Below are positions 1 to 64,000 of a DNA stretch of 64,000 bases, one piece after another. Source of the stretch: an uncultured bacterium (GTDB lineage Bacteria; Babelota; Babeliae; Babelales; Babelaceae); NCBI GenBank assembly GCA_963722385.1, contig CAVRKK010000002.1, forward strand, positions 1,056,001-1,120,000, in the 5' to 3' direction. Made by a program: the position numbers and the translations under genes. Under the pieces are notes generated by a model. That model had not been told where the DNA came from, searched no databases, and saw only the letters and a program-made list of their open reading frames with translations. The stretch's first letter is position 1; every line of letters starts with the position of its first letter.

Positions 1-795
1 CGTTCTGTTTGCAAAGGTGACAATTGCTTGCTTAAGATCTTCTGCGGTTATTTCTGGCCAATAGCAATCAAGAAAACAAAGCTCGCTATATGCTGATTGG
101 TAGGGCAAGAAATTGCTCAGCCGTTTCATGCGGCCGGTGCGAATAATTAAGTCGCACGGCCGGGATGTTGGCAGTCCATAACTGCTCTTCAAAGATGTGG
201 GGAGTAATGTCTTCGGGCTTAAGATCCCTTCCTGCACCGCGCGTGCGATTATGCGTACAGCGTTGATGATTTCTTGCTGGCCTCCATAGCAAAACAAAAT
301 AGAGAGGGTGAGCTTGGAAGCCTTACGGGTCTTTTCTTCTATGTCGTTGATAACCGGTAATAATTGATCAGGAAAGAGTTTTCTATCGCCGACAAACCGC
401 ACGCATACGCCTTGCTTAAGAAGCTCGTTAAGCTCATTGCTTGCAATTTCTTGAGCGAGGGTATTAAACAAGAAGTCAAGCTCTTGTTGTGGCCGCTTGA
501 AGTTTTCGAGCGAAAAAGCATAGAGGGTCAGGTAAGGGATTTTGTGTTCGAGGCAAAATTTGATCGTTCTCTTGACAGGCTCGACACCTGAGCGATGACC
601 AAGCCAAGGGGCAAGCCCGAGCCGACGTGCCCAGCGGCGGTTGCCATCCATGATAATGCCTAGATGGGTAAGGTGATGGTTCTCTAAGGTTTTATCAGGC
701 GACAAGCTTGTCTGGGTTGCGTTAAGGTGCAACTTCCATCCTATATAGCAGGAGCCAACCAAGCAAAGGGTAAGTATCAATATGATTTTTTTCAT
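1..795 (-). CDS. uppS: Undecaprenyl diphosphate synthase (cis-prenyltransferase), 3' end runs off the window
   Basis: Manual translation from ATG at 795 (overlaps the stop of the upstream gene) gives MKKIILILTLCLVG...THLGIIMDGNRRWAR...YAFSLENFKRP...DLIIRTGRMKRLSNFLPYQSAYSEL; not in the ORF track because it is open to the edge; local compensating frameshift near 155-230. Confidence 0.93.
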   Translation of the reverse strand, partial: MKKIILILTLCLVGSCYIGWKLHLNATQTSLSPDKTLENHHLTHLGIIMDGNRRWARRLGLAPWLGHRSGVEPVKRTIKFCLEHKIPYLTLYAFSLENFKRPQQELDFLFNTLAQEIASNELNELLKQGVCVRFVGDRKLFPDQLLPVINDIEEKTRKASKLTLSILFCYGGQQEIINAVRIIARAVQEGILSPKTLLPTSLKSSYGLPTSRPCDLIIRTGRMKRLSNFLPYQSAYSELCFLDCYWPEITAEDLKQAIVTFANRT

Positions 796-1550
796 AAGCT
801 AAATTTAAAAATACGGTTTAACCAAAAAAGACTGTCAACTCTGTGATGCTTTAAGAAAGTTTGTACATACTCATAGGCAGAAAAAGCTTGCTCAGTGACC
901 ATGCTCAGAAGAACCGTACCGGTTGCCAACAAAAGCCTTTCTGCGCAGGCAAGCGGTATAAGGGCAAGCCAAAACTCAGGGGTTGTTGGGTGAGTATAGA
1001 GCCATATAACTGAGCCTACTGCATGAGTGATGAGTGTGCCGGCCAGTGCGTGAATGAACACATTTCTTGTTTTAAGCCAGGGAATAAGAGCAGGAGCGAT
1101 CCACAAGGCCGTGTAGGGTAGCGCTGTGCTGCCTACCTTATGGCACCCGAAGGCGATGATACAGGCTACGACAAGCGAGCTTGCCAAGAAGGCATGGAGC
1201 TTATGCTGCTCTCGGTTTGCCTGGTAGGGCGCGCTACTGGCCATATAGAGGCTTCCTAAAAAACTTGGAACATGATATACTAACAAATTAGGTATAATTA
1301 TTATGAATGCCTTATGAGTGAGGGCTTTGTATCCTATCTGCGCGATAGCGTACAGGATGCTTGATCGTATACAACCAAATCTACCAACTAATGGTGTAAA
1401 GCACTGGGCTGTGGTGAAGAACGCAGCTTGTGTTCCTACGATAGAGCTGATCTTGTAAGAGGCAAGAGCTTGACCCGCGCTTACTAAAGCGATTGATGAG
1501 ATGGTTCGTTTAATTAAATTAAGCATGGTATTTGTGCGCAAGCCTTGCAT
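792..1550 (-). CDS. Multi-pass membrane protein of unknown function (probable start MLNLIK at ~1526)
   Basis: Several hydrophobic segments; ATGA overlap with uppS. Confidence 0.7.
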   Translation of the reverse strand: MQGLRTNTMLNLIKRTISSIALVSAGQALASYKISSIVGTQAAFFTTAQCFTPLVGRFGCIRSSILYAIAQIGYKALTHKAFIIIIPNLLVYHVPSFLGSLYMASSAPYQANREQHKLHAFLASSLVVACIIAFGCHKVGSTALPYTALWIAPALIPWLKTRNVFIHALAGTLITHAVGSVIWLYTHPTTPEFWLALIPLACAERLLLATGTVLLSMVTEQAFSAYEYVQTFLKHHRVDSLFWLNRIFKFSL

Positions 1551-1612
1551 TTGTAGATAAAAGTTAATTATGGATACTTATAGTTTAATGTAATATGGTT
1601 AAGGAAGGAAGC

Positions 1613-2278
1613 ATGAGATATAAAGCAGTTATTTTTGATATGGATGGCACTATTGTTGATACCGAGCGAATTTGGCAAAAAACGGATCAGGTTCTTATTG
1701 AGCGCCGCGGTATAGCATATAGTCCCTTGCTCAAGGAGGAGCTGCATCGGCGGACGCGGGGCTTAGGGACGCGAAAATATTGCTCTATTATTAAAGAAAT
1801 ATTAGGATTGCCTGAGCCGGTTGATCAGCTGGCGCGTGAAAGCACAGCTATAGCTTTAAGCTTATACCGAGACGGGATTGCTTTTATTGACGGTTTTAAA
1901 GACTTTTATGAGAAGCTTGCTCGATTGCAGGTTTATAAGGCTATTGCGACCAATGCTGATGATAGCACAATCCAGATTACTGATGAGGCGGTTGGTCTTA
2001 AGAAGCTGTTTGGTAAGCATATTTATGGTGTTTCAGCTGTTGGCTTTGTTTACAAGCCTGATCCTGCCATATATACGCACGCGGCTATGCAACTTGGCTG
2101 CGACCCCGATGAGTGTATCGCTATTGAAGATTCTGCTTTTGGCATTACTGCTGCCCAGAGGGCGGGTATGTTTTGCATCGGCATTAATACCGCGGATGAT
2201 CCAGAAACAGTCAAATCCGCGCATACGGTTGTTCAGCATTACCAGGAAATCGATCTTAAGCAACTTTTGCAGCATTGA
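1613..2278 (+). CDS. HAD-family phosphatase (beta-PGM/CbbY-like)
   Basis: FDMDGT motif I, ATN, KPDP, IEDS motif IV; AAGGAAGGA RBS before ATG 1613. Confidence 0.92.
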   Translation: MRYKAVIFDMDGTIVDTERIWQKTDQVLIERRGIAYSPLLKEELHRRTRGLGTRKYCSIIKEILGLPEPVDQLARESTAIALSLYRDGIAFIDGFKDFYEKLARLQVYKAIATNADDSTIQITDEAVGLKKLFGKHIYGVSAVGFVYKPDPAIYTHAAMQLGCDPDECIAIEDSAFGITAAQRAGMFCIGINTADDPETVKSAHTVVQHYQEIDLKQLLQH

Positions 2279-2286
2279 GGAGCTTT

Positions 2287-2955
2287 ATGAGTAGTTGGTA
2301 CGGTCCGGCTTTGCCTTCTAAGGTGGACCCTGAGGCGCTGATTATTGCATTTGATTTACATCGTGTTGTTTTTCATCGCAATTTTTTGGCTACGTTCACG
2401 TACCTCATGCGTTTGCATCATAAAGGCCGTGCCCTAGCCCTCGCGCTCAATCCACGGATCTGGTCAATGGTTATGCAGTTGCGCCAAGAAACGACCGTTG
2501 GGGATGAGATTTTTGATAAGCTTATTGAGCGATACCCATCGCTTGCTCGATTTGAGCAAGATTATATTAACCTCGAAAATACACAAATGCCCGATGGCGC
2601 TGTCGTAGATATTATTCAGGAGCTCAAGCAAAAAAAGTTTACTTTGTATATTCTTTCAAATATTGGCCATCGCGCTTATGCTGACCTTTCAAAAAAATTT
2701 TCTTTTATCTTTAGCCTTTTCGATCATGTTTATTTGCCGACTAAAGCGCATAACTATCTCCAAAAGCCTCACGAGCCTTTTTATCATAATTTTCTTGCTT
2801 ATGCAGCCGAGATGGGTGATGGTGGCAAGCAGGTATTGTTTATCGATGATAAAGTGCCAAATTTAGTGGCAGCGGCACTTTGTGGCATATCGGGCATACA
2901 TTTTTGTTCTGCCCACCAGCTGAAAAATCTTCTTCATAAGCTGTTACTTGTATAA
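2287..2955 (+). CDS. HAD-like hydrolase
   Basis: AFDLHRV (degenerate motif I), LSN, KP, FIDD motif IV; GAGGAG RBS. Confidence 0.8.
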   Translation: MSSWYGPALPSKVDPEALIIAFDLHRVVFHRNFLATFTYLMRLHHKGRALALALNPRIWSMVMQLRQETTVGDEIFDKLIERYPSLARFEQDYINLENTQMPDGAVVDIIQELKQKKFTLYILSNIGHRAYADLSKKFSFIFSLFDHVYLPTKAHNYLQKPHEPFYHNFLAYAAEMGDGGKQVLFIDDKVPNLVAAALCGISGIHFCSAHQLKNLLHKLLLV

Positions 2956-2998
2956 TGTTTTGTCTGCTAGGTAGACTGAGCACTCAGAACCAAAAGTT

Positions 2999-3027
2999 TT
3001 GACGTTCTTAAACTCTTTTAATACAGT
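2999..3027 (+). promoter_or_regulatory. Putative sigma70 promoter of ankyrin gene
   Basis: TTGACG-17 nt-TACAGT; the same TTTTGACGTT context recurs at 4160-4188 (TTGACG-17-TAAATT) before the paralogous gene. Confidence 0.5.
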
Positions 3028-3073
3028 GAAAGTGAGTGTCAGCGTTTTATTGTTATAACCTGGAGGGGTTTGT

Positions 3074-4045
3074 ATGAAGCTCAAGAGTTATTCGCGCCAT
3101 ATCTGCGGCGCCCTACTTTTTATGATGGCTGGTGGGGGATCATTTAATACAAGAGCGAATCCGGAGGACGAAAATTTTCCCTATGCATTACATGAAGCTA
3201 TAGCAATAAAGGATACAGCGAATGTTAAAGCATTGTTAGAAGCCATGGATAAAGATACGGCGAGAACGCAAATTAATACTCGGGATGACCGAGGTAGAAC
3301 AGCACTACATAGAGCGGCAGAAGTAGGCTCCGATGACATAATTAAACTGCTGACGGAAAATGGTGCTGACATAAACGCACGCGATAATGAGGATAACACG
3401 CCTTTGCATACGGCAATTGTTGAATCTCGGTATGATGCCATACTGACGTTGCTGCAAGCAGAGAATCTTAATGTTAATGCTGCTAACAAAGGGGGACAGA
3501 CAGCGCTTGATCTTTTAGAGCTTAAGGACGGTAGCGAAGCGGTTCAATCACTCATCGAGACGCTCAAGATGAAAGGCGCTAAAAAATTTGTTGAACTTTC
3601 GGCATCCCTGAGGGCGAGTGATTTTTATCTTTACGAAGAAGAGAAGTTAAATGAAGATCTTGGCGATGAAGATTCTGATGTTGAGAAAACTGTTTATTAT
3701 GAGACAACGAGCTTTACCGATATAGTTAGCGGGGACCCTTCAAAGGGTGATGAGGCTGTTGAATGGGTAGCAAGGAATAAGGCGCCAAAAGGTTTCCCTG
3801 CGCCTGATAGAGAAGGGTACGGGAAAACTCCTAAAGTAAGGAAAAAGATCGTATTTGATTTCGAAGAAAAAAAAGCATGCTGGCGCTCATGCTTGAGCTG
3901 GTCGCCGGTAATGGCAGCTGGAGCTTTTGCTGTTGGCTTGATTGCTTATGCGGCGAAGTTAGCGCGTGATGCTTCTCATGATATTGCGGAAAAATTAGCT
4001 GGCCAAAAGCAAGAGAGCAAAAAGGGCCAAGTTAAGACATCTTAA
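3074..4045 (+). CDS. Secreted ankyrin-repeat protein with acidic linker and C-terminal hydrophobic helix
   Basis: Signal-like N-terminus; GRTALHRAA, NTPLHTAI and GQTALD ankyrin motifs; GGAGG RBS. Confidence 0.9.
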   Translation: MKLKSYSRHICGALLFMMAGGGSFNTRANPEDENFPYALHEAIAIKDTANVKALLEAMDKDTARTQINTRDDRGRTALHRAAEVGSDDIIKLLTENGADINARDNEDNTPLHTAIVESRYDAILTLLQAENLNVNAANKGGQTALDLLELKDGSEAVQSLIETLKMKGAKKFVELSASLRASDFYLYEEEKLNEDLGDEDSDVEKTVYYETTSFTDIVSGDPSKGDEAVEWVARNKAPKGFPAPDREGYGKTPKVRKKIVFDFEEKKACWRSCLSWSPVMAAGAFAVGLIAYAAKLARDASHDIAEKLAGQKQESKKGQVKTS

Positions 4046-4075
4046 AACTTGTCACGCATGTTTTGGTAAACGGAA

Positions 4076-4099
4076 AAGGGCCCCTTTATCGGGGCTCTT
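4076..4099 (+). terminator. Hairpin terminator
   Basis: AAGGGCCCC-tttatc-GGGGCTCTT after the stop. Confidence 0.5.
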
Positions 4100-4236
4100 G
4101 GGCATGTATTTCAGCTACTATTTTGGGCAATAAAGGCCCACAAGAATTACAGAAACTTTTTGACGTTATCGGGTCCTTCTTGTAAATTTTATATGGTTTG
4201 CCTGTCTTCACAACAAATAACTTAAAAGGATTACTT

Positions 4237-5283
4237 ATGGTACCAAGAAAATACTCGATCCAAGCAGGCCTTTTTTTGCTTATGATCGCTGGTGGCCACG
4301 TGTATAAGGCTAAGGCTATGGAGCAAAAAGTTGAAAATTCTGCGTTCGAGTGGCAGAGTCTTGTAACAAAATGTGACTTAAGCGAGCTAAAATTATGGGC
4401 TAATCTTAATAATATTAGTGAGCATATTAATCAGCAAGATCAAGGCGGTCATACCCTTTTACATACGGCTATTATAGCCGAGGCGAAAGAAGATGCTATT
4501 GATTGGTTGCTTGTGAATAAAGCTAATCCGAATCTTCAAACTGTAATGGGTAATACCGCTTTACACCTGGCGATCATGAATGCAGAGAGATCGAGTTGCG
4601 CAGCAATATTAAGGCTCCTCTCGCATGAGAATGTTGATGTTAATCTTATGGACAACGACGGCAATACAATTCTTGATATTGCACAGAAAAAGAAAGTTTT
4701 GGTTAAGGAAATCAAAGCTAAAGGTGGGTTGACGGGCGAACAAGTGCGTCAGCAAAAACAAACTGATGGAGCAAAGACAAGTAATCAGCAAGAAAAAGAA
4801 AAAGAGCAGGAACAGCAAAAAAATACTGACGCAGAACCGTTAACCGAAAAGATGGGGGCTGCGGCTCAGCAAACAGAAGTAAAGAAGGAAATTGCTAAAA
4901 AAGGGAAAGCCAAGCAGCGTGCAGGATTCTTGAAAGCGGAAACATTATCTGAGGGGGCGAGCGGCTTTGGTCCTGGCAACTCAGGCTCTGCCGACAAATC
5001 AATCAATGAAATTGCGGGCAAAAAGAAGAAAGAATTAGGAATTGATCAAGAACCAAAAGACAAGGCGGTACCGGCACGACGCCTAAATCGTTGTTTGCTT
5101 TGTCCCCTCGCTAGTGCTTTAACGGCAGTGACAGCAGCTTTCTATGTCCAAAATTATTGGACTGATGTGCAAGCAGATTTGAAGATGGCAAAAGAATACC
5201 TCAGAGAGCAACTTATAAGCCTTAAAAAAGCTACTGAACAATGGCTGGAGAGTAGGCAAGCGCCTGGAGTCGCCCGCGGCTAG
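4237..5283 (+). CDS. Secreted ankyrin-repeat protein, paralog-like to 3074-4045
   Basis: GHTLLHTAI, GNTALHLAI and GNTILD motifs; charged linker; C-terminal hydrophobic helix; AAGGA RBS before ATG 4237. Confidence 0.9.
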   Translation: MVPRKYSIQAGLFLLMIAGGHVYKAKAMEQKVENSAFEWQSLVTKCDLSELKLWANLNNISEHINQQDQGGHTLLHTAIIAEAKEDAIDWLLVNKANPNLQTVMGNTALHLAIMNAERSSCAAILRLLSHENVDVNLMDNDGNTILDIAQKKKVLVKEIKAKGGLTGEQVRQQKQTDGAKTSNQQEKEKEQEQQKNTDAEPLTEKMGAAAQQTEVKKEIAKKGKAKQRAGFLKAETLSEGASGFGPGNSGSADKSINEIAGKKKKELGIDQEPKDKAVPARRLNRCLLCPLASALTAVTAAFYVQNYWTDVQADLKMAKEYLREQLISLKKATEQWLESRQAPGVARG

Positions 5284-5393
5284 CCAAAGAGACCGTGGTA
5301 TTATATAAATAAGAAAGCCCCGGCAAGAAACCGGGGCTTTCTTATAGCTTGTTTTGAAACACAAGAATATTTTGCTCTTTTTCCAAAAACCTT
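5225..5393. repeat. ~170-bp imperfect direct repeat, copy 1 (gene 3' end + terminator); copy 2 at 7102-7263
   Basis: Shared AAAAAGCT.CTGAACAATGGC...GGCTAGCCAAAGAGA...TATTATATAAATAAGAAAGC...GCTTGTTTTGAAACA...AAAAACCTT. Confidence 0.9.
5311..5343 (+). terminator. Intrinsic terminator
   Basis: Perfect 13-bp stem AAGAAAGCCCCGG/CCGGGGCTTTCTT. Confidence 0.8.
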
Positions 5394-5446
5394 TAAACTT
5401 AAAGCTTAAAGCTCAAAGTCTTATCATAGGGGATGGCAAACAGTAA

Positions 5447-6487
5447 ATGACTATGGCTCAGGGTCGATGGCGCTTTCCTCACCTGCATAATGGGCGTTTT
5501 GCCAGTTATCCGGGAGAAAGAACGAATTCAACATTTTGGCGGGCGCTGCATGCTTTTATGCACTTATTTAAGCGACGGCCCCCCTATCACCCCGAATTAG
5601 ACCCATGGCTTGCCCTTAACAGTCCCCTCCCTCGTTTCCCGATCACCAATGATGCACATATAACCTGGATTGGGCACTCCACTTTTTTGATTACCATTGC
5701 GGGGAAAACGATCTTAACAGACCCTATTTTTGGTACGCTTGTTCACGTGCTCAGCTTTAAGCGAATTACGCCACCTGGCATGACGCTTGCCCAACTACCG
5801 CCCATCGATGCGGTACTTATCTCGCATAATCATCCTGATCATATGGACGAACCGACTCTTCTGGCGCTTAAGGAAGTCCATAACCCCGTTTTTTTAGTGC
5901 CACAAGGTGATAAGCCGTGGTTTGACAAGCGAGGCTTTGAATACGTACATGAGTGTATGTGGTGGGATACGTATAAGCTTTCTAATGAGGTTTCATGTAC
6001 CTTTCTTCCCGCTATCCACTGGTCGCGCCGTGGCATGTTTGATCATAACCGATCTTTATGGGGAGGCTGGATGGTCGAATCGCCAATGCCTAACCCCAAC
6101 ACAATTTATTTTGCTGGTGATACGGCTTATGGAAGCCATTTTAAAGCCATTGCTGAAGCTTACCCACGCATTGACGCAGCTCTTATGCCCATAGGGCCGG
6201 CGGAGCCATATCGCTGGATTCGTTGCTCCCACGTTAATCCTGAAGAAGCGGGCCAGGCATTCTTGGACTTGGGCGCTGATGTTATGATTCCCATGCATTG
6301 GGGCGCCTACTATTTGGGCTCCGAGCAACCACTTGAGCCACTCAATAGGGTTCGTGCCTGGTGGCAGATGCATGCCCGCCATGTTTTAGATAAATCCCTG
6401 CTCTGTATGAAAATGGGACAAACGTGGCCGGTAGCTCCACGGCAGCTTACGCCGATCTCAAGCAAACCAATGGAGCTGATATACTGA
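5447..6487 (+). CDS. MBL-fold metallo-hydrolase, NAPE-PLD/RomA-like
   Basis: TWIGHST, SHNHPDHMD, HWSRRG, YFAGDT and PMHWG motifs. Confidence 0.92.
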   Translation: MTMAQGRWRFPHLHNGRFASYPGERTNSTFWRALHAFMHLFKRRPPYHPELDPWLALNSPLPRFPITNDAHITWIGHSTFLITIAGKTILTDPIFGTLVHVLSFKRITPPGMTLAQLPPIDAVLISHNHPDHMDEPTLLALKEVHNPVFLVPQGDKPWFDKRGFEYVHECMWWDTYKLSNEVSCTFLPAIHWSRRGMFDHNRSLWGGWMVESPMPNPNTIYFAGDTAYGSHFKAIAEAYPRIDAALMPIGPAEPYRWIRCSHVNPEEAGQAFLDLGADVMIPMHWGAYYLGSEQPLEPLNRVRAWWQMHARHVLDKSLLCMKMGQTWPVAPRQLTPISSKPMELIY

Positions 6488-6596
6488 AGTTTTATCGTGA
6501 AATTAAGTAATAAGTCGATAGATTATTGCAATTGGTCAAATAAATTGTTTATACTTATAATGAAATTGCATTATTGTATTATTGATGGAGGATATT

Positions 6597-7154
6597 ATGA
6601 TTATATTTAATAAATCAAATTGCTTGAAAAGTTTGCTTTTTTTAGCCATTCTCGGCACGGGTTATTCCCAGATCAAGCCTAAGATTGATCAAGCTAATAT
6701 TTCAATGCTTGTCTCTAGTTTAGAACACGTTTTTAACAGCATAAATGCGAGAAATTGGGAATCAACTGTTGATCATGATCTTAGGGGTTTAAGTTCTTAT
6801 ACCAAAGAAGAAAATCCGCCTTCTGCTCGAGGGCTTACTAACGATATTCTCGATGACCTGAAGCAAGTGATTGCACTTGCTAAAAATGGTGATCTAGAAG
6901 TAGCTCAAGCTTTGGTTGCTAAAGCACAGAATGAGGTAACCATGTTTGAAAGAGATGTAAAAAGTTTTGTAAGGTCTATTGTGGCACCAGCAGGCGTTCT
7001 CAAGCCTGCTGCGGTATTAGTGCATACGGAAAAGTTTGTCGATGTCTTGGAACGTAGCTTAGCATGGGCTTCTTCAGATATCGAGCGATATAGGAAATTT
7101 GAAAAAGCTGCTGAACAATGGCGCGAAAGTACGCAAGCGCCTATAGTTGGCTAG
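6597..7154 (+). CDS. Secreted hypothetical helical protein
   Basis: GGAGG RBS, signal-like N-terminus; last ~17 aa homologous to the tail of 4237-5283. Confidence 0.75.
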   Translation: MIIFNKSNCLKSLLFLAILGTGYSQIKPKIDQANISMLVSSLEHVFNSINARNWESTVDHDLRGLSSYTKEENPPSARGLTNDILDDLKQVIALAKNGDLEVAQALVAKAQNEVTMFERDVKSFVRSIVAPAGVLKPAAVLVHTEKFVDVLERSLAWASSDIERYRKFEKAAEQWRESTQAPIVG

Positions 7155-7263
7155 CCAAAGAGATCATCGTATTATATAAATAAGAAAGCTCCGGCAAGAA
7201 GTCGGGCTTTCTTATTGCTTGTTTTGAAACATAGGAATATTATGCTCTTTTTCTAAAAACCTT
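7102..7263. repeat. Imperfect direct repeat, copy 2 of 5225-5393
   Basis: Direct visual alignment; the terminator stem is degraded in this copy. Confidence 0.9.
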
Positions 7264-7279
7264 AGCTCGCTTTCGCGAT

Positions 7280-8194
7280 TTAATCGTAAAAATTTTTGGT
7301 CAAGTACGATCGACCGGAATCGGTAAAAAGCGTAACTACCACATCGTTTGGTGTTAGCGTGCGCGCATGTTCTCGCGCTGCATAGGCTGCTGCCCCGCTT
7401 GCTGGCCCAACGAAAAGCCCCTGCTGGTGCGCAAGCTCTTTTAGAATACCAATTGCTTGCTCATCAGAAACTTCTATGAATTCATCAATGCAAGAATCTT
7501 CGACCATAGGCGCATCGTAATCGACGCCGAGACCCTCAAGCTTGTACGGCTTGGGATTCCCCTTGGTGGATCGATAGGATGTTTGCGCATCAACGCCAAT
7601 GACTTTGAGCTGTGGATTTTGCTCCTTGAGGAATTTGCCGGTGCCATTAATAGTGCCACCGGAACCAACTGCTGCGCAAAAATGGGTAATTACCCCCTTG
7701 GTCTGCTGCCAAATTTCGGGGCCTGTTTGCACATAGTGAGCACGTGCATTGTCAAAGTTAAAATATTGATTGAGCATGAATGAATTGGGTGTCTTCTGAT
7801 GCAGCTCAAGCGCTTTGCTATGATACCCATCAGGGTCAGTAAGAGTGTGCGTAACGGGATACTCAATTACGTGTGCTCCATAAGCGCGCAAGCTTTGCTT
7901 TTTTTCCGTGCTTACTTTCTCAGTAACGGTGATGATGACTTTGTACCCTTTGGCAGCGCCGATCATAGCGGCCGCTATGCCCTGATTGCCCGATGAAGCT
8001 TCAATGATGGTGCCGCCCGGCTTGAGCTTCCCCGTACGTTCAGCCTCTTCTATCATAAAGAGTGCGGCTCTGTCTTTGATCGATCCGCTCGGGTTCATGT
8101 ACTCCAGCTTTGCATAAACACGCGCAGGGGTATCAAAGGCAAGCCTAATAAGAGGTGTGTTTCCTATGCTTGGTAAAATGCTCTCGTACATCAT
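7280..8194 (-). CDS. cysK: PLP-dependent cysteine synthase / cystathionine beta-synthase family protein
   Basis: IGNTPL, NPSGSIKDR (PLP lysine), SSGNQG, GSGGT, EGLG. Confidence 0.88.
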   Translation of the reverse strand: MMYESILPSIGNTPLIRLAFDTPARVYAKLEYMNPSGSIKDRAALFMIEEAERTGKLKPGGTIIEASSGNQGIAAAMIGAAKGYKVIITVTEKVSTEKKQSLRAYGAHVIEYPVTHTLTDPDGYHSKALELHQKTPNSFMLNQYFNFDNARAHYVQTGPEIWQQTKGVITHFCAAVGSGGTINGTGKFLKEQNPQLKVIGVDAQTSYRSTKGNPKPYKLEGLGVDYDAPMVEDSCIDEFIEVSDEQAIGILKELAHQQGLFVGPASGAAAYAAREHARTLTPNDVVVTLFTDSGRSYLTKNFYD

Positions 8195-8258
8195 AAAAAT
8201 CTTAATTTGATTGCCTATATGGTTATAGTATAGAAAAAAAGAGCTTTTTGTGCAAAGC

Positions 8259-9410
8259 TTATAAACTGCTATAAAGCTGCTGATGCTTATTGACCATTAC
8301 CGGTATGCTAAACTCGGTTAAGTTATCAGGGTAATGACGCACCGTTATAAAAAGCAGTTCATCAAGCGTGAGGGAGAGCATCCCTTTTGCCATATTTTGC
8401 CAATCATGCTGAGAATAAATAAAACCATTAACGCCGTGATGGACGATGTCACGTATGCCCCCGGTATCGTAGCACATAATAGGTATTCGGGTGAGCCGTG
8501 CCTCAATCAACGCACATGGCAATCCCTCCCACAATGAAGTTAGTACAAAGCAGTGCCACTTTCGCAAAAAAGGACGCACGTCTTTTTGCCAGCCGTGCAA
8601 GATAACAGCTTGCTGTAATCCATTTTTGGTAATCCACTCTTCTATTTCAGGCCGTAATACGCCATCACCGACGATCTCAAGTCGTGTTTGCGCATTGCCC
8701 TCGTGAACGGTTTTAAAGGCTTTGAGAGTATCAAAAATATTTTTTTGAGCTTTAAAGCACACGATTGCGCCGAAAATAAAAGGTTGCCCGTAATCAGGAA
8801 ACGGCGTTGCTTGCCGAGCGGGCACATAAAAGAGCTCCGTGTTAATTGCTGCTCTAATAATTGAGCTCTTCTTTTTAAAGCGGGGCAGTGACCTTATACC
8901 ATTGACCACATCAGCGCTTGAAACGCAGATAAAATGATTGGTAAGCGGTGAGCAAATAAGCTCAATAAAATACATAATAAACCACACAAATGAGTTCTGG
9001 TGCTGATGGAAAGCAAAGCCATGGACCGTATGGATACGCTTTTTAATACGTGCAGCCGTGGCAGCTAATCGTCCAAGTACTCCCGCTTTTGAGCCATGCG
9101 TGTGGACAATAACGTTGGGATGCTTCTTTTTAATGGCGCGCATAATCTTAACAAGCGAAAAAAAAGTTTTGATCTCGCGTAAAAAATTCTTTATACCTAC
9201 TTCGCGCTTGAGCGAATCAAGCAAAAAAACATTCGGTAAATCTTTGACCTCATCAACGAGAAGGCCGTCGGTGCCTGTGATAAGAAAGGTTGTTGAACCG
9301 GCTTTCTGCATCTCGCTAAAGAGTGAAAGACACACTTTCTGTGCCCCCCCAAGCTCAAGCTTGGTAATTATATAAATGATCGGTGGTTGTTGGTAAGTTG
9401 ACATACGCAA
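8259..9410 (-). CDS. Glycosyltransferase family 4
   Basis: ELGGAQ, HTHGSKAG, HTVHG and SLWEGLPCALIEA (EX7E) motifs. Confidence 0.92.
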   Translation of the reverse strand: MRMSTYQQPPIIYIITKLELGGAQKVCLSLFSEMQKAGSTTFLITGTDGLLVDEVKDLPNVFLLDSLKREVGIKNFLREIKTFFSLVKIMRAIKKKHPNVIVHTHGSKAGVLGRLAATAARIKKRIHTVHGFAFHQHQNSFVWFIMYFIELICSPLTNHFICVSSADVVNGIRSLPRFKKKSSIIRAAINTELFYVPARQATPFPDYGQPFIFGAIVCFKAQKNIFDTLKAFKTVHEGNAQTRLEIVGDGVLRPEIEEWITKNGLQQAVILHGWQKDVRPFLRKWHCFVLTSLWEGLPCALIEARLTRIPIMCYDTGGIRDIVHHGVNGFIYSQHDWQNMAKGMLSLTLDELLFITVRHYPDNLTEFSIPVMVNKHQQLYSSL

Positions 9411-9593
9411 TTCTCTAAGGTTAAGTTTAACTGGCTTTTAAGTTTATGCGAAATTTCGGCGAAAGCCAGCTCTGTTTATATAATTTTTAAAATTGTGTTA
9501 TGTGAATCTTAATTTAGCGTACAAAATTATGCTTTTAACGCGATTAATTAGCGATAGAATTATAAAATCACCATGAGCGGTGGTAGGTGAAAA

Positions 9594-10517
9594 TCAAGGA
9601 ACTGCTTCATCGCCCTTTTGCTTTGTTTGGAAATGTTCGATTGCTTGCTTAATGAGTTCTGGTGCGCTTATAAGAATAGAGACATGCTTGACGTTGGGCA
9701 GAATGCTAACGAGAGAGTTTTGTTGAATCGGCTCAGGCGCGAACGTGCTCAGACGAATTACTTTTTCTGGCAAGAACTGTTCATCGTGTTGGCCAACGTA
9801 GAGTGCGAAAGGTTGTCCTAGCTTGGCAAAAAGAGCCTGAGGGTTTTCAGGTATTATCCCGCTTAACAGGGTATAGGTGTAGGAAGGCAGTATAAGAGGG
9901 TCTTCTCGTTTAGTGGTTAAGGGATAGTTAAAAAAGATGGCTGGCGTATGGGCGAGGATCCGTCCTTTTGACAATCGAGCAATGGCCATTACCCATTTCC
10001 GTATTTTTTTGATGAAGCTGCGCTTTTTAGCGATCGGCCGCTGTGTTTGTGCTTCTTCTCCCCAATAGGGGGCAAGAAAAATATAACCAGCAATAGCGGG
10101 ATGGCATGAGTTGCTATAATTTAAAATAAGACCGGCTCCTGAAGAGTGGCCGACTAAATAGATCGGTACACCAGGATGTAATTGAGCGATATGGCGTATC
10201 ACCGTTTCCACATCAGCTACCACGTGCTGACTGCTTGGAGCATCCCCTCGCTTTCCTCCTGAGCTGCCATGTCCCCGTATATCAATGCAATATGCACCGA
10301 TGGTCGAATTTTGTTGAAGCTTCCAGCCAACCCATCGATAGGCGTTATTAGAATAAATGCCTGCTCCATGATATATGATAACAAGTGCGGATAAGCTATG
10401 ATCTGGCAAAAAAGAATAATAGATAAGTTGTTTGCCGTCCGTGGCATCGATGATGCGCGGTGCTGCTTTTATTTTTTCAAGAGCCTGGACCTCAGCCACA
10501 GAAAATGGGTACGCCAT
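9594..10517 (-). CDS. Alpha/beta hydrolase, lysophospholipase/monoglyceride lipase-like
   Basis: HG, DIRGHGSS..KRGD and GHSSG nucleophile elbow; Asp and His near the C-terminus. Confidence 0.88.
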   Translation of the reverse strand: MAYPFSVAEVQALEKIKAAPRIIDATDGKQLIYYSFLPDHSLSALVIIYHGAGIYSNNAYRWVGWKLQQNSTIGAYCIDIRGHGSSGGKRGDAPSSQHVVADVETVIRHIAQLHPGVPIYLVGHSSGAGLILNYSNSCHPAIAGYIFLAPYWGEEAQTQRPIAKKRSFIKKIRKWVMAIARLSKGRILAHTPAIFFNYPLTTKREDPLILPSYTYTLLSGIIPENPQALFAKLGQPFALYVGQHDEQFLPEKVIRLSTFAPEPIQQNSLVSILPNVKHVSILISAPELIKQAIEHFQTKQKGDEAVP

Positions 10518-10790
10518 GCTTAATGGTCCTTTATGATTATTTTTTCCCCCTTCTAGAATAGCTCAAGAACGGTTATAAAGCAAAGCGAGGTTGTGGAAAA
10601 GCATTTTGTCTATGTAAAAAAGTATGAATTTTGGCAAAAAATTTTCTTTGTTTATGTTTTGCTAAGAAACATTTAATTTACGGTGAGTTGCAAAATAATT
10701 TTTGATGTATTGACTTTATTTATTTTTGTTTGTTATTTTAAATTAGTAATATTTAATTTAAATTATTTACTAAAAACTAAAGGAAGAAAA

Positions 10791-11558
10791 ATGTTTGTCC
10801 GATTTCTTTATTCATTATCTTTTACATTTTTCTTAAGCGCTTTTATGCAAGCCAAGACAGAAACAATTGATTGCGCAAGGCCTACCGTGACGGCACGGAA
10901 TTCAATTAGTGAGATAGCGAAGGCATACCGTGAGTTTTTGCTAAGCTGTCATCCTGATAAAAGAAAGGGTTTTGCTAGTCCTAAGCAGATACATGACGAA
11001 TTTATAAAGGGCGAAGAGGCTTATAGCACATTATTACAAAGACAGAAAGAACCGTTTGAAATGAAAGAACCTCCATTTTATTCAATGAAAGAGGAGAAGG
11101 TAAGAAAAACAGGATTTGCGCGGCCACTTTCACCACTCGATGAAGAATTAGTTAAGGCGGTGAATTACCTCAATCAAGATGAAGTCGCACGCCTGCTTAA
11201 AAGAGGTGCAAAGGTGAGTGGACAGTCATTAGTTAAAGTAATCGAAATGCTAAGCGCCGATAGGTGCCTATCTTTTGACGGAAGTAGGCCAATGTTGGCT
11301 TTATTGATTGAACATATCAGCGATCCAAATATTACCAACGAAGTCGTTAATTGGGAAGAGTGCTATATAGCAGGCTTTTTAGAAGAGACTTATTGTGATG
11401 CTCGCACCGGAACTTTTTTTGAATACGTAGATTTTAAGTTAAAAGAAAAAGGCTACTTTGGCGAAAGAAGATGTAAAAATGCGCTCAGTAGTGAGGAAGC
11501 ACAGGCTATCTTTGATGCGGTTAATCGTGCCAAACAGCAAAGCCTTAATGAGCTATAA
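10791..11558 (+). CDS. Secreted protein with J-domain and an ankyrin-like repeat
   Basis: Signal peptide; EIAKAYREFLLSCHPDK...EAYSTL J-domain; LVKAV...VARLLKRGAKV ankyrin-like; AAGGAAG RBS. Confidence 0.8.
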   Translation: MFVRFLYSLSFTFFLSAFMQAKTETIDCARPTVTARNSISEIAKAYREFLLSCHPDKRKGFASPKQIHDEFIKGEEAYSTLLQRQKEPFEMKEPPFYSMKEEKVRKTGFARPLSPLDEELVKAVNYLNQDEVARLLKRGAKVSGQSLVKVIEMLSADRCLSFDGSRPMLALLIEHISDPNITNEVVNWEECYIAGFLEETYCDARTGTFFEYVDFKLKEKGYFGERRCKNALSSEEAQAIFDAVNRAKQQSLNEL

Positions 11559-12252
11559 AGATGAACCCTTTTGGAAAGAACTAAAACAGGGCAAAGAGGA
11601 ACTGTTTTACGGCTTAGCAAAAGAAAGACGTGCAGACTTATTTATGCTCGATAAGCTGTTTGAACAGAATAATATAAATCCTATCTTACAAGTGCTAGAT
11701 TTTCTTGCAAAACAAACTGATTCTCCTCTTTATTCAGCAAGAAAACTATTCTTATCTTCCCATCCATCAAATATCGAACGAGTCTTGTATATGGTAGGCT
11801 TCTTGAAGGATCACGGCGTTGATGTTAATAGTGCGCTTAAAAATTGGCAACGTCATGGTGTCTGTTTGCCTTTACAAATACAGGAACTTTTTCCTTCCTT
11901 TGTTAAAGAACAATCGTTAAGGTCTCAGATAGTGCGAACAAAATATGAACAATGGCTCGAGAAACAAAAACATGATTACGATCTATGGAAAAAACAACTT
12001 TATGAGACATGGCGTTTGGAAGGCATAGAAAACAATGACCAAAAATATGATTTATTATTGCGCGTTCTAGCCTCCTCAACTAATCGGCATGATGAAGAAG
12101 AGAGAAAACAAGCACTCTATAGCTATAATTTACTTCGAGAACGATATAACAAACCGGTCATAAGAAAATTTGAAAATATTGATCGAGATTGGCTTGACGC
12201 AATTGAAATGAAGTTATTCTTTGGAGAGGCAGAGAAGATAACCTTTCGGTAA
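11548..12252 (+). CDS. Protein resembling the C-terminal half of an M48 peptidase (no HEXXH); possibly a truncated gene
   Basis: ERRADLF and FLSSHPSNIER motifs typical of the M48 C-terminal region. Confidence 0.55.
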   Translation: MSYKDEPFWKELKQGKEELFYGLAKERRADLFMLDKLFEQNNINPILQVLDFLAKQTDSPLYSARKLFLSSHPSNIERVLYMVGFLKDHGVDVNSALKNWQRHGVCLPLQIQELFPSFVKEQSLRSQIVRTKYEQWLEKQKHDYDLWKKQLYETWRLEGIENNDQKYDLLLRVLASSTNRHDEEERKQALYSYNLLRERYNKPVIRKFENIDRDWLDAIEMKLFFGEAEKITFR

Positions 12253-12477
12253 ATTATGATAAAGCAATAAATGGGGAAATTTTGTTGGGTAGGATTACTT
12301 CCAACATGCTGTTAATATAGATTTCTTATCAATTATCGAAAATATCTCGGTGGCTAGATTTATGCTTTGTTGAAATATTGAGCGACAGGCATGATGTAAT
12401 ATTTAAATAAAAATATTGCAAGATAGAAAAAAATTATGCTATCTTGCTTATAATATATACTATTATGGAGATTTATT

Positions 12478-14241
12478 ATGAAAAAATTGCTAATTGTCGC
12501 CTATGGTGCGCTCCTTCTGAATCTGCATCTCATGGTGCATGGAGTTGCTCATGTGAGGGTTCAACCTGAGCCCGAGGAAGAGAATTCTCGCCAGGTGCTG
12601 CAAGAGCTCCAAGACCAAGTTCAAGATGTGGTTGCTGAGCTTCCTCGTCAGCTGATTCATGATTTAGTGTTGAGGAATCCCTACCGAACAAAAACAGCAA
12701 TGGTGAGGGAGACGGTGAGTGATGACATACCTAAGGCTGAGAAGAAATTTAGTAAGCAACGAGCAGGAATAACAAAGCATGCACTCGCCAAATTTTTAGG
12801 CAAGCCCGTTTCAGGAAGCGCGCCGCGGATAGCGCTTGCCTTTAGCGGTGGTGGTTTTAGGGCCATGATTAGCACCTTGGGATTTTTAAAAGGTGCTCAT
12901 GATATTAATCTTTTAGGCGCAACACATTATATGGCTGGGTTGTCGGGATCAAGCTGGGCATTAGCACCGTGGTTAGCTTCTGGCAAGAGCATAAGCGACT
13001 ATTTGACGGATCTTAGTGTTCGCTTGAAAGGTGGTATTCAGCCGCTCTCGCCATCCAAAGAGCTTATTAAAGCAGTGCTTTCTGTTTTTATCACAAAGTT
13101 TCTCTATGGACAATCGGTAACCGCCATGGATATCTATGGTGCATTATTAGCACGCTTGCTGCTTCACCAGGCTGGCATTAGCGGGATGAGTTTATCATTC
13201 AGTGATGCGCATAAACAAGTGGGTAGTGCGCGTATTCCGCTACCTCTTTATACGGCAATTGAAACAACGGTCAAGCCTTATGAATGGATGGAAGTTTCGC
13301 CTTTTGAAGTTGGTAGTTCATACGTTAAGTCATATGTACCAGTTTGGGCATTCGGAAGAACATTCGATAATAAGAACTCGGTGACATCCTCGAGCATGTT
13401 GGGCTTTGCCCCTGAGCAAACGCTTGGTTACTTTATGGCGGTTTTTGGTTCTGCTTTCGAAGTTGCGCTTAAAGACATAATAGAGCATTCGGCTGATATT
13501 ATTGATTTGCTGATGCAACATTTACCTGAAGCGATCGATGAGTATTTTGGTAAATCGACTTTTTATAGTATGACCTATGCTGCTTTTAAAGCAGTGGCAC
13601 CTAAAATCCTTGAAAATTTCTTTGGCGACCTCAGCAAGTATATTGAGCAAGCAGCCTCTTCATGGTCTGACATTCGCTTGCTGCCAGATGTGCAGCCAAA
13701 TTTTACGTATAATATGGCCGGTATGCCATTGGCCGATGTAAAAACGTTGTCCATGGTTGATGCCGGTATTGATTTCAATCTACCAATTCCTCCCTTGCTG
13801 CGGAAAGCGCGTGGTGTCGATGTTATTATTGCCTATGACCTGTCATCGAATATTAGCGGACCGCAAGGGGCTGCTGCATTAAGAAAAGCTGAAAAATATG
13901 CACGTGATCGTGGTTATAAATTTCCTTCTATTGACTACAAGCGCGCTGCTAAAGAACCGGTTAGCGTTTTTAAAGATCTTTCAGACCCAGAAACACCAAC
14001 GGTTATTTACTTCCCGCTGATTAATGATCCAGCATATAAGGTTACTCAATGCGATGCATCAGGCCAATGTACTGCCGTCCCCTTTAATATCGAGGACTGC
14101 ATGGCGGCTGGAGCCTGTGCAACCAGCAACTTCGATTATGATCGTGAGGATGTTGAGCGTCTTGCAGGATTGGCAGAGTTTACTATTAAAAAGCATGCAG
14201 ATGTTATTAAAAAGGCTGTTGAAGAAAAAATTCAGGCTTAA
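12478..14241 (+). CDS. Secreted cPLA2/lysophospholipase (PLA2_B-like) phospholipase
   Basis: SGGGFRA oxyanion/Arg motif, GLSGSSW nucleophile, VDAGIDFNLP catalytic Asp; signal peptide. Confidence 0.9.
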   Translation: MKKLLIVAYGALLLNLHLMVHGVAHVRVQPEPEEENSRQVLQELQDQVQDVVAELPRQLIHDLVLRNPYRTKTAMVRETVSDDIPKAEKKFSKQRAGITKHALAKFLGKPVSGSAPRIALAFSGGGFRAMISTLGFLKGAHDINLLGATHYMAGLSGSSWALAPWLASGKSISDYLTDLSVRLKGGIQPLSPSKELIKAVLSVFITKFLYGQSVTAMDIYGALLARLLLHQAGISGMSLSFSDAHKQVGSARIPLPLYTAIETTVKPYEWMEVSPFEVGSSYVKSYVPVWAFGRTFDNKNSVTSSSMLGFAPEQTLGYFMAVFGSAFEVALKDIIEHSADIIDLLMQHLPEAIDEYFGKSTFYSMTYAAFKAVAPKILENFFGDLSKYIEQAASSWSDIRLLPDVQPNFTYNMAGMPLADVKTLSMVDAGIDFNLPIPPLLRKARGVDVIIAYDLSSNISGPQGAAALRKAEKYARDRGYKFPSIDYKRAAKEPVSVFKDLSDPETPTVIYFPLINDPAYKVTQCDASGQCTAVPFNIEDCMAAGACATSNFDYDREDVERLAGLAEFTIKKHADVIKKAVEEKIQA

Positions 14242-14348
14242 TTATATACTTATGCTGTGCTACTTCTTTAGATGTCCACCGTAAATGATCTACTGTTATT
14301 CCTATCTTCCCATGGGTTATCATATTTGGCCAGGTTTCTCAAGACAAG

Positions 14349-14387
14349 ACTGGACAAATTTACTTTTCAAGATTATATTTGTCCAGT
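14349..14387 (+). promoter_or_regulatory. Inverted repeat overlapping the promoter of the DUF4143 ATPase
   Basis: ACTGGACAAAT...ATTTGTCCAGT, perfect 11-bp arms, overlapping TGGACA/TATATT. Confidence 0.6.
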
Positions 14388-14421
14388 TGGCATCGAATCA
14401 CCCAAGGACGGGACAAAATCA

Positions 14422-15597
14422 ATGATCATAACAAGAGACCTTGCCCCCAAACTTCTTTCAGCAGCCGCTCAATTCCCTGCAATCGCTGTCCTCGGGCCAC
14501 GCCAGTCAGGAAAAACCACATTAGTAACAACAACTTTTCCTGAATATCGTTATTTTTCTTTCGAAGATCCCCATGTTCGGGCGCTTGCTCGCGTTGATCC
14601 TCGTGCATTTCTTAATGAGTATAAGCATGAAGCAGGCCTTATTTTAGATGAAATCCAAAACATTCCTGAGCTTTTCTCATATCTGCAAACACATATAGAC
14701 CTTAATAAAAAAAAGGGATTTTTTATTATAACTGGCTCCCAGAATTTTGCGCTCAATCAGGCTATTACCCAAAGCTTGGCAGGCAGGATCGCCATATTTA
14801 CGCTATTACCTCTTTCCATTCATGAGTTAGAACAGGCTCAACTACTTCCTGAAAAAATTGATCAGCTCTTATTTAAAGGAGCTTATCCGTCAGTCCATGC
14901 TGATGGTATCAATGCATTAGATTGGTATCGGAGTTATATTGCTACGTATGTTGAACGCGATGTAAGGCAAATTAGAAATGTGACAGATCTAAATGCCTTT
15001 CAAAATTTTATGAAACTCTGCGCCGGTCGCGTTGGTCAGGTATTAAATATCACCTCACTCAGCAATGATTCGGGTCTCAGTGTTCATACCATAAAACAAT
15101 GGCTTTCGGTACTTGCGGCGAGCTATATAATATTTCTCCTGCAGCCCTACTATCGCAATTGGTCCAAGCGTGTTATCAAAGCACCTAAACTTTTCTTTTA
15201 TGATACGGGGATAGCGGTATCTCTCTTGTCGCTCAGCGAGCCGCAACAACTTTTTGACTACCACTTAAGAGGCAATCTCTTCGAATCATTCATTATAGCT
15301 GATTTTTTCAAGCAACGACTTAATAAAGGGTTAAATCCAAACTGCTATTATTGGCGCGATAAGGCAGGTCACGAAATAGACTGTATTGCAGAGAAAAATC
15401 AACACCTTATACCCATTGAAATTAAGGCAAGCCAAACCTTTAACAAAAGCTTTCTTGATTACGTGAATACATGGAACAAGCTTTCAAGCACTAAACCGGA
15501 AAATAACGTTCTCGTCTACGGAGGTGATATTAACCAAACAACTGCTCTAGGCCGTATTCTCGGGTGGCGATCTATAGGAAACCTTCTCGAGCCATAA
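14422..15597 (+). CDS. AAA_14 / DUF4143 ATP-binding protein
   Basis: GPRQSGKTT, ILDEIQ, TGS, LAGR, KAPKLFFYDTG, YYWRD...EID...IEIK. Confidence 0.92.
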   Translation: MIITRDLAPKLLSAAAQFPAIAVLGPRQSGKTTLVTTTFPEYRYFSFEDPHVRALARVDPRAFLNEYKHEAGLILDEIQNIPELFSYLQTHIDLNKKKGFFIITGSQNFALNQAITQSLAGRIAIFTLLPLSIHELEQAQLLPEKIDQLLFKGAYPSVHADGINALDWYRSYIATYVERDVRQIRNVTDLNAFQNFMKLCAGRVGQVLNITSLSNDSGLSVHTIKQWLSVLAASYIIFLLQPYYRNWSKRVIKAPKLFFYDTGIAVSLLSLSEPQQLFDYHLRGNLFESFIIADFFKQRLNKGLNPNCYYWRDKAGHEIDCIAEKNQHLIPIEIKASQTFNKSFLDYVNTWNKLSSTKPENNVLVYGGDINQTTALGRILGWRSIGNLLEP

Positions 15598-15690
15598 CAT
15601 TCATCTTAGAGAAAAGGCTGCTGTTTTTTGTCTTTTTTTAGTGTGTGATAACTGACTTGATTTTTTGCATTTATCGCTTGGGATGCGCAG

Positions 15691-16002
15691 TCAATGCAGA
15701 CTCGTTTTTATCCAATCAGCTACGCCTGCTGAAGCCATTTTGACTTCAAGCGCTGTCAATACAAAAGTCGTATAACTATGTAATTTTCTTACTTCTTGTT
15801 CAACGGCATTAAATGTACTTTCTACGGTATCCATAAGCAAAAGAACTTCTTTGGCACTGTCTAGGGAGCCTTGCCAAAGGAATGTTGCATTAACAGGCAA
15901 TGTCTTTGCACATGCTATAAGCTGTTTTTCTAATAAAATGGTAGCTATCGTGTCAGCTTCTGCCTGATGAGCACAGGTTAAAAAAAGCATGATTAATTTC
16001 AA
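15691..16002 (-). CDS. cutA: Divalent cation tolerance protein CutA
   Basis: LLEKQLIACA, FLWQG, E.LLLM, LHSY pattern; ~103 aa. Confidence 0.88.
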   Translation of the reverse strand: MKLIMLFLTCAHQAEADTIATILLEKQLIACAKTLPVNATFLWQGSLDSAKEVLLLMDTVESTFNAVEQEVRKLHSYTTFVLTALEVKMASAGVADWIKTSLH

Positions 16003-16043
16003 TACCTCTCCTTGTTACTGAGAGCTGATGCAAGCAAAACGTA

Positions 16044-17300
16044 TTACTCGCGAACAAAGATCCATGTTGAGCCTGAGCCGTCATTTGAGGTAGTATACGA
16101 AGGGCCGCCAACAGCAAGTACAGTGCCATCGGCTGATAAGGCTACCGAAGTTCCCTGAAAGCTAGGAGCCTGAGCAGGTGAACCGACCAGCTTAGGTCCT
16201 TCTTGCACCCATTGTTCTCCTGAGCGCCTAAACATCCAGACCGCCCCTATACGGTCATTATCCCCGACCCCACCAGCTGCAAGAGTATTACCATCGGCTG
16301 AAAGTGCTACCGAACTACCCATTTGCGATAAGCTCTTGGAATCAGACGCTATGAGTTTAGCTTGTGATTTCCATTGATCTTCCGAGCGAACGAATATTCC
16401 CGCGGTACCTCTATGGTCTTGGGAAGATGGCCAACCAACAGCAAGTGTGTTCCTATCAGCTGATAAGGCAACCGCTCCCCCTTGTCCACTAGCAAGTTTT
16501 GCTTGTTGAATCCAGTTTGTACCAGATCGAATAAAAATGTACGTTGATGGTACTAGGGCGGGAGCTCCGACGGCAAGCGTTTTTCCATCTGCTGAAAACG
16601 CTACAGCCATTCCCTGCCAATGTGCTGCATCTGCTCCTTTATCTACCAGTAAAGCTTCTTGCTCCCATGCTGTCTCTTCCTGAGCAAACAACCAGGTCGC
16701 TCCCGTTGCATTAACACTTGGTGCGCCAACTGCAAGAAGCTTGCCATCAGCAGAGATTGCCACCGACTGTCCTTGATGTTGACTCATGGTTAAGGAGCCA
16801 CCTGAGCCTACGAGCTTAGGACCCTGTTGCTCCCATTTACCATCTAACTGCTGGAATATCCATGTAGCTCCTATGGGTCCAGCAGGAATACGGCGATTAT
16901 CAAGGGGTCCGCCAACGGCTAAAATATCACCATTAGAAGATAGAGCGACCGAATAGCCCTGCCATGAAGCACCTTGGTATCCATTGCCTACAAGTCGAGG
17001 CCCTTGCTGTACCCACGTATCATTAGCTGACTTTGTAAATATCCATGTAGCGCCGAAGCTGATTTGGCTACCATAGAGGAAAGCGCCAATAGCAAGAGTG
17101 GAACCATCTGCTGATAGTGCTACCGATTTACCCTGATGCGATCCTTGAGTAAAGCCGGATCCTATTAACTGAGCTTGTTGTACCCATAAAGCTTTTGCAA
17201 GCTGCTCTCTTTTGGATAAGGAGTCAGCATTAAGTAACCCAGCTAAAGTTAAGATAAAGAAGCCAAAAGCGCACCTGTTATAAGAAACAAAATAGATCAT
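16044..17300 (-). CDS. Secreted FG-GAP-like beta-propeller repeat protein
   Basis: About seven repeats of W.Q..KLV...QG.SVALSADG.TLAVG; ATG 17300 with GGAGAG RBS. Confidence 0.85.
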   Translation of the reverse strand: MIYFVSYNRCAFGFFILTLAGLLNADSLSKREQLAKALWVQQAQLIGSGFTQGSHQGKSVALSADGSTLAIGAFLYGSQISFGATWIFTKSANDTWVQQGPRLVGNGYQGASWQGYSVALSSNGDILAVGGPLDNRRIPAGPIGATWIFQQLDGKWEQQGPKLVGSGGSLTMSQHQGQSVAISADGKLLAVGAPSVNATGATWLFAQEETAWEQEALLVDKGADAAHWQGMAVAFSADGKTLAVGAPALVPSTYIFIRSGTNWIQQAKLASGQGGAVALSADRNTLAVGWPSSQDHRGTAGIFVRSEDQWKSQAKLIASDSKSLSQMGSSVALSADGNTLAAGGVGDNDRIGAVWMFRRSGEQWVQEGPKLVGSPAQAPSFQGTSVALSADGTVLAVGGPSYTTSNDGSGSTWIFVRE

Positions 17301-17370
17301 GATACTCTCCCTATACTTAGGTAAATATGCTACCGAAATTTTAAAATGGTGGCAACTGTGTATTAAGCTA

Positions 17371-18486
17371 TAGACATCACATTTAGGTTTTAGACTTAAA
17401 GCCCAGCAAACTGTACTCAAAGAAAGTGTTATTTAAAAATTCAGCAAAATCATTTGATATTTGCTTGATATTATCGATGAAACGATTATGTGAAACATTT
17501 TTGCGAGCAGCTTTCCAAACCTTCTCTTGCGGGTTTTCTTCAGGAGCATATGCTGGAAAGTAGATTAAATCGATGTTTTTATCTCCTTTTAAAAATTCCT
17601 GGACGGCTGACCCTCGATGCCATCCTGCATTATCCCAAATCAAAAGCAATCTGCTTTTCGGATAATTACGTCTAAGCTGCTTTAACACATCTACTGTAAT
17701 ATACATGTTTTGTTTTTCTGTGATGAAAGCATGTTCTCGGCCTGTTTTTATGTTTAAAAACCCATAAAATGACCGATTTTCTCGTTTGCTTGCGACCTCA
17801 ATTTTAGGGTACTCGCCGGCGGGCAACCAAATTTTTTGGAATGTTGTTGTTGATGAAAGAATCATTTCGTCAGCAGCGAATATCTCGATCTGATCACTAT
17901 TCCAGGCTTTTTTAATTACAGGCATTACTTCTTCTTTCCATTTCTGAACCTGCTGTTCATCACGTTTCTGATAAACCTTTCCAGGCTTGTGAAATGTAAA
18001 ACGCGCTTCTTTAAAAATAAGATACAATGAGGTTTTTGATTTATATTTTACATCATATTGCTCGCGAATAAGATGTCCTAATGACCAAGTTGTCCAGTAA
18101 TCCTCATCAAATCCGTAATCTCGAGGAGTATTATTTTTGAGCGTCTCTAAAATTTGTGTTCGTTGGCCTTTAGTCAGCAGTGATCGAGTCTTTTTTTTAC
18201 GCTTGTCCCTAATCCCGTCGATTCCTTTCCGCAGAAAATTGTTTCGCAATGTAAATATTGAACTTCTTTTAAACCCAGTTAGCTCTTCAATAATTCCTAA
18301 ATCGAATCTTCTATTAAGCATTAAAATCGCTTGGCTACGCAGCGATTCTTTCGTGTTTGTTTTTGAAAATGCTTTAAGATCTTCAATTTGTGCTTGGTTT
18401 AAAACAATCTGTCTTGGCATTTTAAAACACTCCCTTTTGCCAAAACAGTTTACCGTTTTTAGTCTATTTTTAAAGTGTGATGTCTA
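17371..18486 (-). mobile_element. Complete IS630-family insertion sequence
   Basis: 26-bp imperfect TIRs TAGACATCACA...TAGACT at both ends; TA duplicated at 17369-17370 and 18487-18488. Confidence 0.93.
17383..18420 (-). CDS. IS630 DDE transposase
   Basis: HTH N-terminus, WT...L..LI, ADE, WDNAGWH, PAYAPEENPQEKVW. Confidence 0.95.
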   Translation of the reverse strand: MPRQIVLNQAQIEDLKAFSKTNTKESLRSQAILMLNRRFDLGIIEELTGFKRSSIFTLRNNFLRKGIDGIRDKRKKKTRSLLTKGQRTQILETLKNNTPRDYGFDEDYWTTWSLGHLIREQYDVKYKSKTSLYLIFKEARFTFHKPGKVYQKRDEQQVQKWKEEVMPVIKKAWNSDQIEIFAADEMILSSTTTFQKIWLPAGEYPKIEVASKRENRSFYGFLNIKTGREHAFITEKQNMYITVDVLKQLRRNYPKSRLLLIWDNAGWHRGSAVQEFLKGDKNIDLIYFPAYAPEENPQEKVWKAARKNVSHNRFIDNIKQISNDFAEFLNNTFFEYSLLGFKSKT

Positions 18487-18507
18487 TAGCTATACCTCAA
18501 ATCACTC

Positions 18508-18897
18508 TTATTGGCAACTATTAGTTAGGCCTAATGTTACCATGCATGGTGCTGGGCTATAGTTTGTAAGAACGATAGAGCTTGGCAGGTGTAGCATGTT
18601 GCGGCTGATTTCAAGAGGGTAGGTTCCTGGCTCTGCGAAGTCACAGGGTATTTGAGCGCTCAGAGCCGCCAGGTTAAGGGAACGGATATGTTTGCGCAAT
18701 CCCCGCAGTGTTATGAAAAGCGAGCTCGGTGCTTTTTTAACCATAAGCTGGCTGTTTGCTTTTAGATAAAGGGGAATTTTGCAGGTAAAGTCTATCATAA
18801 ATGCATCGCTCAGGAGTGACCAAAGAACATAAGCAATAACACAAGCGCTTATTTTAAGTAAGCTCCTGCTTCGTAAAATTATGCTGAGGCTGAGCAT
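18508..18897 (-). CDS. Short CdaR/YbbR-like membrane protein
   Basis: LKISACVIAYVLW anchor, ITLRG, PGTYPL; directly downstream of the cdaA-like gene. Confidence 0.7.
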   Translation of the reverse strand: MLSLSIILRSRSLLKISACVIAYVLWSLLSDAFMIDFTCKIPLYLKANSQLMVKKAPSSLFITLRGLRKHIRSLNLAALSAQIPCDFAEPGTYPLEISRNMLHLPSSIVLTNYSPAPCMVTLGLTNSCQ

Positions 18898-19720
18898 GAT
18901 GATAGGTATCCTTTTGTATAGTCGGCGATTTGGCCAAATACTTCTTCAAAAGCGCAAGCATCTGCCATGCGCTTAAATCTTCTACAATTTTGCCTTGCGC
19001 GATGCACGTAAACAGCCGTGAATTGACGCAAACCCTTATGACGATCGCATCAGTTTTTGTCGAAAGAAAAACGGCGTCTTGCTTCCATGCTTGCTGAGCA
19101 TCAAGTGGGCTCGTAAACCATTGGACGTCAACGGGCATGCCCAATCTCGCGTTAATGGCGATCAGCTTGCCGGTTTGCTCAATCCAAAGCATCTGACCAG
19201 CTGCCGTATTTACATGGTCAACAAGAATTTCCAGCAGCTCTTTTTTTATATCTGCATTGAAATAATAAGGCGCTGTCAGAAGCGTTTTGAGGTTGTCGCT
19301 TCTTTCTATTAAGCAAATAAGCTCCTTATGCTTGTTAAGGACGCTTAAGCAGGTGCGCACGAGTTCATCGAGCCAGGCAAAGTCATGGTGGGCCGGTGGT
19401 TTAATAATTTTAGCGACAATCAGGTTCTTCTGAAGGCTTTGTTGATGCATCAGTATCAAAAGCATAATAGCAATGGGGGCGCTGATGAGTAATATGGTAC
19501 TGAGCACGGCAAGCTGCGCATAGTAAGCGATAATGGTAAGACCGGCATAAATATGAAAAAAAAGCACGGGGTAGGAACTTTTGTCTTTATTGAGCCATGT
19601 TAAAAAGAGATAAATAAGCCCCGCGAGAAGCGTAACCTCAAAAAAGTCACGCCAGGTGTAGAGAGCAAGAACTATTCTGGTAACCTCGCGAAAATGCTCG
19701 AGAAACTCCACGTGCTTCAT
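18854..19720 (-). CDS. CdaA-like diadenylate cyclase homolog with degenerate active site
   Basis: Three N-terminal TMs (WRDFFEV..LIY), LIER..L, STKTDAIVI; DGA and RHR motifs absent. Confidence 0.72.
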   Translation of the reverse strand: MKHVEFLEHFREVTRIVLALYTWRDFFEVTLLAGLIYLFLTWLNKDKSSYPVLFFHIYAGLTIIAYYAQLAVLSTILLISAPIAIMLLILMHQQSLQKNLIVAKIIKPPAHHDFAWLDELVRTCLSVLNKHKELICLIERSDNLKTLLTAPYYFNADIKKELLEILVDHVNTAAGQMLWIEQTGKLIAINARLGMPVDVQWFTSPLDAQQAWKQDAVFLSTKTDAIVIRVCVNSRLFTCIAQGKIVEDLSAWQMLALLKKYLAKSPTIQKDTYHHAQPQHNFTKQELT

Positions 19721-19835
19721 TACTTGCTCTCCTTTCTCTCTAACAATACAAGAAATCGTTGTTTATTGGAAAGAGTTACTTATGCTGATTACTAATTTCT
19801 GCCGGCCTTCGATTTATATAGTACTGAGAAGCGTA

Positions 19836-19988
19836 AAATAGTTGACATGTGGTAGAAGAATAACATCAAAAATACCAAGAGGAAATCATCACGTGATTTG
19901 AGCAGTTGGCTCTGTTAAAATAGAAGTGCTTGGGGAGCTTGTCCAAGATTACGAAGTAATCAAATCTGTAATAGGGCTTGGTTATACG
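19836..19988 (+). pseudogene. Degenerate duplicate of the yjjX promoter and first ~35 codons (intact copy 22427-22586)
   Basis: Shared CATCAAAAATACCAAGAGGAAA, GCAGTTGGCTC, GTTAAAATAGAAG and CCAAGATTACGAAGTAATCAAATCTG. Confidence 0.88.
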
Positions 19989-20333
19989 GTGCGTCCCTTA
20001 CAGGCTTTCCCGACGAGCAGGCCGCAAAAACCGTCGCATAAATAAAGCGTTTTTCGAGGGTGCGTAACCGTTTTTTCAAGCCAGAATTTGCACTTCGTAC
20101 GCAATATCATCGACAAAACCTATTACATTGAGAATAAGTTTAATCAATCAGGATTGTGATAAGAAAGCAGGAGGCCTGGACGCTTAGAGCCTGATTGGTC
20201 TTTTTGCAGAAGCAAAAGACTCCTCGTTAAAGAAGAGCCTGCTTGTAAAAATTTGCTCATTGTATTTATTATTGCTATAGTAAATAGAAAGAAGACAATA
20301 AATAAAAAAATATTGCATAAAAGGCGATAATCA

Positions 20334-22343
20334 ATGGGCAAAAAATTACTTTTCTTGGGGCTTTTTTTAGCAAGCCTTAGTCTTTTTTATCAAGCGCAAT
20401 CAATGGAGGTTGAAGAATCAGAAGAGGTTCAACCACTTGAGGAACCTGATCAAGAAAGCCATGGAGCATATGCACCGCAAGGCTTTCTTGGGCAGTTCGA
20501 TGCTAACGGGTTTCAACAGCATTTAGCGAGTCTTGATTTTTCACAGCAGCAAAAACTGTTTAAAGAATATATAGAACTTAAACAGATCGAGCCGCTCAAG
20601 GAAATGTTGGCCAAGAACCCAGCCCTGGCGTATAGAACTGGCGAATTTGGCAAAACAGCCTTACGTTGGGCACTTTTATGCGGTAATACGCCTATTGTGG
20701 AGCTTTTGCTATCGCGTCAAAGCAATGTGAACACGAGAGAAAATGCTGAAAATTTTCAAATGGCTATTAAGAAGCAGAATGAGCATATCATTGATTTATT
20801 CCTTGCACATGGTGCCCATATAAATATCCGAAGTACAAACCCATTACAGTGTGCTTTTGCTTATGATGTTCTTAAAAATGCAAAAACCCGGAGCGCGCGA
20901 GCAACCGCAGACCGAATAATTCTTAAGCTTGTCAAGCTGCTCCTTGAAGGCAAAAATACTAATTCGAGGGGCGGATTGTCTGTATTTCGGATGCTCGAAC
21001 CGTATGCATGTTTTCTTCTACGCGTAATCGCGGCGCAGGGGGATGACGCTTCTTTGTTAGAGCGATTATGCAAATCTTCTAAAGAGCTGAAACATCCTTT
21101 GATTAAAGATATTAATCTTTCTGATCCTGCCGGCAATACGATGCTGCATTATGCAGTTATCTTCAATCGCCCAGCAATCCTGGAATTTGTTTTGAGCCGT
21201 AAAGAGCTTGATGTCAATAAGGCAAATAAGCTCGGCCAAACTGCTTTAGCCATAGCGCAAGAAAAGGGTAATAATATTATCGTTGAAGCTTTAATGAGAA
21301 GAGGGGCTACTCCTCAGGTTGGGCAGACTATGGAGGTTGAAGAGGCAGAAGAAGTTATAATAGAAAGAAAAGTAGAAAATGATGAATTGGATACCCAGAG
21401 GGTAAATGACCTTGGCGTAACTGCGTTATTGATGGCCCAGATTAACGACGATACGCCCGCGCTGCATGCTTTAACCAATAGGGAGACCACCCAGGGAATG
21501 ATACCAGAAGAAGCCGCCGTAAGAGCCCAAGAGGTAGGAGCGGTAGACCAACAAGAAGATAGAGCAGAAATGCAGATGGCGGATGATACTCCTCCAGCTC
21601 AAGCAGTTATAGAAATAGACGATACGGAAGATACCGTAATAGAGGAAGGAACAGTACAATTAACACCTGAAACCTCCCGCGTTTTCATGAATGTCCAAGC
21701 AGGGGAAGAACAAGAAGAGCAAACAGCTCAAGAGACGCTGAGTGAGGATCGCCCCCCGATTATTTATGGCAACCAAACGGAGCTGGATCGTGCTTTTGAT
21801 TTAATTGGGCAAGCATCTGATCTACGAAGCAAACTGGCTGCACAGAGGATAATCATTAAGTGCGTTAAAGCCTTGCTGAAAGATCGTGCCTATTCAAGGG
21901 AATCGGTACGTGGCATCATTCAACCACATCGTTGGCGTATTCTGTGCTTACTTGCTTTACATGGTGATGACAGTTCCTTAGTAGACCAATTACTACAGCT
22001 TACTAACGCTGAAAAATGCGTCGATGATATTAATCACACCGATCAGTACGGTAATTCGGTCCTTCACTTTGCAGCCCAGTTCACGCGCCATCGCATACTT
22101 TCTGCCCTCTTGGCATATAAAGAACTTGCTCTTGACCGGCGCAATAATCTTGGTCTTACCCCTTTAATGATAGCCGCGATGAATGATGATATCCCTATGA
22201 TAGCAACACTGTTCGGCGCTGGCGCCAATGTTAATCAGCGTCATCCGGAATCTGGTGAAAATATCTTCGAGCGCTGTGCATTGTCATTACAATCACATAT
22301 TCATCGCTCTAGAAATAAAGGAACAGGAAACAGCCAGCTGTAA
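20334..22343 (+). CDS. Secreted ankyrin-repeat protein with internal duplication
   Basis: Signal peptide then SMEVEE; GKTALRWA, GNTMLHYA, GNSVLHFA and GLTPLMIA repeats. Confidence 0.9.
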   Translation: MGKKLLFLGLFLASLSLFYQAQSMEVEESEEVQPLEEPDQESHGAYAPQGFLGQFDANGFQQHLASLDFSQQQKLFKEYIELKQIEPLKEMLAKNPALAYRTGEFGKTALRWALLCGNTPIVELLLSRQSNVNTRENAENFQMAIKKQNEHIIDLFLAHGAHINIRSTNPLQCAFAYDVLKNAKTRSARATADRIILKLVKLLLEGKNTNSRGGLSVFRMLEPYACFLLRVIAAQGDDASLLERLCKSSKELKHPLIKDINLSDPAGNTMLHYAVIFNRPAILEFVLSRKELDVNKANKLGQTALAIAQEKGNNIIVEALMRRGATPQVGQTMEVEEAEEVIIERKVENDELDTQRVNDLGVTALLMAQINDDTPALHALTNRETTQGMIPEEAAVRAQEVGAVDQQEDRAEMQMADDTPPAQAVIEIDDTEDTVIEEGTVQLTPETSRVFMNVQAGEEQEEQTAQETLSEDRPPIIYGNQTELDRAFDLIGQASDLRSKLAAQRIIIKCVKALLKDRAYSRESVRGIIQPHRWRILCLLALHGDDSSLVDQLLQLTNAEKCVDDINHTDQYGNSVLHFAAQFTRHRILSALLAYKELALDRRNNLGLTPLMIAAMNDDIPMIATLFGAGANVNQRHPESGENIFERCALSLQSHIHRSRNKGTGNSQL

Positions 22344-22479
22344 ACCTTTGCTCATGGTATTTATTGTTGCTATAGCAAGCAAGGACTTATCAATAAGGAC
22401 TTATTGGTCGTTTGACAAAAAACGTTAAATAGTCGAACATATGGTAGAATACTAGCATCAAAAATACCAAGAGGAAAGC

Positions 22480-23025
22480 ATGATTCTGGCAGTTGGCTCC
22501 ACAAACCGCGTTAAAATAGAAGCGCTTGAGGAGCTTGCCCAAGATTACGAAGTAATCAAATCTGCAAAAGTGCTTGGTTATGCAGTAGCATCTGGGGTAT
22601 CAAATCAACCGCTTTCATTATCAGAGACCATTCAAGGTGCTAAAAATCGAGCTCAAGCAGCTTTTGAGCAGTGCTTAAACTGTTCATATAGCTTTGGCAT
22701 GGAAAGTGGCTTGCTTGAGGCACCAGGAACTAACACTGGTTTTCTAGAAGCTGGTGTTTGCTGTATTTACGATGGCAATAGGTGCTATACCGGGCTTTCT
22801 TGTGGGTTCGAGCTACCACCGCGAATTCTTAAGCTCATTATGCATGAAACCATCGAGTTACAAGCTGCCTGTTATCGCTCTGGTATTACTGATAACCAAA
22901 CACTCGGCGCAGCAGAAGGACTGGTTGGTCTTTTGACAAAAGGTAGAATCGACCGCAAAAAATATACGAAGCAGAGTATTATTATGGCATTGTCGCAGCT
23001 CGAGAATACGTCGTGGTATGAATAA
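22480..23025 (+). CDS. yjjX: Non-canonical purine NTP phosphatase (inosine/xanthosine triphosphatase)
   Basis: VGSTN.VKI, SGVSNQP, GAKNRA, GMESG, GLVGLLT.GRIDR. Confidence 0.9.
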   Translation: MILAVGSTNRVKIEALEELAQDYEVIKSAKVLGYAVASGVSNQPLSLSETIQGAKNRAQAAFEQCLNCSYSFGMESGLLEAPGTNTGFLEAGVCCIYDGNRCYTGLSCGFELPPRILKLIMHETIELQAACYRSGITDNQTLGAAEGLVGLLTKGRIDRKKYTKQSIIMALSQLENTSWYE

Positions 23026-23128
23026 ATCTAAATAGCTTAATAGCTGATTCTTTTTGCCATTTTTATGGTATTATGGAGTGTCTCACGCTAATATGGAAGT
23101 TTCATTCTTAATGCTTTTAAGGAGTCGT

Positions 23129-23536
23129 ATGGTACGATCGTATTTTTTTGTTGCCGGTACGCTTTTAGCATTGTCCAGCCTAGCCTCATATGGCCAGGTG
23201 GGCGAAACGGCCGCTGTTTTTGGTGACACCCTTATATGCATGGCTGACGAAACAAAAGTCTCTTCGGAAAGCGGAGACGTAATCCGACTTAGCCGTGCTC
23301 AAGCGCACCTGTTAGAATATGGGTATAGGATTTCCTCCTCGTTCAATAATCGTGCAATACTGATAGTACCGCAAGAAACAGTGGATTTGCTGGTTAATAT
23401 ACTCATTGGTTCTGGTGTAGGAGCAGGTGTCGTAAGCATCGCAGGAATTTTATATATTATCTATCTCCAGGGCAAGCTTGCTCGTCACCAAAATCAGCCT
23501 GCCAATAGGGTAATTTTCCAAACTAAAGCTCATTAA
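23129..23536 (+). CDS. Small protein with signal peptide and C-terminal TM helix
   Basis: AAGGAG RBS; hydrophobic N-terminus; ILIGSGVGAGVVSIAGILYIIYL. Confidence 0.65.
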   Translation: MVRSYFFVAGTLLALSSLASYGQVGETAAVFGDTLICMADETKVSSESGDVIRLSRAQAHLLEYGYRISSSFNNRAILIVPQETVDLLVNILIGSGVGAGVVSIAGILYIIYLQGKLARHQNQPANRVIFQTKAH

Positions 23537-24124
23537 GGCACACTCTGCGCCACCTAGATTTTCTAAGGCCGAATAGGTGTGACGTTCTATCTCTGCTATA
23601 CGCTGGTACCACAGCCACGAGAGCCGTTTGTTTGGTGGTATTCTGCGGCCTTAGAGCTCGTCCTTTGGACTGGCTGTTTTATCCAATAAACAAGCGTATG
23701 ATTTTGCTTGAAGGGCTGGCATCTTTCTGCAGTGTGAGCCAGGCAAACGTATAGGTGAGCAAATTGTATATAGATTCTTTACCTTAGTTTACGAAAAAAA
23801 ATGTTGATACCTGGGTATATTAATGCTTGTTGAGGCTAAAGCTGCGTGCTTTGGCAGAGGAAATTGCTGAGCGATTTCCTGCTGATACCCCAAGCTCTTC
23901 TCAAACAATGAGTTCGAGTGAGATACAAGCACTTATTATAGGGCTTGTGCAACAGCTTTCGACGGGAAATGCTGGTTAGGTATGACAGGAGCAAGTAAAT
24001 ATAAATAGCTTGTGGAAGCGGAAAGGCGATATTTTTATGTGTCGACCAACTAAGCAAGTGAAGGGGTAACCAAAGCATTGCTTGTGTTTGTGGTATATTA
24101 ATAGAAAGCCCACGCAAAAGTTGA

Positions 24125-25168
<1,044 letters not shown>

Positions 25169-25187
25169 CTATAAAAAGGGGAGTACG

Positions 25188-26480
25188 GTGAAGAATGCAG
25201 CACTTTTTCCTGATGACCATGTTTATTGGTATCTATCTCAAGCTTCAGCCCGTCAAGTAACGAACGACATACAGGTGGATGTTGCGGTCGTAGGGGGAGG
25301 TATGGCTGGCCTGAGTGCGGCACAGTGCTTCCGGCAAAAGGGCTTTTCTGTAGCCCTTTTAGAGAAAACTTACTGCGGTGCTGGTGCGAGCGGTAAAAGC
25401 TCCGGCTTTATAACCAGCAATTCGGAATTTGCCTTAATTGATTTTATTCGGCTTTTTGGCAAGGAAGCGGCGTTACAGCTGTGGCAATTTGCTGAATCGG
25501 GTGTTGCTTTTATAAAGAAAAATATCGAGGACTTTGGCATTCACGCTGATTATCAGGTACAAGATACGCTTGTTGTTGCTACGAATGACCGAAAGTTTCG
25601 ACGTTTCATAGAGACCGAGCATCATGCCCGGCAAGAGTTCTCGTATCCTAGTAAGCTCTATGTACGCGATACGCTCGCTAAACTTCTTAACTCGCCATCA
25701 TATAGCGGTGGTATTATTTATGGGAATAGCTTTGGGATCAACGGGTACTTATATTGCCAAGGCATGAAGCGGGTTCTTGGCGAGCATGGCGTTGACATTT
25801 ACGAAGAAACGCCGGTTATTGGCGTTGATGCTTCCGGACTTCGGACGCCCGGGGGATTGGTAAAAGCAGATCAGATAGTATTCTGTATCGACCGTTTTTT
25901 GCCAGAGCTTGGTAAGCTAACGCATGAAATATACCACGCACAAACCTTTTTGATGATGTCATCGCCGCTTTCTGATGCTAATGTTCAAAAAATATTTCCT
26001 GAACGCCCGGTCATGGTATGGGATACTGATCTTATTTATCATTATTACCGACTTGCGGGACAAAACAGGCTCTTGTTAGGTGGTGGTAGCTTGTGGTCGA
26101 CGTATGCACGTCAGGCACAGCATGATAATGAGTATATGTATAAAAGTCTTAATAATTATGCCAAAAGTGCATTTCCAGAAGTTGATATTACGTTTGAATA
26201 TATGTGGCCAGGGCTTATCGGTATCACCAAAGATATTATGCCTATTGCGGGACCCGACCGTGATCTCAAGAATATTTATTATGTCTCAGGTGCGGCTGGC
26301 TTGCCATGGGCTGCGGCTTTAGGTAAGTACGCTGCTGAAAGTATCGTCGATAAAAAAAGCGACTTGGATACTTATTTTTCACCTTATCGTCGTTTTCCGC
26401 TCGGGCGCTTGATTCAGGCAGGAATCGGGACTCAATTAACCTTTGCTCTTTCTAATTTTTCCCAAATCAGCAGTCTGTGA
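25188..26480 (+). CDS. FAD-dependent oxidoreductase (DadA/PuuB-like)
   Basis: VVGGGMAGLSAA, GASGKSSG, W.G...T.D.MP; GTG start with GGGGAG RBS. Confidence 0.9.
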   Translation: MKNAALFPDDHVYWYLSQASARQVTNDIQVDVAVVGGGMAGLSAAQCFRQKGFSVALLEKTYCGAGASGKSSGFITSNSEFALIDFIRLFGKEAALQLWQFAESGVAFIKKNIEDFGIHADYQVQDTLVVATNDRKFRRFIETEHHARQEFSYPSKLYVRDTLAKLLNSPSYSGGIIYGNSFGINGYLYCQGMKRVLGEHGVDIYEETPVIGVDASGLRTPGGLVKADQIVFCIDRFLPELGKLTHEIYHAQTFLMMSSPLSDANVQKIFPERPVMVWDTDLIYHYYRLAGQNRLLLGGGSLWSTYARQAQHDNEYMYKSLNNYAKSAFPEVDITFEYMWPGLIGITKDIMPIAGPDRDLKNIYYVSGAAGLPWAAALGKYAAESIVDKKSDLDTYFSPYRRFPLGRLIQAGIGTQLTFALSNFSQISSL

Positions 26481-26583
26481 AATCTGATTTTAAGCATGAA
26501 ATAAATTATCTCTTGTAATCGTTTTGCCAATAATGCTATTTTGATAAAAATAAATAACAAGAAGGGTAAAAGGAACGAATGCT

Positions 26584-26670
26584 ATGTGGATAAAGTTTCT
26601 GGTGGCCATGTGCTTGCTTAATATTTTGGTACTGGTAGTTTCTTATGCTCCTTGGTTATTCTATCGCTAA
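26584..26670 (+). CDS. Possible 28-aa hydrophobic small protein
   Basis: MWIKFLVAMCLLNILVLVVSYAPWLFYR with AAGGAA upstream. Confidence 0.3.
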   Translation: MWIKFLVAMCLLNILVLVVSYAPWLFYR

Positions 26671-26728
26671 TGCCTCTTGTGTCACGCCGCTATGAGGTGG
26701 TAAACTGCTCACCTAAGGGAGAATAAGC

Positions 26729-27343
26729 ATGAAATTCATGGAAGAAAAGATAGCATGTTGGCGCAATAATGATCAGGTAAGGCTTGGTGTCTCGGTTGCC
26801 CTGGGACTCATCTTTCTTTTATTATTTGCGTATACAATTTATTATTTTTGGGGGCAAGCTCGTCGTGCTGTTGACGAGACCATTGTGGAGCACATCACCA
26901 AGCTTGTTGAAATTTTTCATGAGATTGACAAAGAGTGCAAAATTTTAGGATTTGATCAAGATAAGACTCCTATTAATTTTTTGAACGTTCAAAATTTCTC
27001 AGGTTCAGAAGTTGGAGGCATGCACCTTATGTATCCGGAGAAATGGCGGGGGCCCTATCTTGAGAGCAATCTGGTAGTTCAAGGAATTCATTATTACGTA
27101 CTTAAAACCGAGCAAAATGTGACGTATATCGTGCCAGGAGATGGCGTGCGGCTCGGCAATGGTAAAGTATTTGGCAAAGATATTATTATTACTAAGCAAA
27201 CAGACATTGAGGCATTGCTCAGCCATGATCCAGCGCTTGCCTATAAAGGACATCCGCTTATCATACCCTTGCCGCTTGAATCGCGTGAGCAAATGCTTGC
27301 AAAACTACGCATTAAAGCATATGGGGCAGTGTTGGGTGAATAG
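26729..27343 (+). CDS. Single-TM protein with a GspG/pseudopilin-like motif
   Basis: N-terminal TM followed by a long helix and PEKWRGPYL, like the W.GPYL motif of GspG. Confidence 0.6.
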   Translation: MKFMEEKIACWRNNDQVRLGVSVALGLIFLLLFAYTIYYFWGQARRAVDETIVEHITKLVEIFHEIDKECKILGFDQDKTPINFLNVQNFSGSEVGGMHLMYPEKWRGPYLESNLVVQGIHYYVLKTEQNVTYIVPGDGVRLGNGKVFGKDIIITKQTDIEALLSHDPALAYKGHPLIIPLPLESREQMLAKLRIKAYGAVLGE

Positions 27344-27821
27344 GCACGGTTCTGTATTGAGCAGTTTATTTTGCCATCAGGACACTCGTTAAGGTATCAA
27401 AATTTTCAGACTTCTGCTGCAAGAACTGGATATCCAAACCTAAAGGTTGAGCTTCTCAGTGCTTTGGCTCACCTGAGCTGAACCGCCTACGATGCGCTCT
27501 CATATCTTCCAATCTTACGATAAATTTAAAGCCCTCATATCCCAACCGGGTTGGTACATAGCGGGGCTTCTCTATAAAAATGGAGCGCGCGTGAGACTAA
27601 TAGGATCAATTTAGCTTATTTCCTCATGAGCTTATTCAAGGAGCGTTGCTTCCGTTTGTCTATCGTGGCGGAGGCTCAAATAAGTAAATTTTGTTCATGA
27701 AAATTAAGCTCCTGGTAAAAAGCAGAAACTTTTTCGTAGGAAGTTGAGCTATTTTTGCATAGGTTCTGCAGGTAGCAGTTTAATTTTTTTGTTCCTGAAT
27801 GCATCACTTAGGTGCCGCCAT

Positions 27822-27921
27822 ACTTCGCTAAGGCTTCAGTTGGCACGCCAGTCTTCAGGTAATACCTAAAATATTTAAATCTAAAATGGACAAAAGCTGG
27901 CCGCCGAAGCTGTAGCGTAGG
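27822..27921. repeat. Inverted pair of REP-like elements
   Basis: ACTTCGCTAAGGCTTCAGTTGGC and GCTGGCCGCCGAAGCTGTAGCGTAGG; related copies at 54402-54463. Confidence 0.5.
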
Positions 27922-27966
27922 AAGACCATCTTCTTGTGTATTACGTGTATCTTGCTCAATCTACCC

Positions 27967-28032
27967 TTGTAAAAATAATCAGGCTTATTTATAATATGAT
28001 CTAAAGGTAAGAGTGAGTCTTACCTTTAGATC
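27967..28032 (+). promoter_or_regulatory. AbiE promoter with perfect operator palindrome
   Basis: TTGTAA-17-TATAAT followed by GATCTAAAGGTAAGA-gtgag-TCTTACCTTTAGATC (27998-28032). Confidence 0.8.
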
Positions 28033-28048
28033 CCCAAATAGGTTGATC

Positions 28049-28666
28049 ATGAAAAAAGGTTTTTTAAAAGATATTTTAAGGCTGAATCAGACGGTATATT
28101 CTTTTAAAGAGCTTGCTTTGCTTTGGCCAAATACCGAACCGAAAACACTCAAATCACGGTTACATTACTATGTTCAGGAAGGAGATCTTTATCATATTCG
28201 GCGTGGCTTATATGCTAAAGATAAAAAATACGATCGCTTTGAGCTTGCCACTAAGATTATGGCTCCTGCGTATATTAGTTTCGAATCAGTTCTAGTACCA
28301 GCAGGGATTATATTTCAACATTATAAGACTATTTTTGTTGCCTCAGACCAGTCAAAAGATATTCTTTGTGATGGCCAACTTTATTCTTTCACAAAGCTTA
28401 AATACTCACTTCTTACTGACGCGACGGGGATTGAGCTGCTTCAAAATTACAGTATAGCCAGCGCTGAAAGAGCTTTCCTAGATATTCTATACATCAATAA
28501 AAGTTACTATTTTGATAATCTGAGCCCACTTAATTGGAATAAAATCTATGAGATTCTACCAGTCTATAAGAACAAGAGCATGGCAAAAACAGTTGACCTC
28601 TACCATAAAACAGCGCAAGATATAGATGACAATCGATTCTACTCAACACAAAGATATCCTCATTAG
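28049..28666 (+). CDS. Type IV TA antitoxin, AbiEi-like
   Basis: wHTH (LYHIRRGLY), PAYISFESVL, IASAERAFLD. Confidence 0.88.
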   Translation: MKKGFLKDILRLNQTVYSFKELALLWPNTEPKTLKSRLHYYVQEGDLYHIRRGLYAKDKKYDRFELATKIMAPAYISFESVLVPAGIIFQHYKTIFVASDQSKDILCDGQLYSFTKLKYSLLTDATGIELLQNYSIASAERAFLDILYINKSYYFDNLSPLNWNKIYEILPVYKNKSMAKTVDLYHKTAQDIDDNRFYSTQRYPH

Positions 28667-29342
28667 GATACTCAAAGATATTTTTAGCAACCCAGCAATA
28701 GGCCCCTACCTTGGTTTTAAAGGAGGAACAGCCGCACTCCTTTTTTACGGATTGCCACGCTTTTCCGTGGATTTAGATTTCGATCTTCTTGATAGTACTA
28801 AAGAAAAACAGGTTTTCAACGAATGTAAAAGAACTTTAGAGAGCTATGGCATAGTGAAAGAGGCTCAAGATAAACGGTATAGCCTTTTCTTTCTTCTTTC
28901 TTACATCAATAAAAGACAGAATGCTTATAATATCAAGGTTGAGATTAATAAAAGAAATTTTGGATCTGAGTATGAGCTCAAACAATATCTTGGTATACTT
29001 ATGAAGGTCATGGTTCAAGCAGATATGGTAGCTCATAAAATGGTTGCAATGTACGAACGAATTGGAAAAGCCAACCGCGATATCTTCGATGTTTGGTTTT
29101 TCTTACACAATAATTGGCCTATCAATAAAAAAATTATCGAACAAAGAACACAGATGACATATAGCCAATTTTTGAAAAAGTGTATTGAGAATTTAGAAAA
29201 AATGAGTGACCGAAATATACTTTCCGGTATCGGCGAACTACTCGATGAAAAGCAGAAAGCTTGGGCTAAAGCAAAACTAAGAGCTGAAACGGTCTTCTTG
29301 CTTCAGTTAACGCTCAATAATGAGATCCAACAAACAACCTAA
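28626..29342 (+). CDS. Type IV TA toxin, AbiEii nucleotidyltransferase
   Basis: FKGGTA..LFYGLPRFSVDLDF, K..A...R...RDIFD. Confidence 0.92.
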   Translation: MTIDSTQHKDILIRILKDIFSNPAIGPYLGFKGGTAALLFYGLPRFSVDLDFDLLDSTKEKQVFNECKRTLESYGIVKEAQDKRYSLFFLLSYINKRQNAYNIKVEINKRNFGSEYELKQYLGILMKVMVQADMVAHKMVAMYERIGKANRDIFDVWFFLHNNWPINKKIIEQRTQMTYSQFLKKCIENLEKMSDRNILSGIGELLDEKQKAWAKAKLRAETVFLLQLTLNNEIQQTT

Positions 29343-29434
29343 GTGAAATTTCACTTCCTTATTCCGCGTCAATTAAGTACCAGCCAGCTTTATTTCTTAA
29401 AGAACGTCAGCTGGTTATTCTAGTCCCTTTAGAA

Positions 29435-30573
29435 CAGGACTTCCGCTAATTGGTGAAAAATCTGGTTAGGATTGACATTTAAGAAAATAAGAGCTCCAAT
29501 AATGTTGTTCAAAACAAAAAGGAGCTCTTAATGTTGCTTATAAGCGAACAAAAATCAACATATCCACTTGCGTTGCTTTTGTCTAGCGGTAAAAAAACTT
29601 GCGAAGGAATGGGCAGATTATTGAGCAAAAGTGGCGATTCAATCATAAGATTGCTAGAGCGCCATGTGACAACAATCGACCAATTAATAGATTTTGCAAA
29701 ATTTATCTTCAAGAACAAAGACTTATACCTTGTTTTACATGATACGTTTATAGAAAAAATGTACTCTGTAGCTATAGAAGGTACAAGCGATAACAGGGAT
29801 CATTCAAACGGGACAGTTTATCGTTCATTGTGTTCAATAGTAGCCATGATAACCGATGGAAAAAGCGGCATAGCAATAGATCATAGATTGTGGGCATCAA
29901 AAGAAGTAGTTCAAATCAGCTATAAAAGCAAGACAGAACTCGCTCAGGACCTTATAGAAAGCATTACTGCTAGAATAGCGGTTAAACTAGTCATAATGGA
30001 TGGACTTTATGCAACAGAAAGCCTGATTCAATGGCTATCTAGCGCAAACATATTTTTCGAAATGCGCTTCCATTCGAATAGAAGGCTTAAAAGCAGCGAT
30101 GGTAATACATTCGTAATTAGGGACTGCCCTGGCTTAAAGCTTAAGGGAAGAAAGAAAAGCGTGACTATAACAGCTTATTGGAAAAATATATCTCTCTTTT
30201 TTACTGCTGTGAAAAGGAAAGCAAAAGATGGTTACGTTGTTCTTTACCAAGTAAGCAATTATTCGACCTCTTCTGCTCATCACAAACTGCTTTATTCTTA
30301 CAGATGGAATATAGAGATGTTTTTTAGAACCGCAAAACAATATCTAAAATTACAAGATTGCCAGTCAAGAAAATTGAAGCTGCAAAAAATCATACCATGA
30401 ATGTTTTTCTTGCTTACGCATTACTACAGTCCAAACGCATTAAGCAAAGAATTGCTAACCAAGAAATTGCTCTTAGACGCATTAAAGACCATTTCTTAAG
30501 CAACTCGTCATTTCCCTTTTCAGCTGGCCATCAGATCTTTCGTCATTTTCAAGCTCTTTATGCGTAACTCCTG
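29435..30573 (+). mobile_element. IS701/IS4-like insertion sequence
   Basis: Ends CAGGACTTCCGC and GCGTAACTCCTG (rc CAGGAGTTACGC) bracket a DDE transposase; no clear target duplication. Confidence 0.75.
29531..30567 (+). pseudogene. IS701-like transposase, frameshifted at the A6 run ~30384-30389
   Basis: LHDT..EK, MDGLYA, Y.YRWNIEMFFR.AKQ.L.L.DCQSR; the tail NHTMNVFLAYALLQ is in another frame. Confidence 0.8.
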
Positions 30574-30734
30574 CAGGCTTTCCTCTTGATTTTTGTTAAG
30601 AAAAAGTTAGGATAATAAACATCGAATAAGAAATATGAGTCAAAAAGTATTAAGTTGTTAAGAAGGAGATACTGGTATTGATCAACGTAATAAAAATCAA
30701 GTAAAAGATATCAACATTAAAGGGAGGGTTGCTA

Positions 30735-31880
30735 ATGAAAGAGAATATATTATTAAGTATAGCAACATATTTACTCATCAATGTATCAATGAGTGCTGGA
30801 GTATGTGCTCTCCAATCTTACGCTGTACCGCCTGCTAGCGGTGTTGGCGCAATTCCTTATTCAGCAGCATTTTCACCGTCAGGTTTTTATTTGGCTACTG
30901 CTAATTATAGCACGAATAATGTAACCATATTTACCGTAGAATCGGGAGAGACCTTGAATGGAGGTACATCATATGCTTTACCAGCAGGCTCAACGGATCC
31001 TCAGTCAGTAGCGTTCTCGCCTAATGGCTTATATCTCGCTACTGCTAACTTTAGCTCAAAGGATGTAACGATATTTCAGGTAGGAGCAGGGGGTATTCTG
31101 AATGGAGGAACATCTTATACTTTGCCTTCTGGTTCTCAGTATCCTAATTCAGTAGCATTTTCACCCAACGGTTTATATCTTGCTACCGCTAATGAATTAG
31201 ATGTAACTATATTCCAAGTAGGGGCAGGAGGCGCACTATCAGGAGCGATTTCTTATGTTTTACCAAGCGGTTCTATTGGACCCCATTTAGCAGCTTTCTC
31301 ACCTGATGGATCATATCTTGCTACTGCTAATAGCGTTTCAAATGACGTAACGATATTTCAAATAGGAGCTGGAGGGGTATTGTCAGGAGAAAAGTCTTAC
31401 GCATTACCAAGCGGTTCTACTAGTCCAGAGGCGGTAGCATTTTCACCTAATGGATTATACCTTGCTACTGCTAATTTTTTCTCAAGTGATGTAACAGTAT
31501 TTACTGTAGGATCAGGAGGAGCTTTGAGTGGAGGAACATCATATGCATTACCAGGTTCTACCACACCAACATCAATCACATTTTCACCTAATGGATTATA
31601 CCTTGCTACTCAAAGTGCAGGTTCAAATGGTGTCTCAAATGGTGTAACATTATTTCAAGTAGGAGGAGTGCTATCGGGAGAAGATTCTTGTGCTTTACCT
31701 TCCGGTTCTGATGAGCCTTTTTCGGTAACATTTTCACCAGATAGCTCTTATATAGCTACAGCTAATAATTCATATGATGTTACGATATTTAGTATGAATT
31801 GCACATGCTCTAATTCAGGTTTAAGCTCTAGCAACGCTGCAAGCCATTTGCAAAGTTTACTTATGTATGGTTTGGATTAA
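30735..31880 (+). CDS. Secreted beta-propeller repeat protein (lactonase-like fold)
   Basis: Seven ~46-aa repeats SY.LP.GS..P.SVAFSP.G.YLATAN...DVT.F; signal peptide. Confidence 0.88.
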   Translation: MKENILLSIATYLLINVSMSAGVCALQSYAVPPASGVGAIPYSAAFSPSGFYLATANYSTNNVTIFTVESGETLNGGTSYALPAGSTDPQSVAFSPNGLYLATANFSSKDVTIFQVGAGGILNGGTSYTLPSGSQYPNSVAFSPNGLYLATANELDVTIFQVGAGGALSGAISYVLPSGSIGPHLAAFSPDGSYLATANSVSNDVTIFQIGAGGVLSGEKSYALPSGSTSPEAVAFSPNGLYLATANFFSSDVTVFTVGSGGALSGGTSYALPGSTTPTSITFSPNGLYLATQSAGSNGVSNGVTLFQVGGVLSGEDSCALPSGSDEPFSVTFSPDSSYIATANNSYDVTIFSMNCTCSNSGLSSSNAASHLQSLLMYGLD

Positions 31881-31999
31881 TAATGTATTAAGAATTAAGA
31901 TATAGTTGATATTAGTCTGAAGGCAGGTATAAGAATATTCATATTTGCCTTTTTATTATTTGTTAAAACTGTTTCTTAAAATACAGAGGCGCCGTTCGT

Positions 32000-32030
32000 A
32001 AAGTCACTAACATCAACAGGAAGTTTCTTC
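32000..32030 (-). repeat. Remnant of an AAA-ATPase gene start (KKLPVDVSDF)
   Basis: 21 bp AAAGTCACTAACATCAACAGG identical to 41610-41630. Confidence 0.75.
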
Positions 32031-32268
32031 CTATAGGCATTGAAAACTACTTGCTATCAATCTTAGAACATGTATCAGCTGCAATGCAACCTCAATCAAT
32101 TTTGTATATTATTGAATCAATATTTGATTATTGTGATAATGAGAGAGAAATGGCTAGTGCGGATATGCAAATGCTTAAGTACAGTCCCGAACTGGCAATG
32201 CATATTGACCAGGAAAAATTTATTACTTCAGAATCTGATCTTGAAATCGAATTAAGAATGGCAACTGT

Positions 32269-32472
32269 TCAAAGGTTCATAAGGGCAACAAGGTCATGTG
32301 TCTTCTTAAGTGCTTGGTGTTTATAAACCAAAAAGGCTTTGAATGCCTTTTCTGCGCATTGTTGAGTATGAAACAAAATAGGACCAACAATAACTTCCGA
32401 AGATGAAGCAATAATTTTAGCAATCCTTAGGTCTTGCTCAGCAAATTCAAGCCATTCTTTATGCTTTTGCAT
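32269..32472 (-). pseudogene. HEPN-domain protein, 3'-truncated
   Basis: EWLEFAEQDL..A, FHTQQCAEKAFKAFL, KTHDL..L, then a stop at 67 aa. Confidence 0.82.
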
Positions 32473-32605
32473 AAATACGCTTGCCTTTCCGTTTAATTTT
32501 GTAGTGAAGAGTGCTTAAATTTTCGGAATCCTCTTCAAATTCCTCTTTGCTCAGTATAAGCAAATCTTTAGACAAGGGAAGATCCATAAGGGCTTGGTGG
32601 CCTTG
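32459..32605 (-). pseudogene. MNT (minimal nucleotidyltransferase) C-terminal fragment
   Basis: Manual translation ...ALMDLPLSKDLLILSKEEFEE...LHYKIKRKGKRIYAKA*, overlapping the HEPN start; 5' part missing. Confidence 0.75.
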
Positions 32606-32615
32606 AAAGAAGCAA

Positions 32616-33863
32616 ATGAATAAGAATTCATTCTTAACATTTATACTCGCTATAGCTTTTTTGTTTACGTTGCCGCTAAAGCCAGGATTGGATGAGAACC
32701 AAGACGACGGTTTTCCTTATTGGACATTAGTGCAGACAGACAAAGGCGATAAGAAACTTTGCTTTTTAAAAATGAGTGATAAGCTGATTTCCCTGGTTGA
32801 TGGCAGCTGTGCCCCAGCCGAGGTTATTAAGGCAGAGATATCTGAAGAGATTCGAGATTTATATGCTGTGTATATAGAAGATGAAGTTCTTCTTTGTGGA
32901 GGAGCTACACGGTTCTTTGTAATTGAGAAAAACAATTGGGTCAAAGCTATTGATCTGCGCGATGGTGATCATTTAGTCAGTAATAAAGATAATAAGCCAC
33001 AGCAGGTTGTGTGTAAAGGATGCCAAATAACATGCGTAGGGCATCTGCTTTATAGGATGCAGATTGATAACCCTACCCATTGCTACTTTGTTGGTGAAAA
33101 CGCTGTTTTGGTTCATAACTATCTTCCTGCGGTTATTTTTAACGCAACTGTGGCATTTGGTGAAGGTGCTGCCGCAGGAGGCTCTAGTGGTAGCTACTTT
33201 GGTCCTTTAGGTATTAGTGTTGGCGTCATATTTGGTGGCATTCTCGGTCTAGGTATAGGCAAGTGGTGCTCAGATTCAGATCATCGAGCGAGAGAAGATG
33301 AGTATCTTCGAGATTCTGATAAACTCAACTTTGAATCTTTCCAAGCAAAGTATAAAGGTGCCTCGGTTGGTGCAAAACGGTGTAAATATGATGTTAGGCT
33401 AGGCATGGTATGCGATTTGCCGCAGGAAGATAGTTCTACATCCTGGTATGAGAACCCTGAAGCTTCGAGCAAATCAAAGCAGCCGAAAGAAGATTTGAAG
33501 CATCAAGCGAGTGCTGCTACTGGTGGACCTGATGATCCCAAAGATCCTCAAAATAGGCAAAGCCAAAGCACTACAGCAAAGCCGCCGAAGGACGATGGAA
33601 ACGAGAGTATTGAGAGCATTAAAAGAGGTATAAGAAGTTCCGAAAAAAGAATCAAGGAACACGAAGAAAAGCTTGAAAAATATAAGAAGAATCCTGATGC
33701 AGAAGATCATCTGGGAAAACTGAAAAAAGCACGAAATTCTCAAGAAAGACAAAGCATAATTGATACTAAAATAAAGAAAATAGAAACAGAACTTAGAACC
33801 TTCAGAAACAATATAGAGAAAGACAAAATAAGGTTGCGCAAAAGAGGCGTAGAATGGAGCTAA
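32616..33863 (+). CDS. Polymorphic toxin 1: signal peptide + Hint domain + Gly-rich hydrophobic segment + helical C-terminal tip
   Basis: GFPYWTLVQT...WVKAIDLRDGDHL...THCYFVGENAVLVHN Hint signature (aa ~32-168); tip IRSSEKRIKEHEEKLEKYKKNPDAED. Confidence 0.85.
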   Translation: MNKNSFLTFILAIAFLFTLPLKPGLDENQDDGFPYWTLVQTDKGDKKLCFLKMSDKLISLVDGSCAPAEVIKAEISEEIRDLYAVYIEDEVLLCGGATRFFVIEKNNWVKAIDLRDGDHLVSNKDNKPQQVVCKGCQITCVGHLLYRMQIDNPTHCYFVGENAVLVHNYLPAVIFNATVAFGEGAAAGGSSGSYFGPLGISVGVIFGGILGLGIGKWCSDSDHRAREDEYLRDSDKLNFESFQAKYKGASVGAKRCKYDVRLGMVCDLPQEDSSTSWYENPEASSKSKQPKEDLKHQASAATGGPDDPKDPQNRQSQSTTAKPPKDDGNESIESIKRGIRSSEKRIKEHEEKLEKYKKNPDAEDHLGKLKKARNSQERQSIIDTKIKKIETELRTFRNNIEKDKIRLRKRGVEWS

Positions 33864-34510
33864 CGGTTCAAGAGCTTAGTCAATCGTTTGATGTGGTAAT
33901 AAGTTATTTTGATAAACAAAACATCAAAGACATTTCCTTCCCGAATGATGATTATTATCCTCAAGTATTACGTGAAGATTTAAACTTTAGTAATCCTAAT
34001 TTCTTAAGATGCCCTCAACGAGTAACAGGCTCCCTCTACGACGATTTGGTAATCTGGAAAAATACTCTGAATGAGGGTGAGGATGCGGTATATGGGGTAA
34101 GTGGAGTGCTTATAAGTAACTTTGGTGGTATTTTAAGAGCTTTCGGTCAAGTATCAGATAAACTTGATAATCCTTCTCCCATTAGAAATGTTGTGCCTCC
34201 GGGGTATCCCAAGGAGCCACCGCCCAAATTAACCATACATGAGCTTCAAAAAATCTTTAACCTCGTAGTAAGGTGGCTTAAAATGCGACATAATTCACCT
34301 GATATTTCTTTTGAAGACCCCCGCTACATTAAGATTGCCCTCAAGGATGAATATTTGGGTATGGAGTGCCCACCTTATACGATAGGCTCTTTAGATGATT
34401 GCATAAAAACCTGGAAAGAAATTTTGAACAATAAGGCTGAACCATCAGCGTTTGCCATTGAGCAGCTTGGTGATCTATTGATTGCTTTTGGTGAAGAAAT
34501 AGATAAATGA
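33854..34510 (+). CDS. Putative immunity protein 1 (two tandem ~105-aa domains)
   Basis: Overlaps the toxin stop; repeated L...EL..F...Y...GSL.D...WK..L...G.L.AFG pattern. Confidence 0.75.
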   Translation: MELTVQELSQSFDVVISYFDKQNIKDISFPNDDYYPQVLREDLNFSNPNFLRCPQRVTGSLYDDLVIWKNTLNEGEDAVYGVSGVLISNFGGILRAFGQVSDKLDNPSPIRNVVPPGYPKEPPPKLTIHELQKIFNLVVRWLKMRHNSPDISFEDPRYIKIALKDEYLGMECPPYTIGSLDDCIKTWKEILNNKAEPSAFAIEQLGDLLIAFGEEIDK

Positions 34511-35187
34511 AGTTAATTCTTGATGAGCTTGATAAAATATTTAATATAGTGATAAAGAATTTTAATCAACGGGGCATCAAAAAAATCTCTTTTTTTAGTG
34601 AGGATTATTACCCCTTAGTTAAGCGTCAAGATTTAGATTTTCTTGTTGATAAACCTCTATGCTTAAAAAAATATCCATCCTATGGGCTAGGCTCGTTGGA
34701 TTGGAATTTTGAAGTCTGGAAAGGTATGTTGAGTGATAAGGATGCTGTATGGGGAATGTCATCAGGAATCCAGATAGAAGATCTTGGTGGCATTTTGACA
34801 GCTTTTGGTCAAATATCAGATAAACTCAGTAATCCCGATCCTATTAAAAATATTCTACCTGAGGGATATCCCAAGGAAAAGCCACCAGTATTAACCATTT
34901 ATGAGTTGCAAAAAATCTTTGATCTTGTGATTAGGTTTTTAAAAATGGACCATTATTCAGAAATATCTTTTGAAGATCCTCGCTACATTAAGATTGCTCT
35001 CAAAAACGAATATTTAGGCATAGAGTGCCCTCCTTATACTATCGGTTCCTTAAATGATTGCATAAAAACATGGAAAGATATCCTAACTACGCATTCAGCA
35101 CCAACTGCACTTGCTATTGAGCAGCTTGGCGATTTGTTAACAGCTTTTGGTGAAGAAATCGGGCTGTCTCCAATTGGGAAAAGTTGA
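34507..35187 (+). CDS. Putative immunity protein 2, paralog of 33854-34510
   Basis: Near-identical C-terminal half ISFEDPRYIKIALK.EYLG.ECPPYTIGSL; ATGA coupling. Confidence 0.75.
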   Translation: MKLILDELDKIFNIVIKNFNQRGIKKISFFSEDYYPLVKRQDLDFLVDKPLCLKKYPSYGLGSLDWNFEVWKGMLSDKDAVWGMSSGIQIEDLGGILTAFGQISDKLSNPDPIKNILPEGYPKEKPPVLTIYELQKIFDLVIRFLKMDHYSEISFEDPRYIKIALKNEYLGIECPPYTIGSLNDCIKTWKDILTTHSAPTALAIEQLGDLLTAFGEEIGLSPIGKS

Positions 35188-35189
35188 CA

Positions 35190-35328
35190 GAAATCCTGAA
35201 GGCCTATGACAAGCTAACCAAGAAAGTACTTTCCCTTCCCTAGAATTGAAAAACTAATGACAGAAATTAAAAGCCATCGGGCTAGAGCAAAAGAATTTCA
35301 AGATATATTGTTGAAAAGAGGCAAGTAA
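35190..35328 (+). pseudogene. Orphan toxin C-terminal remnant
   Basis: ...RIEKLMTEIKSHRARAKEFQDILLKRGK* aligns with KIKKIETELRTFRNNIEKDKIRLRKRG of toxin 1; TAATG coupling to the next gene. Confidence 0.6.
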
Positions 35329-35969
35329 TGAAGTTAACGCTTCATGAACTTATCAAGATATTTGAAATAGTAATACAGTATTTCAATCAACAGGGTGTTA
35401 AAAAAATTTCTTTTGTTGCCGAAGATTATTACCCCCAAGTATTACGTAAAGATTTAGACTTCGATAATCCTGATTTCTTAAAATGTCCCCATTTTCTTCT
35501 AGGCTCTTTAGATTGGAACTTTGAGGTCTGGAAAGGCATTTTAAAGGAAAAGGAGGAAGGAGTATATGAAATATCTGGGGGGATTATAGATTATCTTGGG
35601 GGTATTTTAACTGCTTTTGGTCAAGTATCAGATAAACTTGATAATCCTACTTTTATTAAAAATATCCCATTTGAAGGACAACGACCTCAACTAACTCTAG
35701 ATGAGCTACAAAAAATATTCGATTTAACAATTCAAGCGATTAAGCGGTAGTATAATCCCGAGATATCTTTTGAAGATCCTCGCTACATTAAGGTTGCCCT
35801 TAAGGATGAATATATAGACATGGAGTGCCCTCCCTATACCATAGAGTCCTTAGATGACTGTATCAAAGCCTGGAAAGAAATTTTGAGCGGTAAGGCTGAA
35901 CCATCTGCGCTTGCCATCGAACAGCTCGGTGATCTATTGACTGCTTTTGGTGAAGAAATAGAGAGGTAA
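35328..35969 (+). pseudogene. Putative immunity protein 3 with an in-frame TAG at 35748-35750
   Basis: The frame continues YNPEISFEDPRYIKVALKDEY...AFGEEIER* to 35969. Confidence 0.8.
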
Positions 35970-36080
35970 ACAACTCCTCTCTAAAGTGGGAAGCTTTATA
36001 GTCAGCTAAAAAAACTGCTACATTCGGACAATCTACAGTGCGCGTTGGAGCATCGGCCGATACTCCAATTCTACGGATGT

Positions 36081-36144
36081 AAGGAAAATAGAAACAAGGT
36101 TTAGAACTTCAGAAACAATATAGAGAAAGACAAGATTAAGATTG
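36081..36144 (+). repeat. Degenerate copy of the toxin-1 3' end (33774-33835)
   Basis: GAAAATAGAAACA...TTAGAAC(C)TTCAGAAACAATATAGAGAAAGACAA shared. Confidence 0.85.
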
Positions 36145-36280
36145 TCGCAATTTTTTGATGCTAGAGCAAGTCGAAAAAGCCTTCACATAAAAGATAGATA
36201 TGGTAGTATCATAACTCCCAAAGATTGAAGAGTAGTGTAAGCAAGAGGACTGGACAAAACGCGCATAAAGAAAGAAGTCA

Positions 36281-37407
36281 ATGAATAAGAATTCATTCTT
36301 AACATTTTTTCTCGCTATAGCTTTTTTGTTTACGTTGTCGCTAAAGCCAGGATTGGATGAGAACCAAGACGACGGTTTTCCTTATTGGACACTGGTGCAG
36401 ACGGACAAAGGCGATAAGAAACTTTGCTTTTTAAAAATGAGTGATAAGCTGATCTCCCTGGTTGATGGCAGCTGTGCCCCAGCCGAGGTTATTAAGGCAG
36501 AGATATCTGAAGAGATACGAGATTTATATGCTGTGTATATAGAAGATGAAGTTCTTCTTTGTGGAGGAGCTACACGGTTCTTTGTAATTGAGAAAAACAA
36601 TTGGGTCAAAGCTGTTGATCTGCGCGATGGTGATCATTTAGTAAGCAATAAAGACAATAAGCCACAGCAGGTTGTATGTAGAGGATGCCAAGTAACCTGC
36701 ATAGGCATCTTCTGTATAGGATGCAGATTGATAACCCCACCCGTTGCTACTTTGTTGGTGAAAACGCTGTTTTGGTTCATAACCATCTTCCTGCCGTCAT
36801 TTTTAGCGCGAGTGTGGCATTCGGTGAAGGTGCCGTCGCGGGAGGCTCCAGTGGTAGCTACTTTGGTCCTGTCGGTATTAGTGTTGGTGTCTTATTTGGT
36901 GGCATTCTCGGTATAGGTATAGGTAAGTGGTGCTCAGATTCGGAAGGCCGAGCAAGAGAAGATGAATATTTAAGAGACTTGGATAACCTTGACATCGACT
37001 CCTTCAGAGCTAAGTACAAGGGTAGTGCTGGCTCACGTACTAACAAGCCTGAAAAACGCCCATGCGATCCTTTCAATCCAAGACCTGGGGATGATTGTTA
37101 TTATGTTGATGCACCCTATCACCATTTTAACAGTGTCGGCAATCAGTATGAGGGTAAAAGTAGGGCACCAAGAGATGGGCAGGAGGCTTTATGGAATTCT
37201 GTAAGGGTAAAAGCGAACAAGCCTCGCCGAGTAGGAATCAGCCAGGGAGAGTTTGTTGTTCTTGATTATACTTGTCATGATGGTAATGGAAATTGCCAAT
37301 TCCATGGTCATGTAAGAGAATGGGACGGGCTAGACCAAAATATGAAAAACGCGCTACAGGACAAAGGCTTGGTTAACAAAAGTGGGAAGATACTTAAAAA
37401 ATGGTAA
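36281..37407 (+). CDS. Polymorphic toxin 2 (frameshifted by one missing G at ~36704): same N-terminus as toxin 1, different RNase-like tip
   Basis: Near-identical DNA to 32616-33360; tip APRDGQEALWNSV...RRVGI..GEFVVLD...FHGHVREW. Confidence 0.82.
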
Positions 37408-38102
37408 GCGCGATTTTTCGCTTTAATTTTAATGAGCAACGATTCATCGAGTTTCTTTTTCGATGCACGTTGGATGAAATTTTTAGGTTTCAAGAAGTAA
37501 CTGTTACTTTTAAGGACGTATCTGACGCAAGTTATCTGCTTTATACTAATGATTTCATAATTGATGCTTTGATGGACTTATATAATGGCCTTAAGCGCGC
37601 TGTAGAGCATAACTTAGAGCTTGATACCTCTATTATTCCTAATTCTGAAAAGCACGATATTGGTTATCTATGGAGTATATATTGCCATAAACATTGTACA
37701 GATGACTTTGATCATAAAAACATTGAAAACTCAATTAATAAGGGGCTCACGGGAGAAAATCGTTTGATTTTTACTGGAACAGGTGAAGAGAGAAGATGGG
37801 TTGGGTTGCGTTACCATGTTTGGAGCTCTAATGAAGGCCTATGCGATACATGGCTATATAATAAAAACGGGTCAATTTTCTTAGAGGTCACTCCTTCCTA
37901 CAAATGGCATGCTATTGATCCAAAAGAAGGTGAAGAATTCTTCAGTTATAGTGATTTCATGAAAAATTATAAACCCTATGTTATAGCTCAACTGGACCAA
38001 CAAAATGCAGAGGAGTGGCTTAAACAGATTAACTGCCTTTTCGATATTATTAAGCGCAACGACCCAAAATATATAGGTTGCCCTCAAGAGAGAATGCCAT
38101 AA
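37401..38102 (+). CDS. Putative immunity protein for toxin 2
   Basis: Overlaps the toxin-2 stop; unrelated to immunity proteins 1-3. Confidence 0.7.
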   Translation: MVSAIFRFNFNEQRFIEFLFRCTLDEIFRFQEVTVTFKDVSDASYLLYTNDFIIDALMDLYNGLKRAVEHNLELDTSIIPNSEKHDIGYLWSIYCHKHCTDDFDHKNIENSINKGLTGENRLIFTGTGEERRWVGLRYHVWSSNEGLCDTWLYNKNGSIFLEVTPSYKWHAIDPKEGEEFFSYSDFMKNYKPYVIAQLDQQNAEEWLKQINCLFDIIKRNDPKYIGCPQERMP

Positions 38103-38121
38103 CATTCGTGCGGGCTAGACC

Positions 38122-38162
38122 AAAAAAAGCGGCAAGCTGTTTTATAGCTTGCCACTTTTTTT
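38122..38162 (+). terminator. Intrinsic (bidirectional-type) terminator closing the toxin locus
   Basis: AAAAAAAGCGGCAAGCT...AGCTTGCCACTTTTTTT. Confidence 0.75.
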
Positions 38163-38374
38163 GTTGAAGATTGGCCTATTAGTTAGGAAGTTAGCCAAAT
38201 TTTGGGCTGGACTCATCACATCTCGGTCGGTTGAGCATATTAACAAACGAAGTCTTAGAATGGCTTCCAGACATCAAGAAGCCAGAACAATTGAAAATTG
38301 GAAGCTCGACTTCCATATTTCAAGGTGATATTTAGTTGTTCATTCTAAAGCACTAAACCAATTGCGACAAATTT

Positions 38375-38605
38375 TCAACCTCTCATTTCAAACTTTTGCG
38401 CAAACTCACCCGTTGCAAGTGTTTCCAAACCATATGCAGTTATACCCTTTTCGAGTGGAAAAATCCTGTGGCCTGGATATAGAAGAGCTAAATGGTCAAG
38501 TTTAAGATCCTGTTGTGCGATATACATTGATTTAGTCACTTTTGGATGGTCAGTATATTTAAATTCAAAACCTAATCGCCTTCCTCCCTTAAGTAATAAC
38601 AAATA
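38375..38605 (-). pseudogene. C-terminal fragment of a DUF4143 ATPase
   Basis: LLLKGGRRLGFEFKYTDHPKVTKSM...DLKLDHL..LYPG. Confidence 0.7.
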
Positions 38606-38607
38606 TT

Positions 38608-39973
38608 GTGGTAAAGGGTACTGGGCACGATTTTCTTGGTAAGTCCAATGCTGGCCCACATTCACTACTGGTCTGGACGCATCTTATGCGCGACGTTACG
38701 ATATATGAAGCTTTTATTCCTGCCGGGGTGCCGACTTTAAAAATGGGCGTGCCTGCGGTAACTATTCAAGCTGGTGCGCGATGGGCTGACGTTTACCAGA
38801 AGGTGACGGTTGAAGGCCGACGCTATGTACAAGGTGGTGGCTGTACATCGGTAGGAGCTGCGGGAGGCTTTTTGCAGAGAGGCGGGTTTGGCAGTTTTTC
38901 AAGAAAGTACGGTCTTGCTGCAGCTAGTTTGCTTGAGGCAGAAGTTGTTATTGCAAACGGTGAAGTTCTTATTGCTAACGAATATCAGAATGCAGATCTT
39001 TTTTGGGCTCTTAAGGGTGGAGGCGGCGGCACCTTTGGTATTGTTTCCAAAGTTACTTTGCAAACGTATGAGCTGCCAAATTATTTTGGTGCTGTTGAGG
39101 GTACTATTACTGCCCGTACCGATGAAGCATTTGAATCTCTTATTAAATATTTTATAAACTTTTACTGTAAAAGTTTACATAATGAGCACTGGGGCGGCGA
39201 ACAGGTTATGATCAAACCTGATAATTCGCTTTCTCTATGTTTAGTATTTCAGGGATTAAGTAATGAAGAGGCTATAAAAGTTTGGCTGCCTTTTAAGAGC
39301 TGGCTAGAAGAACAGTCAGAGCTTTATACTTTTACTTTGGGTTCGATTGCTGTTCCTGCGCGTAAATTCTGGGACTATGATTATTGGATACAAAATTACC
39401 CCGATTCCATTAAGCTTCACCGGGAGGGAAAAAAGAATATGCTCTACTGGGCGGGAGACCAAAAACTATTTTTAGCCTACTGGTATACCATGAAATCCCG
39501 TTGGATTCCGCTATCATTTTTTTTCGCAAGATGAATCCAAAGCATGTGCAAAAATTTTATTTGAAGCTTCACGTTATTGTGGATTTAGGTTGCAGTTTAA
39601 TAAAGCTTTAGCGGGTGCCGAAACAGAAGCTGTGGAGCGGTCTCGAAATACTTCTATTAATCCAATAGTTTTTGATTCAGCGGCATTAATATTATTTGAA
39701 GAGTATAAAGAAAATATTTCCCCTGTAAAGTACGATGATGAAATAGATATTGAAAAAGCTCTAGAGCAAATTAGGAAGGCTGATGTTGCTTTCAAAATGA
39801 TTACTGATGCCACGCCAAACTCAGGAAGCTATTCGAACGAAGCAGATTATTTTCAAGAGTCGTGGCAGCACAATTTTTGGGGAAAATGCTATCCCCAATT
39901 ACTTAGGATCAAACAAAAATATGACCCAGAAGGGCTTTTTAAATGTCATCATTGTGTCGGAAGCGAAATATAA
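38608..39973 (+). pseudogene. FAD-binding oxidoreductase (berberine-bridge-enzyme-like), 5'-truncated and frameshifted
   Basis: Begins at VKGTGHDFLGKS; VGAAGG, DLFWALKGGGGGTFGIV; BBE tail YSNEAD...FWG..Y..L..IK.KYDP in a second frame after the T-run at ~39517-39524. Confidence 0.85.
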
Positions 39974-40076
39974 CATACTTCCATGACCGAAGTCTCAATG
40001 CTTCGCAGATAATATGCTTTCTCGAAATCCATAATCCTGATGTAGAACAACATGATGAGTTGAGATAATCAGAAAT

Positions 40077-41642
40077 TTACATGTTATCTTTTATCGGTTC
40101 GCTGATCCAATCAAGGATAAGCTCTTTGTTTTTGTAGTTGAAAGATATACCAACAAGCGTTAAGGGCTTATTTTGATGAAGATATTTTTCATGGTAACGC
40201 TGATTAATAATTTGCTGGAGTGCTTCTTGCGCAGACTTATTAAATTTGAATTCAAAGATAAAGATTCTTTGAGGCATGGTAATAGCTAAATCAATTCTTC
40301 CCTTACTTGTATGTGTCTCTGGGTGAACCTCCACTCCCAATAATAATGCCATAAAGTGTAGGAGCGAATGATAATAACTTTCGCGTTCAACATGCAAATC
40401 ATAAGGAATGTTAGCAAGTAAACCAGAAATTATAGAGCAAAAAGTATCTAAATCATTGTGGTTTAATGCTTTTTTGATTTGAGAAATTATTCCTTCGACA
40501 GCTGTAACCTGAATATTGGCAAGCATACTAAGCATAAGGTGAGACATGGATAACTGAACTTCTTCATTTGGAAAGCCTAATGTGTAGAGGTTAGTTTGCT
40601 CGTTGTAATCTTTAATAGTTAAGTAACCTGCTTGTTGTAAAAGAATAAGAGGCGGAACCTTGCCTAAATTAAACGAGCCATTGAGCGTATCAAAGTTTAA
40701 TACCTTCTTATCCATTGTGCTTAGTTCTGAAGGATCTTTCTTAAGGAGGTTAACTAAAAAAGAGGGAGTTCCAGAAGTAAACCAATAGTTAGCACGGTCT
40801 TTATTCTTTAAGTAGTACAAAATAGAAAAAGGATTATATACATAGGTAGTTGCTTTTGAAAAACGATACCCATTGTACCAGATCTTTATCTCCCGGTATA
40901 CAGAATCAATCGCGATCTCTTTCTTTTTGGAATATTCTTCGATGTATAATTCGAAGTACATTCTGATTTCTTCTATGGTATATCCTAAAAGTGTGCTACT
41001 TTCTGGCAGAAGAGAAATATCGTTTAAGTTATTCATCCCAGAAAAGATTGATGTTTTAGCAAATTTAGTTACACCTGTTATAAAAATAGCATGGAAGTAT
41101 GCGTCAAGTCCCTTAATAGCATCATAAAAGCCATGCAATATTGCTCGTTGCTGTTCTGCCACAGCTATATTATCTATGTGGTCAAGAAGCGGTTTGTCAT
41201 ATTCATCAACCAAAAGAACGATTTTCCCTTTTTGAGCAAGCTGTGTAATTAAGTTATACGTTTTGTCCTCAAGAAGACCTTCATCAAGCGTGATGCCATA
41301 CGATTTTGCTATTAAACTAAGGCGGTTGCTTAAGCTTATCTCTAAATGCTCTGGCGTTCTATGAGCTATAGTGGAGAAATCTAGGTATATGATAGGATAC
41401 TCTGTCCAAGTATGACAGCCATACTTACCAATCCATAGATCTTCAAAAAGCCTTTTATTTCCTGCAAATATTTGCTTTATGGTGGAGATCAAAAGAGATT
41501 TGCCGAATCGACGCGGCCTTGATAAAAAATAAAGTCTCCCTTTAGCCAAGAGATTATCAATTTGTTCAGTCTTATCAATGTAAAGATAATTTTCAGTGAT
41601 CAGTGTTTCAAAGTCACTAACATCAACAGGGAGCTTTTTCAC
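40077..41642 (-). CDS. AAA-ATPase-like + PD-(D/E)XK nuclease protein
   Basis: RPRRFGKSL, LVDEYDKP, YNPFS, GRIDL...IFEFK; GTG start. Confidence 0.92.
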   Translation of the reverse strand: MKKLPVDVSDFETLITENYLYIDKTEQIDNLLAKGRLYFLSRPRRFGKSLLISTIKQIFAGNKRLFEDLWIGKYGCHTWTEYPIIYLDFSTIAHRTPEHLEISLSNRLSLIAKSYGITLDEGLLEDKTYNLITQLAQKGKIVLLVDEYDKPLLDHIDNIAVAEQQRAILHGFYDAIKGLDAYFHAIFITGVTKFAKTSIFSGMNNLNDISLLPESSTLLGYTIEEIRMYFELYIEEYSKKKEIAIDSVYREIKIWYNGYRFSKATTYVYNPFSILYYLKNKDRANYWFTSGTPSFLVNLLKKDPSELSTMDKKVLNFDTLNGSFNLGKVPPLILLQQAGYLTIKDYNEQTNLYTLGFPNEEVQLSMSHLMLSMLANIQVTAVEGIISQIKKALNHNDLDTFCSIISGLLANIPYDLHVERESYYHSLLHFMALLLGVEVHPETHTSKGRIDLAITMPQRIFIFEFKFNKSAQEALQQIINQRYHEKYLHQNKPLTLVGISFNYKNKELILDWISEPIKDNM

Positions 41643-41697
41643 AAGTGATCCTTCAGGTGGCTATTATTGGGCTATAATTGTGCTTAAAATTCTTCAT

Positions 41698-42462
41698 TTA
41701 TTGCGCCATATTGAGTAAATTTGTTACAATCACTTCTAGCTTTTGCAGAGTTGAATTCTCTTTTTTATCCCAACTACCTTCATAAGGGGGAAAGACAGAT
41801 TCTTTTTCCGGGGAAAAATGCCATGAAATTTGTTCACAAGTAGGTATGTCGAAATAAATTATATGAGTTATAAAATGTATGTCGCTTTTTTGGATTCCGT
41901 ATTTCCAGTCTTGCTCTTTAAAGAGCGACGATAAATTTATAATCAGTTGTTGTTTTTGCTTATAAATTTTCTGTTGATATTTTCCGTATGAGTTTTTGGC
42001 TGATATACTCTTATCTTCAACTTCCAAAGCAAGCCGAACTGCTCGTGCAAGCACATTGGTATCGACCAGCTTGTTAAGCCGCCGCTTGGCCTTGTTAGTA
42101 CCAATACCAGCAAATTTTCTTCGGTGTATTTGCAACTGTCTAATAAGATGTTCATTTTTTTCTTGAACAGCCACAATCCTTTTATGACGATCTTGTTCTT
42201 CATGCTCATAGTATTCAACAAGTTTTTCAAACTCGTTATCTAAGCATGTAAACAGCGGTTCCAAACTTCGGGAGCCATGAATACGTGAGTTATATAAAAT
42301 TTTTACTCTTTCTAAAGATACACCAAGCTGTGATGCTACGCTACGCATCGTCAGAACATTACAAGCATGCCTCAACTGATAGAGCTTAGTTATCATTGAA
42401 ACATCTATATTTTCTTTAAAATCATCAAAACCAGAATATGACGCAGGGCGCAAAAGAGGCAT
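41698..42462 (-). CDS. Hypothetical protein
   Basis: 254-aa ORF; C-terminal IYFDIP...QISWHF...WD pattern. Confidence 0.65.
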   Translation of the reverse strand: MPLLRPASYSGFDDFKENIDVSMITKLYQLRHACNVLTMRSVASQLGVSLERVKILYNSRIHGSRSLEPLFTCLDNEFEKLVEYYEHEEQDRHKRIVAVQEKNEHLIRQLQIHRRKFAGIGTNKAKRRLNKLVDTNVLARAVRLALEVEDKSISAKNSYGKYQQKIYKQKQQLIINLSSLFKEQDWKYGIQKSDIHFITHIIYFDIPTCEQISWHFSPEKESVFPPYEGSWDKKENSTLQKLEVIVTNLLNMAQ

Positions 42463-42951
42463 ACCATTCCATATAAGGATAAAATATACTGCTATTTTAG
42501 CATAAACCGTAACTAAGATCCACGTAGGTATAATAAGCTGATCTGGCTATTGGAGAATCTTAATATTTCCCTATTGCTTTTTTTGTGTCGGTAATGCCCT
42601 TTTTTCCAGAGTGTTTCTCAGTCTTGTTGCTAAACCGCAAAATTTTGAGCATTCTTCCACCGTATATAGGCGTGATGGATTACCGAAGCAATAGAAGGCT
42701 CTATAGCAGAAGAGAAAAGCTTGTCATAATCAGGTTTTCTGCGTCGATGCAAATGCTTCAGGTGGACCGCCCGGCGTTTCATGCTCGCGGCCACCTTATT
42801 TCTTGTACTAGGCGTGACGCGCAAAGCATTATATACCAATTAAATTAAAAGTCAGGCAAAATTTACATATTTTAGCAAAGTCAAACAAATTGCTTATTGT
42901 TCAGCAATGTAGTACAATTTTCTGCATCTACAATTACTCAAAGGGAAAAGC

Positions 42952-43176
42952 ATGGCAGGATATAGCTACAAAGAACTTTTGGATAAAAAGAATCAAGATG
43001 CCATAAGGGAGCGATTACTTATCGTTAACAGAAAAACAGGACTGTCGATTGCCAAAATGGCCGCTCAAATGGATATAAGCCCAACAACATTGCGCTCATT
43101 TCTGGTCGATGAAAAGAAAGCTATATATGCGGTCATATCAAAAATCTTGGGCTTCATAGAACAACACGAAGATTAA
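42952..43176 (+). CDS. Small HTH (XRE-like) protein
   Basis: GLSIAKMAAQMDISPTTLRSF; AAGGGA RBS. Confidence 0.7.
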   Translation: MAGYSYKELLDKKNQDAIRERLLIVNRKTGLSIAKMAAQMDISPTTLRSFLVDEKKAIYAVISKILGFIEQHED

Positions 43177-43309
43177 TAACTTGTTGATGAGAAAACCTTA
43201 TTTTTTAAACTGCTCGCTGTATTGATTTAACAAGCTTAAAAAAGTTGACGAAGTCATACTTTTTTATAAAAATTGCCTGTATACATAGTACACTTAACCG
43301 AGGACAAAA

Positions 43310-43975
43310 ATGATCACTACGGGATCTTTTGAAAACCCTGAAATAGTAGAAATAGTGCAAACAACTATCTCATTTGAGCCACTTGAGCAAAATTTACCTG
43401 CAGAGGTCGAAGCATTCAAAAATGAGTTTTTTTTAACTCCTGGGACCGATCCAAAAAAAACATATTATACTCTTGAACATCTCGTTGAAAAATATCCTCA
43501 GATCCCCACTTTAAGAAATTGGCGGCAAGTAGCATTTAAAGAAGCAGTCGCTGATGATGATGAACTTGCATTACTTATCTTAGAAGATTACAGAGAATTT
43601 CCCAATTACCTTTTTACACAGGCTGCGTATGCTCAATTATGTTTGAAGAACGGTAGGTGGGAAGAAGTGCCGGCAATTTTTAAAAATAAAATTATTTTAA
43701 ACGATGTTTACCCAGAGAGAAATATTTTTCATGTTACTGAATTCCTGGTTTTTTATTCACTTATGGGACAGTACCACTGTTATGCTAAAAATTTAGAAGT
43801 TGCTCAAAGCTACTTGCAAATAATAAGCGAAATAGACGCAGAACATCCTGCAGTTAATTTGTTATTGTCAACTATTCTGAGATTTTTGCCTGAGGAACTT
43901 TGCCGCAGAATTTTTGCTATGAAAAATAAGAACAAAAGAAAAGCAAAACCTGTGCAGCGAAAACGCCGTAAATAG
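43310..43975 (+). CDS. Hypothetical TPR-like helical protein with basic tail
   Basis: GAGGA RBS, TTGACG promoter upstream; ends KRKAKPVQRKRRK. Confidence 0.7.
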   Translation: MITTGSFENPEIVEIVQTTISFEPLEQNLPAEVEAFKNEFFLTPGTDPKKTYYTLEHLVEKYPQIPTLRNWRQVAFKEAVADDDELALLILEDYREFPNYLFTQAAYAQLCLKNGRWEEVPAIFKNKIILNDVYPERNIFHVTEFLVFYSLMGQYHCYAKNLEVAQSYLQIISEIDAEHPAVNLLLSTILRFLPEELCRRIFAMKNKNKRKAKPVQRKRRK

Positions 43976-44155
43976 AGTTTGCATTACAAAAGCGGCTTGG
44001 TATAATTATCGCACATCCAGCGCTTTCTTTGGCAAATCTTCCTTAAAATATCTCAGTGAAGAGCATATGATACAGTTTGTAATCTACCAAAATAGGCAAT
44101 TTAACTTTTAGGCTTTGTTAGAGGGTTTGCTGAGAACCAAATTTTCTTGATTTGC

Positions 44156-44545
44156 TTATCGAGGAGTTTGGCACATGTAGATTACGTTGCCATACAGGTC
44201 CTCGAATGAAGCACCGATACCCCAGGGATGCTCTTGAGGTCCTTCCAAAAACTTTACGCCATGCTTGCTGAGTATTTCGTAATCTTTTCTACAATCGTCG
44301 GTTTCAAGATTAAAGAAGGGCTTTGAGCCGCCTTGTTTGCCCACGACCGCTTTGTCTTCAGGTGTTTCAGCGAGCATAAGGGCAAGCTCAAAATTTTTAT
44401 CGGATGCCAAATTTATGGTGAGCCAGCGCATGCCGCCAAACATTTCGTCAGTATGTACCTTAAACCCCAATTTTTCAGTATAAAAGCGGAGAGCGTCGTC
44501 TTGATTGTTTACTATGACCGTCATGTGGGTAACTTTAGTGAACAT
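44156..44545 (-). CDS. VOC/glyoxalase family protein
   Basis: V.NQDDAL.FYTEKLGF, RWLT, PWG..A.FEDLYGN. Confidence 0.92.
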   Translation of the reverse strand: MFTKVTHMTVIVNNQDDALRFYTEKLGFKVHTDEMFGGMRWLTINLASDKNFELALMLAETPEDKAVVGKQGGSKPFFNLETDDCRKDYEILSKHGVKFLEGPQEHPWGIGASFEDLYGNVIYMCQTPR

Positions 44546-44614
44546 GTTCGCATCCTTGTTATTAAGACTTTTTACTGAAACAAGTCTATCGAATGGGCTG
44601 AAAAATACAAGAAT

Positions 44615-46621
44615 CTATTTTCGGAACCATTGCCTAAAATAGGTCATGAAGCTCATGTTCCCCCAAAGTGAGGCTTCTTGATGAGTAATGTGCGTAATGT
44701 CGACAAGTTCCTTAAGAAAGCGGGATGCTCGCTGATCACTTCTTTGACCGTAGGTCGACCGAAAGCGAGCGTGGGTAATGAGAAGGAAGGATTGTGCGCG
44801 GGTAATGCCAACATAAAAAAGGCGACGCTCTTCTTCGATTGACTCGCTGTTTAAGAGAGCGTGGCCGCTTGGCAAGATTCCTTCTTCGAGGCCAGTTATG
44901 AGGACGGTGTCAAATTCGAGACCTTTCGCTGCATGAAGTGTCATCAGAGAGACGTAGTCTTGATCTTCAAGCCGGGTTGTTTTGTCTTCTTGTAAAAGAG
45001 CAATCTCTTCGAGAAAGCCATGCACGCTGCGCGTGCCTTGTTCCTGGCGTGAACGCGCTGCTTGTAAGAGCTCTTTGACATTGTCCTGGCGTTCAAGAGC
45101 TTCTGCTTTCTCGTAACTTTGTTGCAGGTACGTAAAGTATCCCGTATGTTTAATGATATGCTCTAAAGCACTGCTCGGCAGCGTATCGTCTGGTAATGAC
45201 GTAAAGAGAGCAAGAAACTGCTGTAATGCTTCTCGCTTGGCCGGGTTGATAAGCTCAATCAAAAGCTCACTCACCTCTTTAAAATTTAAAAAAGGATGTT
45301 GCTCCCAGTGAGCCAAAAAGAGCTCTTGAAACTTATCGCCCAATCCTCTATTTGGTGTGTTAATGACCCGCGCCCACGAGACACGGTCAAACGGATTTAC
45401 CAAAAGCCGCAGATAACCCAGCAGGTCTTTTACTTCTTGCCTATTATAAAATTGTATGCCCCCAATGATAAGGTAGGGTATAGAATTTTTAATAAGCGCT
45501 TCTTCAAGTGCGCGCGACTGGTAATGGGATCGATAGAAAGCTGCTATGGTGCGCAAAGAACGCTTTTGTACAATATGATGTTTGCAGAGTTCCGCGAGAG
45601 CTTGCCCTTCTTGCGTGCCTGAAGCACAGGTAATAAGGCGTACCCGATCAGTGCCTTGTTTTTCTGACCATAAATTTTTGGTTTTTCGCTGGCTATTATG
45701 CTTAATAAGTTGATTGGCTGCGTCGAGAATTGGCTGGGCTGAGCGGTAATTTTGATCAAGGGTTAGCGAGTCGGCATAAGGAAAATCGTCCTTAAAGCTT
45801 ATCATGGTACCGGCAACCGCTCCTCGCCAGGAATAAATTGATTGATCTTCATCGCCTACCACGCATAAAGAATCAAGGCTTAAGGTTTTTTTATTGTTCA
45901 GGCTCATTTCTCGGATAAGTGCGTGTTGGACACTATTGGTATCTTGATATTCATCAACAAGAATGTGGCGTATGTGCTCATGATGTTGTTGCTTGATGGA
46001 AGGCTCGGTTTTAAAGAGCTTTAACGTGATCAGCAGCAAGTCGTCAAAATCGTAGCACTGGGATGTCGTTTTCTCTTTTTCATAAAATTGGCAGAGCTCA
46101 CGAATAAGCGGGTCAGGGATTTGTTCGTAATGTATAATGCCGAGAGGGGAACTATTTTTGATTCGCGAAATGGCGCTGCTTACCTGGCGCGGCGTTATGC
46201 GCTTGGTTAAGTTATTTTTGACGAGAATGCTTTTGAGCAGCTTCTCTTGGTCATCATCGTCAAGAATAGTAAAATCTGGAATTTCAAGAAACTTTTTATG
46301 AATTTTTAAGAATTTTACACAATAGGAATGGAAGGTTCCTACAAAGGGAAGGTCGCGAGTAAAGCCTAAGAAATGGAGAACTCTCTCTTTCATTTCTCTT
46401 GCTGCCTTATTGGTAAAGGTGAGGGCAAGGAGTGAGCGGGCAGGTATTGCATGATTGAGCATTAACGATGTAATGCGTGCCGTGATGATACGAGTTTTGC
46501 CCGAGCCAGCACCTGCATGTATCACCATAGCGCCATGAACGCGATCTACGACGCTTCTCTGGTGCTCATTGAGGTTTTCTTTGCAAAAACTATCAAATGC
46601 GCTGCGTAAGTCATCTTGCAT
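44615..46621 (-). CDS. uvrD: UvrD/PcrA SF1 DNA helicase
   Basis: AGAGSGKT, TFTNKAA, VDEYQD, VGDEDQSIYSWRGA, QNYRS, TLHAAKGLEF, EERRLFYVGITRA. Confidence 0.95.
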   Translation of the reverse strand: MQDDLRSAFDSFCKENLNEHQRSVVDRVHGAMVIHAGAGSGKTRIITARITSLMLNHAIPARSLLALTFTNKAAREMKERVLHFLGFTRDLPFVGTFHSYCVKFLKIHKKFLEIPDFTILDDDDQEKLLKSILVKNNLTKRITPRQVSSAISRIKNSSPLGIIHYEQIPDPLIRELCQFYEKEKTTSQCYDFDDLLLITLKLFKTEPSIKQQHHEHIRHILVDEYQDTNSVQHALIREMSLNNKKTLSLDSLCVVGDEDQSIYSWRGAVAGTMISFKDDFPYADSLTLDQNYRSAQPILDAANQLIKHNSQRKTKNLWSEKQGTDRVRLITCASGTQEGQALAELCKHHIVQKRSLRTIAAFYRSHYQSRALEEALIKNSIPYLIIGGIQFYNRQEVKDLLGYLRLLVNPFDRVSWARVINTPNRGLGDKFQELFLAHWEQHPFLNFKEVSELLIELINPAKREALQQFLALFTSLPDDTLPSSALEHIIKHTGYFTYLQQSYEKAEALERQDNVKELLQAARSRQEQGTRSVHGFLEEIALLQEDKTTRLEDQDYVSLMTLHAAKGLEFDTVLITGLEEGILPSGHALLNSESIEEERRLFYVGITRAQSFLLITHARFRSTYGQRSDQRASRFLKELVDITHITHQEASLWGNMSFMTYFRQWFRK

Positions 46622-46785
46622 AAAAAATGATTGCCTAAAAATTGAGTATAACGTGACTAAGTTTACCATATCCTGAAAATGCAACAAGAGCTTATAATTT
46701 TGGCTGAGCTATGTTGAAAATTCCGCGTTGATTTTTTAATTCTATTTGATATGATTGATTTATTGATTATATTTAGGGATTTATT

Positions 46786-47340
46786 GTGAAAAATATTTGC
46801 AAGATCATCATGATTGCTGGTTTGCTCAGCCTAAGTTGTTTAACACAAGGAAGTTCCACCAGATTAAGCGAATTTGCAAAAAATACTTTTAGTTTGCCAT
46901 TCCTAAGCTTTGCTTTCGTGTGGGTATTAGCTGAGCATAAGATGCCGGAATTTATTCATGAAGTAGGTCAAGGAGCACGTGATGCACTTTGGCTTGCAAC
47001 AATTGGACGGTTTGGGCAACGTGAGCAACAGCCTTTTGAAGAAAAGAGTGCCATCAATAAACTGGGTTTTTTGACGGGTGCTGCCACTTCCTTCCATCTT
47101 CTTGCCACTATGCTTGTTGAATTTCGGCTTTTATATATGAAAAATAGTTGGGTTGCTGATTCTATATTTATTTACTGCTGCGTGCTTAAGATACTAGAGG
47201 TCATGGCGTGGTTCGCTAATATTGGTTATCCGCTCGCTATGGTAATAGATTGGATCTATTCTCAAGCTCAAAATGTATTGGGGCATAAGCCAGAATTAGC
47301 ACTGCTGAGTGAAGTTTCGCTCAATCAGACCTTACCATAA
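46786..47340 (+). CDS. Hypothetical membrane protein
   Basis: Signal-like N-terminus and several hydrophobic segments. Confidence 0.65.
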   Translation: MKNICKIIMIAGLLSLSCLTQGSSTRLSEFAKNTFSLPFLSFAFVWVLAEHKMPEFIHEVGQGARDALWLATIGRFGQREQQPFEEKSAINKLGFLTGAATSFHLLATMLVEFRLLYMKNSWVADSIFIYCCVLKILEVMAWFANIGYPLAMVIDWIYSQAQNVLGHKPELALLSEVSLNQTLP

Positions 47341-47436
47341 GCCCGTATCAGCGAGCATTATTTTCTTTTCTTGCAAAATAGAGCCCTTCCTCTTTACCCT
47401 TAAATGAGTTGGCGCCTGCTAACAAAAGGGGGGAAT

Positions 47437-48237
47437 ATGAAGACGTCGTGGAAGGGATCATTAACGTTTGGTCTGGTAGACATACAAATTGAGCTGTATT
47501 CAGCCATCCAACCCCATTCTATTGGCTTTAAGTTATTGCATGCCAAATGCCATACCCCCATTAGTTACCTTCGATGGTGCTCCCATTGTAAGCAAGAGGT
47601 TGCCTGGGATGAAATTGAGAAGGGTATTCAGCTTAAAGATGGCACCTACTTTATTATAACTCCTGAAAATTTAAAGAAATTACGACCAAGGAAGACTGAA
47701 AATATTGCAATTGTAGAATTTGTCGATGCTCAGGCGGTAGATCCTGTCCTTTATGATAAGCATTATTACGTCATGCCTGCCAAGGCTCCCTATCATGCAT
47801 TTTTTTTGTTTGCGGCGGCGCTTGCTGATGTAAGCAAGATAGCAATAGGGCAATTTGTCATGCGTGACAAGCAGTATGTCTGCGCCATACGGCCGTATAG
47901 AAACATTATGCTTTTAACGATGCTTAATTATGGTTATGAGGTAAAAAAATTAGCCAAGATGGATGAGTTAGAGGCGCCAAAATTAGATACAAAAGAACTC
48001 AAGTTGGCTGAGATGCTTATGAGCAAGCTCTATCATAAGAAGTTTGATATAGAGCAGTATAAAGATACTTTTGCACTTGAGCTCGTAAAGAAGATTACTG
48101 AGCTTAAAAAAGGCGTTGCCATACCTGAAAAAGAAAAAGTAGTGGAAAAGCCGAAGCCGGTTTCGCTTATCAAGGCGCTTGAAGCGAGCTTAAGCCAGCT
48201 TGAAGAACCTAAGGCGAAAAAGTCAGCACGTGCTTGA
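47437..48237 (+). CDS. ku: Ku protein (NHEJ)
   Basis: WKGSLTFGLV.I...LYSA, I.KG, FV....VDP..YDK.YY, Y.D.F. Confidence 0.93.
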   Translation: MKTSWKGSLTFGLVDIQIELYSAIQPHSIGFKLLHAKCHTPISYLRWCSHCKQEVAWDEIEKGIQLKDGTYFIITPENLKKLRPRKTENIAIVEFVDAQAVDPVLYDKHYYVMPAKAPYHAFFLFAAALADVSKIAIGQFVMRDKQYVCAIRPYRNIMLLTMLNYGYEVKKLAKMDELEAPKLDTKELKLAEMLMSKLYHKKFDIEQYKDTFALELVKKITELKKGVAIPEKEKVVEKPKPVSLIKALEASLSQLEEPKAKKSARA

Positions 48238-48253
48238 GAATAAGGAGATGATG

Positions 48254-48712
48254 ATGGATATCATGAGCAAAGAGCAAAGAGAAGCCTGCGATGCCTGCAT
48301 GAGGGCCTGTACAAGGTGCCGTGATATCGGTGAAAAAATAATCGGCAGCAATGCCAAGGGGGGAACGCTTGCAAGCGCTGAAGAGTATCTTGATTCCTGT
48401 CATGCCTGTATAGCTGCTTGTACGGCGCATATTAAGCATTTACAGGAGTATATAAAAAAGGCCACCGACCCGCATGAGGCAGCAAAAGCTCAAGAGTGTG
48501 TACAGGCTTGCCAGAAGTGTATCGCTGCGTGCGAAGAGTGTGTTCGCGTAATTGAATCAACTGAGCCAACAATTCCCATTCTTGAATCGGGTTATGGCAA
48601 GTCAGCGGTTCATGCATGCTTTATTGCGCTACAAGCGTGCGAAGCATGTATTAAAACATGCAAAAAGATGCTTGAAGGACAGCCGCCGCTCACCATGCCG
48701 CCCGTATGTTGA
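48254..48712 (+). CDS. Cys-rich four-helix-bundle copper-storage-like protein
   Basis: Repeated C..C...C..C helices; AAGGAG RBS; operonic with ku. Confidence 0.7.
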   Translation: MDIMSKEQREACDACMRACTRCRDIGEKIIGSNAKGGTLASAEEYLDSCHACIAACTAHIKHLQEYIKKATDPHEAAKAQECVQACQKCIAACEECVRVIESTEPTIPILESGYGKSAVHACFIALQACEACIKTCKKMLEGQPPLTMPPVC

Positions 48713-48734
48713 GATAGATAAATTGATATAAAAA

Positions 48735-48762
48735 AAATCAGGGACTATCAAGTCCCTGATTT
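48735..48762. terminator. Bidirectional terminator between convergent genes
   Basis: AAATCAGGGACT-atca-AGTCCCTGATTT. Confidence 0.75.
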
Positions 48763-48784
48763 AAGACGCTTTGCCAATGTACTT

Positions 48785-49546
48785 TTAGGTAGGAATCTGT
48801 GCTTGCTCGTGTTCGAGCGCGCCTTCTTTTTCAGTACCGGTCTCTTGTTCGAGAAGTAATTTTATGAAGAAACTAGCAGCATCGTTGAGTTTGGCGGATA
48901 AAGCTTCAGATTGTGCAACATAAGGAGCCTTTGCTTCTTCTGCTTCTTTTTTTGCTTGGTCATAAGGTTTACCAGCATCGATGACTTGCTTTATGAGAGC
49001 ATAATATTTCGCGCTGCCGGCAACGCTCAAACAGTGCCTAGCTTTTGCCAAACGCCCATCTTCCTCGTAAATTTCTGCAAGGGCAGAGGCTCTCTCACCG
49101 GCATTTGTTGCCTTAACATCAATATCTTCGCATTTATTTGGATCGATCTCAAAAATGTTAAGTAATTTGCTGACAAGCTTGCTTATAGTGTAGCGAGCTT
49201 CTACTTTTTGGAAAAGGGCGAGGGTTTTTTCAAGTGCACTACGAATATCTTCTAAGCGGTTTTTAGATTTTTCATCTCCCTTTTCAGCCGCATTTTCGAG
49301 GCATCTGACAGCCTTGCCGAGCCGAGTTAGTTCTAAGTAATGGTTAGCAAGGTCATATTGTGCTTCGGGCTTTTCATGGGCCCAGCCTGCGTCGCATAAA
49401 TTTGGTTGCTGTTTGCTCATTTGCCTGAGATAGGTAATGGCGGTAGCATAGGCAAGAGCATCAATAGAACTATACTTTGTTGGCGCGCTCAAGAGGGAGC
49501 TGGTAAGCCCCGCCAAGCCTAGGATAAGTGCGTTTTTGAGATTCAT
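48785..49546 (-). CDS. Secreted protein with Sel1/TPR-like repeats
   Basis: Signal peptide; EAQYDLANHY...KAVRCLENAAEKGD and a second similar unit. Confidence 0.75.
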   Translation of the reverse strand: MNLKNALILGLAGLTSSLLSAPTKYSSIDALAYATAITYLRQMSKQQPNLCDAGWAHEKPEAQYDLANHYLELTRLGKAVRCLENAAEKGDEKSKNRLEDIRSALEKTLALFQKVEARYTISKLVSKLLNIFEIDPNKCEDIDVKATNAGERASALAEIYEEDGRLAKARHCLSVAGSAKYYALIKQVIDAGKPYDQAKKEAEEAKAPYVAQSEALSAKLNDAASFFIKLLLEQETGTEKEGALEHEQAQIPT

Positions 49547-49655
49547 GGTAAACTCCTGATAAAATATGGGTAATAGTAACTCTATGATCTAGTATAAACT
49601 ATATATCCAAAAAAGATCAATATTTTTCAATAGTATTAAAGTTAATTGCTAATAA

Positions 49656-50954
49656 TTAAATAATTATGGTGAGCAATTCGTGCCAGTTAGTAGTAAAGCA
49701 AGCTGATTTTTTGGCCTGGTGCATATTCCAAGGTCTTTTGAAGCCCTCGCTGGCAAATAAGAGTCTATTCCTTCCCCATTTATTATTGACGTTGTCGAGG
49801 GTACTCATAAAATCGTCATATTTTTTTCTTGTATCTTTAAGTGGGACGAATGTGCTCATTTGTAAACAATCCCGCGATACGAAATCTGCTATGATGACGC
49901 CCACTTTTTTATACGTTAAGCCAGGCTTAAAAATCTGCTTGAGGCAGTGGTGAGCAGCATTGACGAGGTCGGGTGTATAATCTGTTGCCAGCGGTAATTG
50001 GCAGTGGGTTGATGCAAAGTAATTTTTAGGATCATGATACTGATTGGTTAAGGCAAATACGGTTATATGCTGGGCAAGTGATTGTTGGGAGCGCAGTTTT
50101 GCTGCAGCGCAGGCAACATAATGAGCGAGTGCCTCTTTGGCATATGATAAGTCAGTTACTTTCTGGCCAAATGACCGTGATACCGTGATTGACTGCTTTG
50201 GCTCAGGGCAATCCTGGAGTGATAGGCATGGTTGTCCTCGTATTTCGAGCAAAGTTTTATGACCAACAATAGTGAGGTGCTTGCGAATCCATTTTTCATC
50301 AGCGTACTTAAAGTCACAGGCGCTCAAAATTTTATTGGTTTGTAATAATTTGGCATAGCGATAGCCGATGCCCCATACATCCCCAATATCAATTGATGAC
50401 AAAATCGTATCAATGGTAGGGTGATCCGTTATATCAAAAGCTCCTTTGTATTGAGGATTTTTCTTAGCGAGCCTATTGGCAATTTTGGCAAGCGTCTTGG
50501 TAGGGCCGATGCCGATAGATACGGGAATGCCGGTATGTTGTTGTACGATTGTTCTAAGAAAGTGTGCATAGCTAAGATAGTAATTATTATCTTTCTGAGA
50601 AATGCCAAGAATGGGGAAATGCGTGGGTGCGAAAAGAAATGCTTCGTCAACCGAATAGATTTCGATATCGGCGGCATGGAGGGCTAATGTTTGCATAACA
50701 CGCTGTGACATGTCACCATAGAGTGCAAAATTTGCCGAGTAAACGAGCACCTTATGCTTTTTCAGGAAGCTTTCCCATTCAAAGGTGGGTGCACCCATGG
50801 GGATACCAAGGGCTTTGGCTTCATTCGAGCGAGCGATGATACAGGCGTCATTGCTGCCAAGCACGATGACCGGCTTGTTGTGGAGCGTCGGGTTAAAAAC
50901 GCGTTCACAGGAGACGTAAAAGTTATTGCAGTCGACGAGGAAAAAGCGCTTCAT
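49656..50954 (-). CDS. umuC: Y-family DNA polymerase V catalytic subunit
   Basis: VDCNNFYVSCE, YSVDEAF, IGPTKTLAK.AN, C-terminal W.M......FTT.W. Confidence 0.94.
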   Translation of the reverse strand: MKRFFLVDCNNFYVSCERVFNPTLHNKPVIVLGSNDACIIARSNEAKALGIPMGAPTFEWESFLKKHKVLVYSANFALYGDMSQRVMQTLALHAADIEIYSVDEAFLFAPTHFPILGISQKDNNYYLSYAHFLRTIVQQHTGIPVSIGIGPTKTLAKIANRLAKKNPQYKGAFDITDHPTIDTILSSIDIGDVWGIGYRYAKLLQTNKILSACDFKYADEKWIRKHLTIVGHKTLLEIRGQPCLSLQDCPEPKQSITVSRSFGQKVTDLSYAKEALAHYVACAAAKLRSQQSLAQHITVFALTNQYHDPKNYFASTHCQLPLATDYTPDLVNAAHHCLKQIFKPGLTYKKVGVIIADFVSRDCLQMSTFVPLKDTRKKYDDFMSTLDNVNNKWGRNRLLFASEGFKRPWNMHQAKKSACFTTNWHELLTIII

Positions 50955-50960
50955 GGTTGC

Positions 50961-51410
50961 TTATACCTGATGAATAACGTAGGTAACGACTCCCCAGACT
51001 TCAAAGTCCATAGCCTCGGTGATTTCAATAGGCTTGTATTCATCGCTGTCGGGCATGAGGTAGAGTTTGTCTGCTTCGCGTTTGATGCGCTTAACGGTCA
51101 ATTCATCATTAATACGCGCGATGACGATCCTGTTGTTTAAAACTGACAGAGACCGATCAACGACTAATATATCATTTGATAGGATGCCCGCCTTGACCAT
51201 CGAGTCACCCTTAACGCGTATGAAGAAGGTAGAGGTGGGGTGGCTTATGAGCAGCTCATTAAGGTCGAGCGATTTATCGATAAAGTTTTCAGCAGACGAG
51301 GGAAATCCGGCGGCGACGCACCCCTCAAGCAAGGGTATAAGCAATTTTTTTACGTGCTCAGGGTAGGTAAGGAGCTCAATTTCGTCAAAGGTTTGCTTGC
51401 TTTTTGTCAT
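50961..51410 (-). CDS. umuD: Pol V accessory subunit, S24 peptidase
   Basis: AAGFPS cleavage site, V.GDSM, TVKR. Confidence 0.94.
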   Translation of the reverse strand: MTKSKQTFDEIELLTYPEHVKKLLIPLLEGCVAAGFPSSAENFIDKSLDLNELLISHPTSTFFIRVKGDSMVKAGILSNDILVVDRSLSVLNNRIVIARINDELTVKRIKREADKLYLMPDSDEYKPIEITEAMDFEVWGVVTYVIHQV

Positions 51411-51975
51411 TTCACCCTTGTTAATTAGTTTTTAATTATAACTTATAAGTAATATATAATTAGTATAAATATTATGTGCTTAAAGTGCAAACTTGCTATT
51501 TTAATTGCCGATTTGAATCGCCTGCCCAGCTGGGGCGACTACGCGTCGAGCGGCAGAAGCCAGCTTCTGCACTTGTTGCTTTTGCTGTTGTTGTTTTACG
51601 GCTTTATTTTTGGCATGTGTGAATGCCATAACCATGCGGGGCGCATGATCATGGCTCTTGCAATTCTCCTAACGGAGAATAGAAAGTCGTGCAGTCTTGA
51701 TAGAAAACAGGGAAAACTTTCGATCAGAGACAAGCTAAAATTGGATAAGCTTCTGGCTATATTCATTGGGAAACCTTAAGCCAAAAAAGAGCCCAATCAT
51801 ATGAGGCCAGATCTATGCGGGATTAACGATAGTTACTTCCTAATCAGAGCCTCTGCTCGGGTCTATGCATCAATGTTTCTGCTATTTTGTACAAAAATGT
51901 AATAAGAGTTTATGTTTTGTACAAACTCGAGGATTTAGAACGAGTCATTGGCCGCAAGGTAGCGTATCAACCTAG

Positions 51976-53157
51976 CTATTTAGCAAGCTTATTAATAAGA
52001 TCTTTTGCACTTACAAATGAAATTGTTAGATTTTCGTATCTTCTTTTAAATGAAGTATCAATATTACTTGCAACAACAAAGTTCTCTCCCTGAGGATAAA
52101 GACGACGAAAGGCGGTAAAATTTCTTACGAGATTGCCGGCAAATGCTGGCTTGGTGAGGTCAGAATCATCTAGCAAGCTGCTAAATTTACATTCTATAGC
52201 AGCAAGCGAGCCTGTTGTTCTATAGCGAAAAACAAAATCAATTTCATGCCCACGTTTATCACGCCAATAGTTAATAGCACGTGTTTGTAATTGCCCATGT
52301 ATTTCATTCAAAATACATTGTTCCCACATGAGCCCTAAATCTTCGACGCGTAATTCAGTTCTACCTTTAGCATAGGAAACAAATCCGGTATCAAATCCAT
52401 AGACTTTCGGTGCTAGAACAATCTCATTTGATTTATGGGTAGAATATGGTCTTATCACATGAACTACAAATGTTTCTTCAAGAACATGAAGATAGTTTGA
52501 GATTGTTTGCCTAGTCACCTCACAGAGAACAGCAAATCTTGTTGCTTCAAATATGCCACCACTATATGCCAATAATAATTCTAAAAACTTTTGAAAAGAC
52601 TGCCTTTTTCCAATGCTAAACATGTCTTGAATATCTTTGGCCCAATAAGCATCAATCCACTCTCGAAACTCGGCCTCTGGTAGCTCTTGTTTTACAAAAA
52701 AAGAAGGAAACCCACCAAATAAGAGTCGGTGGCGGAGGTTGTTATCGCCAAAAAGTTTCATCTCTTGGAGTAATAATGGCGTGAGCCAGATTTCTTTTTT
52801 GCGACCCGTTAACGTATCTTTAAATTTTTTGCTTGCACCTAATGTTGACGATCCCGTCGCAATTATTTTTATGCCAGGGTAATGGTCAGCCGCCAATTTT
52901 AAAAGCTCGGAAGGATTATCAAGGCGATGTATTTCATCAAGAACAATTGCTTGACCGATATAACTTTCTAAAAAACTTTCAGGGTCGCCTAATAATTGCC
53001 GTACTCGTGGTCGCTCGCAATCAAAGTATTTAACATCGGGAAGACTTTGACAAAGGCTTGTTTTGCCAATTCGCCGAACCCCCATAAGCCAGATAATATT
53101 TTTTTGTTGCCAGCCATCATATATCATTTTTTGCCAAAAAGGACGTTGTATAAGCAT
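51976..53157 (-). CDS. AAA_14 / DUF4143 ATP-binding protein
   Basis: GVRRIGKT, LDEIH, ATGSS, LTGR, PKVYGFDTG, YWRDK.GHEIDF...IECK. Confidence 0.92.
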   Translation of the reverse strand: MLIQRPFWQKMIYDGWQQKNIIWLMGVRRIGKTSLCQSLPDVKYFDCERPRVRQLLGDPESFLESYIGQAIVLDEIHRLDNPSELLKLAADHYPGIKIIATGSSTLGASKKFKDTLTGRKKEIWLTPLLLQEMKLFGDNNLRHRLLFGGFPSFFVKQELPEAEFREWIDAYWAKDIQDMFSIGKRQSFQKFLELLLAYSGGIFEATRFAVLCEVTRQTISNYLHVLEETFVVHVIRPYSTHKSNEIVLAPKVYGFDTGFVSYAKGRTELRVEDLGLMWEQCILNEIHGQLQTRAINYWRDKRGHEIDFVFRYRTTGSLAAIECKFSSLLDDSDLTKPAFAGNLVRNFTAFRRLYPQGENFVVASNIDTSFKRRYENLTISFVSAKDLINKLAK

Positions 53158-53178
53158 TAATGCTCTCCAGAGGAAGGG

Positions 53179-53247
53179 AAAACCAAATGTTAAGTAGTTT
53201 TAACATATATCCCGCCCAAACGCAAGATGGACTTAACACTTGGTTTT
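53179..53247 (-). promoter_or_regulatory. Inverted repeat bracketing the promoter of the DUF4143 ATPase
   Basis: AAAACCAAATGTTAAGT / ACTTAACACTTGGTTTT (17 bp, 1 mismatch) around minus-strand TTGCGT-17-TAAAAC. Confidence 0.6.
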
Positions 53248-53519
53248 AAACCAAAGCCCTGATGGACTTCAGACTACCTTTAAAACAGCGAAGCCCGCCT
53301 AAATCGCTGGCTCGCCCTTGTGGACCGGTCATACTTCAAACACTCGGCCTCAAAGATTAAGAAAACCTAATATATCTATAGCTTCTTTGTCAGCTTCACT
53401 GCTTTGTGCGAGAACTGGCGAACGTTTCCCAAATTTTGATAGTACAAAATTTTTCATATGGGAAAAAAGTTCGGGCCGGTATCTATCCTAGATAACTTTC
53501 TGACGTTGGAAAACGGTTA

Positions 53520-54206
53520 AGGAAACTATTTCACCGATTCCACAAGAAAAACTCAGAATTCGGATATAGCTTCCTTATGCCGAGTAAATTATTGCATATA
53601 CCAAATATATTTGGTAGTATAATATAAAATAGGATGCCTGGGCAGATACATAAGAAGGTAATACGAGTATGGAGGCATAAGTGCCGATCAGTGGAAAAGC
53701 AATGTGCAAACTCTTCGAGCGAGTGGGCTATAAAATTGTACCTGGCGGAAAAGGGAGCCATGTGAGCTATCCAAACCTAAAGGTTTTGGGCTTCCTGGGC
53801 TGAACCTCCATTGAGTGTTCATAGTATCTCCACAAGCGTCAACTTTCCCTGGCTCCCAGGGTAGATTACTCACTAATCTAACATACCTTTAACTAAATGC
53901 AAGAGCATCTTAAGCTGCTCCTTGCTTAACTTGTAAGCCCTTTTATCCAGGACCTAAAGGAACCTGGTTTTACGGGCTATTCTATAAAGCTTAAAAAGAA
54001 GCATTGTGAGACAATTGTTATTCCCAACCATAAGGAGGTTTTTTTTCGCTTTCTTCCTCTTCTTCACCCTGCTCCAAGCGAGCTCTTTTGGGCGATTCGC
54101 TTTCTTTCTCTTTCTCGCTCCTTGGTCGTTTGCCTTCCATCCCTATACTATAAGGGGTCTGCAGAAGACCTAAGCATGCTATACTCAGTTAAAAAATTTT
54201 CTTCAT
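53520..54206 (-). pseudogene. Decayed secreted effector-like gene (3' limit uncertain)
   Basis: ATG 54206 with AAAGG RBS: MKKIF/LSIACLGLLQTPYSIGMEGKRPRSEK/ESESPKRARLEQGEEEEESEK, followed by multiple stops. Confidence 0.55.
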
Positions 54207-54401
54207 GGCTACCTTTATTATGTATTAGCAATTGATGTAAATATTATATAATTCGAAGTATGCATAAGTCAATATTTTCGTAACGTTATAGAAGATTTCA
54301 TTTACCGTAGAATTGATTGCAACACCAAGTATTTTACATCTTGGAAAGATAAATTTTCTCTATAAAATCAAGCTCGGGCTACGGGGACGCTTACGCAGCC
54401 G

Positions 54402-54463
54402 ACTTCGCCAAGGCTTCCTACTTCGCTCCTTGAGCTTTGTAGGACAGGTCGCAGGACAGGTCG
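54402..54463. repeat. Nested REP-like elements
   Basis: ACTTCGCCAAGGCTT[CCTACTTCGCTCCTTGAGCTTTGTAGGACAGGT]CGCAGGACAGGTCG. Confidence 0.5.
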
Positions 54464-54938
54464 AAGGGCCGCCGCCTTGCACCAACACCAATATGCGTAG
54501 TAGCGCATATTGTGTCCGTAGCAGCCTTTGGTAACAAGGGCGTAAAGCGGAGGGATTTGTTACTTACGTGCCTCATCTTCTTTACGTCTATGATGCTTTA
54601 ACCATGCGGGGCGCAGGCTTAGAGTTACCGCAATCTTCCTGACGGAAGATAGAAAGCGATATTAAATTTTTATCATGGAGCGTAGCCTACATGATAAATG
54701 GCGTAAGTTATCGTACGCTTTTGCGTACGATAACGATAACTACTTACCAAGCCTATAAGCATTAAGTATAACGCTTTGGGATTGCTAAGGGACGATGTCC
54801 CTTAGCCGCTAGCCGCGCAGGCGATTCAGTTTAATTCAATTCAATTTTATTCAATATTGTCTGCAAATTTAAGAATCGCCTACCCTTGAAAGAACTACGG
54901 TAAAAATACTACGCTACCCTGATATTAGAGGGTAAGTA

Positions 54939-55832
54939 ATGAGATTACATGTCATGAACGCCAAGATAGGCGATATTGGCTACCTGGATAAACAGGGTTA
55001 TATTTATGAGCCTAAATTAGATGGCTATCGCGCCCTCTGCTACGTTGACGGCGATCTAACGTTTATGTCGAGAAACGACAAAAATCTTACCGCTGCCTAT
55101 CCTGAACTACTGCACTTTCGCCAGAATATACATGCGCACTCAGCAATCTTGGATGGCGAAATCGTTGCTTATGATCAACAGGGCAACCCCAACTTCGCTT
55201 TGCTCCAGCAAGGCAAACAGGCCTCGTATGTTGTTTTTGATATCTTAATGAAGGATGACGCATCACTTATTTCAAAACCCTTATTAGAACGCAAAGCCAT
55301 TCTATCTTCAACGGTCGTTGACGGTGAAGGTATTGAAAAAATATTTTATACCACCAAAGGACATGCCCTATGGGATGAAATAAAAAAAAGGAAAATAGAA
55401 GGGGTGATGGCTAAGAAAGCCAACGGCTTGTATTACCCCGATAAAAGAATCGATACATGGGTAAAAATTAAACTGGTTAATACGATTGATTGCGTTATTA
55501 TAGGCTACCTGGCTGGCAAAAGAGTAATAGCTTCGCTCGCATTGGGGCTCTATGATGAGGTAGGAAACCTCGTATATATAGGCAATGTTGGCACTGGTTT
55601 TGCTGAACAGATGACAACAGAGCTTGCTAGCATGCTTAAAAATATCACCGTAACCAGTCTTAGCGTAAAGAACGAAGCAGTTCTTCCGAGGAATATTATA
55701 TTAGTCAAACCAGTATTGGTCGCCGAAATCAAATACCTTGAAATGACGCCTTACGGCATGTTGCGAGCATCAGTCTTCTTGAGGCTCAGGAATGACAAAT
55801 TACCCAATGAATGCACCTTTCTCAACCAATAA
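54939..55832 (+). CDS. ATP-dependent DNA ligase (LigD-type ligase domain only)
   Basis: EPKLDGYR, LDGEIV, FDIL, EGVMAK, WVKIK, OB-fold with LR.DK. Confidence 0.92.
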   Translation: MRLHVMNAKIGDIGYLDKQGYIYEPKLDGYRALCYVDGDLTFMSRNDKNLTAAYPELLHFRQNIHAHSAILDGEIVAYDQQGNPNFALLQQGKQASYVVFDILMKDDASLISKPLLERKAILSSTVVDGEGIEKIFYTTKGHALWDEIKKRKIEGVMAKKANGLYYPDKRIDTWVKIKLVNTIDCVIIGYLAGKRVIASLALGLYDEVGNLVYIGNVGTGFAEQMTTELASMLKNITVTSLSVKNEAVLPRNIILVKPVLVAEIKYLEMTPYGMLRASVFLRLRNDKLPNECTFLNQ

Positions 55833-56108
55833 AGCGGAGTCGCCATGACAAGAATTCCATTACGCCCTCTGCTGAGCTTAGGTTTGCTATTTGCCGGCTG
55901 TTTAAAAGCGAGCGATTCCGGCGAATGGTTCTAGACCTGGCAGACCAGACTACGTTGAATGGGCTAAGCCTATATCTTGCATATTCTTATTCCGCAAGGC
56001 AGAAGATTCCTTCTTTGTCGCACGAGCTCTCTTACTCATGGGTACACCTGGAGTTCCCGGTTTTGAAGAGACAGATCAATACTTGGTAACTGAACGTGAG
56101 CAAGCCCT

Positions 56109-56156
56109 CGAGCAAAATTCAAAAGAGCACATGCTTATTTTTTGAATTTTGCTCGA
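56109..56156. terminator. Long hairpin downstream of convergent genes
   Basis: CGAGCAAAATTCAAAA...TTTTGAATTTTGCTCG. Confidence 0.55.
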
Positions 56157-56193
56157 AATCAAGGATGCTTTAGAGGTTCTTAGATACGAATAG

Positions 56194-58479
56194 TTAGAGA
56201 GCATTATTTTCTAATGGTTCATCTCTACCAAAGTTAACGCTACCTCTCTTACGATGCTGCAGGTATTTATAAAATAACCAGGTGCCAACTCCACCTATAA
56301 TGGTTACGAGAACAAGCCCTGCAGGAATACCGACGGTCGTTCCGATGATAAGACCTAAAGGTAGACTGCTGCCATCACCTGTTCCTGAGCCGAGCAGAGG
56401 AAATACTGACACATCATTTGATGCGCTATTAGCCGTTGCAAGCACTATGCCCCCCTCACTTAAACTAAGTGGTGAAAACGCTAGCGCTACATCATTGCTT
56501 GATTGGGCAGGTAAATCATAGGTTGTTCCTTCGCTTAAGACACCATGAGAAAAACTATAAAGCGTAATACTATTAGAATTGCTATTAGCTGTCGCAAGAT
56601 ATGCGCTATCAACTGAAGCAGCAATAAAAACAGGATATACGGTACCTTGAGGTAATGGATACGATTGACCTACCTCAAGTCCATCAGTTGTAAGAGGAAA
56701 GATTGAAATGTCATTTGAGGCGCTGTTTGCTGTAGCTATAAATAATTCATCAGTATTTGGGATAGATAAAAAGACGAGTGAATAAGGTGTGCTCGAATTG
56801 CTTGGTAAAAGCTGGGAAGATATAATACGCGCTGTGCCATTTATGAAAGCAAAGAGCGTTATATCATTGGAATAGGCATTTGCTGTAGCAAGATATGAAC
56901 CATTGGGAGAAAATGCTACTGCTACCGGCTCTTTGGATCCCGTTGGTAGCGCGTAGGAAAGAGCATTTACTAACGTTCCTCCAGCTACTTTAAAGAGAGT
57001 TATATCATCCGACTTGCTATTGGCAAGTGCCAGATAAAGATTATTGGGCGAAAAATTGACTGATACAGGGCTTGTAGAATTTGCTGGCAATGGATACGAT
57101 GCTGCATTTGTTAATTTGCCGCCCCCTAAGGTAAATAAAGTAACATCATTCGACTTGCTGTTAGCTGTCGCTAGATGCTCTATGTCGAATGAAAAGGCAA
57201 TACTTGAGGGAAATGATGACCCAGCAGGCAAAGGAGAAGATGCACCATTGTTAAGCATACTTTCAGAACTTACCGTAAAAAGCGTTACATCACTTGTCCC
57301 ATAGTTTGCTGTTGCAAGATATAACCCATTTCCTGAAAAAACAATTGCCACTGGATCTGTTGAGTTACTTGGTAATGAATATGATGTTGCAGGGCTGGTT
57401 GCGTTTGTAGCACAACCAACTGTAGGTAATATAACAACGGTGTTAGAATTTATATTAACAACAGCTAAATACTGGCCGGAAGGTGAAAATGTTAATGAAT
57501 AGGGATCTTGTGAACCAGATGGTAAACTATAGGAAGTAGCCCCACTGAGGACACCATCTGTTCCCATGTTAAAAATGGTAACATTATTTGAACCGCTATT
57601 AGCTGTGGCTACATAATTACCTAATGGTGAGAACGCTATTGTAGCTCCAGGAGTAGTAGAACCAGCAGGCAAAGGATAAGAAGTGCCATTGCTTAAGATT
57701 CCTCCTGCTTCTACGCTAAATACGGTAACATTATTAGAATTTCCATTATTAGTAACTAGGTAATTACCCGATGGAGAAAATGCTGCAGTACCAGGATACG
57801 TAGAACCAGCAGGCAAAGGATAAGATGCACCTCCACTTAAGGCTCCCTCTGCTCCTACTTGAAAGACGCTTACATCATTTGAGCTATTATTAGCCGTGGC
57901 TAAATATGCTCCGGATGGTGAAAAAGCAACTGAGCCTGTTAAAGAAGAGCCAGCTGGTAAAGAGTAAGTAATGCCATTGCTCAGGGCCCCTCCTGCTCCC
58001 ACACTAAATAGAGTGAGGTTGCTTGAGCTGTTATTAGCGACAGCCACGTAGTCACCTGCTGGAGAAAATGCTACTTTAACTGGGCTAGTACCTGAGGGCA
58101 ATGCATATGAGATACCAGCCGTTAACACTCCGGCTCCTACATTAAATACCGTAACATCATTGGAACCGTCATTCGTGGTAGCGAGATAGAGGCCATTTGG
58201 TGAAAAAGCTAAGCTCTGAGGAACGCTAGAACCGCCAGGCAAAGGGTACGATGTGCCAGCATTTAATACGCCTCGCGCATCTATGGTAAATAAAGTAACA
58301 TCATTTGAATTTTTGTTAGCAGTAGCGATGTAGGTCCCATTTGGCGAAAAAGCCACACTACAAGGACCAGTCGAGCTAGCAGGAATCGTATAGGATGTAC
58401 CAGATAGCAATGAGCATGTTCCTGAAGCTTGTATGTTTGCCACTAGAAATATGAGGCAGAATAAAGCAGTAAGTTTCAT
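56194..58479 (-). CDS. Double beta-propeller surface protein with C-terminal TM anchor
   Basis: About 14 repeats of the same unit as 30735-31880; signal peptide; LGLIIGTTVGIPAGLVLVTIIGGVGTWLF then a basic tail. Confidence 0.88.
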   Translation of the reverse strand: MKLTALFCLIFLVANIQASGTCSLLSGTSYTIPASSTGPCSVAFSPNGTYIATANKNSNDVTLFTIDARGVLNAGTSYPLPGGSSVPQSLAFSPNGLYLATTNDGSNDVTVFNVGAGVLTAGISYALPSGTSPVKVAFSPAGDYVAVANNSSSNLTLFSVGAGGALSNGITYSLPAGSSLTGSVAFSPSGAYLATANNSSNDVSVFQVGAEGALSGGASYPLPAGSTYPGTAAFSPSGNYLVTNNGNSNNVTVFSVEAGGILSNGTSYPLPAGSTTPGATIAFSPLGNYVATANSGSNNVTIFNMGTDGVLSGATSYSLPSGSQDPYSLTFSPSGQYLAVVNINSNTVVILPTVGCATNATSPATSYSLPSNSTDPVAIVFSGNGLYLATANYGTSDVTLFTVSSESMLNNGASSPLPAGSSFPSSIAFSFDIEHLATANSKSNDVTLFTLGGGKLTNAASYPLPANSTSPVSVNFSPNNLYLALANSKSDDITLFKVAGGTLVNALSYALPTGSKEPVAVAFSPNGSYLATANAYSNDITLFAFINGTARIISSQLLPSNSSTPYSLVFLSIPNTDELFIATANSASNDISIFPLTTDGLEVGQSYPLPQGTVYPVFIAASVDSAYLATANSNSNSITLYSFSHGVLSEGTTYDLPAQSSNDVALAFSPLSLSEGGIVLATANSASNDVSVFPLLGSGTGDGSSLPLGLIIGTTVGIPAGLVLVTIIGGVGTWLFYKYLQHRKRGSVNFGRDEPLENNAL

Positions 58480-58526
58480 CAAAATCTCCTTGCAAAAGAG
58501 TTAGCAAATCTTTTATAGATCGTAAT

Positions 58527-58625
58527 TAAAGTGACCCCCGTTATCAAGACACATCTCGCACCACAATGATAATGTCGTCATGAGACCACAATAGAGAGGT
58601 TAAAGTGACTCCCATTGTCAAGACA
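58527..58625. mobile_element. Two IS3-family-like terminal repeat remnants in direct orientation
   Basis: TAAAGTGACCCCCGTTATCAAGACA (58527-58551) and TAAAGTGACTCCCATTGTCAAGACA (58601-58625); no transposase. Confidence 0.55.
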
Positions 58626-58809
58626 AAAATTAGCTTGTATTTGAGAAAGCCTTTGTCCTCCATTTATGTTGATGATATCAGCTTTATTTAATTGGTTAGC
58701 AAATAATTTTGAGCATCCACTATTCCTAAAGTATGTTTCATCGGGTGTTTTATAACCAAGTGACTGATGAAATCTTTTTTTATTTTTTCATTACTATCCT
58801 TTCGGAAAG

Positions 58810-61755
58810 CTATAAATTAAATGACTGTAGTGTCAATACGGCTGGTTGACCTGATGAGCAAGAGCCAAAATAAGCATGCTGTCTTCGTAAGATAGAACCG
58901 GATATTTGAGTGTTAATACGCAAGGGTCTGTTATTTACTCTTTCAACAAGGTTATCAACAAGCCAAGCACCACAGTCAACATCACCTGATTGTTGGTCGG
59001 TATGCAAAACAGTAAAGTCTATGTTTACATCAGCGAGACCAGCCGCATCATAAACCATTTTTGCTACAGCCCACTGCTGTTTGTCTTGTAAATCAGTTAG
59101 TTGCTTAATGGTAAAGTCTGCAGCCGGCGACATTAGAGAATCAATGTATTCTACCTGGTAGTGTGAGTCTTGGATATGGTGAATTACTAGGCCCACCCAA
59201 TGGTTACCCGGCATAGTAATATCATACTGATCAATGACTTCATCTGTTAGATTAACAGGGATAACGCTAGGAACGCCAGATGTAAATGCTTCCTGTAATC
59301 GATTCCTAAAATCATTTTGGGCGCTATTGCTAAGCTGACCTTGTATAAAGGGATGAGCTGCGCTCAGTATTCTTGCTTGAAAATCATCATTGTCAGAGCG
59401 TAGATAATTATGCAAAAGAGCGTTAATCTCAGTTTCTTGGTAAAAGTGGTCTTGATTCATTAATTGCGGTAAAATGCGTTGCTGCTCAGAACAAGCTATG
59501 CTGGCATCTAAATATTGGTTGGTAACGCTTTTTATCACTTCAAGTAATATCTGTTGTCGAGTTCTATCTTTACTTATTACTAAGGCTTCTTGTTGTTCGC
59601 TAAGCCCTAGCTTATCTGCAAAATCTGATAACGAGGTCTCAGTTAATTTTGACAGCATATCCTTAATCGAATCCCAAATCTTTCTATTAACAAGTTGAAA
59701 TCCCGGAATTTCAGTAGAACTCTTCTCGGGTATTCCAAAGTTTTGTCTTATATTTCTTAAAACATGGACCATATTGCGCAAATCAACATGGATATCGCTT
59801 CTTGTAAAAATCCTTCCCGTATCAGCTTCAAAGCTTAATAAGCCATCCCTATTAATATATACTAAAATTCCTCCGCTTTGCCTTGCTTCTTCTTTAGCTA
59901 TCTCAATTAATAAAACTTCATGATATGAAGCTAGCCATTCAGAAAGCAGTTCAATGATCAAATCTCTTAAGGTTGACTCAGGCTTAGAGTTTATGATAAA
60001 GTACTTGAAAGAATTATAGAGTACTTCATTGAGTCCATATTTTATAGTGTTAATTGATCTCTTTTCTTGATAGGTTCCCTTAAAAGAAGGATATTTAGCA
60101 ACATGTTGGTATACTATATTTTGAGCAGGTATAAAACTTAAAAAAGTGGTTTCTTTTTCGGGAGCTATATCATCTTTTATAACAACTCGTGCTTGCTTGT
60201 CTAATTGTGATATTTTATTAGGCTTATCATGCAAAAGTATTTCATCTAGCGTATGAAGCGAAATATATACTTTACCAGCATGGCTATATTCGATTAAACC
60301 ATCATTATTATAACGGGGGTAAAAGGGATGCTCATAGTAGTTTTTTAGTCCATACGTGTACTTAAGCGTATGATAAGGCCTATCGCCTGTAGCGATAGCA
60401 GGATTATGTGCACTAGGAAGCATTTTTGCCCAATAATCAGGATATCTGATTCTGAGTTCTTGTATCTTTCTTAAATGATCATCGATACCATTGCTAAACC
60501 TATTTTGCAAGCAATCAGAAATACTATTGAATAAATATGGTTGTGTAAAGCTGTAATCAACACACGGTCCTGAATTCTCAAGCTGTCTAAATAATTTTTT
60601 GAGTCTTGTTGCTTCTGCTAGCAGGTGGTCTCGTAAATCGGGGCGTAGCGTAAAATCATTTTTAGCATTAAGTTCTGTGTATATACAGTAATGTAAGGTT
60701 TTAAGTACCATTTCACAGTATTGGTAACAATTTTCTTCCTGCATTTGCCTATGGTATCTTCGTGCATCAGCGCTCCAACGGTCGAGCATATAGTTAATAC
60801 CTCGATATTGAGCAACTAAGAATTTTGTTTTTATGTTGTTTAATTCATTCTGAGTGATCTGCCTACGTTCTCGCAGTATTTGGTTAATGCGTTTAAGATC
60901 TTCTTGAGCTTCTTTGGTTATCTCTTGAGCAAGACTTGCTCGCTGTTGCCTATCCTTAATAACTGTTAATTCTTTTAAAGGTTTACAGCCTTTTTTTCCT
61001 TTTGCTTTCTTCAGGCCCTGTAATATTCCAATAACATAATCATCAGAAATTTCTCTTGCTTCATGCCTTAGTCTTAGGTTGTTCAATCTTCCTTGTAAGC
61101 CCGCATTTACGCCTTTCTTATTCCCTACAGATTTTGCAGGCGATGATCCCTTTGTTGCTCTTACAGTTCTTAGCCAAAAGGAAGTGGTTTGATAATCAGA
61201 TTGAGCTTTTAGCCGGCTTGCTTTTTTGTTCTGCTCATTGTTGTAAGCTAATTCATCCTCACTGTCTGAGTCATCGGAAAGTTCGTCACCATAATACCTT
61301 CCAATTCTTGCAACCTCCGCCTTGAAAAATTGACGTAGTTCATTATCACTCTTATTATTAAAGTCTGGGCGTATCAAGTTAATTGCTTGTCTTATGGTAT
61401 TTAGATTGTTTAAGGATATTTGAGTTTGTGTTTGCGTATGTTCATCCACCTTGCCTAATTCATCATCACGTATAAATTTTTTATGCCTTGTTAGCTTGTA
61501 GAGGTATTTATCGATCAGTTTGACGAGTAGTTGATTGTCACCTTCGATAAGTTCTTGACGATAGTTTATTGTATGATCACCAATAATAAGTTGCTCAATG
61601 CCCGCTTGTACGACTTGCTCTTCTTTTTTTATAGAAAAAATTCCCTGATGATCGCGGTAGAGATATGACTTCGAAAGTTCCATTGATAAACTTTTTAGGC
61701 TTGCCAAAAATAGAATAGATAAAAGTGCTATAGTTACTAGCTTTCGATTTAACAT
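58810..61755 (-). CDS. Large secreted effector: ART-like central domain + C-terminal CE-clan (Ulp1/deubiquitinase-like) protease
   Basis: Signal peptide; GNHWVGLVI, YIDSL, QQSGDVDCGAW (H-D-Q-C order); YRG...IATG...EKE motifs. Confidence 0.75.
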   Translation of the reverse strand: MLNRKLVTIALLSILFLASLKSLSMELSKSYLYRDHQGIFSIKKEEQVVQAGIEQLIIGDHTINYRQELIEGDNQLLVKLIDKYLYKLTRHKKFIRDDELGKVDEHTQTQTQISLNNLNTIRQAINLIRPDFNNKSDNELRQFFKAEVARIGRYYGDELSDDSDSEDELAYNNEQNKKASRLKAQSDYQTTSFWLRTVRATKGSSPAKSVGNKKGVNAGLQGRLNNLRLRHEAREISDDYVIGILQGLKKAKGKKGCKPLKELTVIKDRQQRASLAQEITKEAQEDLKRINQILRERRQITQNELNNIKTKFLVAQYRGINYMLDRWSADARRYHRQMQEENCYQYCEMVLKTLHYCIYTELNAKNDFTLRPDLRDHLLAEATRLKKLFRQLENSGPCVDYSFTQPYLFNSISDCLQNRFSNGIDDHLRKIQELRIRYPDYWAKMLPSAHNPAIATGDRPYHTLKYTYGLKNYYEHPFYPRYNNDGLIEYSHAGKVYISLHTLDEILLHDKPNKISQLDKQARVVIKDDIAPEKETTFLSFIPAQNIVYQHVAKYPSFKGTYQEKRSINTIKYGLNEVLYNSFKYFIINSKPESTLRDLIIELLSEWLASYHEVLLIEIAKEEARQSGGILVYINRDGLLSFEADTGRIFTRSDIHVDLRNMVHVLRNIRQNFGIPEKSSTEIPGFQLVNRKIWDSIKDMLSKLTETSLSDFADKLGLSEQQEALVISKDRTRQQILLEVIKSVTNQYLDASIACSEQQRILPQLMNQDHFYQETEINALLHNYLRSDNDDFQARILSAAHPFIQGQLSNSAQNDFRNRLQEAFTSGVPSVIPVNLTDEVIDQYDITMPGNHWVGLVIHHIQDSHYQVEYIDSLMSPAADFTIKQLTDLQDKQQWAVAKMVYDAAGLADVNIDFTVLHTDQQSGDVDCGAWLVDNLVERVNNRPLRINTQISGSILRRQHAYFGSCSSGQPAVLTLQSFNL

Positions 61756-62149
61756 GGCAACTCCTCAGGTATCATACATCGTTATGCCAAGTAAGGCTAA
61801 CAAATTACGAATTTTAATCAAATTTATCATAGGCCTATACGCCTAGGCAGAGCCTCATTTTAGTGAGTTGTGATTTAAAAATAAGCGTATTTGTGCTGCC
61901 ATCTCTCTTTGACTATGAGGCTCAGCGCGATGAGCGCGGCGACCATATCGCTTGGCCTCTGTTCTGCCGCTTACGTAAGCCAGATCGTTTGTGGTGCTCT
62001 ACATGCATTGCCTGTAGGGCAATGGGATATGTGCTTTGTGCTCGGCTATTCGAAGGTACAAGCGCTGCGTTTGGTGATTTTGCCGAAGTAATACGCGATA
62101 CGCTTCCTGCATTTACGAATGAACTCGATCAGCTGCTTAAAACGACTGC

Positions 62150-62418
62150 CGTTATCTCGTCGATAGGCCTGCCATGCTTGTGTTAAATGAGCCCACATCG
62201 GCACTGATCCTGAAAATACCGCCGTTATCGTGGCCCTGTTGGAGCGGTTGGCCAAGCAGGGTGTCGGTATTGTTGTTTCAAGCCAGGATATGAATTTTGT
62301 TCAGCGAATCATTGATAAAGTTTGTTTAGTAGAACAAGGCGAAATTATTGCAGAATTCGATAAAAGGCAGGATGAAATGATCGCGACAAGCGCGATTGCA
62401 CTATTTTTGAGTAAGTAA
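62150..62418 (+). pseudogene. C-terminal remnant of an ABC transporter ATPase
   Basis: PAMLVLNEPTSA/DPEN...GVGIVVSSQDMNFV...DKVCLVEQGEII with a frameshift. Confidence 0.7.
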
Positions 62419-62517
62419 TTTATTTGCGGTAGGGTACTCACGCCGAATTCTGTCAAGTCTTGTAAAAGGGCTCCATGTTTTGCCACGCTGAAATGAATCT
62501 TTTAATTCGAGGGGGAT

Positions 62518-63495
62518 ATGAGTATGGCTGCCAATAACCAAAGATCTTTGCTGAATCCGATCGCTCAAAAATTTATTGATAAGCTTGCTGCGCAAGGCGG
62601 CAAGCCGCTCTACGAGCTTTCGGTTGCTGATGCTCGCCAAGTTTTGGAATCGTTGCAGGCACCATTACCTGTGCAGGTTCCTGCTGATATCGAGGACATT
62701 ACGATTCCTGGTGGCCCCAAAAGGCAGGTTTCTCTCCGTATTGTTCGGCCGCAAGAGCGAAAGGATCGCTTGCCAGTCATTATGTATTTTCACGGCGGTG
62801 GCTGGATATTGGGGAGCAAGCAAACGCATGATCGCCTTATAAGGCTTATTGCTCAGAAGGTCGGTGCGGCAGTTGTTTTTGTTAATTTTAGCCGTTCCCC
62901 TGAAGAGAAATATCCTGTTGCCATTGAAGAAGCGTATGCAGCAACCACGTATATCGCCGAACATGGAGCTGAACATAATCTTGAGGGATCTCAGCTGGCA
63001 GTTGCTGGCGATAGCGTGGGCGGCAACATGGCAACCGTTATGGCGATTATGGCAAAGCAGCATAGCGGACCTCGTATAGCTTATCAGGTGCTGTTTTACC
63101 CGGTGACTGATGCCAATTTTACGACCGGCTCATATGTTCAATATGCGCAAGGCCCTTGGTTGACAAAGGCGGCAATGGAATGGTTTTGGGATGCCTATGC
63201 TCCCGATCAGGCAACCAGAGAGAAGATCACCGTGAGTCCCTTGCGTGCATCGCTTCAAGAGCTTACGGGCCTCCCGCCAGCGCTGGTAATTACTGATGAA
63301 TGTGATGTTCTCCGTGATGAGGGTGAAGCTTACGCTCATAAGCTTGCAAAGGCTGGTGTTGAGGTTACCGCGGTTCGTTGCCTGGGAATCTGCCATGATT
63401 TTGTTATGCTCAATGCCTTGAGTGAAACGCCAGCAGCAAAGACCGCATTAGAATTAGCGTACTGGAAGCTCCGGCAAGCGCTCGGCAAAAAATAG
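62518..63495 (+). CDS. HSL-family esterase/lipase
   Basis: FHGGGW, AGDSVGG, DVLRDEG, HDF. Confidence 0.93.
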   Translation: MSMAANNQRSLLNPIAQKFIDKLAAQGGKPLYELSVADARQVLESLQAPLPVQVPADIEDITIPGGPKRQVSLRIVRPQERKDRLPVIMYFHGGGWILGSKQTHDRLIRLIAQKVGAAVVFVNFSRSPEEKYPVAIEEAYAATTYIAEHGAEHNLEGSQLAVAGDSVGGNMATVMAIMAKQHSGPRIAYQVLFYPVTDANFTTGSYVQYAQGPWLTKAAMEWFWDAYAPDQATREKITVSPLRASLQELTGLPPALVITDECDVLRDEGEAYAHKLAKAGVEVTAVRCLGICHDFVMLNALSETPAAKTALELAYWKLRQALGKK

Positions 63496-63660
63496 ACCGA
63501 AAACTTTTCCAGCTTCGCGCCTTTTTATAAAAATACTATAAGGTAAGCTACCGTCTCATAGTACCCATATCTTTAAGCTATTAATATTGCGATTAGCCAA
63601 TTATTATAGTATATTATACAATAAATCATTAATAAATACGGTCTTAAATGAGGGCGCGCT

Positions 63661-64000
63661 ATGAAAACGCATCAAGGCCTACTTCTTGTGATGATATCTC
63701 TTTTTTTTGGCATGTATAGTATGGAAAATCCTCATAAACGAGAACGAGGGCAAGAAATAGAAACTTCGAAACAACCGCAATTAAAAAAGAAAAAAATATT
63801 TAGCTCAGAAGAAATAAAAAAAGCAACCGAAGCGCTTATTCAAGCAATAAAAGATAATGATATTGAAAAGGCACAGCAAGCTCTTGATCAAGGTGCAAAT
63901 AAAAATGCTATTTATTCAGGAGCCTTCGTGAACGAAGGCATGTACCCGGGGTCTCTCATGCTCCTCGCAATGAAAATGTTTAACCAGTTTCTTGCTAAAG
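63661..64000 (+). CDS. Secreted ankyrin-like protein, runs off the window
   Basis: MKTHQGLLLVMISLFFGMYSMENPHKRER...LKKKK...LIQAIKDNDIEKAQQALDQGANKN. Confidence 0.75.
   Translation, partial: MKTHQGLLLVMISLFFGMYSMENPHKRERGQEIETSKQPQLKKKKIFSSEEIKKATEALIQAIKDNDIEKAQQALDQGANKNAIYSGAFVNEGMYPGSLMLLAMKMFNQFLAK

Follow-up and report, generated by a model that had tools for sequence, protein, structure and literature searches.

The described systems most like the locus considered here are the unstalked Sec/T2SS polymorphic toxins with a HINT peptidase (Zhang et al. 2012, PMC3482391; this and the other papers given by PMC number are cited for parts of their text) and the class 1 MafB toxins of Neisseria (PMC4287609). 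Both have a signal peptide, a putative counterpart of which begins the proteins of our family. The former also share with our family a HINT domain, a variable C-terminal toxin, a coupled immunity gene and a length of ~400 aa, and the latter the absence of repeats, an A-type BIL domain, a variable tip, mafI immunity and downstream cassettes. In the toxins of Zhang et al., however, HINT adjoins the toxin domain and frees it, whereas the Babelota Hint adjoins the putative signal peptide, has lost Cys1 and has a hydrophobic Gly segment between it and the tip; no family of this type is named in the main-text parts of that paper considered here. MafB proteins have a ~300-aa DUF1020 head ahead of BIL and often an upstream mafA, and their extra copies are headless cassettes (PMC4287609), while the Babelota family has neither head nor conserved upstream gene and its extra copies are whole genes. 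Domain searches found no DUF1020 in toxin A or in the 122 family proteins.

The window, the whole 64,000-nucleotide stretch of an uncultured Babelaceae genome that was analysed, contains the locus on its forward strand, to which all coordinates refer. An earlier note had described a nearly identical pair of genes at 32616 and 36281, and the signal-peptide-like start, the Hint domain ending VLVHN, the Gly-rich segment and the divergence after ..AKYKG all stand, but the second copy is not a single open gene. Nucleotide identity between the copies, far above chance, is 96% over codons 1-168, 89% over codons 169-219 and 71% over codons 220-248. Toxin A (32616..33863) is intact at 415 aa and comprises a putative signal peptide (about aa 1-24), a short acidic spacer, Hint (aa 32-168; 32709..33119), the Gly-rich hydrophobic segment (169-219; 33120..33272), a disordered linker and tip A (33600..33851). 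Toxin B (36281..37407) is split over two reading frames (36281-36916 and 36685-37407) by a one-base gap near 36703, inside Hint. Sequencing error was rejected as the source of this frameshift, and an error of the present assembly is unlikely, because the gap travels with copy-2 substitutions on contigs of two of four public runs (one study, depth 4-5); these contigs are mosaics of both copies, with which collapse and true recombination are both compatible. Two loose-end sequences at 32604 were absent from the genome.

As first noticed, both tips run into the gene behind them, the overlap being 10 nt in copy 1 and 7 nt in copy 2. The expectation of one immunity gene per tip holds to the extent that a distinct gene, ImmB (37401..38102, 233 aa, intact), follows copy 2, but copy 1 is trailed by three paralogues that are 61-66% identical, with tip A remnants between them. 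ImmA1 (33854..34510, 218 aa), the predicted cognate of tip A, consists of two tandem copies of an immunity domain of ~100 aa; ImmA2 (34507..35187, 226 aa) is 61% identical to it and has no toxin of its own; and ImmA3 (35328..35969) has a complete first domain and an in-frame stop at codon 141, which is the same in a public contig spanning that position. Coupled to ImmA3 is the remnant of a tip-A C-terminus (35239..35328; tip-A profile E 7e-5), and a 72-nt remnant of the toxin A 3' end (36079..36150) is 86% identical to its source. The terminator previously proposed at the end of the locus corresponds to an intrinsic-terminator-like hairpin at 38131..38153, whose position fits, the scan by itself being weak (6 sites found versus 4.8 expected in shuffles).

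Tip A, a putative toxin domain forming a helical hairpin, also occurs as the C-terminus of Rhs, T7SS, PT-HINT, PT-TG, PT-VENN and eCIS proteins. It had no Pfam or NCBIfam toxin match, NCBIfam returning nothing specific, and fold searches gave generic hairpins only, the best being VanR (Z 9.5, rmsd 2.2 Å, 84 aligned), a result that is evidence neither of real similarity nor of a novel fold. Atlas searches named neither partner (best 0.87, hypothetical, for tip A; none for ImmA1), and PDB sequence searches gave no real match for tip A, ImmA or ImmB. Word-indexed protein searches were weak, with four matches for toxin A and the bare tip finding only itself, a weakness overcome by profile searches. 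An ImmA-family gene directly follows tip A in all 73 loci outside Babelota, 55 of which served as seeds of the ImmA profile, and this profile detects both halves of ImmA1 (E 1e-11). The predicted ImmA1-tip A complex scored 0.94 against 0.44 for the best control, with a partner pLDDT of 90 and runs agreeing in at least 94% of contacts; the score mark used is reached by 116 of 157 solved pairs and 2 of 215 mismatched pairs. PDB sequence searches returned no complex resembling it. On this gene order and modelling, tip A and ImmA are a predicted, unnamed toxin/immunity pair found across many phyla.

Tip B (37159..37386) is a homologue of the CdiA toxin domain of Cupriavidus taiwanensis (PDB 5T87 chain E; E 4.6e-13, covering 73 of 76 residues; PMC9111745 gives the organism and the CDD name, cd20695). 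The same domain is present in rickettsial rCRCT-3a, so that Rickettsia also retain it in intracellular life (PMC9111745). Unlike CdiA systems, the tip B gene has no CdiA stalk or CdiB, and ImmB could not be matched in sequence to the 5T87 CdiI; ImmB does belong to the same family as the genes downstream of seven other 5T87-like tips.

Toxin A is thus the sole whole toxin at the locus, the remainder being an accumulated, partly decayed array, since copy 2 is frameshifted, one ImmA carries a stop and tip A deviates at residues that do not vary in its family. These deviations lie at aa 365, 385 and 389, where all 55 of 55 homologues agree, and tip A as encoded here may therefore be weak or dead. 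It is quite conceivable that repeated rounds of duplication and decay have left this particular locus as a store of immunity genes that is no longer a weapon, a reading compatible with the best explanation of the family. The two tip remnants fit such a history, as do the lesions just listed and the fact that, of four further toxin loci in the genome, two are broken; against it, the toxin A frame is intact, Hint codon changes between the copies are 12 silent versus 5 replacement, and tip A retains H349, K352, Y356, P360, D364 and R378. Even a partly decayed array would still provide immunity via ImmA1, ImmA2 and ImmB.

A profile of the shared N-terminus, the search that the earlier note had proposed, matched 108 of 261 Babelota genomes, and tabulation of the tips and downstream genes places the 122 family proteins in 30 tip clusters, not behind one constant C-terminus. 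The tips include Ntox37, Ntox21, colicin E3-like and barnase-like domains, among others; a named toxin family was matched by 42 proteins (Ntox37 26, Ntox21 11, Cytotoxic 2, and ribonuclease, Ntox33 and Ntox17 1 each), two of them below the gathering score. Among N-termini at least 70% identical, 5 of 12 pairs bear different tips, and a quick tree supports tip switching and nothing further. For 80 family ORFs at 69 loci, a downstream ORF was present in 78 cases, always on the same strand and in 72 within 60 nt. The downstream family is shared by 341 of 389 same-tip pairs, a count inflated by kin, versus 19 of 2461 different-tip pairs, with shuffles reaching at most 84, and the downstream genes include CdiI_N, CdiI_ImmP and CdiI_3. 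With known toxin domains as tips and downstream genes that co-vary with them, the original reading as polymorphic toxin/immunity holds, and on these sequence patterns the family very probably constitutes such a system.

The reported lack of a delivery scaffold was also confirmed, as none of the 122 proteins has a repeat stalk or dedicated trafficking domain (Rhs/CdiA/LXG/PAAR), the toxin A fold model leaves no space for one, and no conserved upstream partner exists in Babelota (79 upstream ORFs fall in 68 clusters). Some members are tipless, consisting of a putative signal peptide, Hint and an uncharged peptide of 59-77 residues, with no coupled immunity gene. Plasmid records gave eight matches, to the Hint part only and none covering 80% of the query; phages gave none, and scans of viral and metagenome contigs with single proteins yielded none that was confirmed. 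We did not find this compact, putatively self-cutting design described in the open-access main texts searched.

PT-HINT matches toxin A at E 3e-5, under the gathering score, and 117 of the 122 family proteins at E<=0.001, and the fold of the toxin A Hint matches BIL domains and inteins (best E 3.7e-9, rmsd 2.3 Å). The family Hint has the fold and the C-terminal His-Asn in common with A-type BIL and PT-HINT domains, but differs in having Gly for Cys at position 1, Gln for the block B His and no +1 nucleophile. Position 1 is Gly in 143 of 144 relatives, in contrast to the Cys at the start of all six classical pretoxin Hints used as controls; block B has Gln in 69 of 80 and His in 5. Among the +1 residues listed are Met, Ile, Thr and Val, and neither Cys nor Ser; toxin A, which also has Gly at position 1, the block F His and a terminal His-Asn, has Tyr. 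With no nucleophile at 1 or +1 and no block B His, splicing and N-terminal cleavage are impossible by standard chemistry.

The loss of Cys1 and the block B His could alternatively mean that Hint is a stable, non-protease domain, an export signal or receptor-binding head on a toxin delivered whole, much as lineage-specific constant heads following the signal peptide are known (PMC3482391), for example in MafB or Amoebophilus. We consider this improbable, as the C-terminal His-Asn is kept in 144 of 144 relatives and the block F His in 140 of 144, although the rest of the domain is about 25% identical, and these are the residues with which A-type BIL domains cleave at their C-terminus (PMC7765530). 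Since Cys1 is lost, His-Asn is kept and Hint stands before the hydrophobic segment, we regard Hint as reasonably likely to be a cleaved leader that would remove itself rather than free a naked toxin. The suggestion that Hint releases a bare tip must be revised accordingly in one respect: the predicted product begins with the hydrophobic Gly segment, which Hint precedes.

In toxin A this segment has seven GxxxG motifs and is the predicted new N-terminus after Hint cleavage; its best 19-residue Kyte-Doolittle mean is 1.86, and the fold model places a helix at 183-235 with moderate confidence. The segment is 42% Gly+Ala+Ser in composition. A hydrophobic 19-mer follows the Asn in 65 of 75 family proteins and GxxxG occurs in 61 of 75. 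Stand-alone peptides with a GxxxG segment, exposed after leader removal, are found in Caulobacter CdzC/D and the class II microcins. Agrobacterium Tde1 has an N-terminal GxxxG segment ahead of its toxin, for which glycine-zipper translocation has been demonstrated (PMC10240207); the likeness to our family is one of resemblance only. Those systems use T6SS or T1SS with a chaperone or transporter peptidase, whereas by analogy the leader here would be a self-cutting Hint.

The transmembrane-level hydrophobicity of the segment could also suit a stop-transfer anchor, with Hint ending in the periplasm and the antidote-bound tip staying in the producer cytoplasm, the whole forming a toxin-antitoxin or abortive-infection module tethered to the membrane. 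Several members have Lys/Arg past the segment, and other secreted proteins encoded in the genome end in a Gly-rich anchor. To this reading we give little credence: a crude count of residues 46-70 past the Asn showed no positive-inside bias (net positive 48, negative 52, of 122), the Gly+Ala+Ser content is high, and such an anchor explains neither the orphan immunity genes nor the tipless members.

We instead favor, with a probability of about 0.65, a compact, scaffold-free Babelota toxin/immunity family directed mainly against other bacteria and working as follows. The immunity protein would keep the precursor harmless in the cytoplasm; Sec would export it, with signal peptidase cleaving at or just ahead of the first Hint residue. 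A hydrophobic core and a candidate signal-peptidase (AXA-like) site directly ahead of His-Gly1 are present in 121 of 144 relatives, toxin A's own site being atypical, with Pro and Lys ahead of the spacer. The precursor would exit the periplasm via a type II system (two secretins are encoded in the genome) or outer-membrane vesicles. Hint would cleave solely at its C-terminal Asn and drop away as a leader, exposing a ~50-residue uncharged glycine-zipper N-terminus that would insert into a neighbor's membrane and carry in the tip, which in most cases is a domain of the RNase type. Nothing like a receptor-binding domain can be seen, so passage across the Gram-negative outer membrane lacks an explanation. 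The likely victims would be related Babelota or other bacteria sharing the protist or food vacuole.

The bare hydrophobic N-terminus would face an easier task at a single eukaryotic membrane than at a Gram-negative envelope, and the same processing could deliver the cargo into the protist cytosol or mitochondrion, with its bacterial-like ribosome, killing the host for release or punishing parasite loss, the immunity gene only shielding the producer. Babelota live strictly inside cells (PMC12172432), Chromulinavorax multiplies enclosed by the mitochondrion of its host and releases vesicles in the food vacuole (PMC6561590), and addiction via polymorphic toxins has been proposed for the Bodo endosymbiont Ca. 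Bodocaedibacter vickermanii, whose toxins are, however, large, multidomain and T6SS-linked, with 'Hint' not occurring in the part of that paper searched (PMC8163844). Host-directed or addiction toxins are nonetheless an unlikely explanation, because toxin-less spare immunity genes, which pay only against incoming kin toxins, accumulate here (three ImmA genes; ImmA2, ImmA3 and the tip remnants are spare) and as further fragments elsewhere in the genome (C2:480349, C2:299568 and C2:1184343). Rapid tip exchange also suits bacterial arms races, the tips are the same as in CDI, Rhs and T7SS systems, and one relative has a GH19 hydrolase tip. An antibacterial target is therefore likely.

A bolder version, which we put forward tentatively, is that an intein-like domain has taken on the role of a chaperone and of a leader that removes itself, shielding the glycine zipper during Sec export and then arming a ~20-kDa cell-entering toxin that needs no stalk, needle or partner. 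The tipless members would then represent bacteriocin-like peptides of a new, Hint-matured class, and reduced-genome bacteria from three phyla would have come by the design through its spread as a weapon for fights within protist cells.

Few Babelota, which are obligate parasites of protists, have been isolated, and the Babelota genome and ecology papers searched mention neither Hint domains nor interbacterial toxins. The family offers the smallest Hint-bearing toxin design for studying toxin cell entry without a delivery machine, and a catalogue of toxin-immunity pairs that includes the tip A/ImmA pair. Judged from their conserved residues, its Hints are probably natural domains specialized for C-terminal self-cleavage and would be a source of these. 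Its presence in about four of ten genomes suggests that Babelota fight.

The array at this locus contains two toxin copies, which the earlier note had described as nearly identical genes with unrelated tips. Their DNA identity is 96% over codons 1–168, 89% over codons 169–219 and 71% over codons 220–248, with unrelated sequence beyond, and that description stands except for the integrity of the second copy. Toxin A (32616–33863; 415 aa) has an intact frame, and toxin B, starting at 36281, is one base short near 36703, within its Hint domain, which splits it over two frames. The break is probably real rather than an assembly error, because contigs from two of four public runs (one study, depth 4–5) carry the identical gap alongside the copy-2 substitutions. 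Public contigs of two runs also leave the window sequence at 32604, 12 nt 5' of the toxin A start, for sequence that this genome lacks; sister strains probably carry an insertion there, right at the border of the duplicated segment. The proposed single immunity gene per tip applies to tip B, which is overlapped by ImmB (37401–38102), but not to toxin A, which is followed by three paralogues (ImmA1–3; 61–66% identity), each a tandem of a ~100-aa domain and the third with a stop at codon 141. A terminator-like hairpin 3' of ImmB closes the locus as anticipated. Two remnants of tip A lie in spacers, and the array reads as toxin–immunity units duplicated repeatedly, with tips replaced, followed by decay. 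Further signs of such turnover in these arrays are an EndoU tip split off its toxin gene (L017:779–1141) and a CdiI_N immunity protein fused to a piece of Ntox21 (L013:2281–2898).

The 1.6-Mb source genome (two contigs) has ankyrin-rich genes, two secretins and four further toxin loci. Of these, the locus at contig 2: 419860 is intact and has tip A with ImmA, a second is frameshifted, a third has lost its Hint and the last has a different C-terminus; orphan ImmA fragments also occur elsewhere. Secreted beta-propeller repeat genes adjoin the toxin locus (window 30729–31880) and both orphan fragments (contig 2: 300057–302363 and 1180673–1184029). An AbiEii-type toxin–antitoxin pair and a broken HEPN gene (window 28013–29342 and 32051–32472) flank the toxin locus, and together with a DDE transposase (29531–30400) and an AAA-ATPase/PD-(D/E)XK gene (40077–41642) form a low-GC island at about 28–44 kb. 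Four long paralogous ORFs of ~1350 aa (contig 2: 348882, 366742, 841585 and 864278) match the glycine-rich segment of the toxins faintly.

Within the Babelota, the toxin A N-terminus alone matched 69 of 261 genomes, and a 28-sequence profile matched 108 of 261, which span 71 of the 145 genera. One family protein, from another genome of the Babelaceae, is named "Hint domain-containing protein" at NCBI. A 50% representative library yielded 341 proteins at E ≤ 1e-30; the best 150 of these plus three earlier matches formed our set, of which 144 were kept, leaving out proteins longer than 700 aa, fragments and repeats. A tip is present in 122 of the 144, falling into 30 clusters, and 42 of the 122 match a named toxin family (Ntox37, 26; Ntox21, 11; Cytotoxic, 2; and ribonuclease, Ntox33 and Ntox17). 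The 80 family ORFs (69 loci) have no constant upstream partner, the 79 upstream ORFs being spread over 68 clusters, and 78 have a downstream ORF, always on the same strand and within 60 nt in 72 cases. The downstream family is shared by 341 of 389 same-tip pairs versus 19 of 2461 pairs with unlike tips (shuffled data averaged 49 and peaked at 84; relatives among the pairs are not independent), and tip type thus predicts the downstream gene family. Tips differ in 5 of 12 pairs whose N-termini are at least 70% identical. The variable tips proposed from the two copies in the window are therefore borne out across the phylum.

Tip B is a homologue of the CdiA toxin in PDB 5T87 (E 4.6e-13), a domain type also retained in Rickettsia (PMC9111745), and ImmB clusters with the genes following all seven other 5T87-like tips. 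Tip A has no family name in NCBIfam, Pfam or atlas searches and occurs as the C-terminus of Rhs, T7SS, PT-HINT, PT-TG, PT-VENN and eCIS proteins. Outside the Babelota, the gene after tip A encodes a single-domain relative of ImmA at 73 of 73 loci (55 of them seeds of the profile), and no such relative was found at the 28 loci with other tips. The predicted complex of ImmA1 with tip A passes its test, scoring 0.94 versus 0.44 for the best control, with contacts agreeing to at least 94% and a partner pLDDT of 90; 116 of 157 solved pairs reached the mark, as did 2 of 215 mismatched ones, though these counts hold only roughly. In the predicted interface, the conserved motifs DYY and GSL on the ImmA1 side meet the second helix of tip A. 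Fold searches with tip A were uninformative; judging by its conserved His, Lys, Tyr, Asp, Asn and Arg, tip A may be an enzyme with a nucleic acid substrate. The tip A copy in the window departs from all 55 homologues at three positions that are otherwise invariant, which counts against its being active.

The AlphaFold model of toxin A comprises a confident Hint domain, a helix (183–235), a disordered linker and a hairpin (332–409). The best fold matches of the Hint are a Tetrahymena BIL2 domain, inteins and a Clostridium BIL. The closest solved Hint by alignment to the PDB is the BIL2 of BUBL1 from the ciliate Tetrahymena (E 6e-22), which ranks ahead of bacterial BILs by both sequence and fold; a Hint ancestry common to protist parasites and ciliates is possible. 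Among the 144 proteins, Gly occupies position 1 (the usual Cys1 site) in 143, 140 retain the block F His and all retain the terminal His-Asn, followed mostly by Met, Ile, Thr or Val; the block B position is Gln in 69 of 80 and His in five. By established intein chemistry (PMC7765530), Gly1 and the lost block B His with His-Asn kept would leave C-terminal cleavage as the sole reaction. In 121 of 144 proteins His-Gly1 is immediately preceded by an AXA-like site, the median position of Gly1 being residue 25; the N-terminal cut, beyond the reach of the Hint itself, would fall to signal peptidase. Alternatively, the Hint may be a head that stays uncut, a reading to be set against the universal His-Asn.

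Whereas classical toxins place the Hint immediately before the toxin domain (PMC3482391), the Babelota Hint precedes a hydrophobic segment. Release of the tip by the Hint, as first proposed, agrees with the His-Asn, but given this reversed order the predicted product is zipper–linker–tip rather than a bare tip, and the Hint is probably a removable cap over an entry segment. This segment of ~50 residues is nearly uncharged and 22% Gly; of 75 members, 65 have a hydrophobic stretch there and 61 a GxxxG motif. It might instead be a stop-transfer anchor; the zipper-entry scheme, for its part, gives no account of how the target outer membrane is crossed. Eight tipless members have a signal peptide, a Hint and then just a Gly/Ala/Val-rich uncharged peptide of 59–77 residues that appears bacteriocin-like, without a tightly coupled gene (L118:9849–10571, L147:3956–4675, L163:1143–1829, L164:2520–3203, L165:266–997, L167:2036–2677 and 4117–4791, L175:2500–3147). 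A single member, L185, whose tip is a GH19 hydrolase expected to work outside the cytoplasm, lacks the hydrophobic segment. Both kinds fit the reading of the Hint as a cap.

Most likely, Sec would export the precursor, a type II system or vesicles (described for Chromulinavorax; PMC6561590) would release it, the Hint would remove itself, the glycine zipper would aid entry into the target cell, the tip would kill bacterial neighbours by RNase-type activity and cytoplasmic immunity proteins would protect the producer. The Babelota (Dependentiae, TM6) are obligate intracellular protist parasites (PMC12172432), and host killing or addiction (PMC8163844) is the rival purpose; we favour bacterial targets because immunity genes are spare and tips are exchanged fast.

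Toxins of this kind are already known, since Zhang et al. (Table 1; PMC3482391) tabulated polymorphic toxins with a signal peptide and HINT and class 1 MafB has a BIL domain (PMC4287609). The present family differs in its order of signal peptide, Cys-less Hint, glycine zipper and tip without head or stalk, consistent with the absence of a delivery scaffold in the initial reading. We found no description of this order or its spread in Babelota in the literature searched, subscription journals and supplements aside. Term searches of the main texts on Babela, TM6 genomics, Chromulinavorax and Babelota ecology returned neither a Hint or intein domain nor a polymorphic toxin, and the accessible part of a systematic toxin screen (10.1101/2021.10.19.465003) has PT-HINT once and Dependentiae never.

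The family design recurs outside the Babelota, in the phyla of Oligoflexus and Myxococcus. The phylum of Oligoflexus has matches in 17 of 131 genomes; among 14 loci read there, Gly1 Hints number about 10, and three others have an extra domain followed by a Cys1 Hint. At three loci there (L157, L158 and L161), a related secreted gene of 240–264 aa with the motif N..F.LG after its signal peptide (no Pfam match in the one scanned) lies directly upstream of the toxin and is possibly its partner in that subfamily. Samples around Providencia (7 of 301 genomes matching) and the Cytophagales (1 of 251) gave seven loci that were read, one a headless cassette and the other six classical Hints with Cys1. 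The phylum of Myxococcus has matches in 15 of 201 genomes, a tally including one unpublished genome (G1141) on which no claim depends; the two large-genome loci read are Rhs with Cys1, and the full design was seen in just three genomes of 1.6–1.8 Mb (L183, L184 and L185), which hints that the design is tied to a reduced, host-bound life.
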